This document shows positions 1 through 64,000 of a stretch of DNA of 64,000 nucleotides, one piece after another. Position numbers and translations under genes: made by a program. The stretch is taken from contig JBBRPR010000011.1 in the NCBI GenBank assembly GCA_038227875.1, positions 64,001 through 128,000 on the forward strand, written 5' to 3'. This DNA is from Planctomycetota bacterium (lineage in GTDB: Bacteria; Planctomycetota; SZUA-567; H5-PLA8). Below the pieces are notes generated by a model that was given only the letters and a program-made list of their open reading frames with translations, was not told the DNA's origin and searched no databases. The first letter of the stretch is position 1, and the number at the start of each line of letters is the position of its first letter.

Positions 1-98
1 CCCACCAGCGGCTTCTTGGTCGCTTCGTCGATGAACCGGGCCGCTTCGCCGCGCACCACGATCACCTTGTCGCCCTTGCAGATCTTCGTCTTAATCAT
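1..98 (-). CDS. rplX: 50S ribosomal protein L24, N-terminal part (runs off window)
   Basis: Manual translation from ATG at 98 gives [22 protein letters not shown], the KOW-type KGDKVIV start; it follows rplN in canonical order. Confidence 0.9.
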
Positions 99-151
99 GC
101 CAACCTCTTATGTGCCAGTCGTTCGTTGATGTCCGCTTTTGTCCGCTTACT

Positions 152-541
152 TCAGACCACTTCGGCGGCCAGTGAGACAATCTTCATGAAACCCTTCGAG
201 CGCAGTTCGCGAGCCACCGGTCCGAAGATGCGCGTGCCGCGCGGTTCTTTTTCCGGCGTGATCAACACGATCGCGTTGTTGTCGAAGCGCACCGACGATC
301 CGTCAGCCCGCTTGACCGCCTTGCGCGTGCGCACCACGACTCCGCGCACAACCAGCTTCTTCTTGTCCTTCTTGCTGGTGGTCATGAACTCGCTGCCCGG
401 CTGCACCTTCTTGACGGCCGCGACAATGATGTCACCGACCGAGGCGTAGCGACGGTGCGTCCCACCCAGCACCTTGATGCACATCGCGGTTCGAGCGCCG
501 GTGTTGTCGGCGACTACCAGCATGGTGTGATGTTGAATCAT
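152..541 (-). CDS. rplN: 50S ribosomal protein L14
   Basis: [34 protein letters not shown] motifs. Confidence 0.99.
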
Positions 542-612
542 CTCTCGTTATCCGTCCCTTCAGCGACTGCTACCGTTATCCAGATCAAGAAAATTAGTTC
601 GCAAACAGCTCT

Positions 613-1020
613 TTAGGCCTTGGCTTCCGGCGTGGTGCTTTCCGGAGCGGCCGGCGCGGCGGCGGAAACCTGCTTCTTCTGCGCCACGTCCACTTCCTTG
701 ATGTCCAGCGTGCCGAACACGGCGGCGCGTTCCACCACCTTCACCAACCGCCAGCGCTTCTGCTTGGAGATCGGGCGGGTTTCGACCAGCGATACGCGGT
801 CGCCCTTCTTGGCTTCGTTCTTTTCGTCATGGGCATGCAGGTGCGTGGAGCGGAAAATGTACTTTCCGTAGCGCGCGTGCTTCACCAGGCGCTTGATTTC
901 GACAGTGATCGTCTTCTGACGCACGTCGCTCAAGACAATTCCCTCGACGACACGGCGGTCGCCTCGTCCGGTTTCGGATTCCGTCTTTGCCGTGCCTGCC
1001 GCCGCTGTCTCACTGGCCAT
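613..1020 (-). CDS. rpsQ: 30S ribosomal protein S17 with N- and C-terminal extensions
   Basis: HAHDEKNEAKKGDRVSLVETRPISKQKRWRL; operon position. Confidence 0.98.
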   Translation of the reverse strand: MASETAAAGTAKTESETGRGDRRVVEGIVLSDVRQKTITVEIKRLVKHARYGKYIFRSTHLHAHDEKNEAKKGDRVSLVETRPISKQKRWRLVKVVERAAVFGTLDIKEVDVAQKKQVSAAAPAAPESTTPEAKA

Positions 1021-1111
1021 GCCTGTTCCTCACTCTTCGAAAGGTCCGTTAAACACACTTCAGTCCTGCAAAATCGTTCGGTACTGCCACTGCTAATTCT
1101 GGTTAGCGCGC

Positions 1112-1588
1112 TTAGCGCGACTGGCCGACGTCCTGGCGATCAAGGCACGCGCGGCGGCGCTTGGCTTCCGCCAGGCGAATCGCGTTGCGGTCGGGAGCGG
1201 TGGCTTCACCGCGGATGCGGATCTTGGCGCGCTTGAGCATCGGCTTGACCTTGCGGCTGCCGACCGGCTTTTCCAGCTGAGCCTTGATCTCGGCGGCGCG
1301 GGTGTCGACCAGCTTCACCAATTTGGCGAATTCCGGCTTGGCGCCTTCGGCCTTCGGCGTCAGTGCGGCGACCTTCGCGTCCAGAATCGTGCGCAGCGAC
1401 CGTTCGCGCAGAATCGACTGGATGCGCGCGATCAGGCGTTTGCCGGCGCGCTTTTCGTGCGCCTTGATGGCTTCGCCCGATGCGCCCTTGACCACGCCGT
1501 CGAACAGGCGCTTCTTTTCCAGCATCATCTGGTCCTGCAGTTCCTGATTGGTCTTTTCGCGCAGCGTCTTTGCGTTAATCACGGCCAT
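1112..1588 (-). CDS. rpmC: 50S ribosomal protein L29 with long C-terminal extension (158 aa)
   Basis: N-terminal AKTLREKTNQEL...KRLIARIQSILRER matches L29; lies between rplP and rpsQ. Confidence 0.9.
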   Translation of the reverse strand: MAVINAKTLREKTNQELQDQMMLEKKRLFDGVVKGASGEAIKAHEKRAGKRLIARIQSILRERSLRTILDAKVAALTPKAEGAKPEFAKLVKLVDTRAAEIKAQLEKPVGSRKVKPMLKRAKIRIRGEATAPDRNAIRLAEAKRRRACLDRQDVGQSR

Positions 1589-1642
1589 GACTCTATCGTG
1601 CTCCTAGCTTCGTGCTCTTTTTTCTGTCGCACTGCTTTGTGT

Positions 1643-2062
1643 TTAGAATTCCTGGCGGCGCTTCAAAAAGCGCATGCGGAACGGCATCTTGCCCGACTGC
1701 AGGCGGAACGCTTCGCGCGCCGCGGCTTCCGGAACACCGGAGACTTCAAAGAGCACCATGCCGGGCTTGACGACGACGGCCCAGTACTCGATTTCGCCCT
1801 TGCCCTTACCCATGCGGGTTTCGGCGGCGATCGCGGTCACCGACTTGTGCGGGAACACCCGGCACCAGTAGCGGCCTTCCGTACCGATGAAGCGGGAAAG
1901 CACCACGCGCGCGGCTTCCAACTGCTGCGCACTCAGCCACCCCGGCTGCATCGCCTGGATTCCGTAGTCACCGAACGCCACATAGTTGCCGGCCGTCGCG
2001 TTACCGCGAATGCGTCCGCGCTGGCTCTTGCGGTGCTTGACTCGTTTGGGCATTAACGCCAT
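1643..2062 (-). CDS. rplP: 50S ribosomal protein L16
   Basis: LMPKRVKHRKSQRGR, ETRMGKGKG motifs. Confidence 0.99.
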   Translation of the reverse strand: MALMPKRVKHRKSQRGRIRGNATAGNYVAFGDYGIQAMQPGWLSAQQLEAARVVLSRFIGTEGRYWCRVFPHKSVTAIAAETRMGKGKGEIEYWAVVVKPGMVLFEVSGVPEAAAREAFRLQSGKMPFRMRFLKRRQEF

Positions 2063-2135
2063 GGAACTATGTCCTCACTCAATCTTCGGGTCTACTGCTT
2101 CACACTTCTAGTACGGCTTACGCCATCAGTCCGGC

Positions 2136-2807
2136 TTACTCGGCGGCCTGAGCCATCTCGATCTTTTCCTTCTGGATCTTGCCCTTGTAGATCCACACCT
2201 TCACGCCGATCACGCCGTAGTTCGTGGCAGCTTCGCCCAAACCGTATTCGACGTCGGCCGTCAGGGTATGGAGCGGGAGCGAGCCGACCATGTACGATTC
2301 GCTGCGGGCGATTTCCGCGCCGCCCAATCGACCGGCCACGATCACCTTCACGCCCAGCGCGCCCTGCTGAATGCTGGCTTCGACGGCCTTTTTCATCGCG
2401 CGGCGGAACGAGGCGCGCTTGAGCAACTGCTCGGCGATGCCATCGGCCACCAGCTGCGCGTCCAGTTCCGGCTTGGTGATTTCACGGATGTTCACCTGGA
2501 CCTTCTTGCCCGATCCGTCCTTCGAGAACTTCTGGAGCTCTTCGCGGATCTTGTCGATTTCCGCGCCCTTCTTGCCGATCACCACGCCCGGGCGCGATGT
2601 GAACAGAAATACGCGCGTCTCGTCGCCGGTGCGTTCAATTTCAATCTTGCTCAGGCCGGCCTGCTTGAGGCGCGACTTGATGAACTTCTTGATCTTCTGG
2701 TCTTCGACCAGATAGTTGCCAAAGTCCTTTTTGCGCGCGTACCAGCGCGACACCCACGGACGCGTGATGCCGACTCGAAATCCGTATGGATGAACTTTTT
2801 GACCCAC
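2136..2807 (-). CDS. rpsC: 30S ribosomal protein S3
   Basis: MGQKVHPYGFRVG, GRLGGAEIARSE, YGVIGVKVWIYKG; GTG start with AGGAG upstream. Confidence 0.99.
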   Translation of the reverse strand: MGQKVHPYGFRVGITRPWVSRWYARKKDFGNYLVEDQKIKKFIKSRLKQAGLSKIEIERTGDETRVFLFTSRPGVVIGKKGAEIDKIREELQKFSKDGSGKKVQVNIREITKPELDAQLVADGIAEQLLKRASFRRAMKKAVEASIQQGALGVKVIVAGRLGGAEIARSESYMVGSLPLHTLTADVEYGLGEAATNYGVIGVKVWIYKGKIQKEKIEMAQAAE

Positions 2808-2885
2808 TGTTTAGCTCCTGGCTCGTTCGAGACGCGTGTTTCGGGTCGCCCCGGGTTCACGCCGTCTCTGCATTCCAATGTTGAA

Positions 2886-3386
2886 CTATGCCGCCTTTTC
2901 CTTCTTACCCTTCTTGCCCTTCTTGCTGTCCTTCGCGTCTTCAGCCTGGCGCGGTCCGAGGACCACCGTGATGTGCGCCATGCGGCGCAGGATCGGGCGG
3001 GCACGGCCGCGGTCACCGGCGAGGAAGCGCTTCAAGCGCGGGCCTTCGTCGGCATACACTTCGGCGACAAACAAATCGTTGGCGTCGGCTTCGCCTTCAC
3101 TCTTCGAATCGGCGTTGCCCAGCGCGCTCAAGAGCACGCGGTCAAGGTAGTACGCGGCGCGCTTGCTGGAGTAGCGCAGGATTTCGCGCGCACGTTCCAC
3201 GTTCTGGCCACGGATCTGATCGACCACCAGCCGCACCTTCTGGGGCGCGATGCGGATGTTGCGCAGCGACGCGCCATAGAAGCCGTCGGGATAGACCAGC
3301 TTGCTGGTCGGTGCGTTCTCGGCGCCGCTGTGCTTGCGCTCGATACGGCCCTGGCTCTTGACCTTACTGCGATGAATCTTTGACAT
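2886..3386 (-). CDS. rplV: 50S ribosomal protein L22 with N-terminal extension and basic C-tail
   Basis: RIAPQKVRLVVDQIRG, ADEGPRLKRF..GRARPILRRMAHITVV; start set at MSKIH because the longer ORF overlaps rpsS. Confidence 0.97.
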   Translation of the reverse strand: MSKIHRSKVKSQGRIERKHSGAENAPTSKLVYPDGFYGASLRNIRIAPQKVRLVVDQIRGQNVERAREILRYSSKRAAYYLDRVLLSALGNADSKSEGEADANDLFVAEVYADEGPRLKRFLAGDRGRARPILRRMAHITVVLGPRQAEDAKDSKKGKKGKKEKAA

Positions 3387-3468
3387 GATCTTTCTTTCAC
3401 TCCACCTCAAACTGAAAAACCGATCGCGAACCCGAGTCCGGCCGAACTTACATACTGCTGGCGCGTCG

Positions 3469-3786
3469 TTACTTCTTGTCCGCCGCCGGAGCAGCCGGCG
3501 AGGCCGCAGGAGGCTTGGCTCCGCCACCCGCACCCGAATGCCCGCGGAAGACGCGCGACGGCGAGAACTCACCGAGCTTGTGTCCCACGAAGTCTTCGGT
3601 CACGTACACCTTGATGTGCTGCTTGCCGTTGTGGACCATGAAGGTGTGACCCACGAAGTCCGGCAGAATCGTGCAGGCGCGTGCCCACGTCTTGATCGGG
3701 TCGCGAGCGCCCGACAGCTTCTGCTTGGCAACCTTCTGCGCAAGCTTCTCATCGACGTAGGGACCCTTCTTCATCGAACGTGACAT
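3469..3786 (-). CDS. rpsS: 30S ribosomal protein S19
   Basis: [24 protein letters not shown]. Confidence 0.99.
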
Positions 3787-3823
3787 TGTTTACGGCTCCT
3801 GGCTCTTTAAGCTGCCACTACAA

Positions 3824-4672
3824 CTACAGCGTCTGCTGCGCGGCGCCCTTGCGCCGGCGGATGATCTGGTTGTTCGTGCGGGCCTTCGGCTTGCGCGTCT
3901 TGCCGCCCTTCGCCAGCACGCCACTGGGCGACTGGGGAATGTGGCCTTTTCGGCGCGCAGCACCACCGCCCATCGGATGGTCGACCGGATTCTTCGCCAT
4001 ACCGCGGGTCGTCGGGCGGCGTCCAAACATGTGCCGGTTTCGGCCTGCTTTTCCGACCGTCACGTTCTGATGATCCAGATTACCGATCTGGCCCACCGTC
4101 GCGCGGCAGTCTTCCGGAACGAAACGCATTTCACCGGAGGGCAGCACGATCGTGACCTTGCCGCCTTCCTTGGCCATCAGGCGCGCCACACCACCAGCGG
4201 CGCGGACCATCTTGCCGCCCGAGCCCGGCTGGAGTTCGACGCAGTGAATGTCCGTCGACAGCGGCATGTTCTTCAACGGCATCGCGTTGCCAACGTCAGG
4301 CTCCACGCGGTCACCGGAGATCACGGTCTGTCCGACCTTGAGGTGCAGCGGCGCGATAATGTAGCGCTTTTCGCCGTCCTTGTAGTGCAGCAGAGCGATG
4401 AAAGCGGAGCGGATCGGATCGTACTCGATGCCCGCAACCTTCGCCGGAATGTTGTCCTTGTCGCGGCGGTAGTCGATCTTGCGGTACTGCTTCGCGTACG
4501 TGCTCTGCATCGCGCGGTTGGTGATGCGGCCGTGAGCGTTGCGGCCACCGGAGCGCGGAATGCGTTCGAGCAGCGACTTTTCCGGCTCGTGCTTGGTCAG
4601 TTCCTTGCGGAAATCGATGACCGACGCGCCGCGCGTACCTGCCGTGATGGGTCTGTAAAATCGCAATGCCAT
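3824..4672 (-). CDS. rplB: 50S ribosomal protein L2
   Basis: IEYDPIRSAFIALL, KNPVDHPMGGG motifs. Confidence 0.99.
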   Translation of the reverse strand: MALRFYRPITAGTRGASVIDFRKELTKHEPEKSLLERIPRSGGRNAHGRITNRAMQSTYAKQYRKIDYRRDKDNIPAKVAGIEYDPIRSAFIALLHYKDGEKRYIIAPLHLKVGQTVISGDRVEPDVGNAMPLKNMPLSTDIHCVELQPGSGGKMVRAAGGVARLMAKEGGKVTIVLPSGEMRFVPEDCRATVGQIGNLDHQNVTVGKAGRNRHMFGRRPTTRGMAKNPVDHPMGGGAARRKGHIPQSPSGVLAKGGKTRKPKARTNNQIIRRRKGAAQQTL

Positions 4673-4739
4673 GACTGATTCCTAATCCAGAAAGTCGACT
4701 GTCGATCTCTTACCGCACTGCCTGCCACTGCCTTGCTTA

Positions 4740-5360
4740 CTACTCTTCACTTCCCCGGCTGAACCATTTTCGCCGGTCCCAGGGCCACAGTCTCAGGCGA
4801 ACGATGCCTTTGATCTGGTTGCCGGGTACCATCCCCAGCGTATCCCCGCCCAGCGACACGCGGCTGTCCTTGCTCTGGCCGCGGTTGTCTCCCATCACGA
4901 AGTAGTACCCAGGGGGCACCACGAACGCCTGTCCTTCACTGAAACCCGGGAGCGTGTCAGCTCGAGTCGGGTCGAAGGATTCTTCAATCTTGGTGCCGTT
5001 TACCCATACGTAGCCGCCGTGCACTGCCACTGTGTCGCCGGAAAGTCCGATTACGCGTTTGATGTAGTCTCGCGTCATCCGGGGCGATTTGTCGTGGTCG
5101 ATCGCTTCGAAGACAATCACATCGAACTGGCTGACCTTGCTGAAACGGTAGGTCAATTTGTCGATCACCAGCCGGTCACCGTGGTGGAACGTCGGGTACA
5201 TCGACGGCCCGTCCACAACTGAAACCTGGAAAATGAACAGGTAGATCAGCAGCGCCCAGATGGCGGCGCGGATCAGCAGTCCCACCCACTCCTTCAACAA
5301 GGATTCATCGTCTTCGTCGCGCGCGATGTTCTTCGGCGCTTGCTTCACTTCCTCCGTCAT
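4740..5360 (-). CDS. lepB: Signal peptidase I (S26)
   Basis: Single N-terminal TM, GPSMYPT (catalytic Ser), DYIKRVIGLSGD (catalytic Lys), YFVMGDNRGQSKDSR. Confidence 0.97.
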   Translation of the reverse strand: MTEEVKQAPKNIARDEDDESLLKEWVGLLIRAAIWALLIYLFIFQVSVVDGPSMYPTFHHGDRLVIDKLTYRFSKVSQFDVIVFEAIDHDKSPRMTRDYIKRVIGLSGDTVAVHGGYVWVNGTKIEESFDPTRADTLPGFSEGQAFVVPPGYYFVMGDNRGQSKDSRVSLGGDTLGMVPGNQIKGIVRLRLWPWDRRKWFSRGSEE

Positions 5361-5385
5361 GTTCCGGCTCCCAGCGAGCCAGCGG

Positions 5386-5724
5386 TTAGATCAACTCGAT
5401 TTGCTTCGAATCCTTGGTCAAGCGGATGATCGCCTTTTTGCGAATGCGGGAGAAACCGGACTTGCCCGCCTTCATGCCGCGAAACGCCTTCTTGCGAGGC
5501 TTGACGATCATCGTGTTCAGCGACTGAACCTGCACGCCGAACGCGGCTTCGATCGCCAGCTTGATCTGCTGCTTGTTGGCCTTGACGTGGACTTCGAACG
5601 TGTAGCGGCCCTTCTTGTCTTCGGCACCAGCAGAAACCATGTCGTGACTCTTTTCAGTCAGGACCGGCCGGCGCAGAATGGCGTACGGGTCGGACAACAG
5701 TTTTGCGGCGCGATTGCGGCTCAT
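5386..5724 (-). CDS. rplW: 50S ribosomal protein L23
   Basis: ILRRPVLTEKS, YTFEVHVKANKQQIKLAIE, KKAIIRL. Confidence 0.98.
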   Translation of the reverse strand: MSRNRAAKLLSDPYAILRRPVLTEKSHDMVSAGAEDKKGRYTFEVHVKANKQQIKLAIEAAFGVQVQSLNTMIVKPRKKAFRGMKAGKSGFSRIRKKAIIRLTKDSKQIELI

Positions 5725-6347
5725 TCCTTCACCACCTCACTGATGTTTTCCAGTGTGTCGACGGTCATCAAAATGTGTTTGTACTTGAGGAGATCGTAAG
5801 CGTTGAGATTGCGGGCGGGGATGATGCGGACGGATTCGACGTTGCGGACCGACTTGACCAGGGCCTTGCCCGGTTCGCGCGCCGTTACCAGGCACGTTCC
5901 GGCGTTGAGGCCCAGGGCCTTGAGCGCGGTGGTGAAGCGCTTGGTCTTCGGCGCATCGTAGTTCAGAGCATCGATCAGCTTGATCTGCTTGTCGATGAGT
6001 TTGGACAGCAGCGCAGACTTCAAGGCTTCGCGGCGCATGCGCACCGGCATATCCTTATGGTAGTCTCGCGGCCGCGGTCCGAAGGCGTTACCGCCACCCT
6101 TCCACAGCGGAGAGCGCTTCATACCGGCGCGGGCGCGTCCGGTATGCTTCTGCTTCCACGGCTTGACGCCGGAGCCGCTGCGATCGGCTTTGGACTTGAT
6201 CTTGTGGGTACCGACGCGGAGATTGGCTTCGTAGCGAATGAGCGCCTGATGGAGCAGCTTGCGCCGCACCTTCTCGCCCAGGATCTTCTCATCGAAGGAG
6301 ATCGCGCGAACCTGACCGCCGGATTCGTTGTAGACCGGAATTTCCAT
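5721..6347 (-). CDS. rplD: 50S ribosomal protein L4
   Basis: KPWKQKHTGRARAGMKRSPLWKGGGNAFGPRPRDY. Confidence 0.99.
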   Translation of the reverse strand: MEIPVYNESGGQVRAISFDEKILGEKVRRKLLHQALIRYEANLRVGTHKIKSKADRSGSGVKPWKQKHTGRARAGMKRSPLWKGGGNAFGPRPRDYHKDMPVRMRREALKSALLSKLIDKQIKLIDALNYDAPKTKRFTTALKALGLNAGTCLVTAREPGKALVKSVRNVESVRIIPARNLNAYDLLKYKHILMTVDTLENISEVVKE

Positions 6348-6545
6348 TTTTTACCACCAAAACAAAAAAGCCGACGTCGTTGGGACTTCCGGTTAAGGCC
6401 GCCACGCGCGATCAGTGGCTACAAACCTTTCCGAAGCACCCGAACGACTTCGACCCTTAGGTCTTTAGCTATCCTTGAGCTCTGACGTTACGGGCTTCAT
6501 CCCGCTTTCGAGCTCTTTAGGGTACGACTGCCAACCAACAAGGGA
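6348..6545 (-). promoter_or_regulatory. Putative structured 5' leader of the rplD-initiated operon
   Basis: Non-coding ~200 nt with several hairpins (GAGCTC..GAGCTC enclosing CGGG-ATGAAG-CCCG; GACC-TAAG-GGTC; GCCAC..GTGGC) and a U-rich tract before the start codon. Confidence 0.55.
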
Positions 6546-6551
6546 AGTGAG

Positions 6552-6579
6552 ATATTAGCGACGATCCGCGTGCCGTCAA
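6552..6579 (-). promoter_or_regulatory. Sigma70-type promoter for the r-protein operon
   Basis: TTGACG-16 nt-TAATAT, with an additional TTGACA directly upstream. Confidence 0.55.
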
Positions 6580-6686
6580 TGTCAAATTGCGAAAATTGCA
6601 CATGTATTTTTTCGCGGGTCATTTTGCGCACCCTAATAACTCACCTACCCTAAGATTTCTGTGCTGATCTCGAGCAGATTTTCGGG

Positions 6687-8798
6687 TCAGCGCGTCACCG
6701 CCCAATTCACCCACATCTGTTGCAGGCGCTTCACATCCATATTGTAGACTTTCTCGAACGCTTTCTCGCTGTCCATGCCGTCCTTGAGCGCCAGGCAGTA
6801 TTTCGGAAAAAGTTTTGCGTCGGTATTCATCATGAACGACACCATTGAATAGCACGTCAAATAATCCAGCGAGCTCATTCCGATCGGCTGAATCAGAAAC
6901 GCCTGGTCCCACGTTTTCAATTTTCCCTGCGACGCGTACTTTTTAATTTCGTTGTCCCAGTTGTCGCTGAAGCGCACTTCATTTTTCTCGTACTGAAATG
7001 CATAGACCAGATTTTTATGCGTAATCACGTTTTCGCAGTACGACGCGAAACCATAACGCAACCACGTTGGCGCTTTGTTGTCCGTCGCCTGCACTATTTC
7101 CATTTCGCCGAATTGGTAGAGCGCCATGTGTTTGGGATGCGCCATCGCGCCGCGATTGGCATTGAAGACGCCGCGGTGCGGGAGCAGGAATCCGCCGGAA
7201 TTCTGCGCCATCGCCCAGTTCTGCGTCGGTTCCTGCGCCATCAGCGCGTTGACGAACGCCAGGTACCCCTGCGCGTCCCACGCGATCATCAATTCGTCGG
7301 TGTCGGGCCGCGTCTGTGTGAGCACGACAGTCTGCGTCAGTTGTTCGAGCTGCCCGGTGAGCTGCTCCAGCGCGGTGGCGACGCCGCGCACTTCCGGCTC
7401 GGGCATCGTCGAACGGATCGTGACGTGATGCGTCTCGACAGTGCTGAGCTTCGCGCGCGTGAGCTGCTCCCAGTGTTCGTTGATCGCCTGGACACCCGAC
7501 AGGCGCGTCTGTTCGGCAGCAACCAGTGGAGCCGCGTCTTTTCCAGCCTGACATTTAGGGCACCAGCGCCACGGCACCGCCGCGGCGTACGCGGTGGCAT
7601 TAAGCGGCTCGTTGGAAAAGCGGATGTACGTCTTCGCCGGAATGATCGGCACGTAGGTCATGCCCAGACATTGCGGACAGACCGCCGGCGCCGCTGCTAT
7701 GTTCGGCGCGGGAGCGGGCGTAAACGGTTTGGGCGGCGTGGCCGCGATGGTATTTTTCGGCGACGCAACGGGCGGCTTTTTGGATGTGTCGGGTTTCGGA
7801 TCGTCGTCGGGCGGTGGCGTTTTCTTCGCCAGCTCTTTCATTACCTCGCTGGACGGGTTGGACGGATCGTTGTTCGGAGTGGACTTCGGCGGCACGTTGG
7901 TCGCGTTTTCATTTTCGTCCTCGCGTCCGGTCTTCCGTTCTTTGGTGCTCAGGATATCCGCGACAGTTTCGGGAGGTTTCGGAGCCGGCGGCGCTTCCGG
8001 GCGCGCTCCGATTTCCATGCCGTCGTTGTCGCTCGTTTTTTCATCCAGCTTTTTCGTTACGGAGTCGCTCGGCGGTTTGGCGGTCGCGACCGTCGAAGTG
8101 CCCGTCGACAGCGCAGTGGCGGTAGCGGTGCTCGCGGGAGTTTTCGGATCTAGCGGACCGCTTGCATGCTCGGTCCCGCTCGTCGGAACCTTGCGTGGCC
8201 AGTAAACAGCCGCGGTAATGATCAGGCCAATCGCCGCAACGCCGGCCAGCGCGCCGAGCACCGGGAGGCCAGCGCTCTCGGTTTTGCGCTTCGCCGGTTT
8301 GTGCGCGTGCGTGGGATGAGCGTGCGCATGCGTCTCCACTTTGCGCGCGCCAGGTTTTTCTTTATCGCCCGGCACCGAAGCCACGATGAATGAATCGCCG
8401 TCGCTCTGATCTGGCACCATCACTTTGGCTTTGCACGACGGACACGGTTGCGCCGTGCCCGCAAACTTCGCTTCGAAGCCCGTCATCTTCGCGCAACTGG
8501 GACAGGCAAACTTGATGTACTTTCCGGCAGTCGCTGTTGCACTCGGCGCGGGTGCCGCAACGGGTGGAACCGGCACGTTAGCCGCTGCGCTGGCCTCAAC
8601 GGGCTTCGGCGGTTCCACGGCTTCGAGTTTCGGTTCGCCTTCAGCCGGGGTCGAAGCAGCGGCTGTTTCCGGCGTCTTTTCTACGCCGGGAATGCGGATG
8701 GTCTGCTTGCAGCCCGGGCAACTCGCTTTCTTGCCGGCGTGGATCTCCGGCACACGCACCGCGGCTTTGCATTCAGGGCATTGAAAATCGATGGCCAT
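6687..8798 (-). CDS. Membrane-anchored multi-zinc-ribbon protein with degenerate peptidase MA/DUF1570-like C-terminal domain
   Basis: CPEC..CPGC and CPSC..CPSC ribbons, TM helix, Pro-rich linker, CPQC..CPKC, then PTWLRYGFASYCE; start at MAIDFQC after GGAG. Confidence 0.7.
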   Translation of the reverse strand: MAIDFQCPECKAAVRVPEIHAGKKASCPGCKQTIRIPGVEKTPETAAASTPAEGEPKLEAVEPPKPVEASAAANVPVPPVAAPAPSATATAGKYIKFACPSCAKMTGFEAKFAGTAQPCPSCKAKVMVPDQSDGDSFIVASVPGDKEKPGARKVETHAHAHPTHAHKPAKRKTESAGLPVLGALAGVAAIGLIITAAVYWPRKVPTSGTEHASGPLDPKTPASTATATALSTGTSTVATAKPPSDSVTKKLDEKTSDNDGMEIGARPEAPPAPKPPETVADILSTKERKTGREDENENATNVPPKSTPNNDPSNPSSEVMKELAKKTPPPDDDPKPDTSKKPPVASPKNTIAATPPKPFTPAPAPNIAAAPAVCPQCLGMTYVPIIPAKTYIRFSNEPLNATAYAAAVPWRWCPKCQAGKDAAPLVAAEQTRLSGVQAINEHWEQLTRAKLSTVETHHVTIRSTMPEPEVRGVATALEQLTGQLEQLTQTVVLTQTRPDTDELMIAWDAQGYLAFVNALMAQEPTQNWAMAQNSGGFLLPHRGVFNANRGAMAHPKHMALYQFGEMEIVQATDNKAPTWLRYGFASYCENVITHKNLVYAFQYEKNEVRFSDNWDNEIKKYASQGKLKTWDQAFLIQPIGMSSLDYLTCYSMVSFMMNTDAKLFPKYCLALKDGMDSEKAFEKVYNMDVKRLQQMWVNWAVTR

Positions 8799-9000
8799 CT
8801 GCACTCCGCTTCGCCGGGCTACGTTCGTCCAAATTCCATCCCGGTAGCATAAAGCACCCGGGCTCCGGCACAACTATGACGGGAACGTAACTGGGTTGCT
8901 GCCAGATTTGTACTATATATGGTATGCGTTCTTCGAAGTACCACCGGGCCAATTGGCACACAGGTCAGTCGCCCTAAAGAGGGGAGTGCAACGCTTCGAC

Positions 9001-9708
9001 ATGCTGACGGCTGCGTCCGATGGATCTGTGACTTCCGCACGGCCGACACGTTCGCTGGGCCGCACATTAATGCTGGGCGGCGGCGGCGTCTTTCTCGCGC
9101 TCTGTCTAATTGCGCTGAGCCTCTGCTGGTACATGGGCGTGTTCGGGGAAAACTTCCGCGCCATCGCGCCGAATCAGGCGTATCGATCCGGCCAGGTTAC
9201 GCCCGAAACGATTCGCAAGCACGCCAAAGATGACAACATCAAAACTATCGTCAATCTGCGTGGTCAATCCAAATCAAGCTGGTACACCAAGGAACTTCAG
9301 GCCTGCCAGGACGCCGGCATCACGCATTTTGACATCAAGTTCGATCCCGGCTACCTCCCCTCCCCTGAGCGCCTGAATCAACTCATCGACGTCTTCGAAA
9401 AAGCGCCGACACCGATGCTGCTCCACTGCCGCGCTGGCGCGGATCGTTCTGGATTGGGTTCCGCGCTTTACGACTTGATCGTCCTGCACAAAACGCTCGA
9501 CGAGGCCATCGACGCGCAAATGACCTGGCGCGTCGGCCACGTGAAGAAGGATTCCGGCGACAAATTCCTGGACCTCTACCGCGCCAACGGCAACGGCAAG
9601 CCGATCAAGGAATGGATTAATTCCGGCTACCCGGAAATTTATCAACGCGAAACGGGAAAGACGCCGGTCGTGGAGCAGACGCCGGCTGATGACAAAGTCG
9701 AGCGTTGA
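9001..9708 (+). CDS. Protein tyrosine/dual-specificity phosphatase family protein, N-terminal membrane anchor
   Basis: HCRAGADRSG (CX5R) P-loop, YRSGQ, IKTIVNLRG; start uncertain (9001 or 9070). Confidence 0.85.
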   Translation: MLTAASDGSVTSARPTRSLGRTLMLGGGGVFLALCLIALSLCWYMGVFGENFRAIAPNQAYRSGQVTPETIRKHAKDDNIKTIVNLRGQSKSSWYTKELQACQDAGITHFDIKFDPGYLPSPERLNQLIDVFEKAPTPMLLHCRAGADRSGLGSALYDLIVLHKTLDEAIDAQMTWRVGHVKKDSGDKFLDLYRANGNGKPIKEWINSGYPEIYQRETGKTPVVEQTPADDKVER

Positions 9709-9894
9709 AGGGCAATTCAAAATTCAAAAGTAAAAAATCAAAAACGCACGCGGCTGGCTGAAACCATTCGCGTGCGGATACTTTCTTAGAGTTGTGGTTT
9801 CTAACCACGTCGCGAATTCGCGACGGGGTACGGAGTAGTGTGTCAGGAGTCCCACCTGATACAAATTTGTACCAGGGTCAAGGTCCGCGGTCGT

Positions 9895-10989
9895 TTACAT
9901 CGCCGGAACAGCCTCTGCCGACTTCACTGCCGCAACCGCCGCTTGAACCGGCGCGGAATTCTTCTTCGGCAGCTCCGCCACGAATTGGTATTTCGGATCG
10001 ATCTTCTGTTTCGCGATGATCGCGTCGATGCCTTTCCACGTCTCGTACAATCCGTTCGGGCACGGCGGCATGTCGTTCTTGATAAGGCGATGGAGCTTCG
10101 GCAGGTTGTAGCAGGGGACCGCCGCGTACATGTGGTGCTCGGTGTGATAATTCATGTGCCAGTACAGGAACTGGAAGACGGGGTTCAGGTAAATTGTGCG
10201 GCAGCAGAGGCGGAAGTCCGGAGCGTTGTCGCAGAGTCCGATGTGTTGCGCGCCGTTACAGAGGTGATGCAGACCGCCGGCGTAGTGCGGCGCGAACGTG
10301 ACTAGGAACGGAATGATCCAGAGCCGGTAGTAGCACGACACGCCCACGATCGCCACGTGCCCGACGATCAAAAATCGCTCCCAGTTCATCAGCTTCCGGT
10401 ATTCGCGCGGATTATCGTCGAACAGGTGATGATCCCATTTGCCTTCCAACCGGCCGGTGGCGATGCGCACATGATTTTTCAACTGCCACCACGGTCCGCG
10501 ATAATTGATGAAAGCACCTTTGAGAAATCCCTTCCACGAATGCCCCTGCGGCAGCGTGACTTCCAGATCGTCGGGCGGATGAAGCGTGAATTTGTGGTGC
10601 TCGGTGTGGCTGGCCCAGAAATGAATGTGATTGTACTGTCCGAGGAAACTGTAGACCCAGAGAAAGAAGCGGTTGAGCGCGCGCGTCTTGAAAACAGAAT
10701 CGTGAATCAGTTCGTGAAAGCCGTTGATCAGAAAATGCCAGCACGCCGCATGCACAAAACAGAGCGGAATCGACCAGTACCACGCGAACTTCTGCCACAC
10801 GATAAACGACGCCGTGCCCGTCAGCGCGAGCACGCCGAGGTACCCCAGCGTCTGCAGCATGCCCAGCACATCGCTGCGCTGGTTGAGCTTCGCCAGATCA
10901 TCTTTGCTGACCGGGCAGCGGTACCACTTGATCTGCTGGCCGGGCGCGCGTTCCGTTTTGGGTTCAAGCGTGGCTGGGGATGCGGACAT
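9895..10989 (-). CDS. Fatty acid desaturase family protein
   Basis: His boxes HELIH, HTEHH and YHTEHH plus hydrophobic segments. Confidence 0.9.
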   Translation of the reverse strand: MSASPATLEPKTERAPGQQIKWYRCPVSKDDLAKLNQRSDVLGMLQTLGYLGVLALTGTASFIVWQKFAWYWSIPLCFVHAACWHFLINGFHELIHDSVFKTRALNRFFLWVYSFLGQYNHIHFWASHTEHHKFTLHPPDDLEVTLPQGHSWKGFLKGAFINYRGPWWQLKNHVRIATGRLEGKWDHHLFDDNPREYRKLMNWERFLIVGHVAIVGVSCYYRLWIIPFLVTFAPHYAGGLHHLCNGAQHIGLCDNAPDFRLCCRTIYLNPVFQFLYWHMNYHTEHHMYAAVPCYNLPKLHRLIKNDMPPCPNGLYETWKGIDAIIAKQKIDPKYQFVAELPKKNSAPVQAAVAAVKSAEAVPAM

Positions 10990-11149
10990 GACAACCTCCG
11001 GAGGTCGAGCAGAACTCCGGCAAATAAGCGCCGGATGTGCACGTGTTCACCCCCTCATTAATAGCCCGCTTTTGAGCACCCATGTGTACAATCGTCTGGA
11101 ATAGGATTGTGCGCTGTGTATGAAAATACGTTTAGTGTTGGATCGAACA

Positions 11150-11635
11150 CTATCCCTGAATTGTTTCCAAGGCACGCGTCGCACCGCGCCGGACATAGTC
11201 CTTCTCGTCCTTCAGCGCAGCCCGAAGTAATTTTACCGCCGGCTTGTAGCGCAGCCGAGCCAGCGCATCCACTGTTCGTGCGCGCACGCCACCACTTTCA
11301 TCCTTCAGCAAAGGCAGCAAGAATTTTCCAGCCTTCGCACCGGCGACAACTTCAAGCGACTCCATCGCCAGCAACCGGACACTCATGTTGGGATCGCGCA
11401 ATGCCTGTTTCAGCGGTGCGACCGTGCGCGGATCGTTGATGAGCCGCAACGCATACGCCGCCCAGCGCCGAATCCGCACGTTCGGCGATTTCCGCAACGC
11501 GGAGATCAACGGCGTAACCGCTGCTTTACCGCACTTCGCCACAGCTTGTGCTGCAAGCATGGGGCGACGTTCGCCGTGATCGTTGAATTTCTCAATCAAC
11601 GCCTCGATCTTCAAAACACCCGTCAAGGCCATCAT
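11150..11635 (-). CDS. HEAT-repeat protein
   Basis: Repeated L.D....VR..A..AL units. Confidence 0.85.
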   Translation of the reverse strand: MMALTGVLKIEALIEKFNDHGERRPMLAAQAVAKCGKAAVTPLISALRKSPNVRIRRWAAYALRLINDPRTVAPLKQALRDPNMSVRLLAMESLEVVAGAKAGKFLLPLLKDESGGVRARTVDALARLRYKPAVKLLRAALKDEKDYVRRGATRALETIQG

Positions 11636-11687
11636 TCACTCCTAGTTCAAAACAGTATGCCTCAGGAGTTCGGCATTGCCGACATTT

Positions 11688-12932
11688 CTACGAGCCCAGA
11701 GCCACTCTCAGTTGCTTCGGCCCGCGCATCACACCGCTGTGCCACTCGACGGTCTCGGACGCGAGACTCATTTTCGGATGACGCGCGAACAGTGCCTTCA
11801 GCGCGATCGGCGCTTCCAGCCGCGCCAGCGCTGCGCCGAGGCAGAAATGAATGCCGCTGCCGAACGCGATGTGTTTGTTGTCGCGGCGCGTGATGTCGAA
11901 ACTGTCCGGCGCCGCGAACTGTGCCGGATCGCGATTGGCCGCGCCGACCAGCGAGAGCACCGTCTTTCCTTCTTCAATCGTCTTGCCGCCGACGGTGCTG
12001 GTCTTGAGCACGCTCCGACCGAGGCGCTGCAACGGGGCTTCGCAGCGCAGCGCTTCTTCGACCGTCGGCGCGTAGAGCGCGGGGCTCGCCATCAGCAGCT
12101 CACGCTGCACCGGATTCGTCAGCAGCAAGTACGTCGCGTTGGCGATCAGGTTCGTGGTCGTTTCGTGGCCGGCGACGAGCAGCGAGACACCCGTCGACAG
12201 CAGTTCCTCGTGAGAGAGGCGTGTCCCCTCCTCTTCCACGCGGACGAGTTCGCCGAGCAGATCGTCCGTCGGATTCTTGCGCCGATCGGCGACCACTTCC
12301 GCCAGGTACCCGCGCATTTCGACCAGCGCTTTCTGCGAAACCAGAATGATGTCCTGATCCGCACGCGGCACCGCCTGGAATTGCAGAATCGTGTACGACC
12401 AGTCCTTAAACGTTTCGCGCATGCTCGGCGGCACGCCCAGCATCTCCGCGATCACCTGGACCGGCAGCGGGTACGCGAATTCGTTGATCAGATCGAAGCT
12501 CGGCCGACCCGCGACATTTCCGAGCAACTCCGCGACCAGCGTCTCGATTTTCGGCCGCAGAATTTCCAGTGTCTTCGGGATGAATGCTTTCTGAATCAAC
12601 CGCCGCAGACGTGTGTGGTCCGGCGGATCGGAATTGATCAACCCTTGGGCGAAGTGACTCAGCAGCGGCTGAATGCGCTGCAGAAAATCGCCGGGGTACT
12701 CGCGCTGAATCGTATTCGTCACGCGCCCGCGATTGGAGAACGTCGCGTGATCCTGCAGCACCGGACAAATATCCGCGTACCGCGTGAGTACCCAGCAACC
12801 CCACGGTTCACACCAATGCACCGGATCGCTCTCGCGAAGCTGCGCATAAAAGGGATACGGATTATTCCTAAAGCCGTCAGTATTAACCGCCGCATCAAAC
12901 GCGTTCATAAACGTCCCCGGTCCCGGACCCAT
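11688..12932 (-). CDS. Cytochrome P450
   Basis: DPPDHTRLR, AGHETT, EEALR, FGSGIHFCLGA heme motif. Confidence 0.97.
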   Translation of the reverse strand: MGPGPGTFMNAFDAAVNTDGFRNNPYPFYAQLRESDPVHWCEPWGCWVLTRYADICPVLQDHATFSNRGRVTNTIQREYPGDFLQRIQPLLSHFAQGLINSDPPDHTRLRRLIQKAFIPKTLEILRPKIETLVAELLGNVAGRPSFDLINEFAYPLPVQVIAEMLGVPPSMRETFKDWSYTILQFQAVPRADQDIILVSQKALVEMRGYLAEVVADRRKNPTDDLLGELVRVEEEGTRLSHEELLSTGVSLLVAGHETTTNLIANATYLLLTNPVQRELLMASPALYAPTVEEALRCEAPLQRLGRSVLKTSTVGGKTIEEGKTVLSLVGAANRDPAQFAAPDSFDITRRDNKHIAFGSGIHFCLGAALARLEAPIALKALFARHPKMSLASETVEWHSGVMRGPKQLRVALGS

Positions 12933-12980
12933 CTGTAGCCGTTGCCGTTCTTTGCGTCTTGGCGCGAGATAAAAAATGAA

Positions 12981-13511
12981 CTACAGCCGCGGTTTGCGCA
13001 GCGGCTTGTCGGTGTCGCCGGGATCGAGATCCGGCGGGCCTTCGCCCGGCTCGCCGGCATCGCTGTCCTTCTTTTTCGGCGCGCCTTTTTCGCCCCACAT
13101 CAGGCGCATCATCACGGGGTATTCTTCGTCGACAGCAGTCAGCAGACAATACAGGCAGCGGCGGAAACCTTCGTAGCTGATGTCCGAATCGTTCACCGGC
13201 ACGTCGATCTCCGCGCGCACTTCTCCGTCGGCGGGGTCGTAGCCGAATTTCAACAGGATGTACTGCATGTTCAGTTCCATCAGCCGCTCGAGAATGCGCG
13301 ACTTGTCCTGAACCTTGCTCAGGTTGAGATAATTCGGAACGATAAAGCGGACGCGCTGCTTCTCACTGTCGTAAAGCACCATCGCGCGGTACGTGGCGTG
13401 ATCGCCGCGGAAGCCCGTGCGAATGCAGGATCCTTCCGAGTCCAGATCGTAACGCCATTCATCGCGGTCGAGGTAGCGGGCGAGTGTGTCGAGTGTGACC
13501 AGAGTACTCAT
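12981..13511 (-). CDS. YbjN-like (T3SS chaperone fold) protein
   Basis: ILERLMELNMQYILLKFGYDPADGEVRAEIDVP resembles the YbjN/sensory-transduction-regulator family. Confidence 0.7.
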   Translation of the reverse strand: MSTLVTLDTLARYLDRDEWRYDLDSEGSCIRTGFRGDHATYRAMVLYDSEKQRVRFIVPNYLNLSKVQDKSRILERLMELNMQYILLKFGYDPADGEVRAEIDVPVNDSDISYEGFRRCLYCLLTAVDEEYPVMMRLMWGEKGAPKKKDSDAGEPGEGPPDLDPGDTDKPLRKPRL

Positions 13512-13554
13512 GCAGTCGTAGCTTGCCTATAGAGGGCGGTGCTAGAAACTGGAC

Positions 13555-13576
13555 GGCAGGCCGGGTGTGGCCTGCC
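13555..13576. terminator. GC-rich hairpin downstream of the tRNA
   Basis: GGCAGGCC-GGGTGT-GGCCTGCC; lacks a clear U-tract. Confidence 0.4.
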
Positions 13577-13590
13577 TGACTGCCGGAATT

Positions 13591-13666
13591 TGGTGGAGGT
13601 GATGGGAGTTGAACCCACGACCTCTGCATTGCGAACGCAGCGCTCTCCCAACTGAGCTACACCCCC
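13591..13666 (-). tRNA. tRNA-Ala (anticodon CGC)
   Basis: 76 nt GGGGGTGTAGCTCAGTTGGGAGAGCGCTGCGTT-CGC-AATGCAGAGGTCGTGGGTTCAACTCCCATCACCTCCACCA; G3-U70 pair and encoded CCA. Confidence 0.98.
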
Positions 13667-13760
13667 AATTTAAGGCCCGCGTATCTTGGCATTGATGTGC
13701 GGAATGTCAAACGTCGATTCAAGTTTGAACACGCAAACAAGACGTCTGTCTGAAAATTTT

Positions 13761-14852
13761 TCACGGACGCAAACCAAAATGCCGCTGACGGTCGATGAGT
13801 TCGCCGTATTTCTTCACGATCTCTTCGATTGTCGCCTTGTCTTCGGGGAGATACTGCTGCATCCGCGCGTAGGCCTCGTCCGCTTTTTTCTGTTCCTGAG
13901 CGGCGTACGCAAAATTTCCCTGCCGCGAGCCTTCCTGCGCGTGCGTGGCATACGTATAGATCTGCTGCTGCATGCAACCGCGCAGTAATTCCGGAACGGT
14001 CTGGTCCCAGGTCATGTCCCGTTCCTTGTTGCGGCGCAAAAGCTCCACGTACCAGGCCTCCGTGCCGCCGTCGGACCATTTCTTCCATTCGCTGACCGGC
14101 TTGTTGTCTTTTGCGTACCACATGCCAAGGTGCTCAAGGCACTGCCCATAAATGCGTTCCGTGCGCAGCGGATTTTTCTCCGTCTGGGTCGCGATCGATT
14201 TCCAGAAAAAATACGCCGCGAAACGGTAGTTCTCGTCCTTGCGCGCGTGCCCGGGCACCCATTTCCCCGGCTTGCTGAACGCCGACTCGATCTGCTCGTC
14301 GGTCAGCTCGTCGATGTTCGGCAGCTCGCGGTCGCGAACGTCGCGGCAGTTTTCAATCTTCTGGTCGCTGAGCCGGTCGAAGTACTGGTAGCCGAGCTCA
14401 AACCATAGATTGTAATTCTGGCGGGTGCGCTCCAGTCCGTTCTCCAGTGTGGCCAGCCCGGAGCGGATCCAATACCACTTGTCTTCACAATTCTCGGCGT
14501 GAATGGAAATATTATACGACATGTTGTACGCCTGAAACGCGTGGACATGCGTGAACGTCGGCTGCAGCTTCTGGATCAGATCGCAGAGCAGCTTCAGTTC
14601 GTAGTAGTGCGAACTGTCCTGCTGCGTCTGCGCCTTAAACCAGAGCACGTCGGCCAGCAGTCCGCGGAATCCGCCCAGCGCCAGGAAGCCGACTTCCAGC
14701 GAATCCTTGTCCTCGGAATTCATCCACGACAGTTTCGATTCGATGCGCCGCTCTTCGACGTGGTGCTGCATGAAGCCTGCGCCGATCAGGGCCACGATGC
14801 CCACGGCGATCGCCGCCATCGGGAAACTCGGAGCCCCGCTGCGTGCGCTCAT
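13761..14852 (-). CDS. Membrane-anchored helical (TPR-like) accessory protein of ABC exporter cluster
   Basis: N-terminal TM, LGGFRGLLADVLW and AYNMSYNIS motifs; 4-nt overlap with the permease. Confidence 0.65.
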   Translation of the reverse strand: MSARSGAPSFPMAAIAVGIVALIGAGFMQHHVEERRIESKLSWMNSEDKDSLEVGFLALGGFRGLLADVLWFKAQTQQDSSHYYELKLLCDLIQKLQPTFTHVHAFQAYNMSYNISIHAENCEDKWYWIRSGLATLENGLERTRQNYNLWFELGYQYFDRLSDQKIENCRDVRDRELPNIDELTDEQIESAFSKPGKWVPGHARKDENYRFAAYFFWKSIATQTEKNPLRTERIYGQCLEHLGMWYAKDNKPVSEWKKWSDGGTEAWYVELLRRNKERDMTWDQTVPELLRGCMQQQIYTYATHAQEGSRQGNFAYAAQEQKKADEAYARMQQYLPEDKATIEEIVKKYGELIDRQRHFGLRP

Positions 14853-16282
14853 TTGCCCACCTCGCGTTGCTGAAATGAAATCACTCCCGGCAGCGCCCAG
14901 CCCAGGCCCCGCACCACGCCCATCCAGAGCGCCGCGTGTGCCAGCGTGAAGGCGGAAAGAAAATGCCCGTCAATGAACGCGGAGGGCCCGCCGGCCGTGC
15001 GAAAATCCGGCAGCACCTTCAAGAGCGTTCCAATCACGCTCATCACCGTTTGCATCATGCTCTCACTGGCCGCAGCAGCCGCGGCGGCATTGAGCTGATC
15101 GGGACGCGGCGCGCTGTTTTGCAGCAGGCTCAGCGCCTGGCGGGACATTTCTCCGCCCAGCACCAGCAGCAGGCCCAGTGCGACGGTGACCGGAAAGGAG
15201 AGCACGCCCGACCACCCGGTCGTGATCATCGCCAGAATCCAGCCCTGCAGCGCCAGCAGGAAGCACGACTTCGTCAGGTTCGCGACGGCCCCGTCGGCGG
15301 CGTAGCCCAACGCCAGACCATGCGCGCGCGAGACCAGCACTGTGCACTTGAAACCTTCCTTGGTCGACGGCCCCAGCGTCACCTGCAAACTCCCCTGCTC
15401 TTTCAATTGGGAATTGAGCACATACAGATCGAAGGCATGATCCTGCTGCGCGAAAAAATGTCTGTCGATCAGCGGCGTCTCGTTCGGATAGCCCACGCGC
15501 AACAGCATGTCGGGAATTTGCGGCGAGAAGGTCAGATTGGACGTCAGTTGAAAGCGCAGCTGCAACGCCTCGCCGCGCAACCGGGCGCGATTGACATCGA
15601 AGACGAAGGTGCGTGTCTCGCTGGGTTTGATGAAGACGAAGGAATTGGCCTTGTCGCTGAACTCCGCCGGGCCTTCGTAGGTCCGGGTGATCAGCGCATT
15701 GCGCCGCAGATCGTCCCACGTGCCGGAATCCACCAGCGCCGACGCGCGGCGGTTTTCCGCGCGCTGCGGCACCGCGCGCACAAGAATTCCAGCGAACAAC
15801 GTCAGGACCACCGCGAACACCACCTGCACGCCCCAGAACCCCAGCGCTTTACCCAGCAGAATGGTCCAGCGCGGCACGGGCTTGGTGCCCAGCGTGTACA
15901 TGATGCGCGATTCAATTTCACGCGAGACGGAAAGCGCGGAAAGCAGCACGATCAGCGATGCGCCGAGTACTTCGCCGGTCGAAAAACAGGTGTCGATGAT
16001 CAGCCGCGCGCGTCCGGCGTGCGTGCCATCCGCATCAGAGAGAAACGCCATGATCCCCGCGACGCCCGCCAGCGCGAACATCATCCACAGCACGTTCTGG
16101 CGCAGACCTTCGCGGAAACCAAGCACCGCCAGCGCGTAAACCTGTCGCACCAGCCGCCGCCCTTTGCCGCCCGGCCAGACCATCGTGACCACGATCACGC
16201 CGATGACGAACCAGACCAGCATCAACGCCGAATTGCGGGAGTCATCCAGAGTGGCAACGAGTTTCGACAGAAATTCCGGCAT
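14849..16282 (-). CDS. ABC-2 type transporter permease with large extracytoplasmic loop
   Basis: SREIESRIMYTLGTKPVPRWTILLGKALG motif, multiple TMs; start at MPEFL. Confidence 0.9.
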   Translation of the reverse strand: MPEFLSKLVATLDDSRNSALMLVWFVIGVIVVTMVWPGGKGRRLVRQVYALAVLGFREGLRQNVLWMMFALAGVAGIMAFLSDADGTHAGRARLIIDTCFSTGEVLGASLIVLLSALSVSREIESRIMYTLGTKPVPRWTILLGKALGFWGVQVVFAVVLTLFAGILVRAVPQRAENRRASALVDSGTWDDLRRNALITRTYEGPAEFSDKANSFVFIKPSETRTFVFDVNRARLRGEALQLRFQLTSNLTFSPQIPDMLLRVGYPNETPLIDRHFFAQQDHAFDLYVLNSQLKEQGSLQVTLGPSTKEGFKCTVLVSRAHGLALGYAADGAVANLTKSCFLLALQGWILAMITTGWSGVLSFPVTVALGLLLVLGGEMSRQALSLLQNSAPRPDQLNAAAAAAASESMMQTVMSVIGTLLKVLPDFRTAGGPSAFIDGHFLSAFTLAHAALWMGVVRGLGWALPGVISFQQREVGK

Positions 16283-16301
16283 CGATGCGCGTCTGCTCCG
16301 C

Positions 16302-17189
16302 TCAGTTGCTCTTGCCGCGTTCGCGTTCAACCACGCGCAGGAACAACGTCTCCAGCCGCTCGCGGCGCCGGTGCGCGCCCAGCACGTTGCCGCCCCGTTT
16401 TTCCGCTTCGCTGCGCACGGCCGCGAGCGCTTCGGGCCCAAGATCCTTCACGGAGATCTCCGTCACGTCGCCCATCTCGAGCAGATCGTTGACACGGCCC
16501 TCCAATTGCAGCCGGCCGCGGTAGAGCATCGCCACGCGGTCGCAGACGTCTTCCACATCGCCCAGCAGATGCGACGAGAGCAGCACGGTCTTGCCTTGCT
16601 TCTTCAAGTCCAGGATCAGGTCCTTGATTTCGCGGGAACCGATCGGATCCATGCCGCTGGTCGGTTCGTCGAGCAGGATTAATTCCGGATCGTTGATCAG
16701 GCACTGCGCCAGACCGACGCGGCGCACCATACCCTTGGAATATTCCTTGAGCGGCCGCTTGCGCGCGTGAACCAGACCGACCCGCTCGATCAGTTCCGCG
16801 GCACGTTTGCGGCGAACGTCGCCGGGCAGATCGAACAGCCGGCCGTAAAAGTCGAGCGTCTCTTCGGCGTTCAGGTAGCGGTGGAGGTACGACTCTTCGG
16901 GCAGGTAGCCAATCTTCTGCTTGGTATAAATGTCCTGCGGATCTGCGCCGAGCACCCGGACGGTTCCGGCGGTCGGAAAAATCAGGCCGAGAATCAATTT
17001 GATCGTCGTCGTCTTGCCCGCGCCATTGGGTCCCAGCAGCCCGAAGACTTCGCCGCGGCGGACTTCCATGGTCAGGTTGTCGAGCGAGCGGACCGTCGGA
17101 CGACCCCACAAATCGGTGAAGTCCTTGGTCAAGCCCGAGCACGACAGAATGGTTTCTGCAACAGGTTCAGGTGTTGTCATGGCAGCCAA
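16302..17189 (-). CDS. ABC transporter ATP-binding protein
   Basis: GPNGAGKTT, YSKGM, LLDEPTSG, SSH. Confidence 0.97.
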   Translation of the reverse strand: MAAMTTPEPVAETILSCSGLTKDFTDLWGRPTVRSLDNLTMEVRRGEVFGLLGPNGAGKTTTIKLILGLIFPTAGTVRVLGADPQDIYTKQKIGYLPEESYLHRYLNAEETLDFYGRLFDLPGDVRRKRAAELIERVGLVHARKRPLKEYSKGMVRRVGLAQCLINDPELILLDEPTSGMDPIGSREIKDLILDLKKQGKTVLLSSHLLGDVEDVCDRVAMLYRGRLQLEGRVNDLLEMGDVTEISVKDLGPEALAAVRSEAEKRGGNVLGAHRRRERLETLFLRVVERERGKSN

Positions 17190-17465
17190 AGGATACGAAC
17201 TCCGAAAAAAACAACCACGTTAAAACCTTGCGTCATCATACCCTTACGAACTTCCATGGAAGAGAGTTCGTCACATTCTTGAATTCCTCACGACGCCCCC
17301 ACTTGACGTTTGCGATTGTGCGCTTAGAAATTGGTTCAGCAGCCCGGTGAATAATGTCAATTCTGCCCAGTTTCTCCGTGAAACACCTGGCAGCAAAGGC
17401 GTTTCGCGGCGTAGGCCCAAGGTTTATCAACGGGCAGCCAGGCTCCGCAAAAACAAGAGGTTACC

Positions 17466-17978
17466 GTGGCCACACAGCCAGTACCGACACCCAGCGCCGA
17501 AGATTACGACAAGCTGATCAAGGACATTAACCATCGCGTATGGGAAGTCCGCCGTAACGCCTGCGAAGAGCTGGGGAATTCCGGTGATGCCCGCGCCGTG
17601 CCGCACCTGATTCGCCTGCTCAGCGATGGCGTCGGCGCTGTCCGCTTCGCCGCCGCCGAGTCACTCGGCAAGATCGGCGATAAGTCCGCCGTCTCCGCGC
17701 TGATCGCCCTGCTCGACAATCCGCAATTCGGCTCCTACGGTCCGGTGATCGAAAGTCTCGCCAGCTTGAAAGCACAGGAAGCGATTCCCTTCTTCATCCG
17801 CTTCCTTCGCGACCACGACCCGCGCGTCCGCGGCCTGGCCGCCAACGCCTTGATGGTCATGACCCGCCAGTTCATCGGTTTCAAAGCCAAAGGCTCCGAA
17901 GAAGAACGCAACGCCTCCATCGTCCAGTGGGAAGCGTGGTGGGAAAAGAATCAGCACTCCATGACGCCGCCAGGCTGA
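17466..17978 (+). CDS. HEAT-repeat protein
   Basis: VRRNACEELG, VRFAAAESLG, VRGLAANAL; ends in WEAWWE. Confidence 0.85.
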   Translation: MATQPVPTPSAEDYDKLIKDINHRVWEVRRNACEELGNSGDARAVPHLIRLLSDGVGAVRFAAAESLGKIGDKSAVSALIALLDNPQFGSYGPVIESLASLKAQEAIPFFIRFLRDHDPRVRGLAANALMVMTRQFIGFKAKGSEEERNASIVQWEAWWEKNQHSMTPPG

Positions 17979-17981
17979 ATG

Positions 17982-18179
17982 GCATTGCGGATTTCGGATT
18001 GCGGATTAGCGAAGGCTGCGCTCCTGCTTTGCCAAAATGAATTCGAGATCGAAGGCAGCCGCCACAGATTTCTTCTGGGCGACGTAAAAAATCCGTCTCA
18101 GATTTCGTAGTCCTTGATTTCAGCTTCGGCGATGCGGACCGATATGCTTAGCTAATCCGCAATCCGCAATCCGCAATGC
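17982..18179. repeat. MITE-like element, copy 1, with (GCGGATT)n inverted ends
   Basis: 29-nt terminal inverted repeats matching 28/29; interior homologous to 25384-25609. Confidence 0.8.
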
Positions 18180-18181
18180 AG

Positions 18182-19060
18182 TTACTTCACCGTCGCCCGC
18201 TTCGGATCACTATTCGTCCACGCAGAGTACCACAGATCCAGCGTCAGCTTCGCGCCGGCGCGGGTGCGTTCGACCATCAGTTCGCGTCCGGCTTCCGGAT
18301 CGCGATCGAATGCGCCGTTGGCGTCGAGCTTGTAGCATTCGTCGACGTGCGTGTGTGAGGTCTTGATTGCGTCGACGATCAGCGGCCAGGCGTTGATCAC
18401 ATCTTTCGCTGCGAGACCGTCGGCGATTTTCTCGGCGGTGATGCCGTTCTTTTCCGGATACGCGTCGATGCGGCCGTGAATTCCCTTTTGCTCAACGGCT
18501 CCGCCGGCCAGATTGCGGCCGTCGTAATCTTTGGTGGTGTGCAGCGGCATCGCGCAGTCTTCGCTGTAGTGGGCCATCCATCCCGCGTAGACGATGATGC
18601 GCTTCTTGGTTATCTCCGATTCCGGATCGTTGCGGTAATCGCGGAAGGCGAGCAGCAGCCGTTCGTAGCCTTCAATCATCGCGTACGGCAGTGTGCCAGC
18701 CTTGGTCGGGTCGATGTCCTTCGAGAAATAAAATTTCAGCAGATCGTAACGCTGCGCGGGGATGGGCGCGTCACCGAGGTATTCCAAGTCAATGAAATGC
18801 TCCGGCTGCTCGGTCGAGCGCAGGTGCGACGTGGTGACGTTCTTCCAGTTGTCCGGATCGACACAGACTTCCGCCAATTCCTTGCCGGCATCGCGGAAAA
18901 ATTTCGGCACGTCTTCCGGCAATTTGGACGCGGCTGCGAGCGTGCATAGTTTATGCCCGCCCGCCCACCACGCCTGCGACCGCGCCGCGAAAACGCCCGC
19001 GACGATCAGCAAGGCGAGCCCCACAACTGCACCACGCATAAGAATTATTCCGTAGCGCAT
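18182..19060 (-). CDS. Secreted S1/P1 nuclease (phospholipase C/P1 fold) family protein
   Basis: Signal peptide then SQA-WWAGGH, HFID, HYSEDCAMPLH zinc ligands, IHGRID. Confidence 0.8.
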   Translation of the reverse strand: MRYGIILMRGAVVGLALLIVAGVFAARSQAWWAGGHKLCTLAAASKLPEDVPKFFRDAGKELAEVCVDPDNWKNVTTSHLRSTEQPEHFIDLEYLGDAPIPAQRYDLLKFYFSKDIDPTKAGTLPYAMIEGYERLLLAFRDYRNDPESEITKKRIIVYAGWMAHYSEDCAMPLHTTKDYDGRNLAGGAVEQKGIHGRIDAYPEKNGITAEKIADGLAAKDVINAWPLIVDAIKTSHTHVDECYKLDANGAFDRDPEAGRELMVERTRAGAKLTLDLWYSAWTNSDPKRATVK

Positions 19061-19100
19061 AGTCATCTCCAAACTCAATTCAAAACTCAAAACTACCCTA

Positions 19101-19880
19101 CTACCTCTTCCCTGTCGCCAGGTTGTGCTGCGTCAGGAAATCGTAGCTGTCGCGCACCGCCCGGACCATGTCCGTCGCGCAAAGATCCAGTTCGACGATG
19201 TTCCATTCCACCGACGCGTATTCACCCGCGCGGATGGCCGAGGGAATGTCGATGCGTCCCTGTCCCGCCGCCACCATCGGCGCACCGCGGTTGGCTTTGT
19301 CGGCCGGGCCGTCCTTGATGTGGAGCAGCGTGACGCGGCGCGCGTAGCGCTGGATCACGTCGGCCGGAACCGCGCCGCCGAGCGTCGCCCAGTAAATGTC
19401 CAGCTCCAGTTCCAGGCCGGGCGTGTTGTCGTAGAAGTATTCCGCCACGCCTGGAACCTGAAATTCCCATTCGTGATTGTGGTAGGCGACCTTCAGGTCC
19501 TGCGATTTGAAGAACGAGACTGCGTCGTTGGCCTTGTCCACCGCCGCCTTCGCTGCGTCGATCGAGGCAAATTCGTTCCGTCCAAATCCGGAAACGATGC
19601 GGGTAAGCCCCAATTCCTTCGCGTCTTCGACGATCTTTGCGCGCGCATTGACATCAAAGGCGCCGACGTGGGCCGCGCAGATTTTCATGCCGAGTTCATC
19701 GATCTGAATTTTGAATTCCCGCGCCGTCTTGCCGAAGAAACTGCCGCCGGTTTCAACGCCTGCAAAACCCGCTGCCGCAATCGCCTGCAAGGTGCCGATG
19801 GAATCGGTCTTGCACGCTTCGCGCACGGTATAGAGCTGAACGCCAATGGGACGCGGTGGAAGTGTGGACATGAAATGCAT
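19101..19880 (-). CDS. Sugar phosphate isomerase/epimerase (xylose isomerase-like TIM barrel)
   Basis: GVQLYTVR, YHNHEWEF, ELDIYW, LHIKD, VELD. Confidence 0.9.
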   Translation of the reverse strand: MHFMSTLPPRPIGVQLYTVREACKTDSIGTLQAIAAAGFAGVETGGSFFGKTAREFKIQIDELGMKICAAHVGAFDVNARAKIVEDAKELGLTRIVSGFGRNEFASIDAAKAAVDKANDAVSFFKSQDLKVAYHNHEWEFQVPGVAEYFYDNTPGLELELDIYWATLGGAVPADVIQRYARRVTLLHIKDGPADKANRGAPMVAAGQGRIDIPSAIRAGEYASVEWNIVELDLCATDMVRAVRDSYDFLTQHNLATGKR

Positions 19881-20021
19881 TACCTCTTAGTGGAAGTGGA
19901 AACGATGGATACAACACTGCGCAGAAGTATCGAGTGTGGAGATTGAGAGTCAAGTTGCGCCACAGCGACGAGAGACCCTGCTTGTAAGCAGTCCTTTGCG
20001 GCTTTGCGTGAAACAAGCGAA

Positions 20022-21026
20022 TTACTTCTTCGGCTCAACCACAGCTGGCGTTTCATCCGGGCCGGCCATCGGCGCTGTCGGCGAGGTGGATGTCGCCGGC
20101 GCTGAACCGACATCGAATGGCGACTTCACGTGCTCGCTCAATTCGACTTCCGCTGAGCCAATTGGAATCTCGACGTTCAATCGCAGTGGGATGCCGGTTT
20201 CGACATCGACGCAGACGACCATCGAACCTTTTTTCACGAACAGGCCTTTAAAAGGCGGGTCGGTGAGGATCTTGACGTACTTGCGGTTCTTCAGGTCGCC
20301 GAAATCGCCGGTCTGAATGCTGTCGAGAAACTTCATACGCGTAGCCCAGACGCGCCGGTCGGTGCAGATCGGCAGGTCGAGCGTGTCTTTGGCTTTGAAT
20401 TTCGTGAAATCGAGCGAGCGCAGATAATAGATCGCGGAGAGTGGATCGAGCACGTTGCCCTTAAGCGGAATCGTGTGCGATCGCCACTTGTCGTCGACCA
20501 GGCGGCGGCGCTCATAAGTCGCCTGCATGTTTTTGTAATCGTAATCGAAGTTGACGACCTCTTCGTCTTTAACGTCACCGTCCTTTTTGTCGAGATGGCA
20601 GAAGCGGCTGAATCCGCCGAGCACATCGATCTTCGACGTCGCGCGGTCGCGTACATCGTAAAAGAGCGAGATCGCATGGTTGGACTTGGTGTTGAGCGTC
20701 ACGATCCAGACGGACGGACTGCCGGGATTGGGCTCCATGGTATCCAGCTTCTGGACTTCCAGAGCCGCCTTGCCGGCCGGCATGCCGTTGACGCGGATGT
20801 CGTACACCAGCGATTCGCCGACGGTCAGCTTCAGCGCCGCTTTCGCCAATTCGGGGATGACTTCGGGCGTCTTATCCAGCTTGGTGTGATCGTTGTCGTC
20901 GCCGGGCGCCTTGGATCGCACAACTTCCGGAGTCGACTCGGCCCGCGCGAGCGTGGACAAACCGGCCACCAGCGGCAAGCCGCAAAGCACCAGTGCACGA
21001 ATCGCCGCGACCACCCGACTACTCAA
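20022..21026 (-). CDS. DUF3108-like secreted protein
   Basis: Signal peptide, GESLVYDI..G..AG, DPLSAIYYLR, IPLRLNVEIPIG. Confidence 0.8.
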   Translation of the reverse strand: MSSRVVAAIRALVLCGLPLVAGLSTLARAESTPEVVRSKAPGDDNDHTKLDKTPEVIPELAKAALKLTVGESLVYDIRVNGMPAGKAALEVQKLDTMEPNPGSPSVWIVTLNTKSNHAISLFYDVRDRATSKIDVLGGFSRFCHLDKKDGDVKDEEVVNFDYDYKNMQATYERRRLVDDKWRSHTIPLKGNVLDPLSAIYYLRSLDFTKFKAKDTLDLPICTDRRVWATRMKFLDSIQTGDFGDLKNRKYVKILTDPPFKGLFVKKGSMVVCVDVETGIPLRLNVEIPIGSAEVELSEHVKSPFDVGSAPATSTSPTAPMAGPDETPAVVEPKK

Positions 21027-21205
21027 CGTAAATGCCCTCTTTCTTTAAAGTTACACAGCCCACTACGGCGCCGCGCCACACGGACGAAACCGGCTTTCTT
21101 TGAATTCCCGAAGTATACGTTTTAAGGTAAAGACGTTCAAGAACTTAGGCACATTGTGCAAAATTTAAATAATTACATCGGAACGTGACACCTCATTGGT
21201 TTTTG

Positions 21206-21227
21206 GTGGTTGCAAATTTGCAACCAC
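21206..21227. promoter_or_regulatory. Perfect 22-bp palindrome, candidate regulator site
   Basis: GTGGTTGCAAATTTGCAACCAC in an AT-rich intergenic region. Confidence 0.4.
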
Positions 21228-21275
21228 GATTTCACGCACAATGGAAGGTCGATCAAGCAGAATAAGATTGGCCGC

Positions 21276-21755
21276 TCACAACGAAAATGTCTTCCGAATC
21301 ATTCGGCTTACACGCGCCATCAACCGCGAGGACGCGAAGGTTACGCACTTCAAATCGTCGTGTTCCATCCAGCCGCCGTAACACACCAGGCAGCGTCGCA
21401 CCGTTGCGCCCGATCCGCGGCGGTCGTGAATCGCAACGAGCGAACCGGCGCAGCACGGGCATTCCCAGGTCGTTGATGCGGCGTCAGCATCCGGAGTTTG
21501 TCGCGGTTCCGGCCACGTTTGAGAACCGGCCGCGCGCATCGCGACGTCGGAATCCTTCTCGTAAAACCACGCACCGCCACAGCTGACGCAATGATGAAAT
21601 TCCACGTTGTCGATCATGCACAGAACCAGCGACGACGCCTGATCCTTCGATCCACAGCATTTCGGACACTGCAACCGCGCGGGGCGAAGGGCAGTGGTGG
21701 TGTTCATCGGGCGGAATGCCGACGTCGTGTTGGAAAGTGTGACAGGTTCGCTCAT
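21276..21755 (-). CDS. Tandem zf-TFIIB-type zinc ribbon protein
   Basis: CPKC..CVSCGGAWF and CPCC..CLVCYGGWM. Confidence 0.75.
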   Translation of the reverse strand: MSEPVTLSNTTSAFRPMNTTTALRPARLQCPKCCGSKDQASSLVLCMIDNVEFHHCVSCGGAWFYEKDSDVAMRAAGSQTWPEPRQTPDADAASTTWECPCCAGSLVAIHDRRGSGATVRRCLVCYGGWMEHDDLKCVTFASSRLMARVSRMIRKTFSL

Positions 21756-21880
21756 GGCTACCTTTCGCGGGAAGGATAAGCGGACGCCGCGCCAATCTGC
21801 GCACGTCCAAAAGCCGTTCATGAGTGGGTATCGTCAGATTAAGCCAGCGAGTTCAGGATTTCATAAATTGCCTGCATGCA

Positions 21881-21913
21881 AAGAAAAAGGGGGACGGCCA
21901 AAGCCGTCCCCCC
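21881..21913 (-). terminator. Intrinsic terminator after the 819-aa gene
   Basis: AGGGGGACGGC-CAAA-GCCGTCCCCCT hairpin followed by a U-tract on the minus strand. Confidence 0.8.
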
Positions 21914-21940
21914 TCTCTGCTTCCGTTAACTCTTGCGCCG

Positions 21941-24400
21941 TTACTGCTTTTTTAGATCGCTGTTGCCGGTGGGGAATTCCACCTTGCCGCCCAAGCGCCG
22001 TTCCAGCGCCGCGCGCGGCAGGCCGGACATCTTCCCGTCGATCGTGAGCACGTGATGTAGCAGCTTGGTTCCGTCGTTCGACTTGACCAGCAGGGTCGGT
22101 TCGCGCTCGTAGAGGATGATATCCTTGGCCAGATCCTGCAGCGACTTGCCCGGGACGTACACCAGGTTTGTCAGGTCTGAGTTATCGATGTCCTGCGGCA
22201 GATTCACGACGTTGCGCTTGAAGGGGCTTTCGAAAATCTTCAGGTCGCCCTTGTCGTAATTGGAATGCAGGTCGGAGAGCTGCAGCGGATAGCGGTCGAA
22301 ATCCGCCGCATAAAGCTGAAGGGCCAGTCCGACGCGCTTGAACTTGCTATCCACTTCTTCGGAGACCAACTTCTTCTGCTCTTCATTGATCGCCGGATAT
22401 GCAATCGACGCGATCATTGCAATCAGTGTCAGATTTCCCGTCGGCGACGAGAATTCCACCACCACGCCATCTGAATCGGGAAGCGTCGACTTGGCCCAGC
22501 CCATCGGGTACAGGTGCGACGCCAGCAGCGTCGGACTGGGCAACTGAGCCAGCGTTTCGCGGCTGAACCCGCCGGACTTGCCCAGGACAGGCAGCAGCGC
22601 CGTGTAAACATCGACAACGCGGTTGAGGTCAACGTAGTTGATTTCGTAAAGCGAATCGACGCGGAACGACTTCATCAGCGCTTTGAACTTCTTCTCTTCG
22701 CCCAGCGAGGTGCGGGGCGCGCCGTGCTGCGCGATCGACTTCTTCAAGGCTTCAAGGCTATCGGAGAACAGCACGAACTTGCGCGGCTGCGCGCCGGCTT
22801 CGACGTCCATGTCCACGCGCGCGTAGGCCGCAAAGAAGGGCAGGCTCTTCTGATCCGGCAACGCCAGATTGGGAAACAGGCCCAGCGGCGAGTTCGACTT
22901 CTTCTCTTCGCGGGGCATCATGCCCTGCTGGTAATGGATCGTGTACCCAATGTTATTGGCCGTGTAGGTCGTGGTTTGATAGCTCTGGCCAGTCGCGACT
23001 TCGACGTTTGTCATCAACGCCTTGAAGTTCTGATCGGCGACCGCGTTGTCCTTGTCCAGTTCCACGGCAAACACCGCGGTGAACGCCTGGAGTACTTCCG
23101 ACGGCGATTCCAACTTCAGGTTCGGGCGTGGGACGTACGAGATCATGACCGCCATCTCGCCCTTGAACAGGTCAAGCTTGCTGGCCAGATCGTTGTCGTT
23201 GGGCGCGTTGAGCGCAGCGCGCAACTGCTGGTCAATGATGCTGTCCCGGCCCCCGTTGGCGGACTTTGCCAAGTCCTTCACGAACCTCAGAACCGTTGGG
23301 AACGAATCGTTGAGCGCACCGGTCATCCCACTATACGCCAGGGTGTCACCGGGAGTAAACCGGGCCGTCACCGCGCGGCAGGGATCGGAGGCCTTGGGCA
23401 TCGCGGCCTTACTCATGTGAGCCAGAACTTTTTCGCGGATTGGCGCGTTTTCGCCGTCACCCACCTGGATGCCGATCGCCAATTGCGGATGCATGGATTC
23501 CTGCGCCACGTCCTGGCCATTGAGCATCGCCTTCAAATCCGTAAAGGCTTCCGTGGCGCGGGCCAGAATGCTGCGGTCGTCGAGCTGAATGTAGACCAGC
23601 GCGTCGCCGTGTTCGTCATGGCCGACTTCCTTATAGGTGTTCAAGTAGCCATTGTGGAGCGACAGGGTGCCGGCGCCGTTTTTCAAATACCGGTTGATCG
23701 CGTCTTCGACCACGTTCTTGCCCTGGCCGTAAATGAACATGTTTTCGACGAACGCCCACGTCTCGATCAGGTTGAGTTCCGGGCATTCGATGCGGTGGAT
23801 ATTGTACGCGCCGACCGTGTCATCAAAGTCGCGGAAGCGGGGATCGGTGGTCTGATTGTAGCGATGACGTTCAAAAATTTCTTCGAGCACGCGCTGGCGT
23901 TCGTCGCCCGCATCGCCCGGCGGCATGCTGGCCGCGAGCAGGAACTTGCCGGCGACATTGCCCGCCGGAAGAGCGTCGACCGCCATCGCCACTTGTCCGT
24001 CCAGGAATGGCGCGACCTTTAGTGCCAGCGCCACTTCGTCGCTGCGCCGCCGCAGTTCCAGTTCCGTGCGCGTGCCGTCACCCTTGACGTACGTGTCGCG
24101 CATCTTGGCGAGCGTTGCGGTAATCGGCGTGAGGACTTCGTCTTCCGTCACCAACGAATGAAACGCCGTACGTCCAAAAGCGTTCTTGGCGCGGAGGAAA
24201 TCCGGCGTCGAGATGTACAGGAACGGTGACTCCGAGACCAACCGGTCCGGCTTCAATTGACGCCAGGGAGCTTTTTTCTGCGGCGTCGCCGGTGGCGGCG
24301 CGGGATCGTCCTTCTTGTCTTCGCCTGCGCTAACAAAGCACAGCGAACTGCAAACGACGAGAAGTGCGACCGAGCAGAGCACGCGCGATGTGTGCTGCAT
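21941..24400 (-). CDS. Large secreted protein with C-terminal pilin/pseudopilin-like segment
   Basis: Signal peptide; IAMIASIAYPA...FKRVGLALQLYAADFDRYPLQLSDL near the C-terminus. Confidence 0.7.
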   Translation of the reverse strand: MQHTSRVLCSVALLVVCSSLCFVSAGEDKKDDPAPPPATPQKKAPWRQLKPDRLVSESPFLYISTPDFLRAKNAFGRTAFHSLVTEDEVLTPITATLAKMRDTYVKGDGTRTELELRRRSDEVALALKVAPFLDGQVAMAVDALPAGNVAGKFLLAASMPPGDAGDERQRVLEEIFERHRYNQTTDPRFRDFDDTVGAYNIHRIECPELNLIETWAFVENMFIYGQGKNVVEDAINRYLKNGAGTLSLHNGYLNTYKEVGHDEHGDALVYIQLDDRSILARATEAFTDLKAMLNGQDVAQESMHPQLAIGIQVGDGENAPIREKVLAHMSKAAMPKASDPCRAVTARFTPGDTLAYSGMTGALNDSFPTVLRFVKDLAKSANGGRDSIIDQQLRAALNAPNDNDLASKLDLFKGEMAVMISYVPRPNLKLESPSEVLQAFTAVFAVELDKDNAVADQNFKALMTNVEVATGQSYQTTTYTANNIGYTIHYQQGMMPREEKKSNSPLGLFPNLALPDQKSLPFFAAYARVDMDVEAGAQPRKFVLFSDSLEALKKSIAQHGAPRTSLGEEKKFKALMKSFRVDSLYEINYVDLNRVVDVYTALLPVLGKSGGFSRETLAQLPSPTLLASHLYPMGWAKSTLPDSDGVVVEFSSPTGNLTLIAMIASIAYPAINEEQKKLVSEEVDSKFKRVGLALQLYAADFDRYPLQLSDLHSNYDKGDLKIFESPFKRNVVNLPQDIDNSDLTNLVYVPGKSLQDLAKDIILYEREPTLLVKSNDGTKLLHHVLTIDGKMSGLPRAALERRLGGKVEFPTGNSDLKKQ

Positions 24401-24708
24401 AGGGCAATGAGACCTCCGAGCCAGCCCCCTTCAACTTCTTAGATGTGTCAACAGAATTGAACCCAAGGTTTTAGCCAGAATCACTCCGCACCGCCAGCAC
24501 TAATTTGTGCCTAACGCGTTCCATCCGGGGTAACCGTCAATCCAGTAAAGACTTCCGGATTATACCCCAAACTTCGCAAGGCGCATAATTTCGCGCTAAA
24601 GATGCCGATTTTTCCGCTGATTGCGTATCGGTTGTTTTTGGCTACCGTTGCAGCTAGATTTGATGCCGTGAACATTCCACAGCGATTTTAAGGAGTTTGT
24701 TGATCATT

Positions 24709-25377
24709 ATGGCCGACTCAAACGAAGAGAAAAAAGACGAAGTTCCCGCCGTCCGCTTCAGTGAGAAGAAGGTAGACGACAGTTGGAAGGAAGAAGTCCG
24801 CCGCGAACGCGAAGCCGCCGCACGCGCCGCCGCCGGCAAGCCCGAACCGCGCAAGGCCTCCCCCGCTTCGGCCAAAGCGCCGGCCGCACCGACATCGGCA
24901 GCTTCAGCAGCACCGTCTTCAGCAGCTGGTGAAGCGGACGCCGAGGACATGGAAGAAGCAGAAGAAGGTGGAGAAGGCGAAGCCGCACCCGACGCCAACG
25001 CCCCGAAGCTCAGCGCCGCCGAGCAGCAGCAGTCGAAGATTTTCATGAACTTCCTCGCCGGCCTCGCCCAGCAGACGCTGATGCAGATGGGCGAAATGGA
25101 AAGTCCCTTCACCGGCCAGCGCGAAGTCGACCTGCAGGGCGCCCGCTATACCATCGAGCTTCTCGCGACGGTGCAGAACAAAACCAAAGGCAATCTCTTG
25201 CCGGATGAAGCCAGCGCGCTCAAGGACGCTATCCACGATCTGAAGATGCGCTTCGTCGAAGTCACTCAGGAAGTCCAGCGCCAGATGCAGGCCAAGGCGG
25301 CGGGTGGGCCCGGAGGAATGGGCGGCGGACTGCGTCCCGGACCGGGCGGCTCAATCCCCGGCGGCAAGCGACGCTGA
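24709..25377 (+). CDS. DUF1844-like protein
   Basis: VDDSWKEEVRRE and FMNFLAGLAQQTLMQMGE..VDLQGARYTIELLATVQNKTKGNL. Confidence 0.85.
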   Translation: MADSNEEKKDEVPAVRFSEKKVDDSWKEEVRREREAAARAAAGKPEPRKASPASAKAPAAPTSAASAAPSSAAGEADAEDMEEAEEGGEGEAAPDANAPKLSAAEQQQSKIFMNFLAGLAQQTLMQMGEMESPFTGQREVDLQGARYTIELLATVQNKTKGNLLPDEASALKDAIHDLKMRFVEVTQEVQRQMQAKAAGGPGGMGGGLRPGPGGSIPGGKRR

Positions 25378-25383
25378 TTAACA

Positions 25384-25609
25384 GCATTGCGGATTTCGGA
25401 TTGCGGATTGCGGATTAGCGAAGGTTGCTAATCCCCTTTCGCAGAACGAGCGTCGAGATCGAAACTAATACCCGCGAACTTCTGAGCGATGAGTCCACTC
25501 CGCAAATGGTCGGTCTCAGAAATGCAACATTCTCGAGGCAACCTCGGCGATACGGATCGATTCGCTTCGCTAATCCGCAATCCGAAATCCGCAATCCGCA
25601 ATCCGCAAT
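25384..25609. repeat. MITE-like element, copy 2, with (GCGGATT)n inverted ends
   Basis: Heptamer arrays in inverted orientation (4 units left, 5 right); interior homologous to copy 1. Confidence 0.8.
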
Positions 25610-25631
25610 AACGACGGGCGAAAAACACGCC

Positions 25632-27260
25632 CTATTCCAGATACCCAAGGTCCGACAACCGCTTCTCAATCTCCTGCTCTTCATCCTTGCTGTACGCGCT
25701 CGACGAACCGCTCGACGTGCTCGGCGCTTTGTCGTCGATGTACTTCGTCGGTGGCGGGACTTCGAAGAGATTCGGAATGGGACGTCCGGTCATTCCTTTT
25801 GGAATCGGTTGGCCCAGGGCTTGAAGAATCGTCGGCGCCATGTCGGCGATGTTCGCGGTCGCGCCCATTCCCAATGATGGCACGATGCCTTCGCCTTCGA
25901 ACGCGTAGACACCTTGAGTACGGTGCACGCCGCCGATCGCGTTGGGCGTCGAACGTACGGCCGGGCCGCGCGTAATTTTCTTGCGCGGGTAGTAACCGTC
26001 CGCAGGGACGACCACCAGGTCCGGCAGATTCAGTTCCTGCTTGCGCGCGTAGATTTCTTCTCCCTTATAGACACGTACAAACAGGGGCGTATCGGTGCCG
26101 GGGATCTTTTCCTGCATGAACTTCGCAATCAGCGCGTCGCGCTCCTTTTCGTAATCCTCCGGCGCGACGATGCCGTGCGCTTCGCGGCCGCGCAGATTCA
26201 TGTACACGAAGCCGTAGATGCCGACGTGCGCCAGGTAAGCCTTGGTACCCGACCAATCCAGCCCCATTTCGCGACTCTTCGTGCGGCGCGAGGCCGCATC
26301 GAATGTCGTCAGCAAACGCAGCTGCCGCGACGCGCGTCCGAAACTTCCCAGCGGCTTCAGATAGCCCCACTTCGCGAGCAAATTGTTGATGAACACGCGC
26401 CCGTTGCTCAGGCCATGCCCATGGTCCGAACAGATCACCCGCAGCGTCCGGCCGGAACCGCCGGGGCGCATGCGCTGGCTGGCGCTGGAATGAAGTCCGA
26501 AGACGCGATTCAGCATCTGGTCGACGCGGCGGAAGAATTTTTTGATCTGCTCGCGGCGATACGGATTCTCGGCGGCAGTTTTCGCATCGCACCAGCGCCA
26601 CGCTTTGTGAAAGAGAATATCCGTGGCCTGCAGGTACGCGACCTGCACGCGCACCGGCCGCTCGCGTTGAAAATGGACGGCCATGCGCTCCACCAGATCG
26701 ATCGCTTCCACGCCGCGGTCGATATTCTGCGCAAAGCCCTCGTCGGTTGCCGCGTCGCCCCAATCGTCTTCGAAGTTGAAATGCAGGTCTGGCGAAATGC
26801 CCAGCACCTCCGCGCGCAGGTCTTCGGGAAACGTAAAGCGGCACTGCGTGTTGGGCGTCTCAAAGCCGCTGACGACGTAGCCGTTCTTCAGCGGAAATGG
26901 CGGATAGTTGCGCGGCAGGAAAATCGAGCCGCAGGGAATGCCAGAGTTGCTCAGCCGCGTGAAGATGCTGTCGGCCTGCGTCACGCTGCTGTCGTGGAAT
27001 TTGAAGCGGTGGTGGGCCGGATCAAATTTGACAAAGTCGACGATGCCGTGCTGCCCCGGATCTTTTCCGGTCAGAAACGTCGACCACGCCGCCGCGGTGT
27101 GCGGCGGGATGGTCGAGTCCAGAGTTCCGTAATGCGCCCGCCGCAGAAACGCAGCGAGCGCCGACATGGTTCCGTCCTGGGCCAGCGGCAGCAGCATGTC
27201 CCAGCAGACGGAATCCAAGGCGAGAATGAGGATGCGTTCAAACGGCTCAAAATTAGGCAT
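25632..27260 (-). CDS. Alkaline phosphatase superfamily (type I phosphodiesterase-like) protein
   Basis: LALDS, STIPPHTAAAWSTFLTGKDPGQHGI, SDHG, GVHRTQG, IEKRLSDLGY. Confidence 0.9.
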   Translation of the reverse strand: MPNFEPFERILILALDSVCWDMLLPLAQDGTMSALAAFLRRAHYGTLDSTIPPHTAAAWSTFLTGKDPGQHGIVDFVKFDPAHHRFKFHDSSVTQADSIFTRLSNSGIPCGSIFLPRNYPPFPLKNGYVVSGFETPNTQCRFTFPEDLRAEVLGISPDLHFNFEDDWGDAATDEGFAQNIDRGVEAIDLVERMAVHFQRERPVRVQVAYLQATDILFHKAWRWCDAKTAAENPYRREQIKKFFRRVDQMLNRVFGLHSSASQRMRPGGSGRTLRVICSDHGHGLSNGRVFINNLLAKWGYLKPLGSFGRASRQLRLLTTFDAASRRTKSREMGLDWSGTKAYLAHVGIYGFVYMNLRGREAHGIVAPEDYEKERDALIAKFMQEKIPGTDTPLFVRVYKGEEIYARKQELNLPDLVVVPADGYYPRKKITRGPAVRSTPNAIGGVHRTQGVYAFEGEGIVPSLGMGATANIADMAPTILQALGQPIPKGMTGRPIPNLFEVPPPTKYIDDKAPSTSSGSSSAYSKDEEQEIEKRLSDLGYLE

Positions 27261-27268
27261 TGGTGGGG

Positions 27269-28369
27269 TTACTTGAACTTTCCACGCTTAGGTGTCTTCT
27301 TCAAGGGGAGCACAGCGGGCTTGTGGGTCAACGCGCCCTGGTACACAGCAAGAACCAACTCTACCGCCTTGCGTGACTCCGCGCCATCGACGAGCAGTGT
27401 TTCTTTTCCGCCGATGCAGCGCGCGAAATTTTCAAACTGCTTCTGATGTCTGACAAACGAAATCGCCCGCGGATCGGCCGCACCGCTCTTGCCCTTGTCT
27501 TCCGTCGGCGGCGCGAATTTCGCCCGGATCCCCGCGTCCTCCGGTTCCTCCTTTTCGAACTGCCACGCCACCAGATGTCCGCCGCGCAGCCAGGCCGAAC
27601 CTTTTTCGCCGCTGATCTGCAATTCCGCGCCGTGGCCGGGATACATCGCGGTGCTGCCGATGATTGCGCCGACCGCTCCGGACTTGAAACGAAGCGCGCC
27701 GACTGCTGCGTCCTCAACGGCGATCCGCTTGTGTGCCAGACAGGACGCGTACGATGAAACTTCCTTCACCGGCCCCGCGATCCACTGCAGCAGATCGATG
27801 GTGTGAATCGATTGATTCATCAACGCGCCGCCGCCGTCCAGTTCCCACGTACCGCGCCAGCCGCCCGAATCGTAATACTGCTGCGTGCGCCACCAGGGAA
27901 TCAGCGCGTTGCAGACGGTGAACTTTCCAAAGCGCCCTGCATCCGCCGCCGCCTTGATCGTCTGTGCCGCTTCGTTAGTTCGCGACGGGAAAATTCCGCC
28001 GAGCTTGACCTTGGCCTTCTTACACGCAGTGATCATCTGGTCGCAACGTTCGAGCGTCACTTCCAGCGGCTTCTCGCAGACGACGTGCTTCTTGTGCTTC
28101 GCCGCCGCGAGCGCCGGTTCAAGATGTGCGCCGGAAGGCGTGGCGATGGTGACAATGTCCAATCCCGGCGCGTTGAGAAACTCTTCGAAGTCTCCCGTGT
28201 AGACTTTGACGCCGAAGGTCTTGGCGAACGTGTCGGCCTTCTCGCCGCCGGTTCGCGAATAACCGCAGACGAGGTGTCCACCGTCCATGGCCTGTATCGC
28301 CCGAGCATGAAACTCCGCGATCATTCCCAGCCCCACAATTCCAAAGCCAAACCCGCCCGATTGAGCCAT
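27269..28369 (-). CDS. Gfo/Idh/MocA oxidoreductase
   Basis: GLGMIA, CEKP, WRGTWELDGGGALMNQSIH. Confidence 0.95.
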   Translation of the reverse strand: MAQSGGFGFGIVGLGMIAEFHARAIQAMDGGHLVCGYSRTGGEKADTFAKTFGVKVYTGDFEEFLNAPGLDIVTIATPSGAHLEPALAAAKHKKHVVCEKPLEVTLERCDQMITACKKAKVKLGGIFPSRTNEAAQTIKAAADAGRFGKFTVCNALIPWWRTQQYYDSGGWRGTWELDGGGALMNQSIHTIDLLQWIAGPVKEVSSYASCLAHKRIAVEDAAVGALRFKSGAVGAIIGSTAMYPGHGAELQISGEKGSAWLRGGHLVAWQFEKEEPEDAGIRAKFAPPTEDKGKSGAADPRAISFVRHQKQFENFARCIGGKETLLVDGAESRKAVELVLAVYQGALTHKPAVLPLKKTPKRGKFK

Positions 28370-28557
28370 GCCGTCTCCTTTGTTTAAATGGTAGTTACTC
28401 CAATAAATGTAACCGCGCCGGGATGCAAGGAGCGATCGGCGTTCACACCTTTACACCGCATGAGCAAAGGCGTTTCCGAAAATACAAACACCCCGTGTCC
28501 CAGGGGTGTATATTAAGGCACTGCTTTCTTCTGCGCCTCGCGGAGTAACTCCCCGAA

Positions 28558-31500
28558 ATGAATTATCGCACCTTCCGGTTCGTTGCGTGGCCTCTTTTAA
28601 TGTTGATCCTATTTCCTGCGGCCGCGGAAGATTCGGTGACTGTTCCACGCGTGCAGAAAGCTCCGGAGATCGATGGGAAACTTGACGACGCGTGCTGGGC
28701 CGGCGCAGCGGTGCTGAAGTCGTTCAGCGCTCCTGGCAAGGCGGATGCGCCTCCGAAAAAACCGGTCGAAGCGCGGATCTGCACCGACGGCGAGTCGCTC
28801 TACATCGGTATCGTGCTGAGTGAACCCGAGCCTGCGAAAATGCGCGTGCAGTCCACCGTTCGCAACGAGAACGTCTGGACCGACGACTGCGCGGAAGTTT
28901 GGATTCGCACGACGTCCAACAAAATGGATCTCGACCAGTTCCTGGTGAACTCCATCGCCACGCAAGGCGAACAGCGGCAGCGCTCCGGCGCGCGCCAGGA
29001 TTGGAAACCGGCGTGGACGGTGAAGACGTCGAAGGGCGCCGATCAATGGACTGTCGAGATGAAAATTCCGGCGGCAGATTTGAATCTCGACGCATTCCGG
29101 TCAGGCATGCTGCTGGGACTGCGCATCGGCCGCGAAGATTACGCCAGCAACCCGACGGACTACGTGACGTGGCCGGCCGGCGGGCCGTACTCCGGATTTG
29201 AAGGTCTCGGCCAGGCGTTCATCGAGAACAGCAATTGCGTCGAGAGCCCCGCGATGGAAGCGCTCAAGCCGTGGGGCATCGACGCCAACGACGCGAAAAA
29301 TTTCGAGTCGGCACAGGACGGCGCGGACAAGGTCATCCGGATTCACGCGCCGAACCGCTACTGCGCGATGTCGCAGGACCTGCGGCTGCAGCCCAACGCG
29401 CAGTACCGGCTCTCGGCGGAGATCAAAGCCAGCGGCCCGATGTATGTCCGCGTTCGCGCGCCGCAAGCGGATAAGAAAATCGATGAGAAGGTTGACCTGA
29501 GCGCCGAAAAAAGCGACGCGTATACGCCGTACTTCAAACGCTTCACTACCGGGCCTGATGGCAAAGCGATGGTCATCGTCGGCGTCACGGAGACCAGCGG
29601 CACAGGCGATTTTTCCCTCCGCAATCTGCGCGTCGAACGCGACAACAATCAAAGCGACACGGGCCAGGCGATCCCGGTGAAGGCCGGCGAGACGCTCACC
29701 GTAACCAAGCTGATCGTCACCGACTGCCGCGCGCTGAAAGGTTTCATCGGCGCGCCGGTCGACGGCACGCTGAAGAGCGGCCAATGGGACAACGGTTATT
29801 GGGAGTACAACCAACCGGGCTGCGGCGCGGGCGTGGGCTACGACTACCACAACAACGACGGCCTCCACATTACGTTCGCCGACAAGGAAGGATTCAACTT
29901 CGCGGTCGTGCGCGGTGGCGTGAAGGCGCAGCTCTACCGTGATTGCCCGAAGTATGACAGCCCGGATGGTGGGAAGCTGGTCTACGAATTCCCCGGCAGC
30001 GCACAGAATTCGCGCGCGTGGTTTCCGGAAGCGGTGCCGACGAATAAGGTGAGTTTTTTCAATGTCAGCGACGGGTTGATTGCGGATTGTTCGTTTTTCA
30101 GGGTGAAGTCTGACGCGGTAAAGGCGAATGATACAACTCGACTGTTTGTTCCCGAGGCGAAAGAACTATTGCCCGAGGGAATGACCAAAAATAGATTGGA
30201 GGAGCGTTTCAGCGCGGATCAACGCCAATCCTCTCCGTTGTATTTTTGCCATGCGAACGAGGAAGACCTTCTTAAGCGCCGCATGTCAACCACCATGGGT
30301 GCCGGCAAGGCAGTCCAATTCATTTCATTTCCTCTTACGCAAGAAATGACTTTCAGCGCGATTGAACTCATTGCAAATGTCAACGGTGACCCAACACTGA
30401 CGAAAATTCCGTTCACGATTCGCGTCCAAGATCCGCTGAACCCGCGCTTGGAACTTCATGGTGCAGATTACGAACTCGACAAACCTGGGAACATCGACAT
30501 CGTCTGCGATTTTCCGGACCAGATCGTGCCGAAGGGTTCGCAAATCTGGATTACAGTCCGCTTCGATCGTGCTGTTACATTGCAGGCTCCACTATTTGTC
30601 CTCCACACTATTCCCCGCGAACAAGCCTTCCCCCAGGCGCTTGAGCATCGCAAATTCCTGCTCCGCAATTTCTACGCGGTGATGAGCGAAGCGCGGCCGT
30701 GGAACGGGTTCAACAATCAAGGCGACGTCGATAAGGTGACGACCAGCACCTCTCCTGACAAGGCGTGGGTCAAGGAAGTGCTCGAAACGCTCGACCAGTG
30801 CCGTGCGATCGACAAAGACGGCACCGACAACACCGTCCGGCAGTATTACGAATGGATCTACCGCCAGGTGCTGCGGAAGAAGAAGCAGTGGCCCGACTTC
30901 CCGACAAAGTTCGACACGATCGACGGCGTCCCGGAATGGGCGGCGCTGGTCCACCAAGCGTGGATGCAAGTCCGCGCGGTGCCGAAGTGGTGGATCGAAA
31001 ACCGCATGGTCGACAACGGTGAACTGGGCGGGCAAGTCAACGATGACACCGACATGTTCGGCAACTACGCCAGCTTCCCAATGTTTGAACGCGACGGCAT
31101 CGGCGGCCTGTGCCTGAAAGCCGGCGCGAAACTCGCGGCGTATGCGGAGGTCAACAACCTCGAGGACGGGCTCAACAAGAACACGATGGACGCGCTCCAC
31201 GCGTACGAAGAAGGCGTCAACCACGAGTCATACATGTTCTGGTGGTTCTACGGCGATCCGGTCTACTTCGAACGCTGCCTCAACGCAGCGCGCTCGGTGG
31301 AGAAGATCACGTTCCTGACACCCAGCGGCCACCGCCACTTTAAGTCGCTGGAAGAAATCGGCTCATCGGATCTGCACCTGACGCGGAAGATGAGCGTCGA
31401 CGGCGAATTCATGCACCTCTTCATGCATCCGGTACTCGAAGTCGCGTGGTACACGCACCACCCGCGCGTGCTCAAAACACTGCGCGAATGGGGAGACGGC

Positions 31501-32601
31501 TGGCTGGATCATTACGCCAAAGCGCCGGCCGGAGAGTTTCCAAAATTTATCGATCCGGCGACGGACACGGTGAAGACATATGAGAAGTCGCCCTTCCCCG
31601 GCTGCTGGGGCGGCGAAGGTTCGGCGTACACGTTCCTCGCCGATGTGACCGGCGATAAGAAGTACGTGAAGCCGCTAACCGATTTTGCGATGGCCGACAA
31701 ACAGAACTCCATCGCGCCGTACCTGCCGGAACTGATCGCGATGGGTTCCTTCAAAAATCCCGCGCAGGAAGTTCCCGACGCGATTGCAAAGAACTGGACC
31801 GCGGCGCTGTACACCTCCGGCGATACTGCGCCGTTCGTTGCGGCGATCAAGAAAGACATCGAAGAGCTCCAGCGCTTCCCGCATATGTATACGACGGTCG
31901 AATGCTTCACCGACCGTGTTTTTCTATACCCGTTGATTAACCCGGCAATCGCGTACACCGGCGGTTATGCAACGCGCAACAAGATCAACCAGACGTGCGC
32001 GGTGAGCTGGGAAGGACTGGGCACCGACTTCGCTGCGCTGGTCACGCACCGCGACAACACGAGCCTCAAGGTACTGGTCTGCAACATTTCCGACGCGCCG
32101 CTGAAGGGCGTGGCGCGCGTCTGGGCGTTGGATCACGGCGAGTACAACGTCTCGTTCACTGAAGAAGGCAAAGCCGCAGCGCCGCAAAAACTGGAGCTGG
32201 CTCGCGGCGACACGGTCGCCATCGCCATGCCTAAGAAGGGCGTCTGGACACTGGAGATCACGCAGACGAAGGTGCTCGAGGCGATCTACGACCGCGCCGA
32301 TCTGGCACTCTCGCCGCTCGACACGAAGTTCGAAAACGGAAAAGTCTCCAGCTTCGTGCACAATATTGGTGTAAAGGATGTCGATGAAGTCGTCGTCGCG
32401 CTGGTGGACGACAAGGGCAAAACGGTGGCGACGAAAAAGCTCGGCAAGCTGGCCGCACCGATTGATCTTGTGCCGAAGTCCGTACCGTTTACATTTGAGA
32501 ACGTGCCGGCGGACGCGAAGGGCTGGAGTGTGGTCGTTGATCCGGAAAACACGATCGCGGAGATCTTTAAAGGGAACAATCGCGTGACGATCGGCCAATG
32601 A
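28558..32601 (+). CDS. Large secreted multidomain protein (N-terminal CBM9-like, CBM4/9-like, helical core, C-terminal CARDB-like)
   Basis: Signal peptide, PEIDGKLDDACW..DDCAEVWI..WTVEMKIP, C-terminal VDPENTIAEIFKGNN. Confidence 0.75.
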   Translation: MNYRTFRFVAWPLLMLILFPAAAEDSVTVPRVQKAPEIDGKLDDACWAGAAVLKSFSAPGKADAPPKKPVEARICTDGESLYIGIVLSEPEPAKMRVQSTVRNENVWTDDCAEVWIRTTSNKMDLDQFLVNSIATQGEQRQRSGARQDWKPAWTVKTSKGADQWTVEMKIPAADLNLDAFRSGMLLGLRIGREDYASNPTDYVTWPAGGPYSGFEGLGQAFIENSNCVESPAMEALKPWGIDANDAKNFESAQDGADKVIRIHAPNRYCAMSQDLRLQPNAQYRLSAEIKASGPMYVRVRAPQADKKIDEKVDLSAEKSDAYTPYFKRFTTGPDGKAMVIVGVTETSGTGDFSLRNLRVERDNNQSDTGQAIPVKAGETLTVTKLIVTDCRALKGFIGAPVDGTLKSGQWDNGYWEYNQPGCGAGVGYDYHNNDGLHITFADKEGFNFAVVRGGVKAQLYRDCPKYDSPDGGKLVYEFPGSAQNSRAWFPEAVPTNKVSFFNVSDGLIADCSFFRVKSDAVKANDTTRLFVPEAKELLPEGMTKNRLEERFSADQRQSSPLYFCHANEEDLLKRRMSTTMGAGKAVQFISFPLTQEMTFSAIELIANVNGDPTLTKIPFTIRVQDPLNPRLELHGADYELDKPGNIDIVCDFPDQIVPKGSQIWITVRFDRAVTLQAPLFVLHTIPREQAFPQALEHRKFLLRNFYAVMSEARPWNGFNNQGDVDKVTTSTSPDKAWVKEVLETLDQCRAIDKDGTDNTVRQYYEWIYRQVLRKKKQWPDFPTKFDTIDGVPEWAALVHQAWMQVRAVPKWWIENRMVDNGELGGQVNDDTDMFGNYASFPMFERDGIGGLCLKAGAKLAAYAEVNNLEDGLNKNTMDALHAYEEGVNHESYMFWWFYGDPVYFERCLNAARSVEKITFLTPSGHRHFKSLEEIGSSDLHLTRKMSVDGEFMHLFMHPVLEVAWYTHHPRVLKTLREWGDGWLDHYAKAPAGEFPKFIDPATDTVKTYEKSPFPGCWGGEGSAYTFLADVTGDKKYVKPLTDFAMADKQNSIAPYLPELIAMGSFKNPAQEVPDAIAKNWTAALYTSGDTAPFVAAIKKDIEELQRFPHMYTTVECFTDRVFLYPLINPAIAYTGGYATRNKINQTCAVSWEGLGTDFAALVTHRDNTSLKVLVCNISDAPLKGVARVWALDHGEYNVSFTEEGKAAAPQKLELARGDTVAIAMPKKGVWTLEITQTKVLEAIYDRADLALSPLDTKFENGKVSSFVHNIGVKDVDEVVVALVDDKGKTVATKKLGKLAAPIDLVPKSVPFTFENVPADAKGWSVVVDPENTIAEIFKGNNRVTIGQ

Positions 32602-32708
32602 TCGCGATTGCTGAATATTCAGGTAGAAATGTTTTGAAAATCGTCTTTCGGAGTAGTACGTTTACGTACCATTGAATTCCAGCCGAAATCAGGGAGAACA
32701 AATTCCTC

Positions 32709-33917
32709 ATGCTCACTACTCACCGCGCCCGGATTATCACGTTGTTCCTGATCGCTGGAACGTTCTGCGCTGTTGGAGCTCAAGCCGCCACCACGGTCTA
32801 CTGGCTGCGCGACGGCAGCGGCATCTATCCAGACGTCACGCCGCCGACCGAATTCAACGACGGCAAGAAGGACACGGTGGTCTGGAAAGCGGTGGTGGGT
32901 AAGAGCTACTCGTCTCCGATCATCGCCAATGGAACGGTCTTCATCACCAGTGAGCCGTACGATACGGTCGCGGTCGACTTCGCCTCCGGCAAGGTGCTCT
33001 GGAAAACGTCCACGGCCGTAACGGATCTGCCCAAGGATCAGCAGGGCCAAGTGGTCGAATCCCCGCACGAAAGCGGCAGCGCGGCGGCGACGCCGGCGTT
33101 CTGCGATGACATCGTCTACAGCACATTTGGCAATGGCATGGTCGTGGCGTACGAGGCGAAAACCGGCAAACGCGTGTGGACGCAGGCGATCAATGCGGCG
33201 CCGAATTCGATGGAAGGGCGCAGCGCTTCGCCGATCGTTGTCGACGACTTGCTCATCGTTCATCTGACGGATCTCTGCGGCCTGGAATTGAAGACCGGCA
33301 AGGTGCGCTGGCGGACCGACAAGGCCACGGACGCATACGGCACGCCGACGGTCTGCACGATTGGCGCCGACAAAGTCATCGTCACGCCGAAGGGCGCATT
33401 CGTGAAGGCCTCCGACGGGAAGCTCGTCGGCCAGGTGGATGCCACGATGGGCTTCGGCGGCCCGATCGTGGTCAAGAACAAGGCGTGTTTCGTCGACTCG
33501 ACGGTCGTGATCTTCGAGATGCCGGAGAAGCTCACCGACGCGCCCTTCACGAAGTTGAAGGAATACTGGGTCGAGAGCATTGAAGGCCAGACCTACTCCA
33601 CCCCGCTGTTCGTCGACGGGCTGCTCTATTCGGTCACAGCCGACGGAAAGATGACGATTTTCAATCTGGAGAAGAAGACCAAGACCGAGAAGGTGTTCGA
33701 ACTATCCAGCGACACATACCCCTCGCCGCAGCTGGCCGGGAAGAACATTTTCATCGGCAACGACAAGGGCAAGTACATTGTCCTGGAGCCCGGCGCCGAC
33801 CCGAAGATCGTGGCGACCAACGAGCTCTCCGAAGGCGGAGCGGATGCGCCGGCGTTCTCTGGCAAGAGCATCGTGCTGCGCGTTGGGGATACGCTTTACC
33901 GCTTTGAAAAGAAGTAA
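32709..33917 (+). CDS. PQQ-binding-like (BamB-type) beta-propeller protein
   Basis: Signal peptide, SSPII, repeated GK..W blades. Confidence 0.9.
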   Translation: MLTTHRARIITLFLIAGTFCAVGAQAATTVYWLRDGSGIYPDVTPPTEFNDGKKDTVVWKAVVGKSYSSPIIANGTVFITSEPYDTVAVDFASGKVLWKTSTAVTDLPKDQQGQVVESPHESGSAAATPAFCDDIVYSTFGNGMVVAYEAKTGKRVWTQAINAAPNSMEGRSASPIVVDDLLIVHLTDLCGLELKTGKVRWRTDKATDAYGTPTVCTIGADKVIVTPKGAFVKASDGKLVGQVDATMGFGGPIVVKNKACFVDSTVVIFEMPEKLTDAPFTKLKEYWVESIEGQTYSTPLFVDGLLYSVTADGKMTIFNLEKKTKTEKVFELSSDTYPSPQLAGKNIFIGNDKGKYIVLEPGADPKIVATNELSEGGADAPAFSGKSIVLRVGDTLYRFEKK

Positions 33918-34198
33918 TGGCGTAGCGCATAGTTAGCGCGCATCAAGAACTACGCAGCGAAACCTTCAAGACACACGGTAGCAAGGAGCAAGCAAACGGC
34001 CGCTTGCTCCCTGTCACACAGCCGCACTGCGCACTATCTACATTCAACCTATTCATCAAATTCTTTTCTTTGCGTCTTGGCGTCTTTGCGCGAGATTACA
34101 AACACGTTTTGCCGCTGCGGCGCGTCCGTTAGTCGCTTGACATTGCGCCCCGTGCACGCAACCTTGTCAGTTTTGCTGCACCCGTTACGGAGATCAGT

Positions 34199-35170
34199 AT
34201 GGCCCACGGACTCAAGCACCGCGAGCGGATTGAACCGGCGCCGCCGAGCAGGCGGGTTCAGACCGAGGCACAGTTCCGAAAATGTGACGCCTGCGGAGAA
34301 ACGCTCTTCGTTAAAGAGCTCCTGAAAGCCCTCGATGTCTGCAAGGTTTGCGGACACCACTTTAAAATCAACTCCACCCGCCGCATCGAAGTGACGCTCG
34401 ATCCCGATAGCTTCAAAGAGATCGACGCCAATCTCGAATCCATCGACCCGCTGGAATTCAAAGGTCGCCGCCCGTACCGCGAACGCTTGAAAGACGCGCA
34501 GCGCAAGACCGGCCTGAAAGACGCCGTCGTCTGCGGCGAAGGTTCGATCGAAGGCATTCCCATTGTCATCGCGGTGATGGACTACTATTTTATCGGCGCG
34601 TCGATGGGCTCGGTGGTCGGCGAGAAAATCACCCGCGCCATTGAACTGGCGACGGAAACGAAGAAGCCGGTAATCCTCGTCTGCTGCTCCGGCGGCGCGC
34701 GCATGGACGAAGGCGTGCTCTCGCTGATGCAGATGGCCAAGACCTCCGCGGCGCTTTACCGGCACCACCAGGCCGGGCTGATCTGCATTGATCTGCTGAC
34801 GGACCCGACTCTTGCTGGCGTCTCGGCCAGCTTCGCGTTTCTCGGCGACCTGATCATTGCCGAACCCCGCGCCATGATCGGCTTCACCGGCGCGCGCGTG
34901 ATCATGGACACGATCAAGAAGCAGCTGCCCGAAGGCTTCCAGGAATCCGAATTCCTGCTCGAGCACGGCCAGATCGATATGGTCGTCGAACGCAAGAACA
35001 TGCGTCAGACGCTCGCCAACATTTTAAAATACGTGGTGACGTCGGAACCCAAACCGGTGGCGGAAGTCGTCACGGAAACGGTTCGCCTGCCGCATGCCAA
35101 CGGCATCGCCAAGCGCGCGCGGCCCGTCAACAAGGCCGCCAAGAAGGCCCAGAAAAAGAAGAAGCGTTAA
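34199..35170 (+). CDS. accD: Acetyl-CoA carboxylase carboxyltransferase beta subunit
   Basis: CDAC..CKVC zinc finger, GASMGSVVGEKITRA, SGGARMDEG, LPEGFQESEFLLEHG. Confidence 0.97.
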   Translation: MAHGLKHRERIEPAPPSRRVQTEAQFRKCDACGETLFVKELLKALDVCKVCGHHFKINSTRRIEVTLDPDSFKEIDANLESIDPLEFKGRRPYRERLKDAQRKTGLKDAVVCGEGSIEGIPIVIAVMDYYFIGASMGSVVGEKITRAIELATETKKPVILVCCSGGARMDEGVLSLMQMAKTSAALYRHHQAGLICIDLLTDPTLAGVSASFAFLGDLIIAEPRAMIGFTGARVIMDTIKKQLPEGFQESEFLLEHGQIDMVVERKNMRQTLANILKYVVTSEPKPVAEVVTETVRLPHANGIAKRARPVNKAAKKAQKKKKR

Positions 35171-35229
35171 GCCATTCCAATTCGATTCCCGTTGACTTCC
35201 ACGGCACTGGAGCCCGACGAGCTTAAAAC

Positions 35230-36372
35230 ATGTCCACAAAAATTACCCTCAGCCAGACCCGCCAGGACGAATTCAACATCAAGCTCGGGCGCATCCGCCA
35301 ATATCTGGGAAAGAAGGGGTGGAATGGCGTTGCCCTCTCGACTCAGGCGCTGTTCGCGTTCGCGACAGCCGGGGGCGACAACCACGTCAGCCAGGCCAGC
35401 GAGTACGGCATCGCGCACGTGCTGATCACCGGCGACACAGTTACGGTGCTTTCAAACAACATCGAGATCCCGCGCCTGAAGGCCGAAGAATTCGACGGCA
35501 TCGACACCACCGGGATCGAATTCTGGGACTGTCCCTGGTACGAAGACCACAAAATCGTCGGCGAAATTGCGCGGCGCATGGGCAAGAATCCCTACGGATC
35601 AGATTCCGGGCTGCCGGGCTCGACGGGAATCAGTGATGAATTCTGGGCGCTGACCTACGGACTGACCGACCGCGAAATCGAACGCTACCGCGTCCTGGGC
35701 CGCGACTGTTCCAAGGCCATGGAAGAAGCGCTCGAACAGGTCAAGCCGGGAGTCACCGAACATTCCGTCGGCGGGCTGATCTGCAAGGCGCTGCTGGATC
35801 ATTCGGTGCGGCCGCACGTGATTCTCGTCGCGTCTGACGAACGCGTCTTCTCTTTCCGCCATCCGCCGCCGGAAGCCAAGAAAGTGAAGAAACACCTGAT
35901 GGCCGTGCTCTGCGGAAAACGCGGCGGCTTGATTATCAATCTCACGCGCATGCTTCACTTTGCCGCGAAGTTACCGCCGGATCTCGAGCGCAAACATCAG
36001 GCGGTCTGCGAAGTCGATGTCGCTTACAACGCCGGCACAAAAATCGGTCGCACCGCCAAGGATGTGCTCGCCGATGGCATTGCCGAATATGAGAAGCACG
36101 ACTTCAGCGAAGAATGGAAACTGCACCACCAGGGCGGTCCGACCGGCTATCAAGGCCGCAGTTACCGCGGCACACCGACGGAAACGCGTGTCGTGCTTGA
36201 ACGCCAGGCGTATGCGTGGAATCCGTCGATCACAGGCACCAAGAGTGAAGACACTATTCTCGTGCAGAACGGGTCGATCGAATTCCTGTCCGGCCCCACG
36301 AAAGATTGGCCCACGCTGACCGTGAAGCGTGACGGCAAGACCTACAAGCGCCCTGCGATCAAGCTGGTTTAA
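35230..36372 (+). CDS. M24 (pita-bread fold) peptidase-like protein
   Basis: LTR, HHQGGPTGY, WNPSITGTKSEDT. Confidence 0.85.
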   Translation: MSTKITLSQTRQDEFNIKLGRIRQYLGKKGWNGVALSTQALFAFATAGGDNHVSQASEYGIAHVLITGDTVTVLSNNIEIPRLKAEEFDGIDTTGIEFWDCPWYEDHKIVGEIARRMGKNPYGSDSGLPGSTGISDEFWALTYGLTDREIERYRVLGRDCSKAMEEALEQVKPGVTEHSVGGLICKALLDHSVRPHVILVASDERVFSFRHPPPEAKKVKKHLMAVLCGKRGGLIINLTRMLHFAAKLPPDLERKHQAVCEVDVAYNAGTKIGRTAKDVLADGIAEYEKHDFSEEWKLHHQGGPTGYQGRSYRGTPTETRVVLERQAYAWNPSITGTKSEDTILVQNGSIEFLSGPTKDWPTLTVKRDGKTYKRPAIKLV

Positions 36373-36398
36373 CGATTCCACACGGAGAGTCCGTACAG

Positions 36399-36749
36399 AT
36401 GGAAATTCAGAAAGTTAAAGACGTCGTCATCTTTAAGCTCACGCCCGCCGACCTCTCCGACGCGCGTAACATGCAGCGCATCATCGAGAATCTGCTGAAA
36501 GTAGACGGTGAAAAGAAATTCGTCGCCGACCTTACCGCCGTCGACAGCATCTACAGCCTGCAGATCGGCACGCTGGTGACCATGCATGTCCTCTGCTACG
36601 AAAACGTGGCGATTATGAAACTCGCCAGCGTCAATCCGAAGGTTCAGAACATCCTGCGCATTGTCGGATTGGAAACGCTGATGGAAATGCACCACGGCGC
36701 GGAAATCGCGGCAGAGAGCTTCAGCGGCAAGCCGCCTAAGATTAAGTAA
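36399..36749 (+). CDS. STAS-domain (anti-sigma factor antagonist-like) protein
   Basis: VADLTAVDSIYSLQIGTLV, VQNILRIVGL. Confidence 0.8.
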   Translation: MEIQKVKDVVIFKLTPADLSDARNMQRIIENLLKVDGEKKFVADLTAVDSIYSLQIGTLVTMHVLCYENVAIMKLASVNPKVQNILRIVGLETLMEMHHGAEIAAESFSGKPPKIK

Positions 36750-36842
36750 CTGCCTCTCGATTAATTCCTCCTGACCGTCTGACAACTTGAAATTATAAAC
36801 GCTTAATTTGATTGACTTTAAATTAATTCAAGCGCTAGCTTC

Positions 36843-36881
36843 TTGACAATTCAAATGTTCATTTTATATTTATGTTTGAAT
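36843..36881 (+). promoter_or_regulatory. Promoter with overlapping inverted-repeat operator for the tetR-emrAB operon
   Basis: TTGACA-16-TATATT; ATTCAAA (36849-36855) ... TTTGAAT (36875-36881) inverted repeat. Confidence 0.55.
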
Positions 36882-36894
36882 CGAGGATTTAGAC

Positions 36895-37536
36895 ATGGCT
36901 AGTCACGAGACCCTCCCCTCTACCACCCGAGAACGATTGCTGGAAGCGGCCGGTGAATCGTTTGCCGAACATGGATTTCAAGGCGCGACGATCAAGGACA
37001 TTTGTCTGCGCGCGGAAGCGAACATCGCGGCGGTCAATTACCACTTCCGCGACAAGAACACGCTTTACCTGGAGGTGCTCCGCTACGCGCAAAAGTACGC
37101 GCGCGAAAAGTACCCCAACCCGATGCCGGACTCGGGGCTCGCGGCCGAAGAGCGGCTGCGGGAGTATGTCGTGAAATTCATGATGCGAATTCTCGACACG
37201 GGACGACCCGCGTGGCATAGCAAATTGATGGCGCGCGAAATGGTCGACCCGACTGCGGCTCTGGACGAAGTCGTGAAGGAGACCATCTCACCGAACTTCT
37301 CCATCTTATTCAATATCGTTCAGGAATTGCTCGGAGAGAAATTTAATACCGAAGAGGTCAGGCTCAGCACCTCCAGTGTGCTCTCCCAGTGCCTCTTCTA
37401 CTTTCATTGCCGCAACGTGATCGAACGCCTGAATCCGGGCTTCGAATATTCCGAACCCAATATCCGCAACATCGCCGCGCACATCGCCGACTTCTCGCTG
37501 GCGGCAATCGCAAAAATCCGCGCGGACCGCGAGTAA
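36895..37536 (+). CDS. TetR-family regulator (CecR/DUF1956-type C-terminus)
   Basis: TRERLLEAAGESFAEHGF, AVNYHFRDK HTH, HIADFSLAAI. Confidence 0.92.
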   Translation: MASHETLPSTTRERLLEAAGESFAEHGFQGATIKDICLRAEANIAAVNYHFRDKNTLYLEVLRYAQKYAREKYPNPMPDSGLAAEERLREYVVKFMMRILDTGRPAWHSKLMAREMVDPTAALDEVVKETISPNFSILFNIVQELLGEKFNTEEVRLSTSSVLSQCLFYFHCRNVIERLNPGFEYSEPNIRNIAAHIADFSLAAIAKIRADRE

Positions 37537-37558
37537 GACGCACTGGGAGAACGACACC

Positions 37559-38956
37559 ATGATTACGGAAGAACTCGAATCCACCGACGCGGCCAGCCCG
37601 CCGAAAAATACGCCCCCCGCTCCGTCCCAGCCCCCAGCCGAGAAGCCGACGACTGCAGTGCCCTCGAGCCGCAGAAAGTACTTGCTTGTGTTCGGCGCGA
37701 TCATCCTGGTCGTCGCTGCCGTTGCCGGTCAGCGACTTCTCGCGTTCTGGTCCCAGTATCAGTCGACCGACGATGCGTTCATCGACGGCCACATCATTCC
37801 CACCAGCGCGCGCGTCGCCGGTCATGTGGCGAAAGTGCATGTCGAAGACAACCAGCTTGTGAAATCTGGTGATCTGCTCGTGGAAATCGATCCGCGTGAC
37901 TACGAGACCAAGCTCGCGCAGGCGAAGGCCGCACTGCAGGTGCTCGAAGCAAAGAAGAAAGCCGCTGAAGATACCGCCGCGATGACCCGCACCACTTCTG
38001 CCGCGGCCGTCGCTCAAGCGCAAGCCAATGTCGCCCTTGCCCGCGCGGCCGTGCAGACTGCCGCGGCCGACATCGAAGCCGCGAAGGGCCGCCAGGCGCG
38101 CGCGGATGCCGAGATCGTTTCCGCGAAGGCCAAGATCGAACAGGCGCAGGCACAGGCGACCGCGACCGATGCCTACGTCACGCGCACCCAGCAGGATGTC
38201 GACCGCTACAAGCTTGCCGTCGAAGCCAGCGCCGGATCGCGCCAGCAGTACGAATATGCCATCGCCGCTCACGACGCGGCCGTCGCGGTGCTCGATGCCG
38301 CGCAAAAGTCGGTTGCATCGGCGCAGGCGAATCTGAATTCCGAGCTCGCGGCGAAGTCCTCCGTTGCCGCCGAGGCCGAACAGTCGGCGTCGCGGAAGGT
38401 CGAAGCAGAGGCGCGCGTCAACGACGCTCTGGGAAAATTGGCCTCGGCACTGTCGGCGCCGCAGCAGATCGCCGTCGCCGACTCGGAAGTCGTCGCCATG
38501 GCCGCGCAAGTCGAGCAGGCCCGTGCCGCGCTGCGGCAGGCGGAGCTGGATCTTTCGTACACTAAAGTCTTCGCCACGGAAGACGGCCGCGTGACGCGCA
38601 AGTCTGTGGAAAACGGCGCGTACATCCAGGCCGGCGAAACACTGCTGGCACTGGTCCCGCAGAATGTCTGGATCACCGCGAATTTTAAAGAGACCCAACT
38701 GACCGACATGAAAGCCGGCAATGCCGTCGACGTCACCATCGACGCGTATCCCGGAAAGTCCTTCAAGGCTCATGTCGAAAGCATCCAGTCGGGAACCGGC
38801 GCGCGCTTCGCGCTCCTTCCTCCGGAGAATGCAACGGGCAACTTCGTAAAGGTCGTCCAGCGTGTGCCGGTCAAGATTACCTTCGACGTTCCCGCCAGCG
38901 CTGACGTCCTTCTGGCGCCAGGCATGTCAGTCGTTCCTGAGGTGAAAGTCAAATGA
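37559..38956 (+). CDS. EmrA/HlyD-family membrane fusion protein
   Basis: STDDAFI, ANFKETQL, LLPPENATGNFVKVVQRVPV. Confidence 0.95.
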   Translation: MITEELESTDAASPPKNTPPAPSQPPAEKPTTAVPSSRRKYLLVFGAIILVVAAVAGQRLLAFWSQYQSTDDAFIDGHIIPTSARVAGHVAKVHVEDNQLVKSGDLLVEIDPRDYETKLAQAKAALQVLEAKKKAAEDTAAMTRTTSAAAVAQAQANVALARAAVQTAAADIEAAKGRQARADAEIVSAKAKIEQAQAQATATDAYVTRTQQDVDRYKLAVEASAGSRQQYEYAIAAHDAAVAVLDAAQKSVASAQANLNSELAAKSSVAAEAEQSASRKVEAEARVNDALGKLASALSAPQQIAVADSEVVAMAAQVEQARAALRQAELDLSYTKVFATEDGRVTRKSVENGAYIQAGETLLALVPQNVWITANFKETQLTDMKAGNAVDVTIDAYPGKSFKAHVESIQSGTGARFALLPPENATGNFVKVVQRVPVKITFDVPASADVLLAPGMSVVPEVKVK

Positions 38957-40560
38957 GCGCGGCGGCCGCCACACTCGGCGCGCGGCCAGCCTTCGCCGTC
39001 GACGAATGGAGGCCGGCGCACAATCCGTATCTCGTCGCGCTGACCGTAACGCTGGCGACGTTCATGGAAGTACTCGACACCAGCATCGCCAACGTCGCGC
39101 TGCCGCACATCGCCGGCAATCTCTCCGCGAGTGTCGACGAGAGCACGTGGGTGCTGACCTCGTACCTCGTTTCGAACGCGATCGTCCTGCCCCTGAGCGG
39201 CTGGCTCAGCAGCGTATTCGGGCGCAAGCGCTTCTACATGACCTGCGTCGCGCTGTTCACGATTAGTTCGGCGCTATGTGGATTCGCGCCCAATCTGCGA
39301 ATGCTGATTTTCTTCCGCGTGCTCCAGGGCATCGGCGGCGGCGGACTGCAGCCCAGCGAACAAGCGATACTCTACGATACGTTCCCTGCCAGAAAGCGCG
39401 CCATGGGCATGGCGCTCTACGGCGTCGCGGTCGTTACCGCGCCAATCATCGGGCCGACACTCGGGGGATGGATCACCGACAACTACAGTTGGCGCTGGAT
39501 CTTCTTCATCAACATTCCCGTCGGCATCGTTTCACTGCTGCTGACTTCGCGCATGGTCAGCGATCCCCCGCACCTCGTCCGCCGCGCCTTGAAAGACACG
39601 CGCATCGACTTCATCGGCCTGGGCCTGTTGGCGCTGGGGCTTGGCGCGCTCCAGATCGTGCTCGACAAAGGTCAACGGGAAGACTGGTTCCAATCGTCGC
39701 TGATCGTCCTCCTCACGTTGACGGCGGTGGTGGGTATCGCATCGGCGGTCATCTGGGAATTGAAACAGCGCGAACCGCTCGTTGATTTCCGGCTGCTCAG
39801 CAACCGCAACTTCGCGATCTCGACGGTGATGATGTTCACGCTCGGCTTCGTGCTCTTTGGCAGTACCGTGCTGCTCCCGCTTTTTCTGCAGACGCTGATG
39901 GGATATTCGGCGGTCTTGAGCGGCATGGCGATCTCACCCGGCGGAATTCTGACCATGTTCGCAATGCCGCTGGTCGGATGGATGATCGGCCACTTTGATG
40001 CACGCAAGCTGATCGTCGCCGGCCTGATCATCGTCTCGATCGGATTGTTCCACATGGCATCGTTCAATCTGGAAATCGATTTCAAGACCGCGATGATCGC
40101 CCGGATGATTCAGGCTTTCGGCCTCGCGTTTCTCTTTGTTCCCATCAACACCATGGCCTATTCGACGATCCCCAAGAAGGATGCCAACCAGGCCAGCGGT
40201 CTGATCAACCTCGCGCGCAACCTTGGCGGAAGTTTCGGCATTGCGTTTGTCACCACGCTGCTCTCGCGTCAGGCGCAGGCCCACCAGAATATGCTCGTTG
40301 GACATGTCACGCCTTACGATCCGGCATACAAAAACATGATGAACCACATGACCACCGTGATGCACGTAAACTCCGCCGACCCCGTGAAGGCCACGGCGCA
40401 AGCGCACGGTGTCATCAACGGCATGCTGGAACGCCAGGCCTCGATGCTCTCGTTCGTCGACGCCTTCTGGCTGCTCGGAGCGTTCGCGGTGGTGGTGATC
40501 CCGTTGATTGTGCTGATGAAGCGCCCCACGCCGGGTGCGGAACCCGTCGCGGTGCATTAG
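38953..40560 (+). CDS. DHA2-family MFS efflux permease (EmrB-like)
   Basis: LDTSIANVALP, WVLTSYL, WRWIFFINIP; many TM segments. Confidence 0.96.
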   Translation: MSAAAATLGARPAFAVDEWRPAHNPYLVALTVTLATFMEVLDTSIANVALPHIAGNLSASVDESTWVLTSYLVSNAIVLPLSGWLSSVFGRKRFYMTCVALFTISSALCGFAPNLRMLIFFRVLQGIGGGGLQPSEQAILYDTFPARKRAMGMALYGVAVVTAPIIGPTLGGWITDNYSWRWIFFINIPVGIVSLLLTSRMVSDPPHLVRRALKDTRIDFIGLGLLALGLGALQIVLDKGQREDWFQSSLIVLLTLTAVVGIASAVIWELKQREPLVDFRLLSNRNFAISTVMMFTLGFVLFGSTVLLPLFLQTLMGYSAVLSGMAISPGGILTMFAMPLVGWMIGHFDARKLIVAGLIIVSIGLFHMASFNLEIDFKTAMIARMIQAFGLAFLFVPINTMAYSTIPKKDANQASGLINLARNLGGSFGIAFVTTLLSRQAQAHQNMLVGHVTPYDPAYKNMMNHMTTVMHVNSADPVKATAQAHGVINGMLERQASMLSFVDAFWLLGAFAVVVIPLIVLMKRPTPGAEPVAVH

Positions 40561-40777
40561 TTCACTATGGTGGTCGACCCTTGTCTTTCGGAAGTTCGAT
40601 CGGCTCCCGTTTCGGCCAAAGACTGTTCTTCGTTCCCGTCCGTGAAATGCGTACCGCGTTGGCATTCAGCTGATTGAGGTTCATTTTTTGATTCACAGTA
40701 TTTCGAAACTGCACTTTAGGTCGGTGCATAAGATCCTCTTATTTTTGGGGTTGATGAAAAGATTCCACAGCACAATT

Positions 40778-40817
40778 CACGGACCGCGGATGCTTCGCAA
40801 GCCATCCGCGGCCCGCG
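40778..40817 (-). terminator. Strong GC hairpin after micro-ORF / ECF sigma transcript
   Basis: CGGACCGCGGATG..CATCCGCGGCCCG inverted repeat; only a weak U-tract. Confidence 0.5.
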
Positions 40818-40836
40818 CGAGAGTTACCCGGTTTCG

Positions 40837-40884
40837 CTACCGACCGGCGCCCACTCCCTGGGCGTACATCTGGAAGATAAACAT
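40837..40884 (-). CDS. Putative 15-aa micropeptide MFIFQMYAQGVGAGR
   Basis: GAAAGGAGG Shine-Dalgarno, ATG at normal spacing, TAG stop, followed by a hairpin. Confidence 0.4.
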   Translation of the reverse strand: MFIFQMYAQGVGAGR

Positions 40885-40942
40885 CGTTCTTCCTCCTTTC
40901 CGAAAGGCGGGTGATAAGCCGCTGACCAGCGCAGCCAGAAGC

Positions 40943-41497
40943 TTAGCCTTTCAGCTCCAAATCGATTTCAGGTACGACTTCACTAAACGAGGAATTCGTT
41001 TCAGCTGACTTATTCCAGAGCAGGTAGCGCCGCCGAATTTCCCGCACGTGGTACGCGACGTTGGCTGACGTAAACCCCAGCTCCGCGCCGGTGTCGCGCC
41101 AGGTCAGTCCGTTGAGCAGACAGCGCAAAATCCGCTGCTGCAACGCCGTCAGTTGAGCCGAGAACTCGTCGAGTTCCACGCGGTCGTCCGGCAGAAACGT
41201 GGGCGCTGCGATATCCAGCTCGTCGACACTGGCGCAAGTCCGCAGGCGCGTATACTTCACCGCGTCGAGCATGCGCCAGCGCGCACGCTGAATCAGATAC
41301 GGCGTGAGTTCCCCGCGCGATGGATCGAAATCGTCCACCGCTTCCAGCAGCGCCAGCCACGCCTCCTGCAGCAGGTCGTCGCGATCGAGCCGCGAACAGC
41401 GGGCGTAGTGCTCCGCCATCCGAGCCACGCGCGCGTGCAGGTCGAGCATCAGTTGTTCGGACGAATGTATGGATGAAACGGTGGCATCCGTGAGCAT
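40943..41497 (-). CDS. Sigma-70 family (ECF-like) RNA polymerase sigma factor
   Basis: Region 2 DDLLQEAWLALLEAVDDFD; region 4 LTALQQRIL..GLTWRDTGAELG..NVAYHVREIRRR. Confidence 0.88.
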   Translation of the reverse strand: MLTDATVSSIHSSEQLMLDLHARVARMAEHYARCSRLDRDDLLQEAWLALLEAVDDFDPSRGELTPYLIQRARWRMLDAVKYTRLRTCASVDELDIAAPTFLPDDRVELDEFSAQLTALQQRILRCLLNGLTWRDTGAELGFTSANVAYHVREIRRRYLLWNKSAETNSSFSEVVPEIDLELKG

Positions 41498-41590
41498 CGT
41501 CAGTCGGTTCTCCAAAGTGAAAACGTGAGCGTACCGCCGCACGGTTCACGAAGGAGAATTGAGAATCTAACGGGTCAGGAAAAGAGAAAG

Positions 41591-41647
41591 TTAGATCCGA
41601 ATGCCTTCGGAAAGTGCAGCGATGGGGTTGAACAGTTTATTTTTCAC
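41591..41647 (-). CDS. Putative 18-aa leader peptide MKNKLFNPIAALSEGIRI
   Basis: GAAAGGAGGT Shine-Dalgarno, GTG start, TAA stop. Confidence 0.4.
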   Translation of the reverse strand: MKNKLFNPIAALSEGIRI

Positions 41648-41735
41648 CGTACACCTCCTTTCAAAGGTCATGAATCGGACTTCAGAGACATATAGCGGCA
41701 GTGGATCGAATTGCTAAAGAAATCTTTTGAGATTA

Positions 41736-42104
41736 TTAGAAACGATAACTGAATATCTTACCTAACAGCATCAGCATTCTCTTTGGAAGTCCGGCTTCGG
41801 CATAGCGTTGCTGCCATACCGCTTCCTCTTGCCTTTTTCGATTAAGATACACAACCCGCTCTGTCTTGATACGTTCTACGACGTATTCTTCGACGCCACT
41901 TAGCCCGCAAATTTTTCCAAGATAGCCAGCGAAATCGCCAACAGTCTTGATCTTCACGTCGGCATCCACAAATCGAATCTCAAATTCTGCTTCGACCGCT
42001 TCCACCAAATGCGATGCAAAATCCATTTCATCGCCGTCGAGATCTTCTGAAAAAGTGGTCTCCATGAAGCCCAGTTCGGGCGCCACATCAAAAATGCGCG
42101 CCAC
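41736..42104 (-). CDS. Acyl-carrier-protein-like protein lacking the DSL serine
   Basis: TFSEDLDGDEMDF..LVEAVEAEFEIRFVD..IKTVGD resembles ACP; start uncertain. Confidence 0.6.
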   Translation of the reverse strand: MARIFDVAPELGFMETTFSEDLDGDEMDFASHLVEAVEAEFEIRFVDADVKIKTVGDFAGYLGKICGLSGVEEYVVERIKTERVVYLNRKRQEEAVWQQRYAEAGLPKRMLMLLGKIFSYRF

Positions 42105-42146
42105 GATCTGAACCGTCCGATCGCACAGTTGTTGATCCGGGGCGCA

Positions 42147-42941
42147 TCACACAATCGACTGCACGCATCCACCTTCCACGCGCACGGCCGCTCCGTTAGT
42201 CGCCGATCCCTGCGGACTGCTTAGAAATACCACCATCGCCGCGACTTCATCCGTCGTAATGAAGCGTTTGAGTAGCGACGTTGGGCGCGCGGTTTTGAAG
42301 AAATTAGCTTCAATTTCCGCCGCGGTTTTTTTCTGATCGCGAGCCAGATCCTTCACGAACGTTTCCACGCCTTCCGACTTCGTCGGCCCGACCAGCACCG
42401 AGTTGACCGTCACATTCGAACCGGCCGTCAGTTGCGCCAGCCCTCGAGCGACGGCCAACTGCGCCGTCTTGGTCATGCCGTAATGGATCATCTCCTGCGG
42501 AATGTTCAGCGCCGATTCGCTGGAAATGAACACCACACGGCCCCAGTTCTGCTTCATCATCTTGGGAAAATAAAAACGCGAGAGCCGCACGCCGCTCATC
42601 ACGTTCACTTCAAAGAAGCGCATCCAGTCTGCATCAGGAATCTCGCCGAACGCTTTCGGTTCGAAGATGCCGAGGTTGTTGATCAGGATGTCGACCTCTG
42701 GAAGTTGCTCCGTGGCCTTTGCGACGCCGTCCTTCGAACCGAGGTCCGCCGCGATGCCGACGACGTCCGCGCCGCGCACATCCAGTTTGATTTTCGACAG
42801 CGCTTCATCCACGCGGTGTTGCGTCCTCCCGTTGACGATGACGCTTGCGCCTTCGCGCGCCAGCCCCGCCGCGATGGCAAAGCCGATTCCTGCAGTCGAC
42901 CCTGAGACCAGTGCACGTTTGCCGTTTAGTTTTAGATCCAT
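42147..42941 (-). CDS. SDR-family oxidoreductase
   Basis: GSTAGIG, NNLG, YGMTK. Confidence 0.95.
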   Translation of the reverse strand: MDLKLNGKRALVSGSTAGIGFAIAAGLAREGASVIVNGRTQHRVDEALSKIKLDVRGADVVGIAADLGSKDGVAKATEQLPEVDILINNLGIFEPKAFGEIPDADWMRFFEVNVMSGVRLSRFYFPKMMKQNWGRVVFISSESALNIPQEMIHYGMTKTAQLAVARGLAQLTAGSNVTVNSVLVGPTKSEGVETFVKDLARDQKKTAAEIEANFFKTARPTSLLKRFITTDEVAAMVVFLSSPQGSATNGAAVRVEGGCVQSIV

Positions 42942-43060
42942 AATTATGCTCCCAGTTTGACCGCGGACAATACTTGCCAGTCGACCATACGTGCAACGTC
43001 TCGTCCTTCAATCCAAAATGAGCGAGGGCAATATCTGCGCGCGAAATTGGAAACGGCAAA

Positions 43061-46000
43061 TCAGCGGTCAGGCATCGTATCGACCAACTGGCAGCGCTTC
43101 CACAGCCACGGGTTGCCGAAGGGCTCCGTGTTGGGAGGCGTCAGCGTGAGGCCGCGTTTGCGGCCGTCGCCATCGTTGTCGTTAATCAGCAGCGAAAGTC
43201 CCAGAACGGTCCCGGCCCGCAGATCTACGGCGGCGATCGCGGCGGGCTGAAACGTTGCGCGAAGTTGCCAGCCGGTCGCTGTCTTCTTCCACTGCGCTTT
43301 GACCTCCGGATCCTGCCCGTTGACGGTATTGTTTGCGCCAACAAAGCGGCCACCGGGCGCTTGATCCAACCAAGCCAGAGCGGAATCGTCGTCTTTGCGG
43401 CCCAGCACCCACGTCGAGATGTTGCCATCGCCCGTCGCCATCGGCGCTCGGACGCTGGCGCGCTGGTCGAGATAAAACTGGAGCGAATCAAAATTGTAGC
43501 CGTCGGAGCCGCGGTTGGGACCGGTCACGACTCGGTCATCCGTCACTTCCGCCCAGAGATGCAAGCCGGCGGGACTCCACGCGAAAGCCACGCGGGCAGC
43601 GAGATCGGCCGGACCCTTATGCGGATGCAGCGCGTCAAAATCCTTGGATAAACTTTCTTCGCCCAAGTCCAGCCAATCCTTCGGCTGCCACGTCTCCACG
43701 TCGCCGTTCAGCCGCGGAATCAGGAGGACCGGAATGCGCAGCCGGCCCGCGTCAAGATCGTCACCGCAGGTCACTTCGTAACCCAGCACCGCATCGGACT
43801 GCCATGGAAATTTCTCCGCCGGCAGGATCAGGTCTGCGGTCCCGAAAGGAGGGAGCTCAAATTTCCATTCGTCGCGAGGCACAGTCACGCCTGCACTCGC
43901 TTCCGTCCAGTGGATCCGGCAAGCTAAGGCCCGACGCTCATGATTGTGTACTGTCACTTTGACTTTTCCGTCGAGCAATCGGGAAGCAGTGAGCCCCAGC
44001 GGAAAAGCAAAACCGCGCCAGTCGGCAGTCTGGAGACTCTGAATCGCCGTGTCCGCAGCAGTTCCAGCGGGAAAGGTGAGATACAACGGCAAATACGTCA
44101 CCGGCAAATCGTCGCCGTTCAGGGGATTGCCGTTGACGTCGAATGCGGAGCACAGTTTCGGCCGTGTCAGCATTCCCTTTTCACCGTAGACACGCGCGTT
44201 GATGGAGGCCACAAGCGAACCGTCCGCGCGCGTGAACAACAGTGCCCGGGCGGCATCGTGAACGGGCACGTTTCGTCCGCTGACGATGTTGATGCCGAGT
44301 TTGGCGATGGCTCGAAAGCCCCCCGCCGCCAGATAGAGCCAGGACGAAGAGAAAGGCGTGTGCACAAAAACGCAGGTATTTGAGGTCAACGCGCCAAACG
44401 GCGCGCCGACTGTCATGCCATGAAGCACCGTCTGCAGGATCCGGCCGGCCTGCTCCGTTTCGTTGGCGGCGAAATAGCTGCGTTCGTATTCGCCCTGATG
44501 GATTCCATTAAGGACGCCGTAGTACTGTTCGCTGTTGACGATGGGCATTCCAGGCGCAGCGCGGTCCATGATCGCGCGCAGTCGGTTCAAATCGTTCACG
44601 ATCGGCGCGTTCTCAGCGGAGTTGCGGTAGGGATGCACCGTCACCAGATCAATCAGTTTCAAGCCGCCCAGTTTGGCCACCGCGTCCACGTAGTCACAAT
44701 CGATGCCGTTCACATTTAAGGCCAGCTTTACGTGCGGAGCCACGCGGCGCACTTCCGGAGCCACCGCGGAAAGCACCTGCATGTAGCGGCTGGGCGGCAT
44801 GGCGCTCTGGCCATTGACCGTCCAGATGTTGGGTTCGTTGAGCATTTCAATCTCGTCGACGACGCCGTCCAAGGCATGAGCGACTTCCGCAAACCCGGCG
44901 ACGTAGCGCGGCAGTTCCTTCGCCACGTCCTCATCCGTGGGCGGTTTTCCGGCTTTGGACATGGTATGAAAGTTCAAGGTCGAATCGTTAGCCGGCTCGA
45001 TCACGATCATCGTCCGTTTTGCGGTGCGGTGCTGCTCGCTCAAGATCCGCGCGGCGCGTTCCAGCGCCGGATCGGCTCCGCCACCCGAATGCAATTCGTA
45101 AAATGTGCGCCGAAATCCCATGCCCAGCCGCTTGGATACAGATTCCCCGAAACGAAACAGGGCCATCGTCTGCTGCAACGGAAGGGTATCGAGTCCGATC
45201 AGCGAATTGATTTCCGGATCGGCAGCAAAGACGGCGTATCGTGCGTCGGATTCGGCCACGACTCCGCCGGCGGCGTCGGCCACACTGAGCTGGCAGGCGA
45301 TCACGCCTTCGAGTTCGTGATTTACCGGAATCGAAATGGCGCGACGCGTCTCCGCTCCGATCGCAATCTCCACCTTCGTCTCAAAAACCACTTCTGTTGC
45401 GGCGTCCACTGCGCGCAGTTTTAGCCACAACGGATCTTTAACACCTCCGGGCAGTTGGACGATCGCATTTAACTCCGCCGGACCCGGCCGCAGAATTCCG
45501 CCGTCGCCAGGGGCGTCCAATCCAACCTGCGGCCCACATGCGTACGCGGTGGCCGCATCGCCGTCTTCAACCTGGACTGAATCTACATCTATCGAGCGTA
45601 CTGGATCGATGCGCACATACACACTATTGGCATGCGGATGCCCCTCGTCCGAGGGGCGGAACGTGACGAAGAACCGTTTCCACTCCGTGGTCAGCTCGCC
45701 GGCTTTGACCGGCAGCTCTTTGAATTTCCAATTCGGAGTGATGAGAAAACAACGTGCGGCGAGATCGTCGCCGTGCGCCTCCCCAGCCCGCGTACCCGGC
45801 GACAGTCGCAGGCTGAACGAAAGCGTATAGGGATGATTGGGAATCGCCGGCATGACTGCGCTGATCAAACTGGCGCCACCGCCGGGCAAACGAATCGCAT
45901 AGGGAGCGCTTTCGGGCGCGTCGGCAATACGCGAAGGAAGCGGGGCGTCGACATCCTTGGGTGGCCAGCACTCCAGAAACCAGCCGCCGGCGCCGGCGTC

Positions 46001-46576
46001 AAAGCCAGGATTCTCAAGCATATTTTTGCGCTGAGGCCGGCGGACCTCCGCGGTCGCGCCAACCGTGGCCAATGCCAAAGACGGACCAGAAATCTCAGCG
46101 TCTCCTTGAGTGATGGAGACATGCAGAAATATAGGCCGCCCCGCCCAATCCTTTCCCGACGGTACACTGGTTGCTAAACGATACCGTCGCCACGTTCCGG
46201 TCAAGGCCACTGACTGCGGCGCGTACCAATGCTTGCCGTCGCGCGGATCGGAATAGATGATCAGCGTCAGCGCCTGGCCAGCGTGCGATGCGCGCGCGAC
46301 GATCTCGGCGGACACGGATTCGCCCGGCTTGTCGACGGAAAGCGTGGCCACCCGCAAACAGACGCCTTCTGCCGCGCCCTCCGGCACGGAGAGATGCACG
46401 ACAGGAGCGCCGCCGGGTGCGTTCGCTCCGGCTGAAATCGTTGCCGCGCCGCCAGCCTTCGCGCCATCAAATCGCGTCCAACCTTCGGGTAGCTTGGTTG
46501 GTTCCGCAGCGCGCGCTACGGATGCGCACAGCAGAATAATAGCCGCCAGAGTTAAATGTTTGCGAGGATGAGCCAT
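43061..46576 (-). CDS. Large secreted glycoside hydrolase-like protein (CBM-like domains, clan GH-A-like core, C-terminal CBM9-like domain)
   Basis: Signal peptide, ENPGFD, MLNEPN, VTVHPY, IVNSEQY, FDSLQFYLD, LSLLINDND. Confidence 0.75.
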   Translation of the reverse strand: MAHPRKHLTLAAIILLCASVARAAEPTKLPEGWTRFDGAKAGGAATISAGANAPGGAPVVHLSVPEGAAEGVCLRVATLSVDKPGESVSAEIVARASHAGQALTLIIYSDPRDGKHWYAPQSVALTGTWRRYRLATSVPSGKDWAGRPIFLHVSITQGDAEISGPSLALATVGATAEVRRPQRKNMLENPGFDAGAGGWFLECWPPKDVDAPLPSRIADAPESAPYAIRLPGGGASLISAVMPAIPNHPYTLSFSLRLSPGTRAGEAHGDDLAARCFLITPNWKFKELPVKAGELTTEWKRFFVTFRPSDEGHPHANSVYVRIDPVRSIDVDSVQVEDGDAATAYACGPQVGLDAPGDGGILRPGPAELNAIVQLPGGVKDPLWLKLRAVDAATEVVFETKVEIAIGAETRRAISIPVNHELEGVIACQLSVADAAGGVVAESDARYAVFAADPEINSLIGLDTLPLQQTMALFRFGESVSKRLGMGFRRTFYELHSGGGADPALERAARILSEQHRTAKRTMIVIEPANDSTLNFHTMSKAGKPPTDEDVAKELPRYVAGFAEVAHALDGVVDEIEMLNEPNIWTVNGQSAMPPSRYMQVLSAVAPEVRRVAPHVKLALNVNGIDCDYVDAVAKLGGLKLIDLVTVHPYRNSAENAPIVNDLNRLRAIMDRAAPGMPIVNSEQYYGVLNGIHQGEYERSYFAANETEQAGRILQTVLHGMTVGAPFGALTSNTCVFVHTPFSSSWLYLAAGGFRAIAKLGINIVSGRNVPVHDAARALLFTRADGSLVASINARVYGEKGMLTRPKLCSAFDVNGNPLNGDDLPVTYLPLYLTFPAGTAADTAIQSLQTADWRGFAFPLGLTASRLLDGKVKVTVHNHERRALACRIHWTEASAGVTVPRDEWKFELPPFGTADLILPAEKFPWQSDAVLGYEVTCGDDLDAGRLRIPVLLIPRLNGDVETWQPKDWLDLGEESLSKDFDALHPHKGPADLAARVAFAWSPAGLHLWAEVTDDRVVTGPNRGSDGYNFDSLQFYLDQRASVRAPMATGDGNISTWVLGRKDDDSALAWLDQAPGGRFVGANNTVNGQDPEVKAQWKKTATGWQLRATFQPAAIAAVDLRAGTVLGLSLLINDNDGDGRKRGLTLTPPNTEPFGNPWLWKRCQLVDTMPDR

Positions 46577-46646
46577 CGTTAGCGATTCTCATGGAAAAAG
46601 TGGGTGTTGTAGAAGAGTCGACAGTCAGGAGGCTACCGGTTGCTTT

Positions 46647-48374
46647 CTACCTTAGCAACACCTTCAATTGAGTCAGCCCGCGCAGCGGGCGGCTCTTGCG
46701 ATGGGAGATGCGCTGCGGCGGCATACGGATATCGGGAAACCGGCGCAGCAGCGTGCCGATCGCGATTGCGCCTTCCATCCGCGCCAGCGCTGCGCCGAGG
46801 CAGAAATGAATTCCCGCGCCAAACGCCAAGTGCCGGTTGTCGGCACGCGTCAGGTCCAGACGGTCGGCGTTTTCAAAATGACTCGTGTCGCGATTGGCTG
46901 ATCCGATGCTCGCCAGCACATAGTCGCCGCGCTTGATTTTCTGGCCACCGAATTCCAGATCTTCGCTGACGATACGCGCCGTCCATTGCACGGGACTGTC
47001 GTAGCGCAGCAGTTCCTCCAGCGCCGTCGGCATGATGGACGGATCGTCGCGAAGCTTTCGGAGTTGCTCCGGATTTTCGAAGAGCGCCAGCATCCCATTG
47101 CCGATCAAGTTCGTCGTCGTCTCGTGCCCGGCGGCCAGAAGCAAAATGGCGTTGGCGTACAGTTCCATTTCGCTGAGCTTATCCCCCGCGGCCTCGGCGG
47201 TGGCCATGGCGCTCAGCAATCCGCCCTTGGGTGAACGGCGCAGGTTGGCAACGACGCCCTCGAAATACTCGCGGATCTCCAGCATCGCTTTCGCGCCGTG
47301 CTTGTCTTCAGCGATGGTGTTGGTCGAAGTCAGCAACCCGGCGACGTCGTCGGACCAGCGCTTCAGATCGTCGCGATCGTCGGCCGGGACTCCGAGCATC
47401 TCGCAGATCACCACCGTTGGCAGCGGGTACGCGAAGTCGCCGATCAGATCCATCTCGCCGCGGACCGCAACGCGGTCGAGCATCTCGTCGGTGATCTCCT
47501 GAATCCGTGTGCCCATCTCGGCGATCGCACGCGGCGTAAACGCGGCGCTGACCAAGCCGCGCAGGCGAGTATGGCGAGGCGGATCCTGCAGCAGCATTAC
47601 ATTGGAGAGGTATTCGGGGATCGGGCAGAGTTCCGCGCGGATCGCCGGCGGCAGGCGATCACGGGAGAGTTCCGGCGGCACGAACTTCGCAAAATCGCGC
47701 ACGAACCGCGGGTCGCGGAGCACCGTGCCGACATCGTCGTGGCGCGACGCGATCCAGAATCCCAGCAGCGGATCGCGCCGCAGTCCTTCCTTACGCAGCC
47801 GCGCGTACGCTGGATACGGATTGCGCATGAACTGCGGGTTGACGATGCTGAGCTGCCAGAAAACTTTGCGCGCCAGGCCGACCTTTCGAAAAAGCCGAAT
47901 GGGCAGATATCCAAGGTAACGAATCGTCTTCAGAGGAAAGGGCGTATGCGAATCCCAACCGTAACTTTCAAATTCGTGGCACACTCTACAGGCGTGCAAG
48001 TAAGAAACCTTGCAATTCTTGAACGGATCTCGAAAATATCGTCGCTTCAAAATGGCGAGAAGCACATGTTGGCTGCCCACCTGTTGACTCTTACGGTCTA
48101 TAGCTACTTCAATTGCGCTGCTGAATAAATCCCGGACGCTAAAGGATTGGTGAGTTGTTTCTTTACGAGAGGTACCGAGTTCAAATGGAAAAACTCTTCG
48201 CAGATCGTCGCTGACCTCCATTCGATTCAGGATTTTTGCCGCGTGCGAATTCGGTTTTGCTAGAATCGCAATCATTAAATCGGAATGCATTATCGATGCG
48301 TTGCCGCGCGATTGAGCAATCTCGATCGCTTCGAATACGAGATTCTTTAATTCGTTGGTAAAACGATGCCACAC
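46647..48374 (-). CDS. Clp N-terminal repeat domain fused to cytochrome P450
   Basis: N-terminal MWHRFT..AIEIAQ..DLMIAIL and AIEVA..VGSQHVLLAIL; C-terminal AGHETT, EELLR, FGAGIHFCLGA. Confidence 0.9.
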   Translation of the reverse strand: MWHRFTNELKNLVFEAIEIAQSRGNASIMHSDLMIAILAKPNSHAAKILNRMEVSDDLRRVFPFELGTSRKETTHQSFSVRDLFSSAIEVAIDRKSQQVGSQHVLLAILKRRYFRDPFKNCKVSYLHACRVCHEFESYGWDSHTPFPLKTIRYLGYLPIRLFRKVGLARKVFWQLSIVNPQFMRNPYPAYARLRKEGLRRDPLLGFWIASRHDDVGTVLRDPRFVRDFAKFVPPELSRDRLPPAIRAELCPIPEYLSNVMLLQDPPRHTRLRGLVSAAFTPRAIAEMGTRIQEITDEMLDRVAVRGEMDLIGDFAYPLPTVVICEMLGVPADDRDDLKRWSDDVAGLLTSTNTIAEDKHGAKAMLEIREYFEGVVANLRRSPKGGLLSAMATAEAAGDKLSEMELYANAILLLAAGHETTTNLIGNGMLALFENPEQLRKLRDDPSIMPTALEELLRYDSPVQWTARIVSEDLEFGGQKIKRGDYVLASIGSANRDTSHFENADRLDLTRADNRHLAFGAGIHFCLGAALARMEGAIAIGTLLRRFPDIRMPPQRISHRKSRPLRGLTQLKVLLR

Positions 48375-48597
48375 CGCTTAGTGAACTCCGCGGCTGCGAC
48401 CGAAATAGTCGGAAATGGGAACCCAAACATTCACAAAATCACTCTCTACGATCGGGCCACGCATGCAAATCCAGAGCCACGCGCGATTTCGGATCTCTAA
48501 AAATTTCCTAAAACCGCTTGAAAGCGCGCCGCTTTCTAATAACTTTTAGAGTTTTGCAAGGTCTGTACTTCTAACAGTTTGAAGGAGATGGTTTGAG

Positions 48598-49917
48598 ATG
48601 GCAGAAGAGAACCGCACCAGCGTCGTTGAAGAAGTAGGCGCCAAGTCCGCCTTGGATCTGCCGGCGATTCTGCGCCTGCGCACCGCGGCACGAAACAGCG
48701 CTGCCGAACACCGCACGCTGCAGAGCCGCTTGAGCGCGCTTGAAAACGAAAACATCAGCAAAGAAGAAAAGGGCCTCCGCTCGGCCGCTTACAATTGGAT
48801 TCTCGGCCGCCTTGAACAGGCCGAAGGCGCGGTGAAAGGCTTGCCCGCTCCCGTCATGCACCTCATCAAGGGCGGCATCGCGTATGATCGCGGCCAGTTC
48901 GACGCCGCTGTCAACGAACTGACGCAGGCGTACGAAGCCTCCGGCAACCTGATCAAGGTCGGCGCGGAACTCGCCGGCGCTCTGCGCGCCGCGGGCAAAC
49001 CCGCCGATGCGCTGAAGCTGATCGAACGCTTGGAAAAGACCGCTGGCGAAGACACCGATGTCCTCCTGCAAAAGGGCTGGGCGCTGGAAGTCTCCGGGCA
49101 GCAGGAAGCCGCCTGCACCGCGTACGAACGCGCCGTGGAACTCGACGGCCAGAACGCGCAGGCCGCGTTCCGCCTCGCGTACTATCTGGATCTCCGCGGT
49201 GAGGACGGCCGCGCAATCGAGCTCTACAAGAAGGTCACCGGACAGGGCATCGCCTTCGTCAACGCCATGATCAACCTCGGCCTGCTGTACGAGGACAAGG
49301 ACGACATGGACGCAGCGATCGCGTGCTTCAAGGAAGCGATCAAGGCCGATCCGACTAACCGCCGCGCGACGCTGTATCTCCGCGACGCCGTCGAATCGCT
49401 CGATATGTACTACGACGAAGGCCAGCGCAAGGAATCCGATCGCCTGGAAGCCGTGCTGCGCATTCCCGTCAACGACTTCGAACTCTCCGTTCGCAGCCGC
49501 AACTGCCTGGCGAAGATGAACGTCAAGACGCTCGGCGACATGGTCCGCAAGACCGAAGCCGAACTGCTGGCGTACAAGAACTTCGGCGAGACCAGCCTGC
49601 GCGAAATAAAGCAGCTCCTGGAAAGCAAGGGCCTGCGTCTGGGCATGCACAAGGAAGAAGAACAGAAGCGCGCCCGCGCTCAACGTCTGCGCCTTGGCGG
49701 TCAGGAAAACGCCGTGCTGGCCAAGCCGATCATGGATCTGGAATTGTCCGTGCGGTCGCGGAAGTGCATGCAGCGCTTGAACATTGAGACCATCGGCGAC
49801 CTCTGTGAAAAGAGCGAAGCCGACCTGCTGGCCACGAAGAACTTCGGTCAGACCAGTCTCAACGAGATCAAGCAGAAGCTCGGCGAGATCAACCTGGCGC
49901 TGAAGCAGAACGACTGA
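48598..49917 (+). CDS. TPR protein with two RNA polymerase alpha C-terminal-domain copies
   Basis: TPR helices, then ELSVRSRNCL..KNFGETSLREIK and ELSVRSRKCM..KNFGQTSLNEIK. Confidence 0.92.
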   Translation: MAEENRTSVVEEVGAKSALDLPAILRLRTAARNSAAEHRTLQSRLSALENENISKEEKGLRSAAYNWILGRLEQAEGAVKGLPAPVMHLIKGGIAYDRGQFDAAVNELTQAYEASGNLIKVGAELAGALRAAGKPADALKLIERLEKTAGEDTDVLLQKGWALEVSGQQEAACTAYERAVELDGQNAQAAFRLAYYLDLRGEDGRAIELYKKVTGQGIAFVNAMINLGLLYEDKDDMDAAIACFKEAIKADPTNRRATLYLRDAVESLDMYYDEGQRKESDRLEAVLRIPVNDFELSVRSRNCLAKMNVKTLGDMVRKTEAELLAYKNFGETSLREIKQLLESKGLRLGMHKEEEQKRARAQRLRLGGQENAVLAKPIMDLELSVRSRKCMQRLNIETIGDLCEKSEADLLATKNFGQTSLNEIKQKLGEINLALKQND

Positions 49918-49950
49918 GGCGAATGCCGAAAACGGAATGTCGAATGTCGA

Positions 49951-49981
49951 AAAAACTCCCCGCGAAACGCGGGGAGTTTTT
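49951..49981. terminator. Bidirectional intrinsic terminator
   Basis: AAAAACTCCCCGCG-AAA-CGCGGGGAGTTTTT between convergent genes. Confidence 0.9.
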
Positions 49982-49997
49982 GTTGAATCGGTGAGTT

Positions 49998-50861
49998 CTA
50001 CGGCTTCAACGCCGCCAGCGCCGCAGCCTTCTTCTGCTTCTCCGTTTCGACCAACGTGTGCCGTTCGTCCTCCAGCCACTTCTGCCACGCAGCGATATCG
50101 TTCTTCGGCAGGTTCGGGTCGTCGGGCGCGACCTCACGGATCGTGGTGTAGTACGAGTCGCCGTCAATGTGCTGAATCTTCGTGTCGAGCACTACGCCCG
50201 TCAGAAATGTGCGCGTCACCGGTTTGTACACCGCGCCGGCGACGTCGTAATCGCCGACGTAACTGCGCTGCGTGCCTTGAAAGATGTGGTTGTGCGGGCC
50301 GGGGCCGCAGGACCACTTCCAGTGCTCGATGATCACTTCGAAAATGCGAGGGCCACCGAAAGCCTTCATCGCGGCGGCAGCGTTGTTGCGAATCTCCACG
50401 TCATCGTGATGTGCGACCGCTTCCAGCAGAGCCGGCGTGGCGTCGTCGTGGCGAGCGGTCAACGCGGTGCGCGCCAGTTCGCGAGTCTCGGCGTTCTTGT
50501 CGGCGCAGGCCGCGCGCGCGAGCGCCAACGTCGCGCGGTTTTCGGGATCGTCGCTCGATGTCACCGACACCAATTCACGCAGCGCGCGGCGGCGCGCTTC
50601 GCTCTGCTCGTCGTTTACGGCCAGTTCGCTCAGAATTCCGGCCCGTTGCGTGCCGGTCATCTCCGTCCACGATTTCAGCGCGGCGCTGTCACCCGCTACC
50701 ACTTTGCGAAAAACGTCGAGCTTCGCCTCACGCACGGCAAGCTTCGCGGCGTCCGGCGAAAAACCAATGCGCTCTTCTGGCGTCTCGGCAGAGAATACGC
50801 GAGCCGGCAACAGCAGTCCGGCGCTGACACAGAGCAAGGCGACGGATCGCGGCAGGGTCAT
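49998..50861 (-). CDS. Secreted HEAT-like protein, paralog B
   Basis: Signal peptide; homologous to the adjacent gene (GGPRIFEVIIEHWK, QRSYVGDYD). Confidence 0.8.
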   Translation of the reverse strand: MTLPRSVALLCVSAGLLLPARVFSAETPEERIGFSPDAAKLAVREAKLDVFRKVVAGDSAALKSWTEMTGTQRAGILSELAVNDEQSEARRRALRELVSVTSSDDPENRATLALARAACADKNAETRELARTALTARHDDATPALLEAVAHHDDVEIRNNAAAAMKAFGGPRIFEVIIEHWKWSCGPGPHNHIFQGTQRSYVGDYDVAGAVYKPVTRTFLTGVVLDTKIQHIDGDSYYTTIREVAPDDPNLPKNDIAAWQKWLEDERHTLVETEKQKKAAALAALKP

Positions 50862-50877
50862 CGAACGCCTCCCTCTA

Positions 50878-51789
50878 TTATTCGTCGCGCACAGCAGCAA
50901 GCGCTTCGCGTGCGGCGCCGCGCTTTTTCTCGGCGTCAGCGGCGAGCTTCTCGCGGTCCTTGTCGACCCACTTCTGCCACGCGGCCGGGTTCTCGGGAAG
51001 CTTCACGTCGTCGGGCGCGATCTCGCGGATCGTTTTGTACCAGATGTCGCCTTCGACCTTCAGGCTCTTCACATCCAGGCAGATACCCGTGAGGAACGTG
51101 CGTACCGTCGGGTCGTACGAATCGCCGTTGATGTCGTAGTCCGAAACGTACGACCGCTGCTGACCGATGAAGACAAAGCCGCGGTTGCCTTCGCCCCAGA
51201 ATTCTTTCCAGTGTTCTATGATCACTTCAAACACACGCGGTCCGCCGATGGCCTTCAGCGCAGCCGCGGCGTTATCCCGCACGAGCACATTGCCGCCGCA
51301 CAGCGCGGGCACAAGCAGCTTCGGCGTGCGATCATCCTGGCGCATCGCCAATCCCGCGCGGGCCAGCGCGCGGAGCGCTCCGTCCTTCTCCGCAACAGCG
51401 ACCTGCGCCAGCGCCGTCAGCGCCTTGCCATCAGGGTCTTCGCTGGGTGAAAGCGTCGAGAGATCCTTGATCGCATGCGTGCGCGCGGGGCTTTCGCCGG
51501 AACTCTTCGCCAGATCGGCAAGCACTTCGGTGCGGTCGGCAGTCTTCAGCGCCGACCACGTTTTTTTCGCGGCCGAATTCCCAGCCAGCGTGCCCCGATA
51601 GACCTCCAGCTTTTCGTCGTGATCGTTTTTCTTCGCGGCGTCCTTGGAGTATGCGATGCGCAAGTCGTCGGCATCATCCTTGGCCGCCACGTTCACTGGC
51701 GCGGGATTGCCACCCACGTCCACACCCATCCCGAACGCTGAAGCGCAAAGAATTGGTCCCGAGGCCATCAGCGCTAATTTCAGATTCAT
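50878..51789 (-). CDS. Secreted HEAT-like protein, paralog A
   Basis: Signal peptide; VRDNAAAALKAIGGPRVFEVIIEHWK, QRSYVSDYD. Confidence 0.8.
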   Translation of the reverse strand: MNLKLALMASGPILCASAFGMGVDVGGNPAPVNVAAKDDADDLRIAYSKDAAKKNDHDEKLEVYRGTLAGNSAAKKTWSALKTADRTEVLADLAKSSGESPARTHAIKDLSTLSPSEDPDGKALTALAQVAVAEKDGALRALARAGLAMRQDDRTPKLLVPALCGGNVLVRDNAAAALKAIGGPRVFEVIIEHWKEFWGEGNRGFVFIGQQRSYVSDYDINGDSYDPTVRTFLTGICLDVKSLKVEGDIWYKTIREIAPDDVKLPENPAAWQKWVDKDREKLAADAEKKRGAAREALAAVRDE

Positions 51790-51965
51790 GATCGCGGCTC
51801 CCGGAATCACAACCATTCACCATCGCAATGTTAACGAAAATTCAACATTTGCGTTACAAGAAAAGGCTTCGATAATGCAACACCCTTGTCTTCTACGGCG
51901 CAACAGGGCGTCCGGTATGACGGGCTTAGGGCGATTTTACTGCTGAAAAAAGGATGCTACTTCAC

Positions 51966-52637
51966 ATGGCAAAGAAAGCACTGATCGTCTGGGGCGGCTG
52001 GGATGGCCACGAACCCGAAAAAGTCGCCGCCATTTTCAAGAATGTCCTTTCCGAGAAGAAATTCGAGGTCGAAGTTTCCAACACGCTCGACTCCTTTAAC
52101 GACAAGGCCAAACTCGCCGCGCTCGATCTGATCGTCCCGGTTTGGACGATGGGCAAGATCAGTGGCGAACAGTGCGGCAACGTCTGCGAAGCGGTGCGCA
52201 ACGGCGTAGGCATCGGTGGCGTGCACGGCGGCATGTGCGATTCGTTCCGCGAAGCGACTGAATGGCAGTTCATGACCGGCGGCCAGTGGGTCTCGCATCC
52301 GGGCAACGACGGCACGAAGTACAAAGTTCACATCACCGGCGAAAAGCATTTCATCACCGAGGGCCAGTCGGATTTCGATGTCTCGTCCGAACAGTATTAC
52401 ATGCACGTCGATCCGGCCGTGAAGGTCTTGGCGACGACGAAATTCCCTGTCGCCGACGGCCCGCACGTCCCCAACGGTGAATTCCAGATGCCGGTGACGT
52501 GGGTGAAGTACTACGGCAAAGGCAAAGTCTTCTACTGTTCGCTGGGCCACAAGGCCGACGTCGTCGCCATGCCGCCGGTGCTCAAGCAGTGCACACGCGG
52601 ACTGCTGTGGGCAGCGAATGCGGAAAATCTCGCGTAA
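51966..52637 (+). CDS. ThuA-like (class I GATase-like) protein
   Basis: ALIVWGGWDGHEP, GGQWVSHP, SEQYYMHVDP, YCSLGH. Confidence 0.92.
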   Translation: MAKKALIVWGGWDGHEPEKVAAIFKNVLSEKKFEVEVSNTLDSFNDKAKLAALDLIVPVWTMGKISGEQCGNVCEAVRNGVGIGGVHGGMCDSFREATEWQFMTGGQWVSHPGNDGTKYKVHITGEKHFITEGQSDFDVSSEQYYMHVDPAVKVLATTKFPVADGPHVPNGEFQMPVTWVKYYGKGKVFYCSLGHKADVVAMPPVLKQCTRGLLWAANAENLA

Positions 52638-52656
52638 TTTATAAGAATCAAAGTTG

Positions 52657-52728
52657 GCAGAAGGCAGTGGCAGTAAGCAGTCCTGAAATTGCAACAGTCA
52701 AGGACTGCCTACTGCTGCTGCCTTCTGC
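52657..52728. repeat. Long imperfect inverted repeat built of GGCAG(T) units
   Basis: GCAGAAGGCAGTGGCAGTAAGCAGTCCT ... AGGACTGCCTACTGCTGCTGCCTTCTGC. Confidence 0.75.
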
Positions 52729-52753
52729 TTTCTCCGTTCTGGGCACCTTCCCC

Positions 52754-53479
52754 ATGGCCAAATTTTACAGCATCGGCCGCGCCGCCATTTCCTCGAATGT
52801 CTTTCACAACCATTCGACCTGGGAAATTTCTGTCTACACGGCCGGCTCCGGCGTGGCGACGGTGGGCGAGCAGGTAATTCCCTTCAAGGCCGGCACGATC
52901 ATCTGTTATCCGCCGATCATCCCGCACAAAGAAGATTCACAGCGCGGCTACACCGAATTTTACATCCACACCAATGAACTGAAACTCGGCAGCGAAACCG
53001 TCCCCGTCTTCACCGACACACCGCATCACACCTTCGCGCGCGTTGCCGCGATGCTTCATGAAGAATACCACTTAAAGGAGCCCGGCTGGGAAGCGGCAAC
53101 GCAGGATCTTTTTGCGCTGCTGATTTTCTATCTCAACCGCTGGCGCAAGTCCCCTGTCCCGCACCCGCTGGTGGAAGAGCTCAAGCGCACACTGGTCGAA
53201 CATTTTCACGATCCGGAATTCAAAGTCGGCACAGCGCTGGATGCGCTGCCCCTGTCACGCGACCATTTGCGTGAGCGCTTCGAACTGGCGACTGGAAAGA
53301 CGCCGCTGCAGTACCTCACCGAACTGCGCATCAGCGAAGCGAAGCATCTGCTGCGCCGCGGCTTTTCGATCAAGGAAGCCGGCTCTCGCGTCGGCTATCC
53401 TGATCCGTACTACTTCTCGCGCATCTTCCTGAAAACCGCGGGGGTGAGGCCAAGCCTGTATTCGAGAGGCGGACAATGA
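52754..53479 (+). CDS. AraC-family transcriptional regulator
   Basis: Cupin HNHSTWEI; HTH YLTELRISEAKHLL, GYPDPYYFSRIF..GVRPSLY. Confidence 0.95.
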   Translation: MAKFYSIGRAAISSNVFHNHSTWEISVYTAGSGVATVGEQVIPFKAGTIICYPPIIPHKEDSQRGYTEFYIHTNELKLGSETVPVFTDTPHHTFARVAAMLHEEYHLKEPGWEAATQDLFALLIFYLNRWRKSPVPHPLVEELKRTLVEHFHDPEFKVGTALDALPLSRDHLRERFELATGKTPLQYLTELRISEAKHLLRRGFSIKEAGSRVGYPDPYYFSRIFLKTAGVRPSLYSRGGQ

Positions 53480-53543
53480 CAGAAAATTTTGAATTGGCAG
53501 ACGTAATTCAAAATTATGAATTCAAAATTAAAAATTACTCCTC

Positions 53544-54317
53544 TCACGCTAGCCACAACCCGCCATTGATCTCAATCACTTCGCCCGTAATGAACGACGC
53601 GCCCTTGCTGCACAAAAAGACAACGGCCGCGCCGTGGTCTTCAGCCTGCCCGAGCCGTTTGAGCGGCGTGGTTTGTGCTATGGTCGTGAGTCCTTCGGGG
53701 GTGCTGAAGCGTTTGTGGAAATCCGTATGCGCCACGCCCGGCGAAATCGCGTTGACGCGGATCTCCGGCGCCAGTTCCTTGGCCAGTCCGCGCGTCATTG
53801 TGTGGATCATCGCCTTGGTGCCGCCGTAAACCGTCGCGCCGTTGTTGCCGCCGTTGTGAGCCGCGACGGAGCTCAAATTCACAATGCTCGGGCTCTTCCC
53901 TTCGCGCAACAGCGGCAGCGCTTCGCGGATTGTGTACACGGCGCTGTGAACGTTAACGTGCAGGACTTGTTCGAGCAGCTCGTCCGTGAAGTCTGCAATT
54001 TTTGAGCGCTTCACCAGATCGCCGGCGTTGTTGACCAGGATATCAAGCCCCGACCAATGCGTCCGCACCGCCGCGAAAAAACGCTTCACGTCCTCGCTCT
54101 TGGTAAGATCCGCCTGTTCGGCAAACGCCTTCCCGCCAGCTTTCTGAATCTCCGCGACCGTTTCCAGCGCGCCGTCCTTGCTTGAATGATAGTGAACGAG
54201 CACTTCCGCCCCGGCCCCCGCCAGCGCCACCGCGATCGCGCGCCCAATCCCGCGCCCCGCGCCCGTGACCAAGGCTCGCCGTCCTTCGAGCGAAAAGTTA
54301 TCCGTCAGGTAAGACAT
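53544..54317 (-). CDS. SDR-family oxidoreductase
   Basis: TGAGRGIG, NNAG, YGGTK. Confidence 0.95.
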   Translation of the reverse strand: MSYLTDNFSLEGRRALVTGAGRGIGRAIAVALAGAGAEVLVHYHSSKDGALETVAEIQKAGGKAFAEQADLTKSEDVKRFFAAVRTHWSGLDILVNNAGDLVKRSKIADFTDELLEQVLHVNVHSAVYTIREALPLLREGKSPSIVNLSSVAAHNGGNNGATVYGGTKAMIHTMTRGLAKELAPEIRVNAISPGVAHTDFHKRFSTPEGLTTIAQTTPLKRLGQAEDHGAAVVFLCSKGASFITGEVIEINGGLWLA

Positions 54318-54328
54318 GCTTGCTCCTT

Positions 54329-55522
54329 TCACTTTCCGCCGGTCACGATCTCCCACTGCCTGGCCGCGTAGCGATCGGTCATGCCCGCGACATAATCGCA
54401 GATCACACGGTCGAGTGAATCGGCGTGGCGGTCGAGTCGCGTGCGTTCCTCTTCGGGAAGTTGCTTGGGATCAGCGCGGTAGGCAGCGAAGAGCGTCTTC
54501 AGGCGGTTCTGCCAGAGCTGCGTCTTCTCTTTTACGCGCGGGTTGAGGTAGAAATTGTCCATCAGAAACGCTTCGAGCGCCAGCTTCTGCGGCGCGATCT
54601 CGGGAGAAAAGCCGACGAGTTCATCGCGGCACTGCCGGGCTTCCTCAACCGATGAAATCTTTGCCGCGGCCAGACGCGCTTGTGTCTCCATGCGCAGGTC
54701 GCTGACCAGCGTCGAGATCAGCCGGCGCACGACGGCCCGCCAGCGCAGACGGCGGTCGGTTTTCAATACCTCGTATTCCTTGACCACTTCCTCTTCCGCG
54801 CGGCGCCAGAGCGGAACGGCGCGGACGTGATTTTCGTCCAGCGTCTCAGAGACCAGGCCGTCGTCGAGGTCGTGCGTATCATACGCGATTTCATCAGCGT
54901 GGCCGACGAGCTGAACTTCGAGCGTCGGCATCTCGTTGGCGGCAAAGCCGAGCATCGAACGCGGACGGCCGGGCCGGCTGTTAAGCTCGCCGCCGCTGCC
55001 ACGCGAGTCAGGACCGGGAAACGCTCCGTTGCCGGGGACGTAATTCTTGACGTACCCTTCCCGCGTTTCGTAGGTCAAATTCAAACCCGGAAAGCGCGCG
55101 TAACGGAGCTCCAGAAAATCGACTACGCGCAAGCCTTGAGCGTTATGGTCGAAGCCGCCTTCGGCGCGCATCTCGTCATTCAACGCGCTTTCGCCGGAAT
55201 GCCCGAACGGCCCGTGCCCTAAATCGTGCGCAAGCGCCAGGGCCTCGGTCAGGTCCTCGTTCAAGCTCAGCATCCGCGCGAGCGTGCGCGCGATCTGCGT
55301 GACTTCCAGGGTGTGCGTGAGCCGGTTGCGATAATAATCGCCTTCGACCACGCTGACGAACACTTGCGTTTTGTATTGCAGTCGGCGGAAAGCTGCGGAG
55401 TGGACGATGCGGTCGCGGTCGCGCTGATACAGCGACCGGAACTCTGTCTGGTGATCGGGATGCGCTCGGCCGCGTGACTGTGCTTCACGCATGGCGTATG
55501 GCGCGAGAGAATTTTCGCTCAT
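54329..55522 (-). CDS. dgt: Deoxyguanosinetriphosphate triphosphohydrolase (HD domain)
   Basis: RDRDRIVHSAAFRRLQYKTQVF, RLTHTLEV, HDLGHGPFGHSGE, DYVAGMTDRYA. Confidence 0.95.
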   Translation of the reverse strand: MSENSLAPYAMREAQSRGRAHPDHQTEFRSLYQRDRDRIVHSAAFRRLQYKTQVFVSVVEGDYYRNRLTHTLEVTQIARTLARMLSLNEDLTEALALAHDLGHGPFGHSGESALNDEMRAEGGFDHNAQGLRVVDFLELRYARFPGLNLTYETREGYVKNYVPGNGAFPGPDSRGSGGELNSRPGRPRSMLGFAANEMPTLEVQLVGHADEIAYDTHDLDDGLVSETLDENHVRAVPLWRRAEEEVVKEYEVLKTDRRLRWRAVVRRLISTLVSDLRMETQARLAAAKISSVEEARQCRDELVGFSPEIAPQKLALEAFLMDNFYLNPRVKEKTQLWQNRLKTLFAAYRADPKQLPEEERTRLDRHADSLDRVICDYVAGMTDRYAARQWEIVTGGK

Positions 55523-55592
55523 GAGTACGGATTACAACGGCGCGGAATCATTTTCAGATTCCGCGCCGTGACAATCCCATTGAACCTTGGGT

Positions 55593-55922
55593 TTACTTGG
55601 CGTGGCCTTCGATCCAGGTCTTGAGCTGCGTCTTGCTCTGAGCTCCGACGACCCGATCCACTTCCTGTCCGTCCTTGAACAGCACCAAGCAGGGAATCGA
55701 GCGGATGCCGAAGCGCGATGCGACGTCCGACGCCTCGTCCACGTCTACCTTGGCGATCTTGACCTTGCCGGCCATCTCGGTCGCAATCTCTTCCAGAGCA
55801 GGCGCAATCATGCGGCACGGGCCGCACCACGTCGCCCAGAAGTCCACCACGGAGACGCCTCGGTACTTTTCGATTTCGGATTCAAACGACCCATCATTTA
55901 CAGCGACAGTTGCAGCACCCAT
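55593..55922 (-). CDS. trxA: Thioredoxin
   Basis: DFWATWCGPC. Confidence 0.97.
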   Translation of the reverse strand: MGAATVAVNDGSFESEIEKYRGVSVVDFWATWCGPCRMIAPALEEIATEMAGKVKIAKVDVDEASDVASRFGIRSIPCLVLFKDGQEVDRVVGAQSKTQLKTWIEGHAK

Positions 55923-56091
55923 GACAATTTCCTCCAACAAGCGGGTTTACACACTACTAATGTATGCAATGTTCTGAGGTATTCCCGACCCAACCTACAG
56001 CATCTATGTGTGCGCGCAAGCACTAGCGGAGAACGACTCTTTCCAACTCCTGATAATCTTCATTTCGTATTCATTTTGGTATCCAATCGGG

Positions 56092-56107
56092 CGGCACGGG
56101 AAATGCA
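56092..56107 (+). promoter_or_regulatory. Candidate sigma54 (-24/-12) promoter
   Basis: CGGCAC-GGGAA-ATGCA with exact GG-N10-GC spacing, upstream of the AAGGAG site and ATG 56144. Confidence 0.45.
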
Positions 56108-56143
56108 AAGACTACCGTGTTGGCTTACTAAGGAGACTCTAAG

Positions 56144-57454
56144 ATGAAACTGAATTTCGGTCACTTAACCCTTGCAGGACTGCTTTTTACCGCACTGAGC
56201 GGCACCGCAGCGACGGTGCAGCTGAACAACGGCAGGATCGTGGATGGCGACGTGGTGCGCCAGGATCCGCTCATGATCTGGATGAATATTAACGGCGCCA
56301 CCTATGAACTTTCCCGGTCCGATGTCCTCTGGTTCTCCAGCGACAAGGTCAGTCATAGCATGTTGCGAAACGACGATGTGGTGGGCATCCCATACCGCCG
56401 AGAACCGATGCATATATCCGGTGCGGTCGTTGAAGCCGTTCCTGTGCAGTCGAAATCCGACGTTCGAACACCGAATTTGATCAACCCAAATCAGCGTGTC
56501 GCCGTGGAAGTTCCACTGCCGGCAACGGCTTCGCAGGTTCCTGCACCAATGATCCGCAATCCAAAGGATGAAATACCAATCAGCACCAACTATGTTGCCC
56601 CGTCTGCACCCGTCGCGGTTCCCGTTACGCCGGGCAAACCTGAAGTTCTGCCGCATCTCGGCACCTCATTGATTCCCACGACCGCAACCACCGTCCCCGT
56701 CACTGCACCGCGAACAGAAGCGGACATCAACCGGCTGCGCCGCGCTATTCCGCAGCTCAGCGATGCAGCGGATCCGGCCGATAATCGAGAAGCGTCGGAA
56801 GCGCTCCGCGCCTCAGGCGATACCGGATTGGCGATGCTGATCCAGGACGGCCTTTACAACTCCATCCCCAGTGTCCGTACGCATTCGGTGGAATTGCTGG
56901 CGACGTTGGGAGGCACGCGGGTTCTCAAACCGCTCATCGAAGCCTTCCATGCGGCGGCGGTGCCCACGATTCCCTCTTATCAAGTGGGATATGTCACCAC
57001 GCTGACCGGACAGATTTCACGCCTGACGGGTCAGGACTATTACTTCTACGCCCGCCGCACCGCGCGCGCGCCGGAAATCGCAGCGCAGATGGTCTCCTGG
57101 TGGAATGTGAACCTGAATCGCTTCCCGCAATTGGGTGAAGCGCCGATCGATCCGAACGCCCCGAACGCTGCGCAGCTGGTACGCCAGGCACGGACGTTGG
57201 TGCTGATCCATCGGGATTTCGGCGGCGCCAATTTGCCGCAGGAAGTCGCCCCCCAGTTGACCGTCGACGACGCTACGACCTTGTTGAATGGAGTAAACGG
57301 CATCCCGCGCGCCTCCGACAACAGCTTCACCGACCGCCTCAACACGGCGCAGGAACCGTCAGTGCCGAAGATTCCCGACGACGCACTCTCGGCTCCAGGC
57401 AAGTGGCGGGAAGAACAGCAGGCCGAACGACTGCGCGAAGAAAAAGCGCGCTAG
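56144..57454 (+). CDS. Secreted protein with small N-terminal beta domain, Pro/Thr linker and HEAT-like helices
   Basis: Signal peptide, VQLNNGRIVDG, VRTHSVELLATLGG. Confidence 0.7.
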   Translation: MKLNFGHLTLAGLLFTALSGTAATVQLNNGRIVDGDVVRQDPLMIWMNINGATYELSRSDVLWFSSDKVSHSMLRNDDVVGIPYRREPMHISGAVVEAVPVQSKSDVRTPNLINPNQRVAVEVPLPATASQVPAPMIRNPKDEIPISTNYVAPSAPVAVPVTPGKPEVLPHLGTSLIPTTATTVPVTAPRTEADINRLRRAIPQLSDAADPADNREASEALRASGDTGLAMLIQDGLYNSIPSVRTHSVELLATLGGTRVLKPLIEAFHAAAVPTIPSYQVGYVTTLTGQISRLTGQDYYFYARRTARAPEIAAQMVSWWNVNLNRFPQLGEAPIDPNAPNAAQLVRQARTLVLIHRDFGGANLPQEVAPQLTVDDATTLLNGVNGIPRASDNSFTDRLNTAQEPSVPKIPDDALSAPGKWREEQQAERLREEKAR

Positions 57455-57476
57455 TTCCGATTCCAATCTCAATGCT

Positions 57477-57510
57477 CGAAGCGACGGAGGAAACCGCCTC
57501 CGTCGCTTCG
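57477..57510. terminator. 14-bp perfect hairpin after the gene at 56144
   Basis: CGAAGCGACGGAGG-AAACCG-CCTCCGTCGCTTCG; no long U-tract. Confidence 0.55.
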
Positions 57511-57577
57511 TCACATGACTTGACATTCCTGCGGTAGAACAAAGACTGAATACTCCTCACTCCTCAGGAGCATCAGC

Positions 57578-58288
57578 ATGGATCGCGCAAAGATGAAATC
57601 CGTGGCGTTCATCGCGGAGGATTACGTCAAAGGGCCGATTTCCGGCGTCATCGTCTGCTTTCATGGCCTTGGCGATCCTGGTTTGCGCACCGTTGCCACC
57701 TACACCGAGAATGAATGGGCCGACGCCGGCGGATTGGTGGTGATGCCTTACGCCGGTCCGTGGTCGTGGATGAACCGACAGGCGCGCGCGATGGTCGAAG
57801 ACCTGATCGAATCGATTTACTACGAGTACAAACTGGCACCGACCGTTCCACTGATCTTCAACGGCGGCAGCATGGGCGGATACTGTTCACTGCTGGCCGC
57901 GCGCTACACGCGCCATCCGCTGAAAGCCTGTGCCGCGGTGTTTCCCGTCTGCGATTTGAAGTACCATTTCTCAGAGCGCCCCGACCTCCCTCGCACGATT
58001 TATCACGCCTTCGCCGGTTATCCGGAGCCTCTCGATGCCTTGTTCGCCGAGCATTCGCCGGTCGAGCAGGTCGAGAAAATGCCGCGCGTCCCGTATTTCC
58101 TGCTGCACGGCGATGCGGACAAGTCCGTGAACAAGGCCGCGCACTCCGACCGCATGATCGCCGCGATGCGGCAGCACGGGCATAACGTTCAGTACGTGGA
58201 AGTCCCGGGGATGGGACACCACGATATTTCGTCGTACAGCGCGTACCGGACGTACGTCGATTTCATCAAAGGGCAGTTCGCCCGTTGA
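57578..58288 (+). CDS. Alpha/beta hydrolase (S9-like)
   Basis: GGSMGG nucleophile elbow, HGDADKSV, PGMGH. Confidence 0.9.
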   Translation: MDRAKMKSVAFIAEDYVKGPISGVIVCFHGLGDPGLRTVATYTENEWADAGGLVVMPYAGPWSWMNRQARAMVEDLIESIYYEYKLAPTVPLIFNGGSMGGYCSLLAARYTRHPLKACAAVFPVCDLKYHFSERPDLPRTIYHAFAGYPEPLDALFAEHSPVEQVEKMPRVPYFLLHGDADKSVNKAAHSDRMIAAMRQHGHNVQYVEVPGMGHHDISSYSAYRTYVDFIKGQFAR

Positions 58289-58302
58289 TAGAGGAGTAGT
58301 TC

Positions 58303-58881
58303 ATGAAACTCTTGCTTAAAACCGCGCTCGCCGTAATTGTGCTTTGCGTTTCGAACGTCAGCGCCGCCGATGCGCCACCAAGCAAGGGCGACCCCACGCC
58401 CGCGCCGCCCGTCCGCACCATGGAAGTGAAGCTGCCAAAGAATTCCTGGGAGAGCTCACACGCCAACGCGATGAAAGTCGGCGATTGGATCGAAGTGGAG
58501 ATGACGCTGGTCCAGGGCACAAAGATGCGGCAGGAATGCATCGAAGTCGGCGACCATTACACGGTGATGCTCGTCCGCAGCTCCATCGGCGGACGGCAGA
58601 TGGAGCAGAAGATCAAATCGCTCTACACCGAAGCAAATCCCGACGAAGAGGAGGCCGCGAAGCTGCGCAAGGAACAGAATATCGAAATCAAGGACATCGA
58701 CGACAAGGTAAAAGTGAAAGACAAGGAAGTGAGCGCCAAGCGCCACGAAGTCTATCAGAACGGAAAGCTGACCTCGCGTACCTGGATCAGCGCCGAAATT
58801 CCAATGGGCGGGCAGGTCAAGACCGAAGGCGCCGACGGCAAAATTGTCACGCAGATCACGGACTACGGCGTCGGAAAATAG
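58303..58881 (+). CDS. Secreted hypothetical protein
   Basis: Signal peptide, GAGGAG SD, KVGDWIE and WISAEIPMGG motifs. Confidence 0.75.
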   Translation: MKLLLKTALAVIVLCVSNVSAADAPPSKGDPTPAPPVRTMEVKLPKNSWESSHANAMKVGDWIEVEMTLVQGTKMRQECIEVGDHYTVMLVRSSIGGRQMEQKIKSLYTEANPDEEEAAKLRKEQNIEIKDIDDKVKVKDKEVSAKRHEVYQNGKLTSRTWISAEIPMGGQVKTEGADGKIVTQITDYGVGK

Positions 58882-59044
58882 TCGACGTATTCACGCCCAG
58901 CTCCGTATTGTTCAATCCATTAAGAATACAAAGTCGGAATCGTCTCTATTTTGGACGGAATTAACACGGTCGGCAGTGTTGTACTTTGGTGTACGCTCAA
59001 TTGTGGCCGGGAATTATTCCCAAATGCTGCAGAGGAGAAATTCA

Positions 59045-61564
59045 ATGCGCAACTTTCATGCGATTCTCAGTGCGCTCCTGCTGGCAGGTTTTGTTCGCGC
59101 TGAAACTGCCACGATGACCGTGCCGACGGTGGAGCTCATCTGTAAATTCAACACACACGACAAGGAAATGCCGAGGACCTTCAAGATCGGTCAGGGCTTT
59201 CAGCGGATCGGCGACTATCTGTACATCACTACGCCGATGGATGGGACCATTCAGTATTTCAAATGGAATGCGCAAACCAGCAAGATTTCGTATGTCGACT
59301 CCGTCACCAACCCGGTCGTGGACGGCCAGACCCTCTGCGCCGCTGGTGGCAGGATGTACGGCCTAGGCCTGAACGTTGATCCCCGGCCAGTTCGGGAGGC
59401 CACCGGTTTCACCTGGTACGATATCGAGAAGGAAACAGGCAAACCAATTGTAAAAGGCTCACTGCCCGAAATCGGCGGCTGGGGCAACTTAATCACCAGC
59501 CCAGACGAAAAGGATCTCTATTTTGTCGGCAGTGGCATTCAAATGTATTGGATGAAAATTGGCGCGGACGGCACGCCGACCAAATCCGCAAGCTTCGCCG
59601 GTGCGGGAATTCGCGGCAATCTTCGAATGAGCCCGGACGGGAAGAACATCTATTCGATCAACGAGGGCAAGATCGGCATCGTCGATCGCAAACCGACCGG
59701 AGAGATTGCGTACAAGAAAGCAATTCCGCTGAACGTTCCCGTCACTGATCCCGAAGCCATGCGATTGGACGCCACCCCGACGATCGCCGGAATCTCTCCC
59801 GATGGCCGCTGGCTCTATATCGAAGTGTACAGCGGCCATCCCCGCACCCCCTGCCATTTCAACATCTTCAAACGCGATCCGGAAACCGGCGACCTCGCTT
59901 TTTCGGAAGGCGGATCCGACTACGATCCGAAGTACAACAAACTGGCCACCCTGCCCTTCATGAACCTCATCTTTGCGCCCGATGGCAAAAGCGGATTCAT
60001 TTCCACCGGCGGCGACCTGCTGCAGACGTTCAGGTACGACGAAAAAACCGGACACCTCACGGACATCACCAGCGTCATTGTGCCCACCGACAAATTCGGC
60101 CCCTGTCTGAATGTCTCTTACGATGCGAAGAACAACCTGCTCTTCGGCCTGGGCTGGTGGCAGCACTACGCCTACGGAGATGTCTGGAACGGATTCTGGG
60201 TCGCCAAAACAGGCACCGCGCCGGCCCCTCAGCGCGATCGCTCCGACATCAAAGCCACCCACGCCGCCGCCGACGCCAAAGTCACCAACACAGATGATTG
60301 GCCCTGCTGGCGTGGCATTCACGGCGACGGAAAGAGTCCGCTCAAGGGAATCCGCAAAGACTGGACCGGCGGTCTTAAGGAGGTCTGGCGTGTCTCTGGA
60401 CTCAGTCCCGTCTCGGCGACCTGGTCCGCGCCCACCATTAAAGGCGACAAGCTCGTCGTTCTCGGCAAGCACGGCTGGACGGACGAAGCGCTCTGTTTTG
60501 ATGCCGACAAAGGCGGCGAGCCACTCTGGGTGACGCAACTTCCTGGGACCAACGGCGGCGATTCATGGGCCGGCGGCCCCACTGCCACCCCCTATATCGA
60601 CGGCGACAAAGTTTACCTGTCGCAGAGCAATCACTATGTCTGCCTGAATGTGGCGGACGGGAAAGTGGTATGGAAACAAAACAGTTTCAGCACCGGACAT
60701 GCGCCGGGCCATAGCCCCCTGGTCTGGGAGGATCTGGTCATTCTTCCCAATGTCATCACGCCCGACAACAAATGGCCCTGGCTCAAGCAGGTGCAACTCT
60801 GCGCGCTCAACAAGAACACCGGCGTACAAGTGTGGGGATATCAGGAGAATTCCAAACTCAGGTTCGAAAGCTACACCTCGCCGCTGCTCTTGAAGATCGA
60901 TGGGAAGGATCAGGTTGTCTACACCGCGACGGGTTATGCCTGCGGTCTGGATCCGCGTACGGGCAAACCGTTCTGGGAATACGTCCTGGACCCCAAATAC
61001 ACCACCGGAGGGCTCGGAAGTCCTGCTCCTTTGACCGACGGCTCCAATCTGGTTGTATCACCCGGCTTTCGAATCGCCGCGGACCCCGCGTCGGAAAAAG
61101 ACAAGATTCCGGCTGTCGTAAAAATTGAAAACGGCCAGGCCAAAACCGTCTGGGAAGGCGAATACAGAAACATGTGGAGTGCCGGGATCTTAAAGAATGG
61201 CTTTGTGTACTCGTTCTGCAGCGATGGTCTGTACAACGGCGCGCGCAGCACCTTCCGCTGCGTGGATTTATTGACCGGAACACCAAAATGGGTTCAGGCC
61301 AATACGGGCAGCGGCTCGCTGGTTGAAGTGGACGACTACCTTCTGTGTCTGACCTATGGCGGCGATCTTTGGCTGCTGATTCCAACGCCCGATGGCTTCA
61401 AAAAAGTCACGGAATGGACGGTTCCTCTCAAGCACGAAAACTGGGTCGTTGCCGGCGCTCCGGACATTCCCATCCTGCCGTTCTGGACCGTCCCCGTCAT
61501 CGCGCACGGCAGACTGTACGTGCGCTATAGCGATGTGATGATCTGCTACGACCTACTGAAATAG
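59045..61564 (+). CDS. Secreted double beta-propeller (lactonase-like + PQQ-like) protein
   Basis: Signal peptide MRNFHAIL; SPDGK/SPDGR repeats; DWPCWRG then PQQ-type blades. Confidence 0.85.
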   Translation: MRNFHAILSALLLAGFVRAETATMTVPTVELICKFNTHDKEMPRTFKIGQGFQRIGDYLYITTPMDGTIQYFKWNAQTSKISYVDSVTNPVVDGQTLCAAGGRMYGLGLNVDPRPVREATGFTWYDIEKETGKPIVKGSLPEIGGWGNLITSPDEKDLYFVGSGIQMYWMKIGADGTPTKSASFAGAGIRGNLRMSPDGKNIYSINEGKIGIVDRKPTGEIAYKKAIPLNVPVTDPEAMRLDATPTIAGISPDGRWLYIEVYSGHPRTPCHFNIFKRDPETGDLAFSEGGSDYDPKYNKLATLPFMNLIFAPDGKSGFISTGGDLLQTFRYDEKTGHLTDITSVIVPTDKFGPCLNVSYDAKNNLLFGLGWWQHYAYGDVWNGFWVAKTGTAPAPQRDRSDIKATHAAADAKVTNTDDWPCWRGIHGDGKSPLKGIRKDWTGGLKEVWRVSGLSPVSATWSAPTIKGDKLVVLGKHGWTDEALCFDADKGGEPLWVTQLPGTNGGDSWAGGPTATPYIDGDKVYLSQSNHYVCLNVADGKVVWKQNSFSTGHAPGHSPLVWEDLVILPNVITPDNKWPWLKQVQLCALNKNTGVQVWGYQENSKLRFESYTSPLLLKIDGKDQVVYTATGYACGLDPRTGKPFWEYVLDPKYTTGGLGSPAPLTDGSNLVVSPGFRIAADPASEKDKIPAVVKIENGQAKTVWEGEYRNMWSAGILKNGFVYSFCSDGLYNGARSTFRCVDLLTGTPKWVQANTGSGSLVEVDDYLLCLTYGGDLWLLIPTPDGFKKVTEWTVPLKHENWVVAGAPDIPILPFWTVPVIAHGRLYVRYSDVMICYDLLK

Positions 61565-62584
61565 CGGCAGGCTAACCCGCGCGGCGCTCTGCATGCTGCG
61601 CGTCACGGCCTCCGTGAACTCCATGTACTTCACGCCATCCTCAAACGTGGTCCGCGTGATCGGCTCCAGACCGCGGATCGCATTGACGAACTCCTCTTCG
61701 ACGCGCCAACGGCCTTCGTCAGCCGATGGAATGGCCACTTCCTTCAATTCCGTCTCGCCGCGCTTGCCACTGAACAGTTTGTTCTGCGAAAACCGCAGCG
61801 TGCCTTCGCTGCCGAAGATGAACGCTTCGGCCGGCCCGGACAGACCGGTGACGCTCGAAATCTGCAAATGCAATTGCGCGCCACAGGCCAACTCGGCGAT
61901 GACATCGACGTGCTCCGGTATGCGGATCGCCTTCGGCAGGCCCGCGTCGTCCTTGCGCAGTTTCTGAAAAACTTTGCCCGCCGCCGAAACGTTGACCGCC
62001 TCCCCCAACCAACGCGTCAGCGCTTCGTACCAGATCCCCAAGCTCATGATGTTATAGCCGCTGTAATCGAAATTCTGACGCCACGACTGCACGGCGTCGC
62101 GATTCAGGAATGCTCCGCCGCCACGAATTTCCACTGCGAGCACCTCGCCGATCGCACCGGCGCCGATCAGCTTCTGAATCGTCTTGTCCACGCGCAACGT
62201 GAACGGCGACGGCACGACTTGCGCGATCAACTCGGGATGCTGCTGCGCGGCGTCGCGCATCGCGTGCGCTTCTGCTGCGTTGAGCGCCATGCGCGCTTCG
62301 CACGACACGTGTTTCCCCGCATTCAACGCGGCCACGGTCACGGGACAGTGCATGTACGGCCACGTCCCGATGACAACGGCATTGACGTCCGAGTCTGCAA
62401 CCAGTTCCCGATAATTGGCGTACGTTTTCTTAAATCCGAATTGCTTCGCCACACGTTCGGACGACTCGCGCGAACGGTTGCAAATGCCGACCAGTTCCAC
62501 TCCCGGAATCTTCAACAGATTCGGAATGTGTTGGGTGCGCGTATTGTCGCCAGCGCCAAAAACTGCAACGCGAATGTCTGCCAT
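61553..62584 (-). CDS. Gfo/Idh/MocA oxidoreductase
   Basis: GAGDNTRTQH, IGTWPYMH, CEARM. Confidence 0.93.
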   Translation of the reverse strand: MADIRVAVFGAGDNTRTQHIPNLLKIPGVELVGICNRSRESSERVAKQFGFKKTYANYRELVADSDVNAVVIGTWPYMHCPVTVAALNAGKHVSCEARMALNAAEAHAMRDAAQQHPELIAQVVPSPFTLRVDKTIQKLIGAGAIGEVLAVEIRGGGAFLNRDAVQSWRQNFDYSGYNIMSLGIWYEALTRWLGEAVNVSAAGKVFQKLRKDDAGLPKAIRIPEHVDVIAELACGAQLHLQISSVTGLSGPAEAFIFGSEGTLRFSQNKLFSGKRGETELKEVAIPSADEGRWRVEEEFVNAIRGLEPITRTTFEDGVKYMEFTEAVTRSMQSAARVSLPLFQ

Positions 62585-62744
62585 GTGACCTCCCTGTTCA
62601 GCATTATGGCCAATTGTCCATATGCTGACTTTTGATCAAGCCAGTAGATATGAACCCATCGTATTCAGAGATCCCACGCGCACAAAGCGAAACGCCTCAA
62701 GCAAGCTCGAGGCGTTTTGCAAAATCACCAATTACCATCCAGAT

Positions 62745-63419
62745 TCATCGCCCGTCGTATTCACCCAGCGGCTTTTTGTCCTGAGGATTGCCGGGCGTAT
62801 TGTGGTAGCACCAGCGGTAGACCGGTGTCGAACTTTCATGATTGAGGTACGGCGGAATGATGCGCTGCTCCTGCGCCGGATCGTAGTAGCCTACGTTCAG
62901 CATGATAAAGCCCAACGAGCCCGAGAAGGTCAGCACGATGGCGTTGAGCAGCAGCACCGCCGTCATCAGCGGATTGGCCGGCTTGTAGCGAAAGACCGGC
63001 GCGGTGCGGCGCGAACTGGCCGGATTCATCCCAACGCGGCTGCCCGGTGTGCGGATGCGCGAGACCGATGATTTCCTCGCCGGGTTCTCCAGCGGCAATC
63101 CCGTGTGCACGACACTTTCAGAAACGCGGGTGATCACGCCGCTTGGCGATTCTTCCAATTTCTCGATCAACTCCGGCGTAATCCGTTCCAGCGGTACCAG
63201 GATGCCACTTTCGCCGGGCCGGGTGACGGTGGGCGGAATGATGATCGGCATGTCGCTCTGCAATTTCACAGTGGCCAGATCTTCCCGCCGGAACTTCATC
63301 GTCCCCGCCGAGCGGTACGCACGCAACGCGCCGCTGGCCACCAGCATCTGCAGCTCACCTTCTTTGATCCCCAGAATCCGCAGTGCCTCGCCTGCATCCA
63401 ACCATTCCTGTTCAGCCAT
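62745..63419 (-). CDS. Excisionase-like HTH protein with C-terminal TM segment
   Basis: WLDAGEALRILGIKEGELQMLVASGALRAYRSAGTMKFRREDL; hydrophobic segment near the C-terminus. Confidence 0.8.
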   Translation of the reverse strand: MAEQEWLDAGEALRILGIKEGELQMLVASGALRAYRSAGTMKFRREDLATVKLQSDMPIIIPPTVTRPGESGILVPLERITPELIEKLEESPSGVITRVSESVVHTGLPLENPARKSSVSRIRTPGSRVGMNPASSRRTAPVFRYKPANPLMTAVLLLNAIVLTFSGSLGFIMLNVGYYDPAQEQRIIPPYLNHESSTPVYRWCYHNTPGNPQDKKPLGEYDGR

Positions 63420-63653
63420 GTGCGTGACCCTCGAGAGAAGTGGACGAACGCAAAGACAACACAGTTTTTGAGGAATAGATCAGGCAAGTTCGACGAGCAG
63501 AAGAAGGCTCTCGTCGTACAATCATCTCTAAATAACTTGGCGCGTTTGCTGATGAAAATATTAGCGGCGATATTTATGAAATCCGTTGCGCGAGTGCAGA
63601 CGAACAAACTGCCGGCTCCCGATTGGAATCCGTCGCATCAAGTTCAACATTGG

Positions 63654-63683
63654 AGGGGGTTCTGAGCAATTGCTCAGCCCCCT
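63654..63683 (-). terminator. Hairpin after the M16 peptidase gene
   Basis: AGGGGG..CTGAGC-AATT-GCTCAG-CCCCCT. Confidence 0.5.
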
Positions 63684-63695
63684 TGTGCTACGAAT

Positions 63696-64000
63696 TCACT
63701 TCGGCGGAATCACTGTCACCGGCGCAATCTTCTCCAATGCGTCTTTCAGCACCTTCGCATCGCCAACCACGATAATGGTCAACTTTGCCGGATCGACGGC
63801 CGACTGCGCCAGCTTGGCACAATCTTCCGCGGTTGTGATAGCGACGGTCTCCATCATCTTGCTGAAATAATCCGGCGGCAGCCCATTGGTCTCGATCACC
63901 CACAGATCGTTTGCGACAGCCTGCGGCGTCTCGCGTTCGCGGACGAAACTGCCTTGTGTGTACGCCTTCTGATCGTCGAGTTCCCGGACCGTCGGCGGCT
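63696..64000 (-). CDS. M16 (pitrilysin-like) peptidase, C-terminal part
   Basis: PTVRELDDQKAYTQGSF..GLPPDY..ITTAED..LTIIVVGDA. Confidence 0.8.
   Translation of the reverse strand, partial: PPTVRELDDQKAYTQGSFVRERETPQAVANDLWVIETNGLPPDYFSKMMETVAITTAEDCAKLAQSAVDPAKLTIIVVGDAKVLKDALEKIAPVTVIPPK

Follow-up and report, generated by a model that had tools for sequence, protein, structure and literature searches.

The L29 protein (uL29) encoded by rpmC in this planctomycetal ribosomal-protein cluster owes its length, about 2.5 times the usual, to a conserved C-terminal tail that was added in one small group of Planctomycetota. At 158 aa, with an expected mass of about 17.7 kDa, it lies outside the usual bacterial range of about 60 to 80 aa. 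The preliminary description of the window (the whole stretch of DNA analyzed here, 64,000 nt long) had proposed both the 2.5-fold length and a run of about 95 aa without a stop beyond ILRER. Our analysis agrees on each count, with the L29 models ending at residue 63 of the 158-aa ORF and residues 64-158 (window 1115..1399) following without a stop.

The position of rpmC is canonical, within the S10 cluster and flanked by rplP (L16) and rpsQ (S17), with a spacer of 91 nt between the rpmC stop and the S17 start at 1020 (Table 1). The match to Pfam Ribosomal_L29 (PF00831) is limited to residues 7-63 at 35 bits (cut-off 24.5), and that to TIGR00012 covers residues 9-63 at 28 bits (cut-off 22.6). 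The core is itself divergent, given that it scores 35 bits with PF00831 compared to 60-84 bits in other Planctomycetota (150 matches listed, 301-genome sample). The source genome, G000, is a 9.3-Mb assembly of 176 contigs with an estimated completeness of 88%; PF00831 matches it once, which makes the 158-aa protein the sole L29 detected there. The 63-aa uL29 of Escherichia coli occupies the same slot between rplP and rpsQ, has the same fold and matches the same family HMM, but lacks residues 64-158.

Table 1. Features of rpmC and its immediate neighbors in the window; residue numbers refer to the 158-aa protein
Feature	Window positions	Strand	Description
rpmC ORF	1112..1588	-	158 aa, ATG start
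uL29 core	1400..1588	-	residues 1-63; helix 1 at 6-9, helix 2 at 14-36, helix 3 starting at 43
Helix 3 continuation past the normal L29 end	1352..1399	-	residues 64-79
Helix 4, amphipathic	1274..1336	-	residues 85-105
Arg/Lys-rich linker	1199..1273	-	residues 106-130, net charge +7
Conserved C-terminal helix plus cap	1115..1198	-	residues 131-158
rpmC stop codon	1112..1114	-	
AGGAG Shine-Dalgarno-like sequence	1601..1605	-	12 nt upstream of the rpmC ATG; read off the sequence
L16 (rplP)	1643..2062	-	Pfam-confirmed
S17 (rpsQ)	613..1020	-	Pfam-confirmed

The tail is a property of the family to which the source genome belongs (f1). It is present, in frame and free of stops, in all 16 other f1 genomes, which are species representatives from 9 further genera. 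It is thus conserved in related genomes, and all 16 relatives read on past ILRER, where the preliminary description had allowed that they might stop. In 13 of these genomes the match is single (from residue 5 or earlier to residue 156 or later), and in the other 3, which lack helix 4, it is split in two. Among 5.8 billion proteins searched, 78 homologues were found; the 57 listed first are 156-181 aa long with at least 98% query coverage; a further group of 138-142 aa was matched at 100% coverage. Dozens of metagenome proteins are among the tail-bearing homologues, and the few that carry a name are 50S ribosomal protein L29 of Planctomycetota. The two genomes of the sister family (f3) encode an L29 of 114-116 aa whose tail, of 54-56 aa, has neither helix 4 nor the basic linker and ends in the same terminal motif. 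When f1 and f3 were aligned jointly, L69, A136, E141, R144, R151, D153 and G155 were invariant.

A profile built from the tail matched 19 of the 20 genomes of the order, the sole miss being the single genome of the third family (f2); 15 of the 19 had contributed to the profile and match by construction, and the four independent ones (G006, G007, G010 and G016) all match. Across the class, 18 of 58 genomes matched the profile, with no match in any of the 40 that belong to neither f1 nor f3 (f2 0/1, f4 0/30, f5 0/4, f6 0/1, f7 0/4). A search of the 301-genome phylum sample with the single tail sequence recovered G000 and seven other f1 genomes, together with three matches of E 0.0025-0.005 at loci other than L29. 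Two of those three fall within stop-to-stop frames some 900 aa long, and all three are regarded as chance.

Elsewhere in the phylum, L29 was read at 26 loci of other Planctomycetota families, and the tail measured 4-24 aa at 24 of them. Long stop-to-stop frames around L29 were rejected as candidates for further long tails, since they reflect upstream read-through. Of 20 such loci inspected, 18 had an L29 match, 16 of these with tails of 4-24 aa and two, both in family f88, with tails of 58-76 aa. The f88 tails (G302 and G246) are of Ala/Pro/Lys low complexity, resemble histone H1 and are unrelated to that of f1. The f2 genome (G017, unpublished; C330:35000-37000, minus strand, 427..987) encodes an L29 core followed by a different, Ala-rich tail of roughly 187 aa, in which we noted sub-threshold UBA-like matches (UBA_4, E 0.0012; TAP_C, E 0.0021; CUE, E 0.0045). 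Exit-site factors, NAC for example, are among the proteins with UBA domains.

The conservation of the tail is uneven along its length. We used two alignments, A1 with 30 sequences and A2 with 15 rows, two of which come from the sister family. Mean column identity across A1 is 58%, and mean pairwise identity by region is 72% in the core (residues 1-63), 48% in residues 64-79, 44% in residues 85-105, 36% in residues 106-130 and 61% in residues 131-158. The C-terminal helix with its cap is thus the best-conserved element of the tail (61% versus 36-48% elsewhere in it). The tail residues invariant in A1 are R66, L76, L139, A140, E141, R144 and D153, and L69, A83, R112, P116, R120, A132, R134, A136, A142 and G155 are nearly so. 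The C-terminal helix follows the motif A..[LI].E.[KR]R......R.D.G, and A136, L139, A140, E141, R144, R151, D153 and G155 are the conserved positions of helix plus cap. The linker has the consensus RKxKPxLxRxR, built on the near-invariant R112, P116 and R120, and varies in length within A1, with insertions of up to about 20 residues. Helix 4 is dispensable, given that 8 of the 30 rows of A1 have a gap in its place (and a ninth nearly so), as do 6 of the 15 rows of A2, including both sister-family rows. Within f1, the 138-142-aa forms of L29 are the ones without helix 4. Since parts of the clade can do without helix 4 or vary in the linker, the pattern of conservation indicates that the constrained part of the tail is only the hairpin formed by the helix-3 extension and the last helix (helix 5).

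The preliminary description had also called the extension a basic helical C-terminal domain of about 95 aa, and this was confirmed as far as composition and structure prediction can speak to it. Residues 64-158 (95 aa) have a pI of 10.98 and a net charge of +14, and AlphaFold2 run on A1 placed helices at 14-36, 43-79, 85-105, 131-148 and 154-157 of the full-length protein (mean pLDDT 85.9, pTM 0.74). Helix 43-79 is predicted as one continuous helix (pLDDT 93-94), and the C-terminal helix 131-148 is also predicted with high confidence (pLDDT 90-91). The linker is predicted to have no regular secondary structure, yet its pLDDT is 71-85. When the tail was modeled alone on A2, it again gave three helices (pLDDT 85.1, pTM 0.75), with helix 4 at 22-42 of the tail numbering. 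It is therefore predicted to be a small autonomous bundle and not a disordered extension, although AlphaFold2 confidence from such shallow alignments (15-30 close sequences) can overstate order. In these models, the tail is predicted to be an ordered three-helix bundle made of the helix-3 extension, a helix 4 that folds back and an Ala-rich C-terminal helix, finished by an R-x-D-x-G cap.

We propose that this tail is probably, in the main, an extra anchor or stabilizer for uL29 and for domain I of the 23S rRNA, both during assembly and in the mature subunit, a reading that draws on analogy with other ribosomes. Helix 3 of L29 would run on for some 16 residues and so join the tail rigidly to the core; helix 4 would then fold back, and the basic linker would lead to the C-terminal helix that closes the small bundle. 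The C-terminus of uL29 would be expected to emerge on the solvent side of the 50S subunit, at the rim of the tunnel exit, next to the N-terminus of uL23 and to H9 in 23S domain I. Given that it is located there in solved ribosomes, the bundle may stand out next to uL23 and H9 as a rigid knob of protein. The Arg/Lys linker would be laid on rRNA, and the last helix would lock the bundle. By this analogy we infer both the position of the tail on the 50S subunit and its contact with rRNA. A larger uL23/uL29 docking surface for trigger factor, SRP and the translocon would arise as a by-product.

An alternative that we consider unlikely, though it keeps some force, is that the tail is no passive anchor and instead serves as a docking module for a co-translational partner, such as SRP, trigger factor, SecYEG/YidC or a membrane-bound processing enzyme, with the C-terminal helix and its invariant E141, R144, R151 and D153 as the interaction surface. 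The invariant acidic residues E141 and D153 fall in the most conserved element of the tail. They are unlike what a purely rRNA-binding tail would be expected to conserve and suggest protein-protein or intramolecular contacts. Because these residues argue for protein contacts, a factor-docking role stays alive. uL29 and uL23 together form a known docking site at the exit (PMC5071890), and the charged helix of plant chloroplast uL29c has been proposed to meet nascent chains or factors (bioRxiv 10.64898/2026.07.03.736309). In addition, uL23 of f1 has a conserved N-terminal extension of its own, and in the order with the long L29 tails a signal peptidase I gene sits between rplW and rplB, 3.3-3.9 kb from rpmC. 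However, no candidate partner was identified in our analysis, and the co-occurrence with signal peptidase concerns one clade and is at best one evolutionary event; G000 moreover encodes about five paralogues of S26, detected as seven pieces distributed over five loci. The L29 extension of Mycoplasma pneumoniae lies more than 30 Å from the exit and was judged unable to meet the nascent chain (PMC9534751). The more specific idea of the C-terminal helix as a landing pad dedicated, in this order, to linking the exit site with the machinery of secretion and processing is quite unlikely in our estimation. If it were true, the f2 tail with its UBA-like repeats would mark uL29 tails as a site where adaptors for co-translational factors can evolve.

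We also considered that the tail might compensate for a lost 23S element, namely H9 of domain I, as has been proposed for spinach uL29c. Its extension is tied to the deletion of H9 in PMC5071890, and H9 is deleted in part of the class studied here. The pattern is nevertheless the reverse of the one expected, with H9 kept where the tail is present. The H9-H10 region is full length (65-66 nt, compared to 61 nt in E. coli) in all six f1 genomes in which the 5' end of the 23S gene is assembled. In f4 it is cut, yet L29 is short (a 9-aa tail at the one f4 locus read), and the tail profile finds nothing in the 30 f4 and 4 f7 genomes, the families with H9 cut. H9 is kept also in f5 and in E. coli, both of which have a short L29. 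We therefore rejected H9 replacement, which we hold to be very improbable. Apart from a 4-nt shortening of H7 and a 6-nt insertion near position 1867, no 23S indel of at least 4 nt whose size or position is private to f1 was found when the full-length genes of two f1 genomes were compared with those of E. coli and one f4 relative. Across the H9 region and these full-length genes, no family-specific rRNA feature that covaries with the tail was found. G000 itself has no assembled 23S gene.

Some features of the 23S rRNA in this class were noted in their own right. H9 (E. coli positions ~125-152) is deleted in 13 of 13 f4 genomes and in the one f7 genome available, in all of which H9-H10 spans 34-36 nt, and is kept in f1, f2, f3 and f5; the region measures 57 nt in f3, 64 nt in f5 and, in the unpublished f2 genome G017, 60 nt. 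The 23S gene of the f1 genome G014 (C1:1356789-1363442) is 3654 nt long and carries a 707-nt insertion at E. coli position ~1931, which we take to be a known site for group I introns or homing endonuclease insertions.

With regard to origin, the preliminary description had offered a degenerate tandem duplication of L29 or a new domain. That the tail is a decayed second copy of L29 might be suggested by the helical and basic character that it shares with the core, and RLAEAKRRRA had been thought to resemble the L29 C-helix loosely. That echo, within RNAIRLAEAKRRRACLDR, is undetectable by profile-profile comparison. When aligned with the core profile in hhalign, the tail profile gave a probability of 0.35% (E 0.17) and the profile of the C-terminal motif 0.51% (E 0.12), compared to 100% for the positive control of core against core. 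The Pfam and TIGR models of L29 each recognized a single copy, without a match in the tail at E<=10, and no L29 was among the 50 matches listed in the fold search of the isolated tail. A tandem duplication is therefore unsupported, and we give it very little credence.

The other half of that proposal stood in part: the tail is conserved, is predicted to be ordered and matches no known family or fold, as a new domain would. No Pfam or NCBIfam model matches residues 64-158 even at E<=10, and a search of the PDB with the family profile returned L29 chains only. The AlphaFold2 core, with its two long antiparallel helices, superimposes on solved L29 structures, both in Foldseek (TM by target 0.78-0.86, rmsd 1.7-1.9 Å over 58-62 columns) and in VIA-align against 5o60_Z (Z 8.8, rmsd 1.9, 64 residues aligned). 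With the full model, both programs matched the core and returned no match to the tail, and Foldseek with the isolated tail model gave nothing at E<=0.001. As a known fold, the isolated tail was matched only to generic three-helix bundles (MIT, BAG, GAT and designed proteins) at Z<=6.0, below the noise level that the fold-search tool states for helical models, and these candidates were rejected. The ESM Atlas gave weak leads (scores up to 0.78) in clusters of long uL29 from Chloroflexota (139 aa) and Rifleibacteriota (210 aa) and in eukaryotic L35.

A search of 1.84 billion cluster representatives with the tail profile returned seven proteins. Six are long L29s in which the match starts at residue 64-67, and the seventh, of 65 aa, is a probable mis-started fragment of a long L29. 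No standalone homologue of the tail was found among these cluster representatives, nor was a longer fused homologue found in a search for longer proteins. The tail is not repeat-derived: its DNA has no full second copy elsewhere in the G000 genome, and TRF reported a 16-nt trace only. Most likely, the reading frame was extended within this order, and the tail is neither an L29 duplication nor a fusion with a pre-existing gene. That the long ORF is an artefact or recent accident (a lost stop, an error of assembly or a frameshift, or a mobile repeat inserted in frame) is scarcely credible even for a high-GC genome, which can yield long chance ORFs, and is refuted by the conservation of the tail, which recurs in frame in 16/16 other f1 genomes and dozens of metagenome proteins, with residues invariant across A1.

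Structured C-terminal extensions of uL29 have already been described, in M. pneumoniae (PMC9534751) and in chloroplasts, and extensions of ribosomal proteins were reported to be common across bacteria (Xue et al. 2022, PMC9534751). The closest parallel is the 111-aa uL29 of M. pneumoniae (PDB 7OOD chain w), which is likewise a bacterial L29 with a structured, helical C-terminal extension and which gave the best PDB sequence match of the family profile (E 3.3e-10). Its ribosome has extensions on L22 and L23 too. According to the supplement of PMC9534751, the additional helix lies more than 30 Å from the exit and "mainly interacts with peripheral rRNA." The M. pneumoniae protein aligns with the profile up to position 110 of 158, but within the extension the resemblance is weak and could be a matter of composition, and the structural aligner matched the core only (5-64). 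Its extension is also shorter (about 48 residues versus 95) and is without the basic linker and the conserved LAEAKR...R.D.G C-terminal helix.

In chloroplasts, the extension of uL29c (spinach 5H1S, 5MLC and 6ERI; Sinapis) first prolongs helix 3, has a charged helix at its end and adjoins the N-terminal extension of a likewise extended uL23 at the rim of the tunnel exit. In spinach it is reported to occupy the place of H9 and to run parallel to the uL23c N-terminal extension (PMC5071890), and in plants to overhang the exit pore and form a pocket for a Phe of uL23c (bioRxiv 10.64898/2026.07.03.736309). The chloroplast chains align with the family profile up to position 80-107, and in the PDB profile search both chloroplast and eukaryotic uL29 chains aligned into the stretch of residues 64-79. 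Past the first 20 or so residues of the tail, uL29c and the f1 protein have no sequence relationship. The plant chloroplast helix is Glu-rich, whereas the f1 tail has a net charge of +14, and the chloroplast extension is linked to H9 loss, whereas H9 is retained in f1.

Eukaryotic uL29 (L35, about 123 aa) also has a long, helical and basic C-terminal extension after the same two-helix core. Its matches to the family profile are weak (positions 1-116, E 0.007-0.07), and the L35 look-alike for the tail in the ESM Atlas scores 0.77 and is a lead only. In VIA-align, the model could be superimposed as far as its residue 148 on plant and human uL29 as far as their residue 85 (Z 8.4-8.6, 82 aligned, rmsd 3.6-3.7), but these scores are no better than that of the core alone (Z 8.8), and there is no common conserved motif. 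The eukaryotic extension is almost certainly of independent origin.

The f1 tail is a further example of ribosomal proteins gaining lineage-specific extensions. A search of the full-text literature gave no description of a long planctomycetal L29, although Supplementary Table 2 of PMC9534751, which covers extensions across bacteria, could list cases; neither that literature nor the PDB sequence-search matches included a Planctomycetota ribosome structure. Four proteins, uL29 among them, encircle the exit of the nascent chain. Extensions of ribosomal proteins are common and are mostly disordered, low-complexity tails; that of f1 is a conserved and, judging from the models, apparently autonomously folding domain of about 10 kDa on a protein of the exit ring. 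If its position beside uL23 is correct, it would represent a third independent remodeling of the exit-site platform by uL29, after Mycoplasma and chloroplasts. The tail would also be a clean clade marker for f1, and it predicts extra density in future maps of Planctomycetota ribosomes.

Several other ribosomal proteins of this genome are long. In the window, S17 (613..1020) has 135 aa with its Pfam domain at 27-94, L22 (2886..3386) has about 166 aa if it starts at MSKIH (Pfam 39-143), and L23 (5386..5724) has 112 aa. In the adjoining segment G000:C11:56000-64600, L5 (6980..7681) has 233 aa with a Lys/Glu-rich N-terminus, S5 (4262..5002) has 246 aa with a Gly-rich C-terminus, and L15 (3542..4174) has 210 aa with an Ala/Pro/Lys C-terminus. 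Where they were inspected, the additions on the other long proteins are low-complexity tails, and the L29 tail stands out as ordered for that reason. The N-terminus of f1 uL23 is conserved as MSRNRAAKLL and is not alignable in f3, f4 and f5. There is no L30 gene between S5 and L15, and S14 is of the short, 61-aa type.

The cluster also contains genes other than those of ribosomal proteins. A signal peptidase I gene (Peptidase_S26, E 2.5e-41, 206 aa) lies at window 4740..5360 on the minus strand, between rplW (5386..5724) and rplB (3824..4672). Of the other 19 genomes in the order, 15 (the unpublished G017 among them) carry its orthologue on the rpmC contig, 3.3-3.9 kb away, and three have it on another short contig; it was not found in G019. 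In the other families of the class, only distant matches at unrelated loci were seen, and we found no literature report of a signal peptidase I gene within a ribosomal-protein cluster. The gene upstream of rplD (window 6687..8873, minus strand) encodes a 728-aa protein and is neither rplC nor rpsJ; S10 and L3 are therefore encoded elsewhere. This protein has N-terminal Cys-x2-Cys pairs, a predicted membrane segment and a Pro/Ala-rich middle, and its C-terminus gives a weak Peptidase_MA_2 match of 26 bits, below the cut-off.

Follow-up and report, generated by a model that had tools for sequence, protein, structure and literature searches.

The window, a 64,000-nt stretch of a planctomycete contig, carries a cluster of ribosomal protein genes on its minus strand, within which lies a gene for a type I signal peptidase. 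From the list of open reading frames, three co-oriented genes define the locus: rplW (5386–5724; L23, 112 aa, matching Ribosomal_L23), the signal peptidase I gene of family S26, called hereafter lepB (4740–5360; 206 aa, ATG start), and rplB (3824–4672; L2, 282 aa, matching Ribosomal_L2_N and Ribosomal_L2_C). The spacer between rplW and lepB is 25 nt long (5361–5385) and contains a GGGAG Shine-Dalgarno-like motif about 8 nt upstream of the lepB ATG; the spacer between lepB and rplB is 67 nt long (4673–4739), with AGGA before the rplB ATG. The cluster is led in the source genome by rplD (L4, 5721–6347), whose 3' end shares 4 nt with the start of rplW. Its downstream part (152–3786) comprises rpsS (3469–3786), rplV (about 2886–3386), rpsC (2136–2807), rplP (1643–2062), a long rpmC (L29, 158 aa, 1112–1588), rpsQ (613–1020) and rplN (152–541), all on the minus strand. 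The same cluster contains secY, on the same strand and 9.5 kb downstream (C11:58180–59220).

The lepB product matched Pfam Peptidase_S26 (PF10502) over profile positions 2–168 of 168 (E 2.5e-41, 141.9 bits for a cut-off of 22.9) and NCBIfam TIGR02227, signal peptidase I, with 149.2 bits for a cut-off of 47. The Pfam domain covers residues 23–192 of the 206, and no extra domain was found. Read directly from the translation, the protein starts with a short, acidic and presumably cytoplasmic N-terminus, followed by a single hydrophobic anchor (WVGLLIRAAIWALLIYLFIFQV, about residues 26–48) and then the catalytic domain. In an alignment of 18 orthologs, Ser53-Met54 of box B (GPSMYPT) and Lys101 of box D (DYIKRVIG, within YIKR) were invariant in all sequences, as were G157, D158, R160, S163, D165, S166 and R167 of box E (GDNRGQSKDSR). 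Box B is also kept outside the order, in genome G078 and family f13 (see below), and all 22 operon-embedded copies retain boxes B, D and E, with S-L replacing S-M in one of them. The best solved relatives are Gram-positive enzymes, namely 4nv4 (E 2.7e-20 over query residues 43–202) and the SpsB fusions 4wvg/4wvh. Judged by its sequence, the lepB product is an ordinary signal peptidase I that looks active, is anchored in the membrane and belongs to the short "Gram-positive" (SipS/SpsB-like) type.

Besides the operon copy, the source genome holds four S26 loci, two encoding proteins of 577–578 aa, one a protein of 235 aa and a weak one a protein of 167 aa (the S26 loci of the genome lie on C11, C130, C2, C1 and C13), and the sister orders carry the long S26 type alone. 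The copy in the operon is therefore not necessarily the main housekeeping signal peptidase.

Positions 1–9000 of the window were scanned with simple consensus sequences for sigma-70 promoters and intrinsic terminators, which may not fit Planctomycetota. Within the cluster, the minus strand showed no terminator-like site. Its single promoter-like site, a weak match to the sigma-70 consensus, is located about 200 nt upstream of rplD (6579–6552), and none flanks lepB; a promoter internal to rplW may be present. The total number of sites in this segment was no better than in shuffled sequence (12 versus 13.8 expected), neither spacer folds better than its shuffles (z = -0.22 and -0.45), and Rfam gave no match within positions 1–9000. 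The first-pass annotation had described an intact, co-oriented lepB with its Ser and Lys motifs, 25 nt after the rplW stop and 67 nt before rplB, with no terminator at its flanks. The coordinates agree exactly with this description, Ser53-Met54, Lys101 and box E are in place with profile scores far above the cut-offs, and the scan is in line with it as regards terminators. Same-strand position, short gaps and flanks that are clean in the simple consensus scans mark lepB as a predicted member of the transcription unit. Two soil metatranscriptomes (X19 and X20) cover small shares of the window; at this locus they include some portions of rplB and the start of rplD, and lepB is left uncovered; RNA contigs of both match positions 6203–6400 with zero or one difference.

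Conservation of the arrangement was inspected within the order to which the source genome belongs. An ortholog of lepB was found in 19 of 20 species genomes; the genome without one (G019) is 61% complete, has no L23 match either, and lacks the whole region. Of 18 related loci, 17 show the order L23-LepB-L2, and all 18 show LepB-L2-S19. The distance from rplW to rplB is 691–1221 nt in all 16 loci of the order, versus -1 to 119 nt in all 23 outside genomes, and that from lepB to rplB varies from 4 to 206 nt across relatives. The operon copies of the order are 43–63% identical to that of the window, with catalytic boxes intact. In one genome (G005) the cluster is broken between rplW and lepB, and lepB still heads rplB, rpsS and the genes that follow. 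In the sister orders rplW directly adjoins rplB. Four sister-order genomes (G025, G021, G039 and G031) gave no match to HZS_alpha, and an assignment of the class to the anammox bacteria was dropped. Considering this conserved synteny and the spacing at the locus, co-expression of lepB with the ribosomal proteins is the natural reading, and a likely one.

To see how unusual the position is, the coordinates of the L23 and L2 matches were compared in 143 Planctomycetota genomes. The two genes are adjacent in 137 of them, so that the pair is almost always uninterrupted, as the first-pass annotation had stated, and the position of lepB is unusual. An insert is present in six genomes: three from the order of the window, G078 and a member of family f13, all five with a signal peptidase, and G134, with an unrelated exported protein. 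In f13, lepB is found at the junction in 3 of 3 genomes, 7–10 nt after rplW, and it either overlaps rplB or lies 3 nt from it. The insert of G134 encodes 188 aa with an N-terminal hydrophobic anchor and belongs to no Pfam family; Atlas features assign it with very high confidence as PsbP-like/DcrB-like. A similarity search for the peptidase detects only one of the three f13 genomes at E≤1e-25 and none at E≤1e-36, where G078 is still detected. Similarity thresholds alone thus miss cases, and the spacing survey was needed. Full-text literature searches returned no description of lepB between rplW and rplB in the titles and opening parts of abstracts.

The origin of the enzyme was addressed by tree building. 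In the trees, the operon copies fall together with further short peptidases of planctomycetes (SH-aLRT 92 and 89), outside the Bacillota group, so that a recent transfer from Bacillota was rejected. The three lineages that bear lepB at the junction are far apart on a ribosomal-protein tree whose backbone is weak. A tree with the 22 operon copies forced into one clade was not rejected (p-AU 0.78) and stood 8.26 log-likelihood units above the free quick tree. The non-operon planctomycete homologs have no adjoining ribosomal protein gene in 11 of 11 loci, and a shared context of their own was rejected as well, their neighbours varying by locus (AsmA, M1 peptidase, HDOD, sulfatase, SDR, M24). A profile search of contigs with the ortholog alignment returned generic S26 motif matches, and one of the 80 loci listed was planctomycete. 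Among the matches listed, the closest non-planctomycete relatives share 34–42% identity with the enzyme of the window, and rplS (L19) lies directly upstream, on the same strand, in 71 of the 79 non-planctomycete loci. None of these 79 listed loci has L4, L23, L2 or S19 within 3 kb.

Since rplS precedes the peptidase gene in so many of the outside loci listed, a lepB tied to ribosomal protein genes is nothing unfamiliar as such, and rplW-lepB-rplB is a new form of this linkage. In the rplS-lepB pair of Gram-positives, as in the window, a short gene of SipS/SpsB type follows directly behind a gene for a large-subunit ribosomal protein; the trmD-rplS-lepB neighbourhood is exemplified by rplS-lepB-rnhB of Mycobacterium tuberculosis. 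The partner there is rplS, whereas in the window it is rplW/rplB amid an S10-type cluster. In the source genome, rplS is not upstream of lepB: it is found on contig C19, away from any S26 gene. A second parallel is secY of the spc/alpha clusters, likewise a housekeeping gene of the export path embedded co-oriented among ribosomal protein genes, and adk, map and infA are further non-ribosomal passengers of such operons. However, secY is a near-universal passenger at a fixed place, whereas lepB sits between rplW and rplB in only 5 of the 143 Planctomycetota genomes, three of which belong to the order of the window. At the protein level, the catalytic domain and the boxes of the Ser/Lys dyad are common to the window enzyme and to the solved structures 4nv4, 4me8 and 4wvg/4wvh (Staphylococcus aureus SpsB fusions). 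This likeness is drawn from sequence alone, and the planctomycete enzymes differ by their acidic N-terminal tails, whose length ahead of the anchor varies from about 20 to more than 90 residues.

The gene at this locus has an established identity and its catalytic residues, is tightly spaced, has kept its position through an order, and recurs in three distant planctomycete lineages. We consider it probable that lepB is an ordinary signal peptidase I gene that now rides as a fixed passenger in the ribosomal protein cluster and is most likely co-transcribed with it. It would be fixed there in the same way as secY, most likely sharing a transcript with rplD-rplW and rplB-rpsS. With one such shared transcript, synthesis of the peptidase would track ribosome synthesis. 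For a housekeeping enzyme whose supply must match the traffic of exported proteins, such a context would be favourable, and this may be the selective reason for the retention of lepB.

A neutral history is an unlikely but serious alternative. The spacer between rplW and rplB would simply tolerate insertions; lepB would have landed there, possibly spreading by recombination through the conserved flanks, and would be kept since its removal is hard. It may then use a promoter of its own, and its position would have no meaning for expression. The unrelated exported-protein gene found at the same junction in G134 fits a permissive site. Furthermore, the source genome has rearranged ribosomal clusters in any case (rpsJ lies on contig C47, rplC on contig C91), and the fact that a single clade of operon copies is compatible with the data, although the three lineages are far apart, fits transfer. 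Nevertheless, inserts are rare (6 of 143), and five of the six encode the same enzyme family. The catalytic boxes have stayed intact through an order-level radiation in which the copies have fallen to 43–63% identity with that of the window. Where lepB overlaps rplB, in f13, there is no room for separate control, and in G005 it stayed attached to rplB after the cluster had split.

The first-pass annotation had gone further, proposing that the peptidase may be part of a lineage-specific coupling module, which would link the ribosomal exit site (L23 and extended L29 and L22) to secretion, and suggesting a test for co-occurrence with the long L29. The enzyme or its mRNA would, for example, be placed at translating ribosomes. 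L23 and L29 indeed lie at the tunnel exit, where L23 is the docking site for targeting factors. Within the order, the lepB insertion is universal, and so is a C-terminal extension of L29 by about 60–100 aa that ends in a conserved motif: L29 has 116–175 aa in 15 of 15 loci, versus 76–78 aa in three sister-order genomes, and it measures 65–84 aa in the 18 loci that could be read from 20 other families. L23 is also longer in the order (106–117 aa versus 94–96 aa in G078, f13 and G134). L22 lengths are over-estimated in the order-wide comparison, the unaligned N-terminus of the query having been added. However, since the insertion and the long L29 are both traits of one order, their joint presence reflects one ancestry and not repeated co-occurrence; as one event on one branch, it carries no statistical weight. 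Outside the order the association breaks down: lepB occupies the same junction in G078, with an L29 of 65 aa, an L23 of 96 aa and an L22 of 119 aa, and in the three f13 genomes, with an L29 of 67–69 aa and an L23 of 94 aa. Among the outcomes that the first-pass annotation had listed as refuting its proposal was just such a missing link, in relatives, between the insertion and the longer ribosomal proteins. In addition, the extensions are not limited to exit-site proteins, S17 and S19 having 135 and 105 aa in the source genome, and the peptidase, largely covered by its Pfam domain, has no extra domain. Nothing in the analysis points to an action of the enzyme on the ribosome or near it, and the comparison does not support the proposed module; we regard it as very improbable.

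A third scenario, to which we give hardly more than a slight chance, is that the junction between rplW and rplB is a selected landing place for export genes. Next to the L23 gene, lepB would have been placed or kept at least three times, or placed once anciently and then spread. The membrane-anchored enzyme, made in step with new ribosomes, would tether the ribosomal-protein locus to the membrane while it is being transcribed (transertion), and the tail of L29, gained within the order of the window only, would later have come to cooperate.

Finally, the assembly itself was inspected, as a break or chimera had been named at the outset among the findings that would undo the case. The draft source genome, in 176 contigs, has a completeness of 88% and a contamination of 4%, which leaves room in principle for a misjoined contig. 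The junction between lepB and rplB is bridged by DNA contigs from two other studies (X2 record 12, covering 4503–5261, and X4 record 27, covering 4529–4880). Among the contigs listed, none bridges the junction between rplW and lepB by at least 31 nt on both sides, X4 record 30 entering lepB by 18 nt, so that this junction rests on conservation in independent assemblies. A chimera as the source of the rplW-lepB-rplB junctions is practically negligible, given the recurrence of the gene order in all but one of the 18 related loci, which come from independent assemblies with contigs of up to 2.6 Mb, its presence in G078 and f13, the bridging contigs from other DNA runs, and a G+C content that runs smoothly through lepB (0.57–0.60, versus 0.58–0.63 around it).

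The pair rplW-rplB is among the most stable of bacterial gene pairs, and 137 of 143 Planctomycetota genomes keep it adjacent. The presence of lepB within it, in three distant lineages, adds a case to the short list of riders of ribosomal operons, which includes secY and, in Gram-positives, rplS-lepB. The insertion can also serve as a clean marker, by synteny, of an uncultured planctomycete order. On present evidence, no new secretion machine bound to the ribosome is indicated; the locus offers a natural test of whether bacteria tune the processing of signal peptides to the output of ribosomes.

The ribosomal protein cluster occupies the first 6.3 kb of the window on the minus strand, in the order rplD, rplW, lepB, rplB, rpsS, rplV, rpsC, rplP, rpmC, rpsQ, rplN. 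The cluster also includes secY, 9.5 kb downstream of lepB. The lepB gene, delimited by its open reading frame and profile matches (4740-5360, minus strand), is separated from the rplW stop by 25 nt and from the rplB start by 67 nt, exactly the gaps reported in the first-pass annotation. Its 206-aa product matched the entire Pfam Peptidase_S26 profile (141.9 bits) as well as TIGR02227 (149.2 bits), and the best matching solved structures were Gram-positive enzymes (4nv4, E 2.7e-20, and SpsB fusions). A short, acidic N-terminus is followed by a single hydrophobic anchor; the Ser53/Lys101 dyad and boxes B, D and E are all there. Judged by these sequence features, the gene encodes a full-length type I signal peptidase, and the annotation was right to call it intact on its Ser and Lys motifs. 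Four other S26 loci were found in the 9.3-Mb draft assembly, and rplS lies elsewhere, not with lepB.

A simple consensus scan found neither terminator-like nor promoter-like sites at the lepB flanks, in line with the earlier remark that no terminator was visible; the sole promoter-like match on the minus strand was upstream of rplD. Folding revealed no structure in the rplW-lepB and lepB-rplB spacers, and an Rfam search of the cluster region returned no match. The main rival to co-transcription is that the site is merely permissive and lepB is transcribed separately, which we consider rather unlikely, though a good deal more credible than a functional module of the kind discussed below. RNA contigs from two soil metatranscriptomes of different studies matched the 5' end of rplD (6203-6400) with 0 and 1 differences, so those libraries included this organism or one very closely related to it; these contigs continue beyond 6400, and lepB is outside the coverage of the RNA runs.

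The lepB ortholog was found in 19 of the 20 species genomes of the order (including the unpublished G017). In the exception, G019, an assembly of 61% completeness, L23 was likewise without a match. Searched with a profile of the orthologs, members of the order scored 175-307 bits; of the 42 other genomes of the class, 2 gave matches, neither above 81 bits. Gene order was L23-LepB-L2 in 17 of the 18 relatives' loci holding the ortholog, and LepB-L2-S19 in all 18. Moreover, DNA runs of other studies yielded contigs spanning the lepB-rplB junction. Both observations speak against an assembly break. In one genome, G005 (L151, L213), the cluster is broken exactly between rplW and lepB: contig C197 carries rplD-rplW at the end of the contig region, then a convergent gene, and on C105 lepB-rplB-rpsS and the following genes stand behind a nitrilase-family (CN_hydrolase) gene. 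Therefore, lepB travels with rplB. Across the operon peptidases (L010-L027), the cytoplasmic N-terminal tail ranges in length from about 20 to more than 90 residues; it is acidic, has low complexity and ends just before the anchor in a conserved ..L(K/R)EW.. motif. In sister orders, rplW adjoins rplB in all four readable loci (gap of 2-32 nt in three).

The phylum was surveyed by spacing rather than similarity, using Pfam matches to L23 and the L2 N-domain in the same 146 genomes. Both matches were found in 143, always on one contig and one strand. They were 125-253 nt apart, corresponding to adjacent genes, in 137, and 687-935 nt apart in six: G000 (the genome of the window), G004 and G006, all of the order, and G046, G078 and G134. 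In G078, which alone represents its class in the collection, a 63-kb contig carries rpsJ-rplD-rplW-lepB-rplB. The cluster is canonical in all three genomes of f13, the family of G046 (rpsJ-rplC-rplD-rplW-lepB-rplB...rpsE); lepB begins 7-10 nt after rplW and overlaps or abuts rplB. Their peptidase had no match at E 1e-12 in the nine other genomes of their class. The junction gene of G134 (family f70; L211:2302-2868) differs from lepB: its 188-aa product has a hydrophobic anchor at the N-terminus, falls in no Pfam family and is PsbP-like/DcrB-like by its Atlas features (score 0.97). The lepB insertion is real, old, conserved and recurrent.

Outside the order, 41 of 293 genomes had related short peptidases by similarity. 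Of 25 such loci examined with tblastn, 22 came from these 41 and three from a 400-genome sample; two were in the operon (G078 and G208) and 23 were not. In the remaining 19 of the 41, peptidase and L23 were on different contigs, as compared by eye. In two quick maximum-likelihood trees, operon copies clustered with other short peptidases from planctomycetes (SH-aLRT 92 and 89), next to Bacillota enzymes. The long planctomycete peptidases (480-714 aa), including two 577-578-aa paralogs of G000 and the sister orders' best matches, formed a separate group. The copies of the order made one clade (98) and those of f13 another (100), with no resolution of their mutual order. A tree forcing all 22 operon-embedded copies together was not rejected (8.26 log-likelihood units above the free quick tree, p-AU 0.78). 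In a tree of eight ribosomal proteins, which left out f13 and had a weakly supported backbone, the order was monophyletic (100) and sister to the lepB-less G021 (99), with G078 placed away from it. An old insertion with many losses, spread between lineages and repeated capture are all possible histories.

Among the matches listed, 79 loci were from non-planctomycete relatives, mostly Bacillota. In 71 of these 79, the same type of peptidase gene directly follows a co-oriented rplS; L4, L23, L2 or S19 is nearby in none. Such peptidase genes are therefore commonly linked to a ribosomal protein gene; only the partner differs, being rplS there and rplW/rplB in the window. No paper on the rplW-lepB-rplB arrangement appeared among the listings and abstract openings returned by a full-text search.

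Several other features of G000 were recorded. Its cluster begins at rplD; contigs C47 and C91 carry rpsJ and rplC, respectively. A 728-aa protein (6687-8873, minus strand), encoded upstream of rplD beyond a 340-nt gap, combines Cys pairs resembling a zinc ribbon with a long linker rich in Pro/Ala, and has a weak, below cut-off Peptidase_MA_2 match (26 bits). Two full-length secY matches were found (C11:58180-59220, 343.9 bits; C26:97247-98287, 341.1 bits), which may reflect a genuine second SecY or the 4% contamination. A 937-aa open frame contains an HZS_alpha (PF18582) match (C20:20299-20523, 47 bits); none was found in four sister-order genomes tested, but a Bacteroides control genome also matched, so this is not an anammox marker by itself.

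The first-pass annotation had tentatively joined lepB and extended L29, L22 and L23 into a ribosome-to-secretion coupling module at the tunnel exit. The long L29 is real: rpmC (1112-1588, minus strand) encodes 158 aa, the usual 57-residue domain plus a likely helical tail of about 95 residues that no Pfam family covers and that ends, in the order (L149-L162), in a conserved ..NRxAVRLAEAKRxRxxLxRxDxGQ motif. All 15 loci of the order have an L29 of 116-175 aa; the protein is 76-78 aa long in three genomes of sister orders and 65-84 aa long in the 18 loci that could be read from 20 other families. However, the lengthening of L29 is a single change that shares its branch with the insertion; LepB has no extra domain in Pfam; and the link fails the test which the annotation itself had named, because G078 and f13 carry lepB with short L29 (65-69 aa), L23 (94-96 aa) and L22, so that such a module is most improbable. 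S17 (613-1020, 135 aa) and S19 (3469-3786, 105 aa) also have tails, rich in Ala/Pro/Lys; extensions in G000 are therefore not confined to tunnel-exit proteins.

From the sequence evidence, lepB probably rides in the ribosomal protein operon as a passenger and is co-transcribed with it. It would be read on one transcript with the ribosomal protein genes, and the supply of signal peptidase would track ribosome production.

Follow-up and report, generated by a model that had tools for sequence, protein, structure and literature searches.

Organization of the sigma factor locus

On the minus strand of the window (the whole 64,000-nt stretch of Planctomycetota DNA that was analyzed), an upstream mini-ORF (41647-41591), a sigma factor gene (41497-40943), a downstream mini-ORF (40884-40837) and a strong hairpin follow one another in this order. 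A sequence-only reading of this DNA had proposed that two pairs of Shine-Dalgarno (SD) sequence and mini-ORF bracket the sigma gene, and that a strong hairpin lies 3' of the downstream mini-ORF. Both features were confirmed: the two pairs are read on the minus strand, and the hairpin is GC-rich and located at ~40818-40778. We refer to the structured 5' leader of the sigma gene as element U, to the downstream structured RNA as element D, and to the whole arrangement as the cassette.

The sigma gene encodes a 184-aa, ECF-like two-domain protein of the sigma-70 family. Region 2 was matched by Sigma70_r2 (PF04542, E 3.1e-13, 49.7 bits vs a cut-off of 24) and residues 14-157 by the sigma70-ECF superfamily model TIGR02937 (50.7 bits vs a cut-off of 42.9). 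Region 4 models remained below cut-off: over residues 108-157, PF08281 scored 16.7 bits (cut-off 25.7) and GerE 17.1 bits (cut-off 23.5). The nearest PDB sequence matches of the protein are sigma-H, SigE, and WhiG. Anti-sigma proteins restrain most ECF-like sigma factors, and in the ECF groups the cognate anti-sigma factor is usually encoded next to the sigma gene. The earlier remark that no anti-sigma gene is adjacent held true here, the neighboring 122-aa and 54-aa proteins having no Pfam match. Neighbor protein families occur at 10 or fewer of the 64 loci compared, and no modifying enzyme, exporter or receptor gene was found to be conserved near the cassette across the compared loci. Judged by gene content, the sigma factor is apparently an orphan without a conserved protein partner, and its partners would be RNA only. 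A link to the TetR-HlyD-MFS drug efflux operon, to which the sequence-only reading had found the sigma gene convergent, was rejected since this operon is not conserved at the relatives' loci; its position next to the cassette is incidental. A defense-system or phage origin was rejected as well: PADLOC matches to defense systems were marginal (E 0.005 or weaker), PHROGs matches were to generic phage sigma families only, and relatives in IMG/VR were distant only (28-33% identity).

Recurrence of the cassette in relatives

We compared a set of 70 loci drawn from genome and metagenome collections. The carriers are dozens of uncultured soil and water bacteria, mostly Armatimonadota MAGs plus the window's own Planctomycetota relatives. 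Both SD and mini-ORF pairs are present beside the two sigma homologues found among 60 relatives, and a synteny check of the flanks showed that such pairs beside sigma homologues are conserved in relatives, in agreement with the earlier proposal. Among loci with at least 400 nt of flank, 46 of 66 carry an upstream pair, the criterion being an SD of the AAGGAG(G) type, a start codon and a frame of 12-60 codons; a clear element U is absent in 20. Element D was found in 35 of 55 loci, with none in the available flank of the other 20. The SD sequence AAAGGAGG occurs four times in the window against 1.4 expected, a number reached in 7 of 100 shuffles, and 98 times in the 9.34 Mb genome with both strands counted. 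We consider such motif counts alone to be weak evidence, and the significance lies in conservation; the cassette layout is not due to chance, because the same layout recurs beside sigma homologues. Full-text searches did not bring up a description of the cassette in the passages that they returned.

Element U, the 5' leader of the sigma gene

Element U (41498-41685, minus strand) is a structured leader that contains the upstream mini-ORF. Its fold in the window has a z of -3.11, and none of 200 shuffles folded equally well. The mini-ORF (41591-41647, minus strand), MKNKLFNPIAALSEGIRI, has a GTG start, 18 codons, and a stop at 41593-41591. It is preceded by CCTTTGAAAGGAGGT, in which the SD GGAGG (41658-41654) is followed by five bases and then by the GTG at 41647. 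In the predicted fold the SD region AAAGGAGGT (41653-41661, minus strand) is paired with TGCACTTTCC at ~41618-41609, inside its own mini-ORF, the 3' half of which (~41618-41604) forms the strand that pairs with the SD region. The sigma leaders of relatives have the same architecture, with the SD conserved as (c)cGAAAGGAGG, mini-ORF homologues such as MKNKSKQHPVAPRTHPFADRN (L004) and MEDYLMQHPVAPRTLPFAIRN (L003), and mini-ORF stops placed at a narrow distance past the helix. For the helix that joins the SD arm to the 3' arm of the ORF, the median duplex energy is -20.2 kcal/mol; z lies below -2 in 25 of 56 leaders.

The sequence-only reading had both SDs occluded by a shared CCTTT arm. Occlusion as such was retained, both SDs being paired in the predicted folds, but their partners are sequences of their own mini-ORFs and not CCTTT. 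The local CCTTT-loop-AAAGG hairpin is absent from the MFE and centroid folds of both elements, where the CCTTT stretches have other pairing partners; the upstream CCTTT-G-AAAGG hairpin is sterically impossible because its loop would be 1 nt.

The sigma SD is masked in a similar way. In both the MFE and centroid folds of the window, TTCTCC (41558-41553) is paired with the sigma SD GGAGAA (41513-41508; whole feature 41508-41558, minus strand), a pair that encloses a weak hairpin (~41549-41517) and then GTTTTCACTTT, and the GTTCTCC...GGAGAAC pairing is also found in L003 and L004. The unpaired probability of the sigma SD is 0.04 in the window; the means over 24 loci are 0.18 for the uORF SD and 0.16 for the sigma SD. 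Most Armatimonadota appear to have a conserved intrinsic terminator (CGGGCCGCGGGC...GCCTGCGGCCCG then TTTTGCGTTT) past the mini-ORF stop and ahead of the sigma SD. Under strict criteria it was scored in 20 of the 59 distinct leaders, at a variable distance of 28 to 96 nt from the stop. No leader terminator in the window, L003 or L004 passed these criteria, and no antiterminator or anti-sequestor pairing was recognized in the leader. Unmasking of the sigma SD by a terminating ribosome was rejected: with a footprint at the uORF stop, the in silico values over 24 loci were 0.16 vs 0.17 unpaired. Of the peptide-based controls proposed earlier, leader-peptide attenuation fits the upstream element best. 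This leader is conserved, its strong SD is followed by a correctly spaced start codon, the frame stays open through compensated frameshifts, and many relatives have an intrinsic terminator ahead of the sigma gene. The proposal does not extend to the downstream element, which leads no gene. As to expression, a single 197-nt metatranscriptome contig from a near-identical relative lies over 41459-41655, a weak hint that the leader is transcribed; transcript starts, ends and levels cannot be read from it because the RNA evidence consists of contigs from one run.

Element D, the downstream structured RNA

The core of element D (40819-40901, minus strand) is a structured RNA made up of P2 (GGAGGA/TCTTCC, the SD helix), P3 (GGAGT/ACTCT), and an inner hairpin holding the stop codon. 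In the window it folds with a z of -2.78, and covariance model R1 matched it at 43.9 bits (E 2.6e-7) as the sole copy in the genome. The downstream mini-ORF (40837-40884, minus strand), MFIFQMYAQGVGAGR, has an ATG start, 15 codons, and a stop at 40839-40837. Its SD AAAGGAGG (40899-40892) is part of CCTTTCGGAAAGGAGG, with GGAGG at 40896-40892 followed by seven bases and the ATG at 40884, and is paired in the window with TCTTCC, inside the mini-ORF itself. Homologues include MFKVYFTLGAGCR (L003, GTG start) and MFKLRITPGAGCR (L004, TTG start). The mini-ORF exists in 29 distinct versions, with a length of 11-15 codons across lineages. The start codons of 31 distinct elements, located 5-12 nt past GGAGG, are 23 ATG, 5 TTG, 2 GTG, and 1 CTG, and an in-frame canonical start was present in 23 of 27 rows anchored without reference to the peptide.

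The helices of D are supported by covariation. In the seed, a trimmed 16-sequence alignment with a hand-written structure, 79.9% of cells pair vs 38-49% with the partners slid, a level reached by none of 500 shuffles. With 39 distinct model-aligned sequences the figures are 80.7% vs 33-49%, and 16 of 22 pairs changed on both sides. RNAalifold on the raw MAFFT alignment of 32 D sequences returned no structure. The hairpin that follows (40778-40818, minus strand), present in MFE and centroid folds, is terminator-like and lacks a T-run in the window, where it was not flagged in the consensus terminator scan; relatives have a hairpin plus T-run at this position. D was ruled out as a leader of the next gene, since the genes 3' of D vary and are often convergent.

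Neither element was matched by Rfam 15 in the window (40300-42300, E up to 10) or in 15 related loci (E up to 1). An RMST_1 match (E 5.8) lies at 42035-42069, outside U and D, and the sole matches among the 15 related loci were miRNA-like ones to a long hairpin in L037. We see D as a candidate for a new family of structured small RNAs, one that Rfam does not contain.

A promoter motif shared by the sigma gene and element D

Upstream of the leader lies a promoter-like motif consisting of TTTAGCA, 18 bases, and TATATG (41689-41718, minus strand), and motifs of the same type are found in relatives. Of 56 distinct leaders, 44 have the general form TTAGCN-N15-18-[GT]A[TC]A ahead of the upstream SD; of 31 distinct D elements, 21 are preceded by it, and its spacing never differs between U and D. 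This sequence pattern suggests that in most lineages D is probably transcribed separately, as a small unit with a promoter of its own. The motif is missing before D in the window, and the window's D appears to be co-transcribed as a 3' trailer of the sigma gene.

The strict motif has only four copies in the window's 9.34 Mb genome; the three further ones (C3:83615, C10:181069, C1:236548) lie upstream of unrelated or no obvious genes. Five Armatimonadota genomes (four of them single-chromosome records) contain zero to five copies each, and those at the cassette account for 2 of 2 in G062, 2 of 3 in G064, and 2 of 5 in G063. The extra copies in G063 and G064 likewise lie ahead of unrelated or no obvious genes. 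In the genomes scanned, the promoter motif thus seems almost confined to the cassette. We infer that the sigma factor recognizes the shared promoter, which would amount to autoregulation.

D could be a small RNA that acts in trans; its pairing partners would be the sigma leader or other mRNAs, and the leader would open or close as a result. Anti-antisense control by a pairing small RNA is known for the rpoS leader. The promoter before 21 of the 31 elements, the strong terminator, and the unrelated, often convergent genes next to D are in line with such a role, and the C-rich strand CACCCGCCCC and the repeated GGAGG strands could pair with ribosome-binding regions. The covariance model of D also weakly matches U leaders (E 0.3-0.9), and U and D therefore share architecture. 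However, the best D-U duplexes at 17 loci were no better than those of shuffled D (z -2.3 to +1.3), and the sequences that extend the helices, GGAGGCG... in U and GGAGGTGGGTG in D, fit their own partner strands and not each other. We consider pairing in trans quite unlikely.

Another way to read the promoter pattern is that the sigma factor mainly makes D, and that D or its 13-15-residue product is the real output of a self-contained sigma-RNA toggle. This reading stands because the promoter type is nearly confined to the sigma gene and D and because no protein partner is conserved. The extended SD of D (AAGGAGGTG...) and its C-rich strand would then titrate ribosomal subunits; alternatively, D would restrain its own sigma factor, or the polymerase, at the level of RNA, as a sigma-specific RNA of the 6S-like or anti-sigma kind. 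If it were true, the cassette would both sense translation capacity and act on it, but we rate it as unlikely.

Conservation of the mini-ORFs

U and D might be purely non-coding structured RNAs (riboswitch-like, protein-binding or thermometer-type) in which GGAGG serves only as a helix strand or binding site and the frames are incidental. In favor of this, the "peptide" motifs coincide exactly with the arms of helices, the third position of the conserved Gly codon of D seldom varies (GGA in 26 of 29 distinct frames), and conservation goes beyond the need for pairing, as in GGAGCAGGGCG and GAAATGCTCC around an internal loop. L019 has CTG at the expected D start position and D is truncated in L057; both SDs are paired in the predicted ensembles, and the covariation of the helices agrees with a structural role. 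The start codons and frames themselves argue against it: 30 of the 31 distinct D elements have a canonical start 5-12 nt past GGAGG, as do all 57 candidate upstream frames (for which such a start was a selection rule), and ATG, GTG and TTG swap at the same position between close relatives. AAA or AAG is the second codon in 39% of D frames vs 2.1% in sigma coding sequences. Open frames survive compensating indels, and stops are narrowly placed past the helix. We regard purely non-coding elements as possible but doubtful.

Another explanation, the second option of the sequence-only reading, is that the mini-ORFs encode working micropeptides, for example a very small anti-sigma factor or co-factor, or a signal that is secreted. 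The register of D is the same in all 29 distinct versions, a C-terminal ...PAPGAG(R)R-like motif is widespread, and, among conserved targets of the promoter type that it has in common with the sigma gene, D seems to be the main one. A published precedent is the 14-aa leader peptide peTrpL, which is reported to act in trans (PMC7298713). Yet residues outside the helices vary between close relatives (KVITP/KVNAP, KVYFTL/KLRITP, H/Q), and the window's peptides have little in common with the Armatimonadota ones. In five loci of two lineages (L042-L044 and L022/L025) the upstream RNA motif, R-S-P-R-S/F-G, is read in another frame; compensating +2 and +1 indels keep the ORF open there, with its start and stop unchanged. 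Genes for a modifying enzyme, exporter or receptor are not conserved nearby, and purifying selection on residues independent of RNA structure was not seen in either mini-ORF. Micro anti-sigma or signal peptides are thus unsupported, as the residues of the unpaired parts change freely and the conserved residues correspond to RNA helices, and we consider working micropeptides very unlikely.

We concluded that most of what is conserved in the peptide motifs comes as a by-product of RNA pairing. Across the sequences compared, start codons, spacing and open frames are kept whereas residues are not, and because of this the frames probably act through ribosome passage.

Comparison with known systems

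In trp/his-type attenuators, transcription attenuation depends on ribosomes translating leader ORFs. Leader-ORF attenuators resemble the cassette in having a short leader frame and then, in many relatives' copies of the cassette, an intrinsic terminator before the regulated gene, in RNA pairing that restricts access to the ribosome-binding site of the leader ORF, and in an attenuator-sized RNA that can exist as a separate small RNA. For the trpL attenuator of Sinorhizobium meliloti, the released RNA, rnTrpL, and the 14-aa peptide peTrpL are reported to act in trans as well (PMC7298713, PMC7968998). Unlike in these attenuators, neither regulatory codons in a run nor a recognizable antiterminator was found in the cassette, and the gene regulated is a sigma factor. 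The SD of its uORF is buried in a helix of up to ~20 bp formed with the 3' half of the same uORF, the architecture recurs 3' of the gene as a free-standing element (D) that probably has its own promoter in most lineages, and the window's copy has no clear leader terminator.

Translational attenuation of the ermC/cat type is a further form of control by regulatory uORFs. The uORF toiL, located before topAI-yjhQ, is reported as one of the uORFs that sense ribosome-targeting antibiotics or translation stress (PMC12121999). These systems share with the cassette a tiny uORF, a masked SD of the next gene and, in the mechanism proposed for the cassette, a dependence on ribosome position and RNA refolding. 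They differ in that the cassette has no conserved stalling motif, that the uORF's own SD is masked, and that relatives do not share the window's association with a drug efflux operon.

MicA, RybB, and MicL are sigma-E-dependent small RNAs of enterobacteria. Like them, D would be a small RNA apparently made from the promoter type of an ECF-like sigma factor, as a core member of its regulon. In contrast to them, D directly adjoins its sigma gene, includes a mini-ORF preceded by a very strong SD, and is apparently the near-only conserved target besides the sigma gene.

The TcdR-family ("group 5") clostridial sigma factors are small, two-domain, positively autoregulated proteins with a very small dedicated regulon, and they drive toxin or bacteriocin genes; we know of no mini-ORF leader in this family. 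The sigma factor of the cassette is, like them, a two-domain protein without a classical adjacent anti-sigma factor, but its apparent target is a small RNA and not toxin or bacteriocin genes.

Proposed mechanism and implications

The cassette, ~1 kb long and composed of three parts (U, the sigma gene, and D), looks like an RNA-based switch for a sigma factor rather than a pair of working peptides. What is seen directly is that the arrangement is conserved, that its RNA helices covary, that U and D have a promoter motif in common, and that start codons and frames are preserved. We give about an even chance to the reading in which it is a self-contained regulatory unit built on a ribosome-dependent attenuator. 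In this model the sigma factor would transcribe its own gene and D from the shared promoter type, and the leader would keep the sigma factor from being made, through premature termination, SD masking or both. This lock would be set by ribosome capture of the exposed strong SD during transcription and by translation of the mini-ORF, so that the attenuator would read translational status and no particular peptide. That the frames are translated, in which direction the switch works, and what D does are the parts of the model that we infer.

As such an attenuator, the cassette would offer a compact, portable model of a self-masked strong ribosome-binding site and a mini-ORF gating a transcription factor, and the regulon marked out by its promoter motif would be very small. 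Should the mini-ORFs sense how many ribosomes are available, the translational status of these bacteria would be tied directly to promoter choice. The cassette also indicates that conserved "micropeptide" motifs can be the shadows of RNA helices, which matters for the annotation of small ORFs.

Organization of the sigma factor region

In the window the short-chain dehydrogenase (SDR) gene (42941-42147, minus strand) is followed, directly 5' of the cassette, by a 122-aa ORF (42104-41736, minus strand) with a partial acyl-carrier-protein-like match at residues 14-62 (NCBIfam, E 1.8e-6, far under the cut-off), a 60-residue tail beyond it and no match in the Pfam search. The cassette, on the same strand, consists of U (the structured 5' leader RNA), the sigma gene and D (the structured RNA 3' of it). 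After a promoter-like TTTAGCA, 18 bases and TATATG (41718-41689), the upstream SD AAAGGAGGT (41661-41653) stands five bases ahead of a GTG that opens an 18-codon mini-ORF (41647-41591). A 93-nt spacer separates this frame from the sigma gene (184 aa, 41497-40943), and 43 nt past the gene the downstream SD AAAGGAGG (40899-40892) is followed by seven bases, the ATG of a 15-codon mini-ORF (40884-40837) and a GC-rich hairpin (about 40818-40778). The sequence facts given for this region in the sequence-only reading were all correct. A TetR (CecR_C type)-HlyD-MFS efflux operon (36895-40560, plus strand) converges on the cassette, an adjacency not seen in the relatives. Between the terminal hairpin and the end of the MFS gene lies a 54-aa ORF behind AAGAGGA (40565-40729, minus strand), with no match in any family library and no counterpart found in L003 or L004, the two closest relatives of the locus. 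Farther upstream, a 1171-aa protein (43061-46576, minus strand) begins with a signal-peptide-like stretch and has a CBM9-like domain (E 1.8e-6) at its C-terminus, the rest being unannotated.

The sigma protein passes the sigma70-ECF superfamily model; region 2 is clear and the region 4 models stay below their cut-offs. By sequence, the closest relatives with a solved structure are sigma-H, SigE and WhiG; over region 2, FliA/WhiG ranks second among the NCBIfam matches.

Recurrence of the cassette

The window has 4 copies of the motif AAAGGAGG where 1.4 are expected, a count reached in 7 of 100 shuffles, and the 9.34-Mb genome has 98. Such counts are unconvincing by themselves, and it is the comparative data that decide the question of chance. 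A sigma homologue at E 1e-10 or better was found in only 2/60 relatives (L003 and L004), both from another genus of the same family. Both carry AAAGGAGGT, five bases, GTG and a 21-codon frame upstream, and AAAGGAGGT, five bases, GTG or TTG, a 13-codon frame and then a terminator downstream. A scan of one genome per species plus metagenomes returned 114 loci, 70 of which were taken in and the weak matches left out; in these the sigma protein is 36-55% identical over the best tblastn segment. They come mostly from Armatimonadota MAGs, a few being labelled Planctomycetota, Actinomycetota or Terriglobus. Recurrence of SD-ORF pairs beside sigma homologues, on which the earlier proposal depended, was borne out by tblastn and flank comparison. 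An AAGGAG(G)-type SD with a start codon and a 12-60-codon frame lies 60-450 nt before the sigma match in 46/66 loci whose upstream flank measures 400 nt or more (57/66 if any GGAG is accepted as SD), and D was found in 35/55 loci whose downstream flank is of that length. D is single copy in the window's genome.

The placement of D varies: it lies upstream of the leader, 5' of the sigma gene, at L053:951-1032, and about 1 kb downstream of the gene with one gene between at L005:3056-3146 and L067:3414-3497. No conserved protein neighbour of the cassette was found; the largest neighbour family, in 10/64 loci, reflects lineage-specific synteny. A single lineage (L063, L020 and further Capsulimonadaceae loci) has two divergent genes on the opposite strand upstream of the cassette in 8-9 loci, one for a BlaI/MecI-like repressor and one for a long, possibly BlaR1-like membrane protein, both named by visual inspection of sequence only.

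Structure of the D and U RNAs

The conserved peptide motifs of both mini-ORFs, ...(T)PAPGAG(R)(R) at the end of the downstream frames (MKSLNPAPGASLR and MLTWTPAPGAGR are examples) and ...R-S/L-P-R-S/F-G... within the upstream ones, are helix arms in the DNA sequence. Helix P2 of D is formed by the SD with its flanking bases, GGAGGTGGGTG, and by CACCCGCCCC inside the mini-ORF, with the start codon as part of the loop. In P3 the next GGAGC pairs with GCTCC just past the stop, enclosing a small hairpin with the stop codon, and a strong terminator follows directly 3' of the helices. Covariation supports the D helices: in a 16-sequence alignment with the structure written by hand, the share of paired cells is 79.9%, compared with 38-49% once partners are slid. 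P3 reaches 96.6% pairing in that alignment, and in 4/6 of its pairs both partners have changed (GAGGC/GCCTC in L027, GGAGT/ACTCT in the window). A covariance model built on it retrieved further copies; the 39 distinct model-aligned sequences, an alignment that favours the structure since it was fitted to the model, are 80.7% paired against 33-49%, with double changes in 16/22 pairs. Two loci differ in their surroundings of D: at L037:1948-2083 an almost perfect, long hairpin separates the sigma stop from D and gives spurious Rfam miRNA-precursor matches, and at L015 (~2071-2140) D is followed by four tandem copies of the 15-nt unit caaagaagtcccggt in place of a plain terminator.

In the U helix ccGGAAAGGAGGCGAGCG is paired with CGCTCGCCTCGTTCCGG, which encodes R-S-P-R-S-G. 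The strongest duplex has an energy of -34.5 kcal/mol (median -20.2), and z is below -2 against shuffled arms in 25/56 leaders. In the window, U and D have diverged with the pairing logic kept: the upstream SD pairs with TGCACTTTCC within the frame (z -3.11), and the downstream SD GGAGGA pairs with TCTTCC (z -2.78). The SDs had been read as occluded by hairpins with a CCTTT arm as anti-SD; both are indeed paired in the folds, but the partner is sequence inside their own mini-ORFs rather than the CCTTT arm.

Promoter type and D as a probable separate unit

TTTAGC(A/G), 17 bases and (C)GATA precede both U and D, before 44/56 distinct leaders and 21/31 distinct D elements and always at the same spacing; of the 89 copies counted over both strands of all loci, these sites make up the majority. 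We scanned for the strict motif in five genomes of Armatimonadota to which the loci led, four being single-chromosome records. The copies at the cassette were 2/2 in G062, 2/3 in G064, 2/5 in G063 and the only one in G065; G061 had none, and a reversed control pattern gave 0-1 per strand. The conserved -10 part is CGATA, with no housekeeping hexamer, and resembles the -10 of FliA-type promoters. We infer that the sigma factor may transcribe both itself and D. In six loci (L008, L011, L015, L028, L034 and L055) the sigma stop TAG lies inside the -35-like TTTAGC of the D promoter, so that the gene end overlaps the promoter. The only other strict matches in the window's genome are C3:83615 (+), with a perfect TATAAT before a 163-aa His-rich membrane protein, C10:181069 (+), which is followed by AAAAGGAGA and by either a short ORF or a zinc-ribbon-like protein of 448 aa, and C1:236548 (-).

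The window D lacks the promoter motif and starts 43 nt past the sigma stop, so that it probably belongs to the sigma mRNA as a 3' trailer. A role of D as leader of the following gene was ruled out, because the genes 3' of it are unrelated and often convergent. The D model matches U leaders weakly (E 0.3-0.9) and the terminators of both have a common GGCCGCGGGC/GCCTGCGGCC core, which suggests that U and D may be paralogous. Pairing of D with the sigma leader in trans was unsupported by a duplex test.

Probable translation of the mini-ORFs

A canonical start lies 5-12 nt behind GGAGG in 30/31 distinct D elements (23 ATG, 5 TTG, 2 GTG) and in 57/57 candidate upstream frames, which were selected for such a start. 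The three closest relatives use ATG, GTG and TTG interchangeably at this position, and AAA or AAG stands at codon 2 of 39% of D frames, compared with 2.1% for the sigma genes. With D anchored on nucleotide motifs alone, 23/27 rows have an in-frame canonical start; three of the other four were mis-anchored by the search pattern and one is L019. L022/L025 and L042-L044 shift the reading frame across the U helix arm, yet +2 and +1 indels offset each other, so that the start (MFVT...) and the stop (...GCC TGA) are kept and the frame between them stays open. These compensated indels show selection for an open frame, not for residues, and are the most telling point for translation. The near-constant GGA codon for Gly in the D motif (26/29 distinct frames) speaks against it; a CTG at the start position in L019, where the frame is still open, and a truncated D in L057 also count against it. 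Judged from these sequence patterns, translation of the mini-ORFs is likely. The loop-part residues change freely between close relatives, and the frames are therefore read as probably acting in cis by ribosome passage rather than as genes for the regulatory peptides proposed earlier.

Attenuator features and expression

Many Armatimonadota leaders have a GC-rich hairpin of conserved sequence, then TTTTGCGTTT, between the mini-ORF stop and the sigma SD. By strict criteria, which leave out bulged stems, 20/59 distinct leaders have a terminator, and none was found in the window and its two closest relatives. The hairpin sits inside an outer helix pairing the sigma SD with a TTCTC-rich strand. 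This outer pairing is present in the window (TTCTCC 41558-41553 with GGAGAA 41513-41508), where the unpaired probability of the sigma SD is only 0.04. Between mini-ORF stop and terminator lie 28 to 96 nt, depending on the leader, and no antiterminator was recognised in the leaders. Release of the sigma SD by a ribosome at the mini-ORF stop was not supported by modelling of 24 loci, the mean predicted unpaired probability being practically the same without and with the footprint (0.16 and 0.17). In the proposed mechanism, the very strong upstream SD would be exposed only while the polymerase sits between the two helix arms, and whether a pioneer ribosome loads in that interval would be set by initiation capacity and by how many free 30S subunits are available.

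One metatranscriptome run gave a 197-nt contig with 2 differences over 41459-41655, which spans the mini-ORF, the spacer and the sigma start; DNA carry-over is possible and contigs show no ends. No Rfam family matched U or D, and the cassette showed no defence-system signal and no close phage relative.

We concluded that the structure and conservation of the cassette are solid. The closest described systems include ribosome-dependent attenuators such as S. meliloti trpL, whose released RNA and 14-aa peptide are both reported to act in trans (PMC7298713, PMC7968998), antibiotic-sensing uORFs and sigma-dependent small RNAs. No description of the cassette was found in the literature listings and abstract openings searched; it joins features of these three system types in a form not found there. 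The only conserved partners of this orphan sigma factor are two self-masked mini-ORF RNAs under what appears to be its own promoter type.
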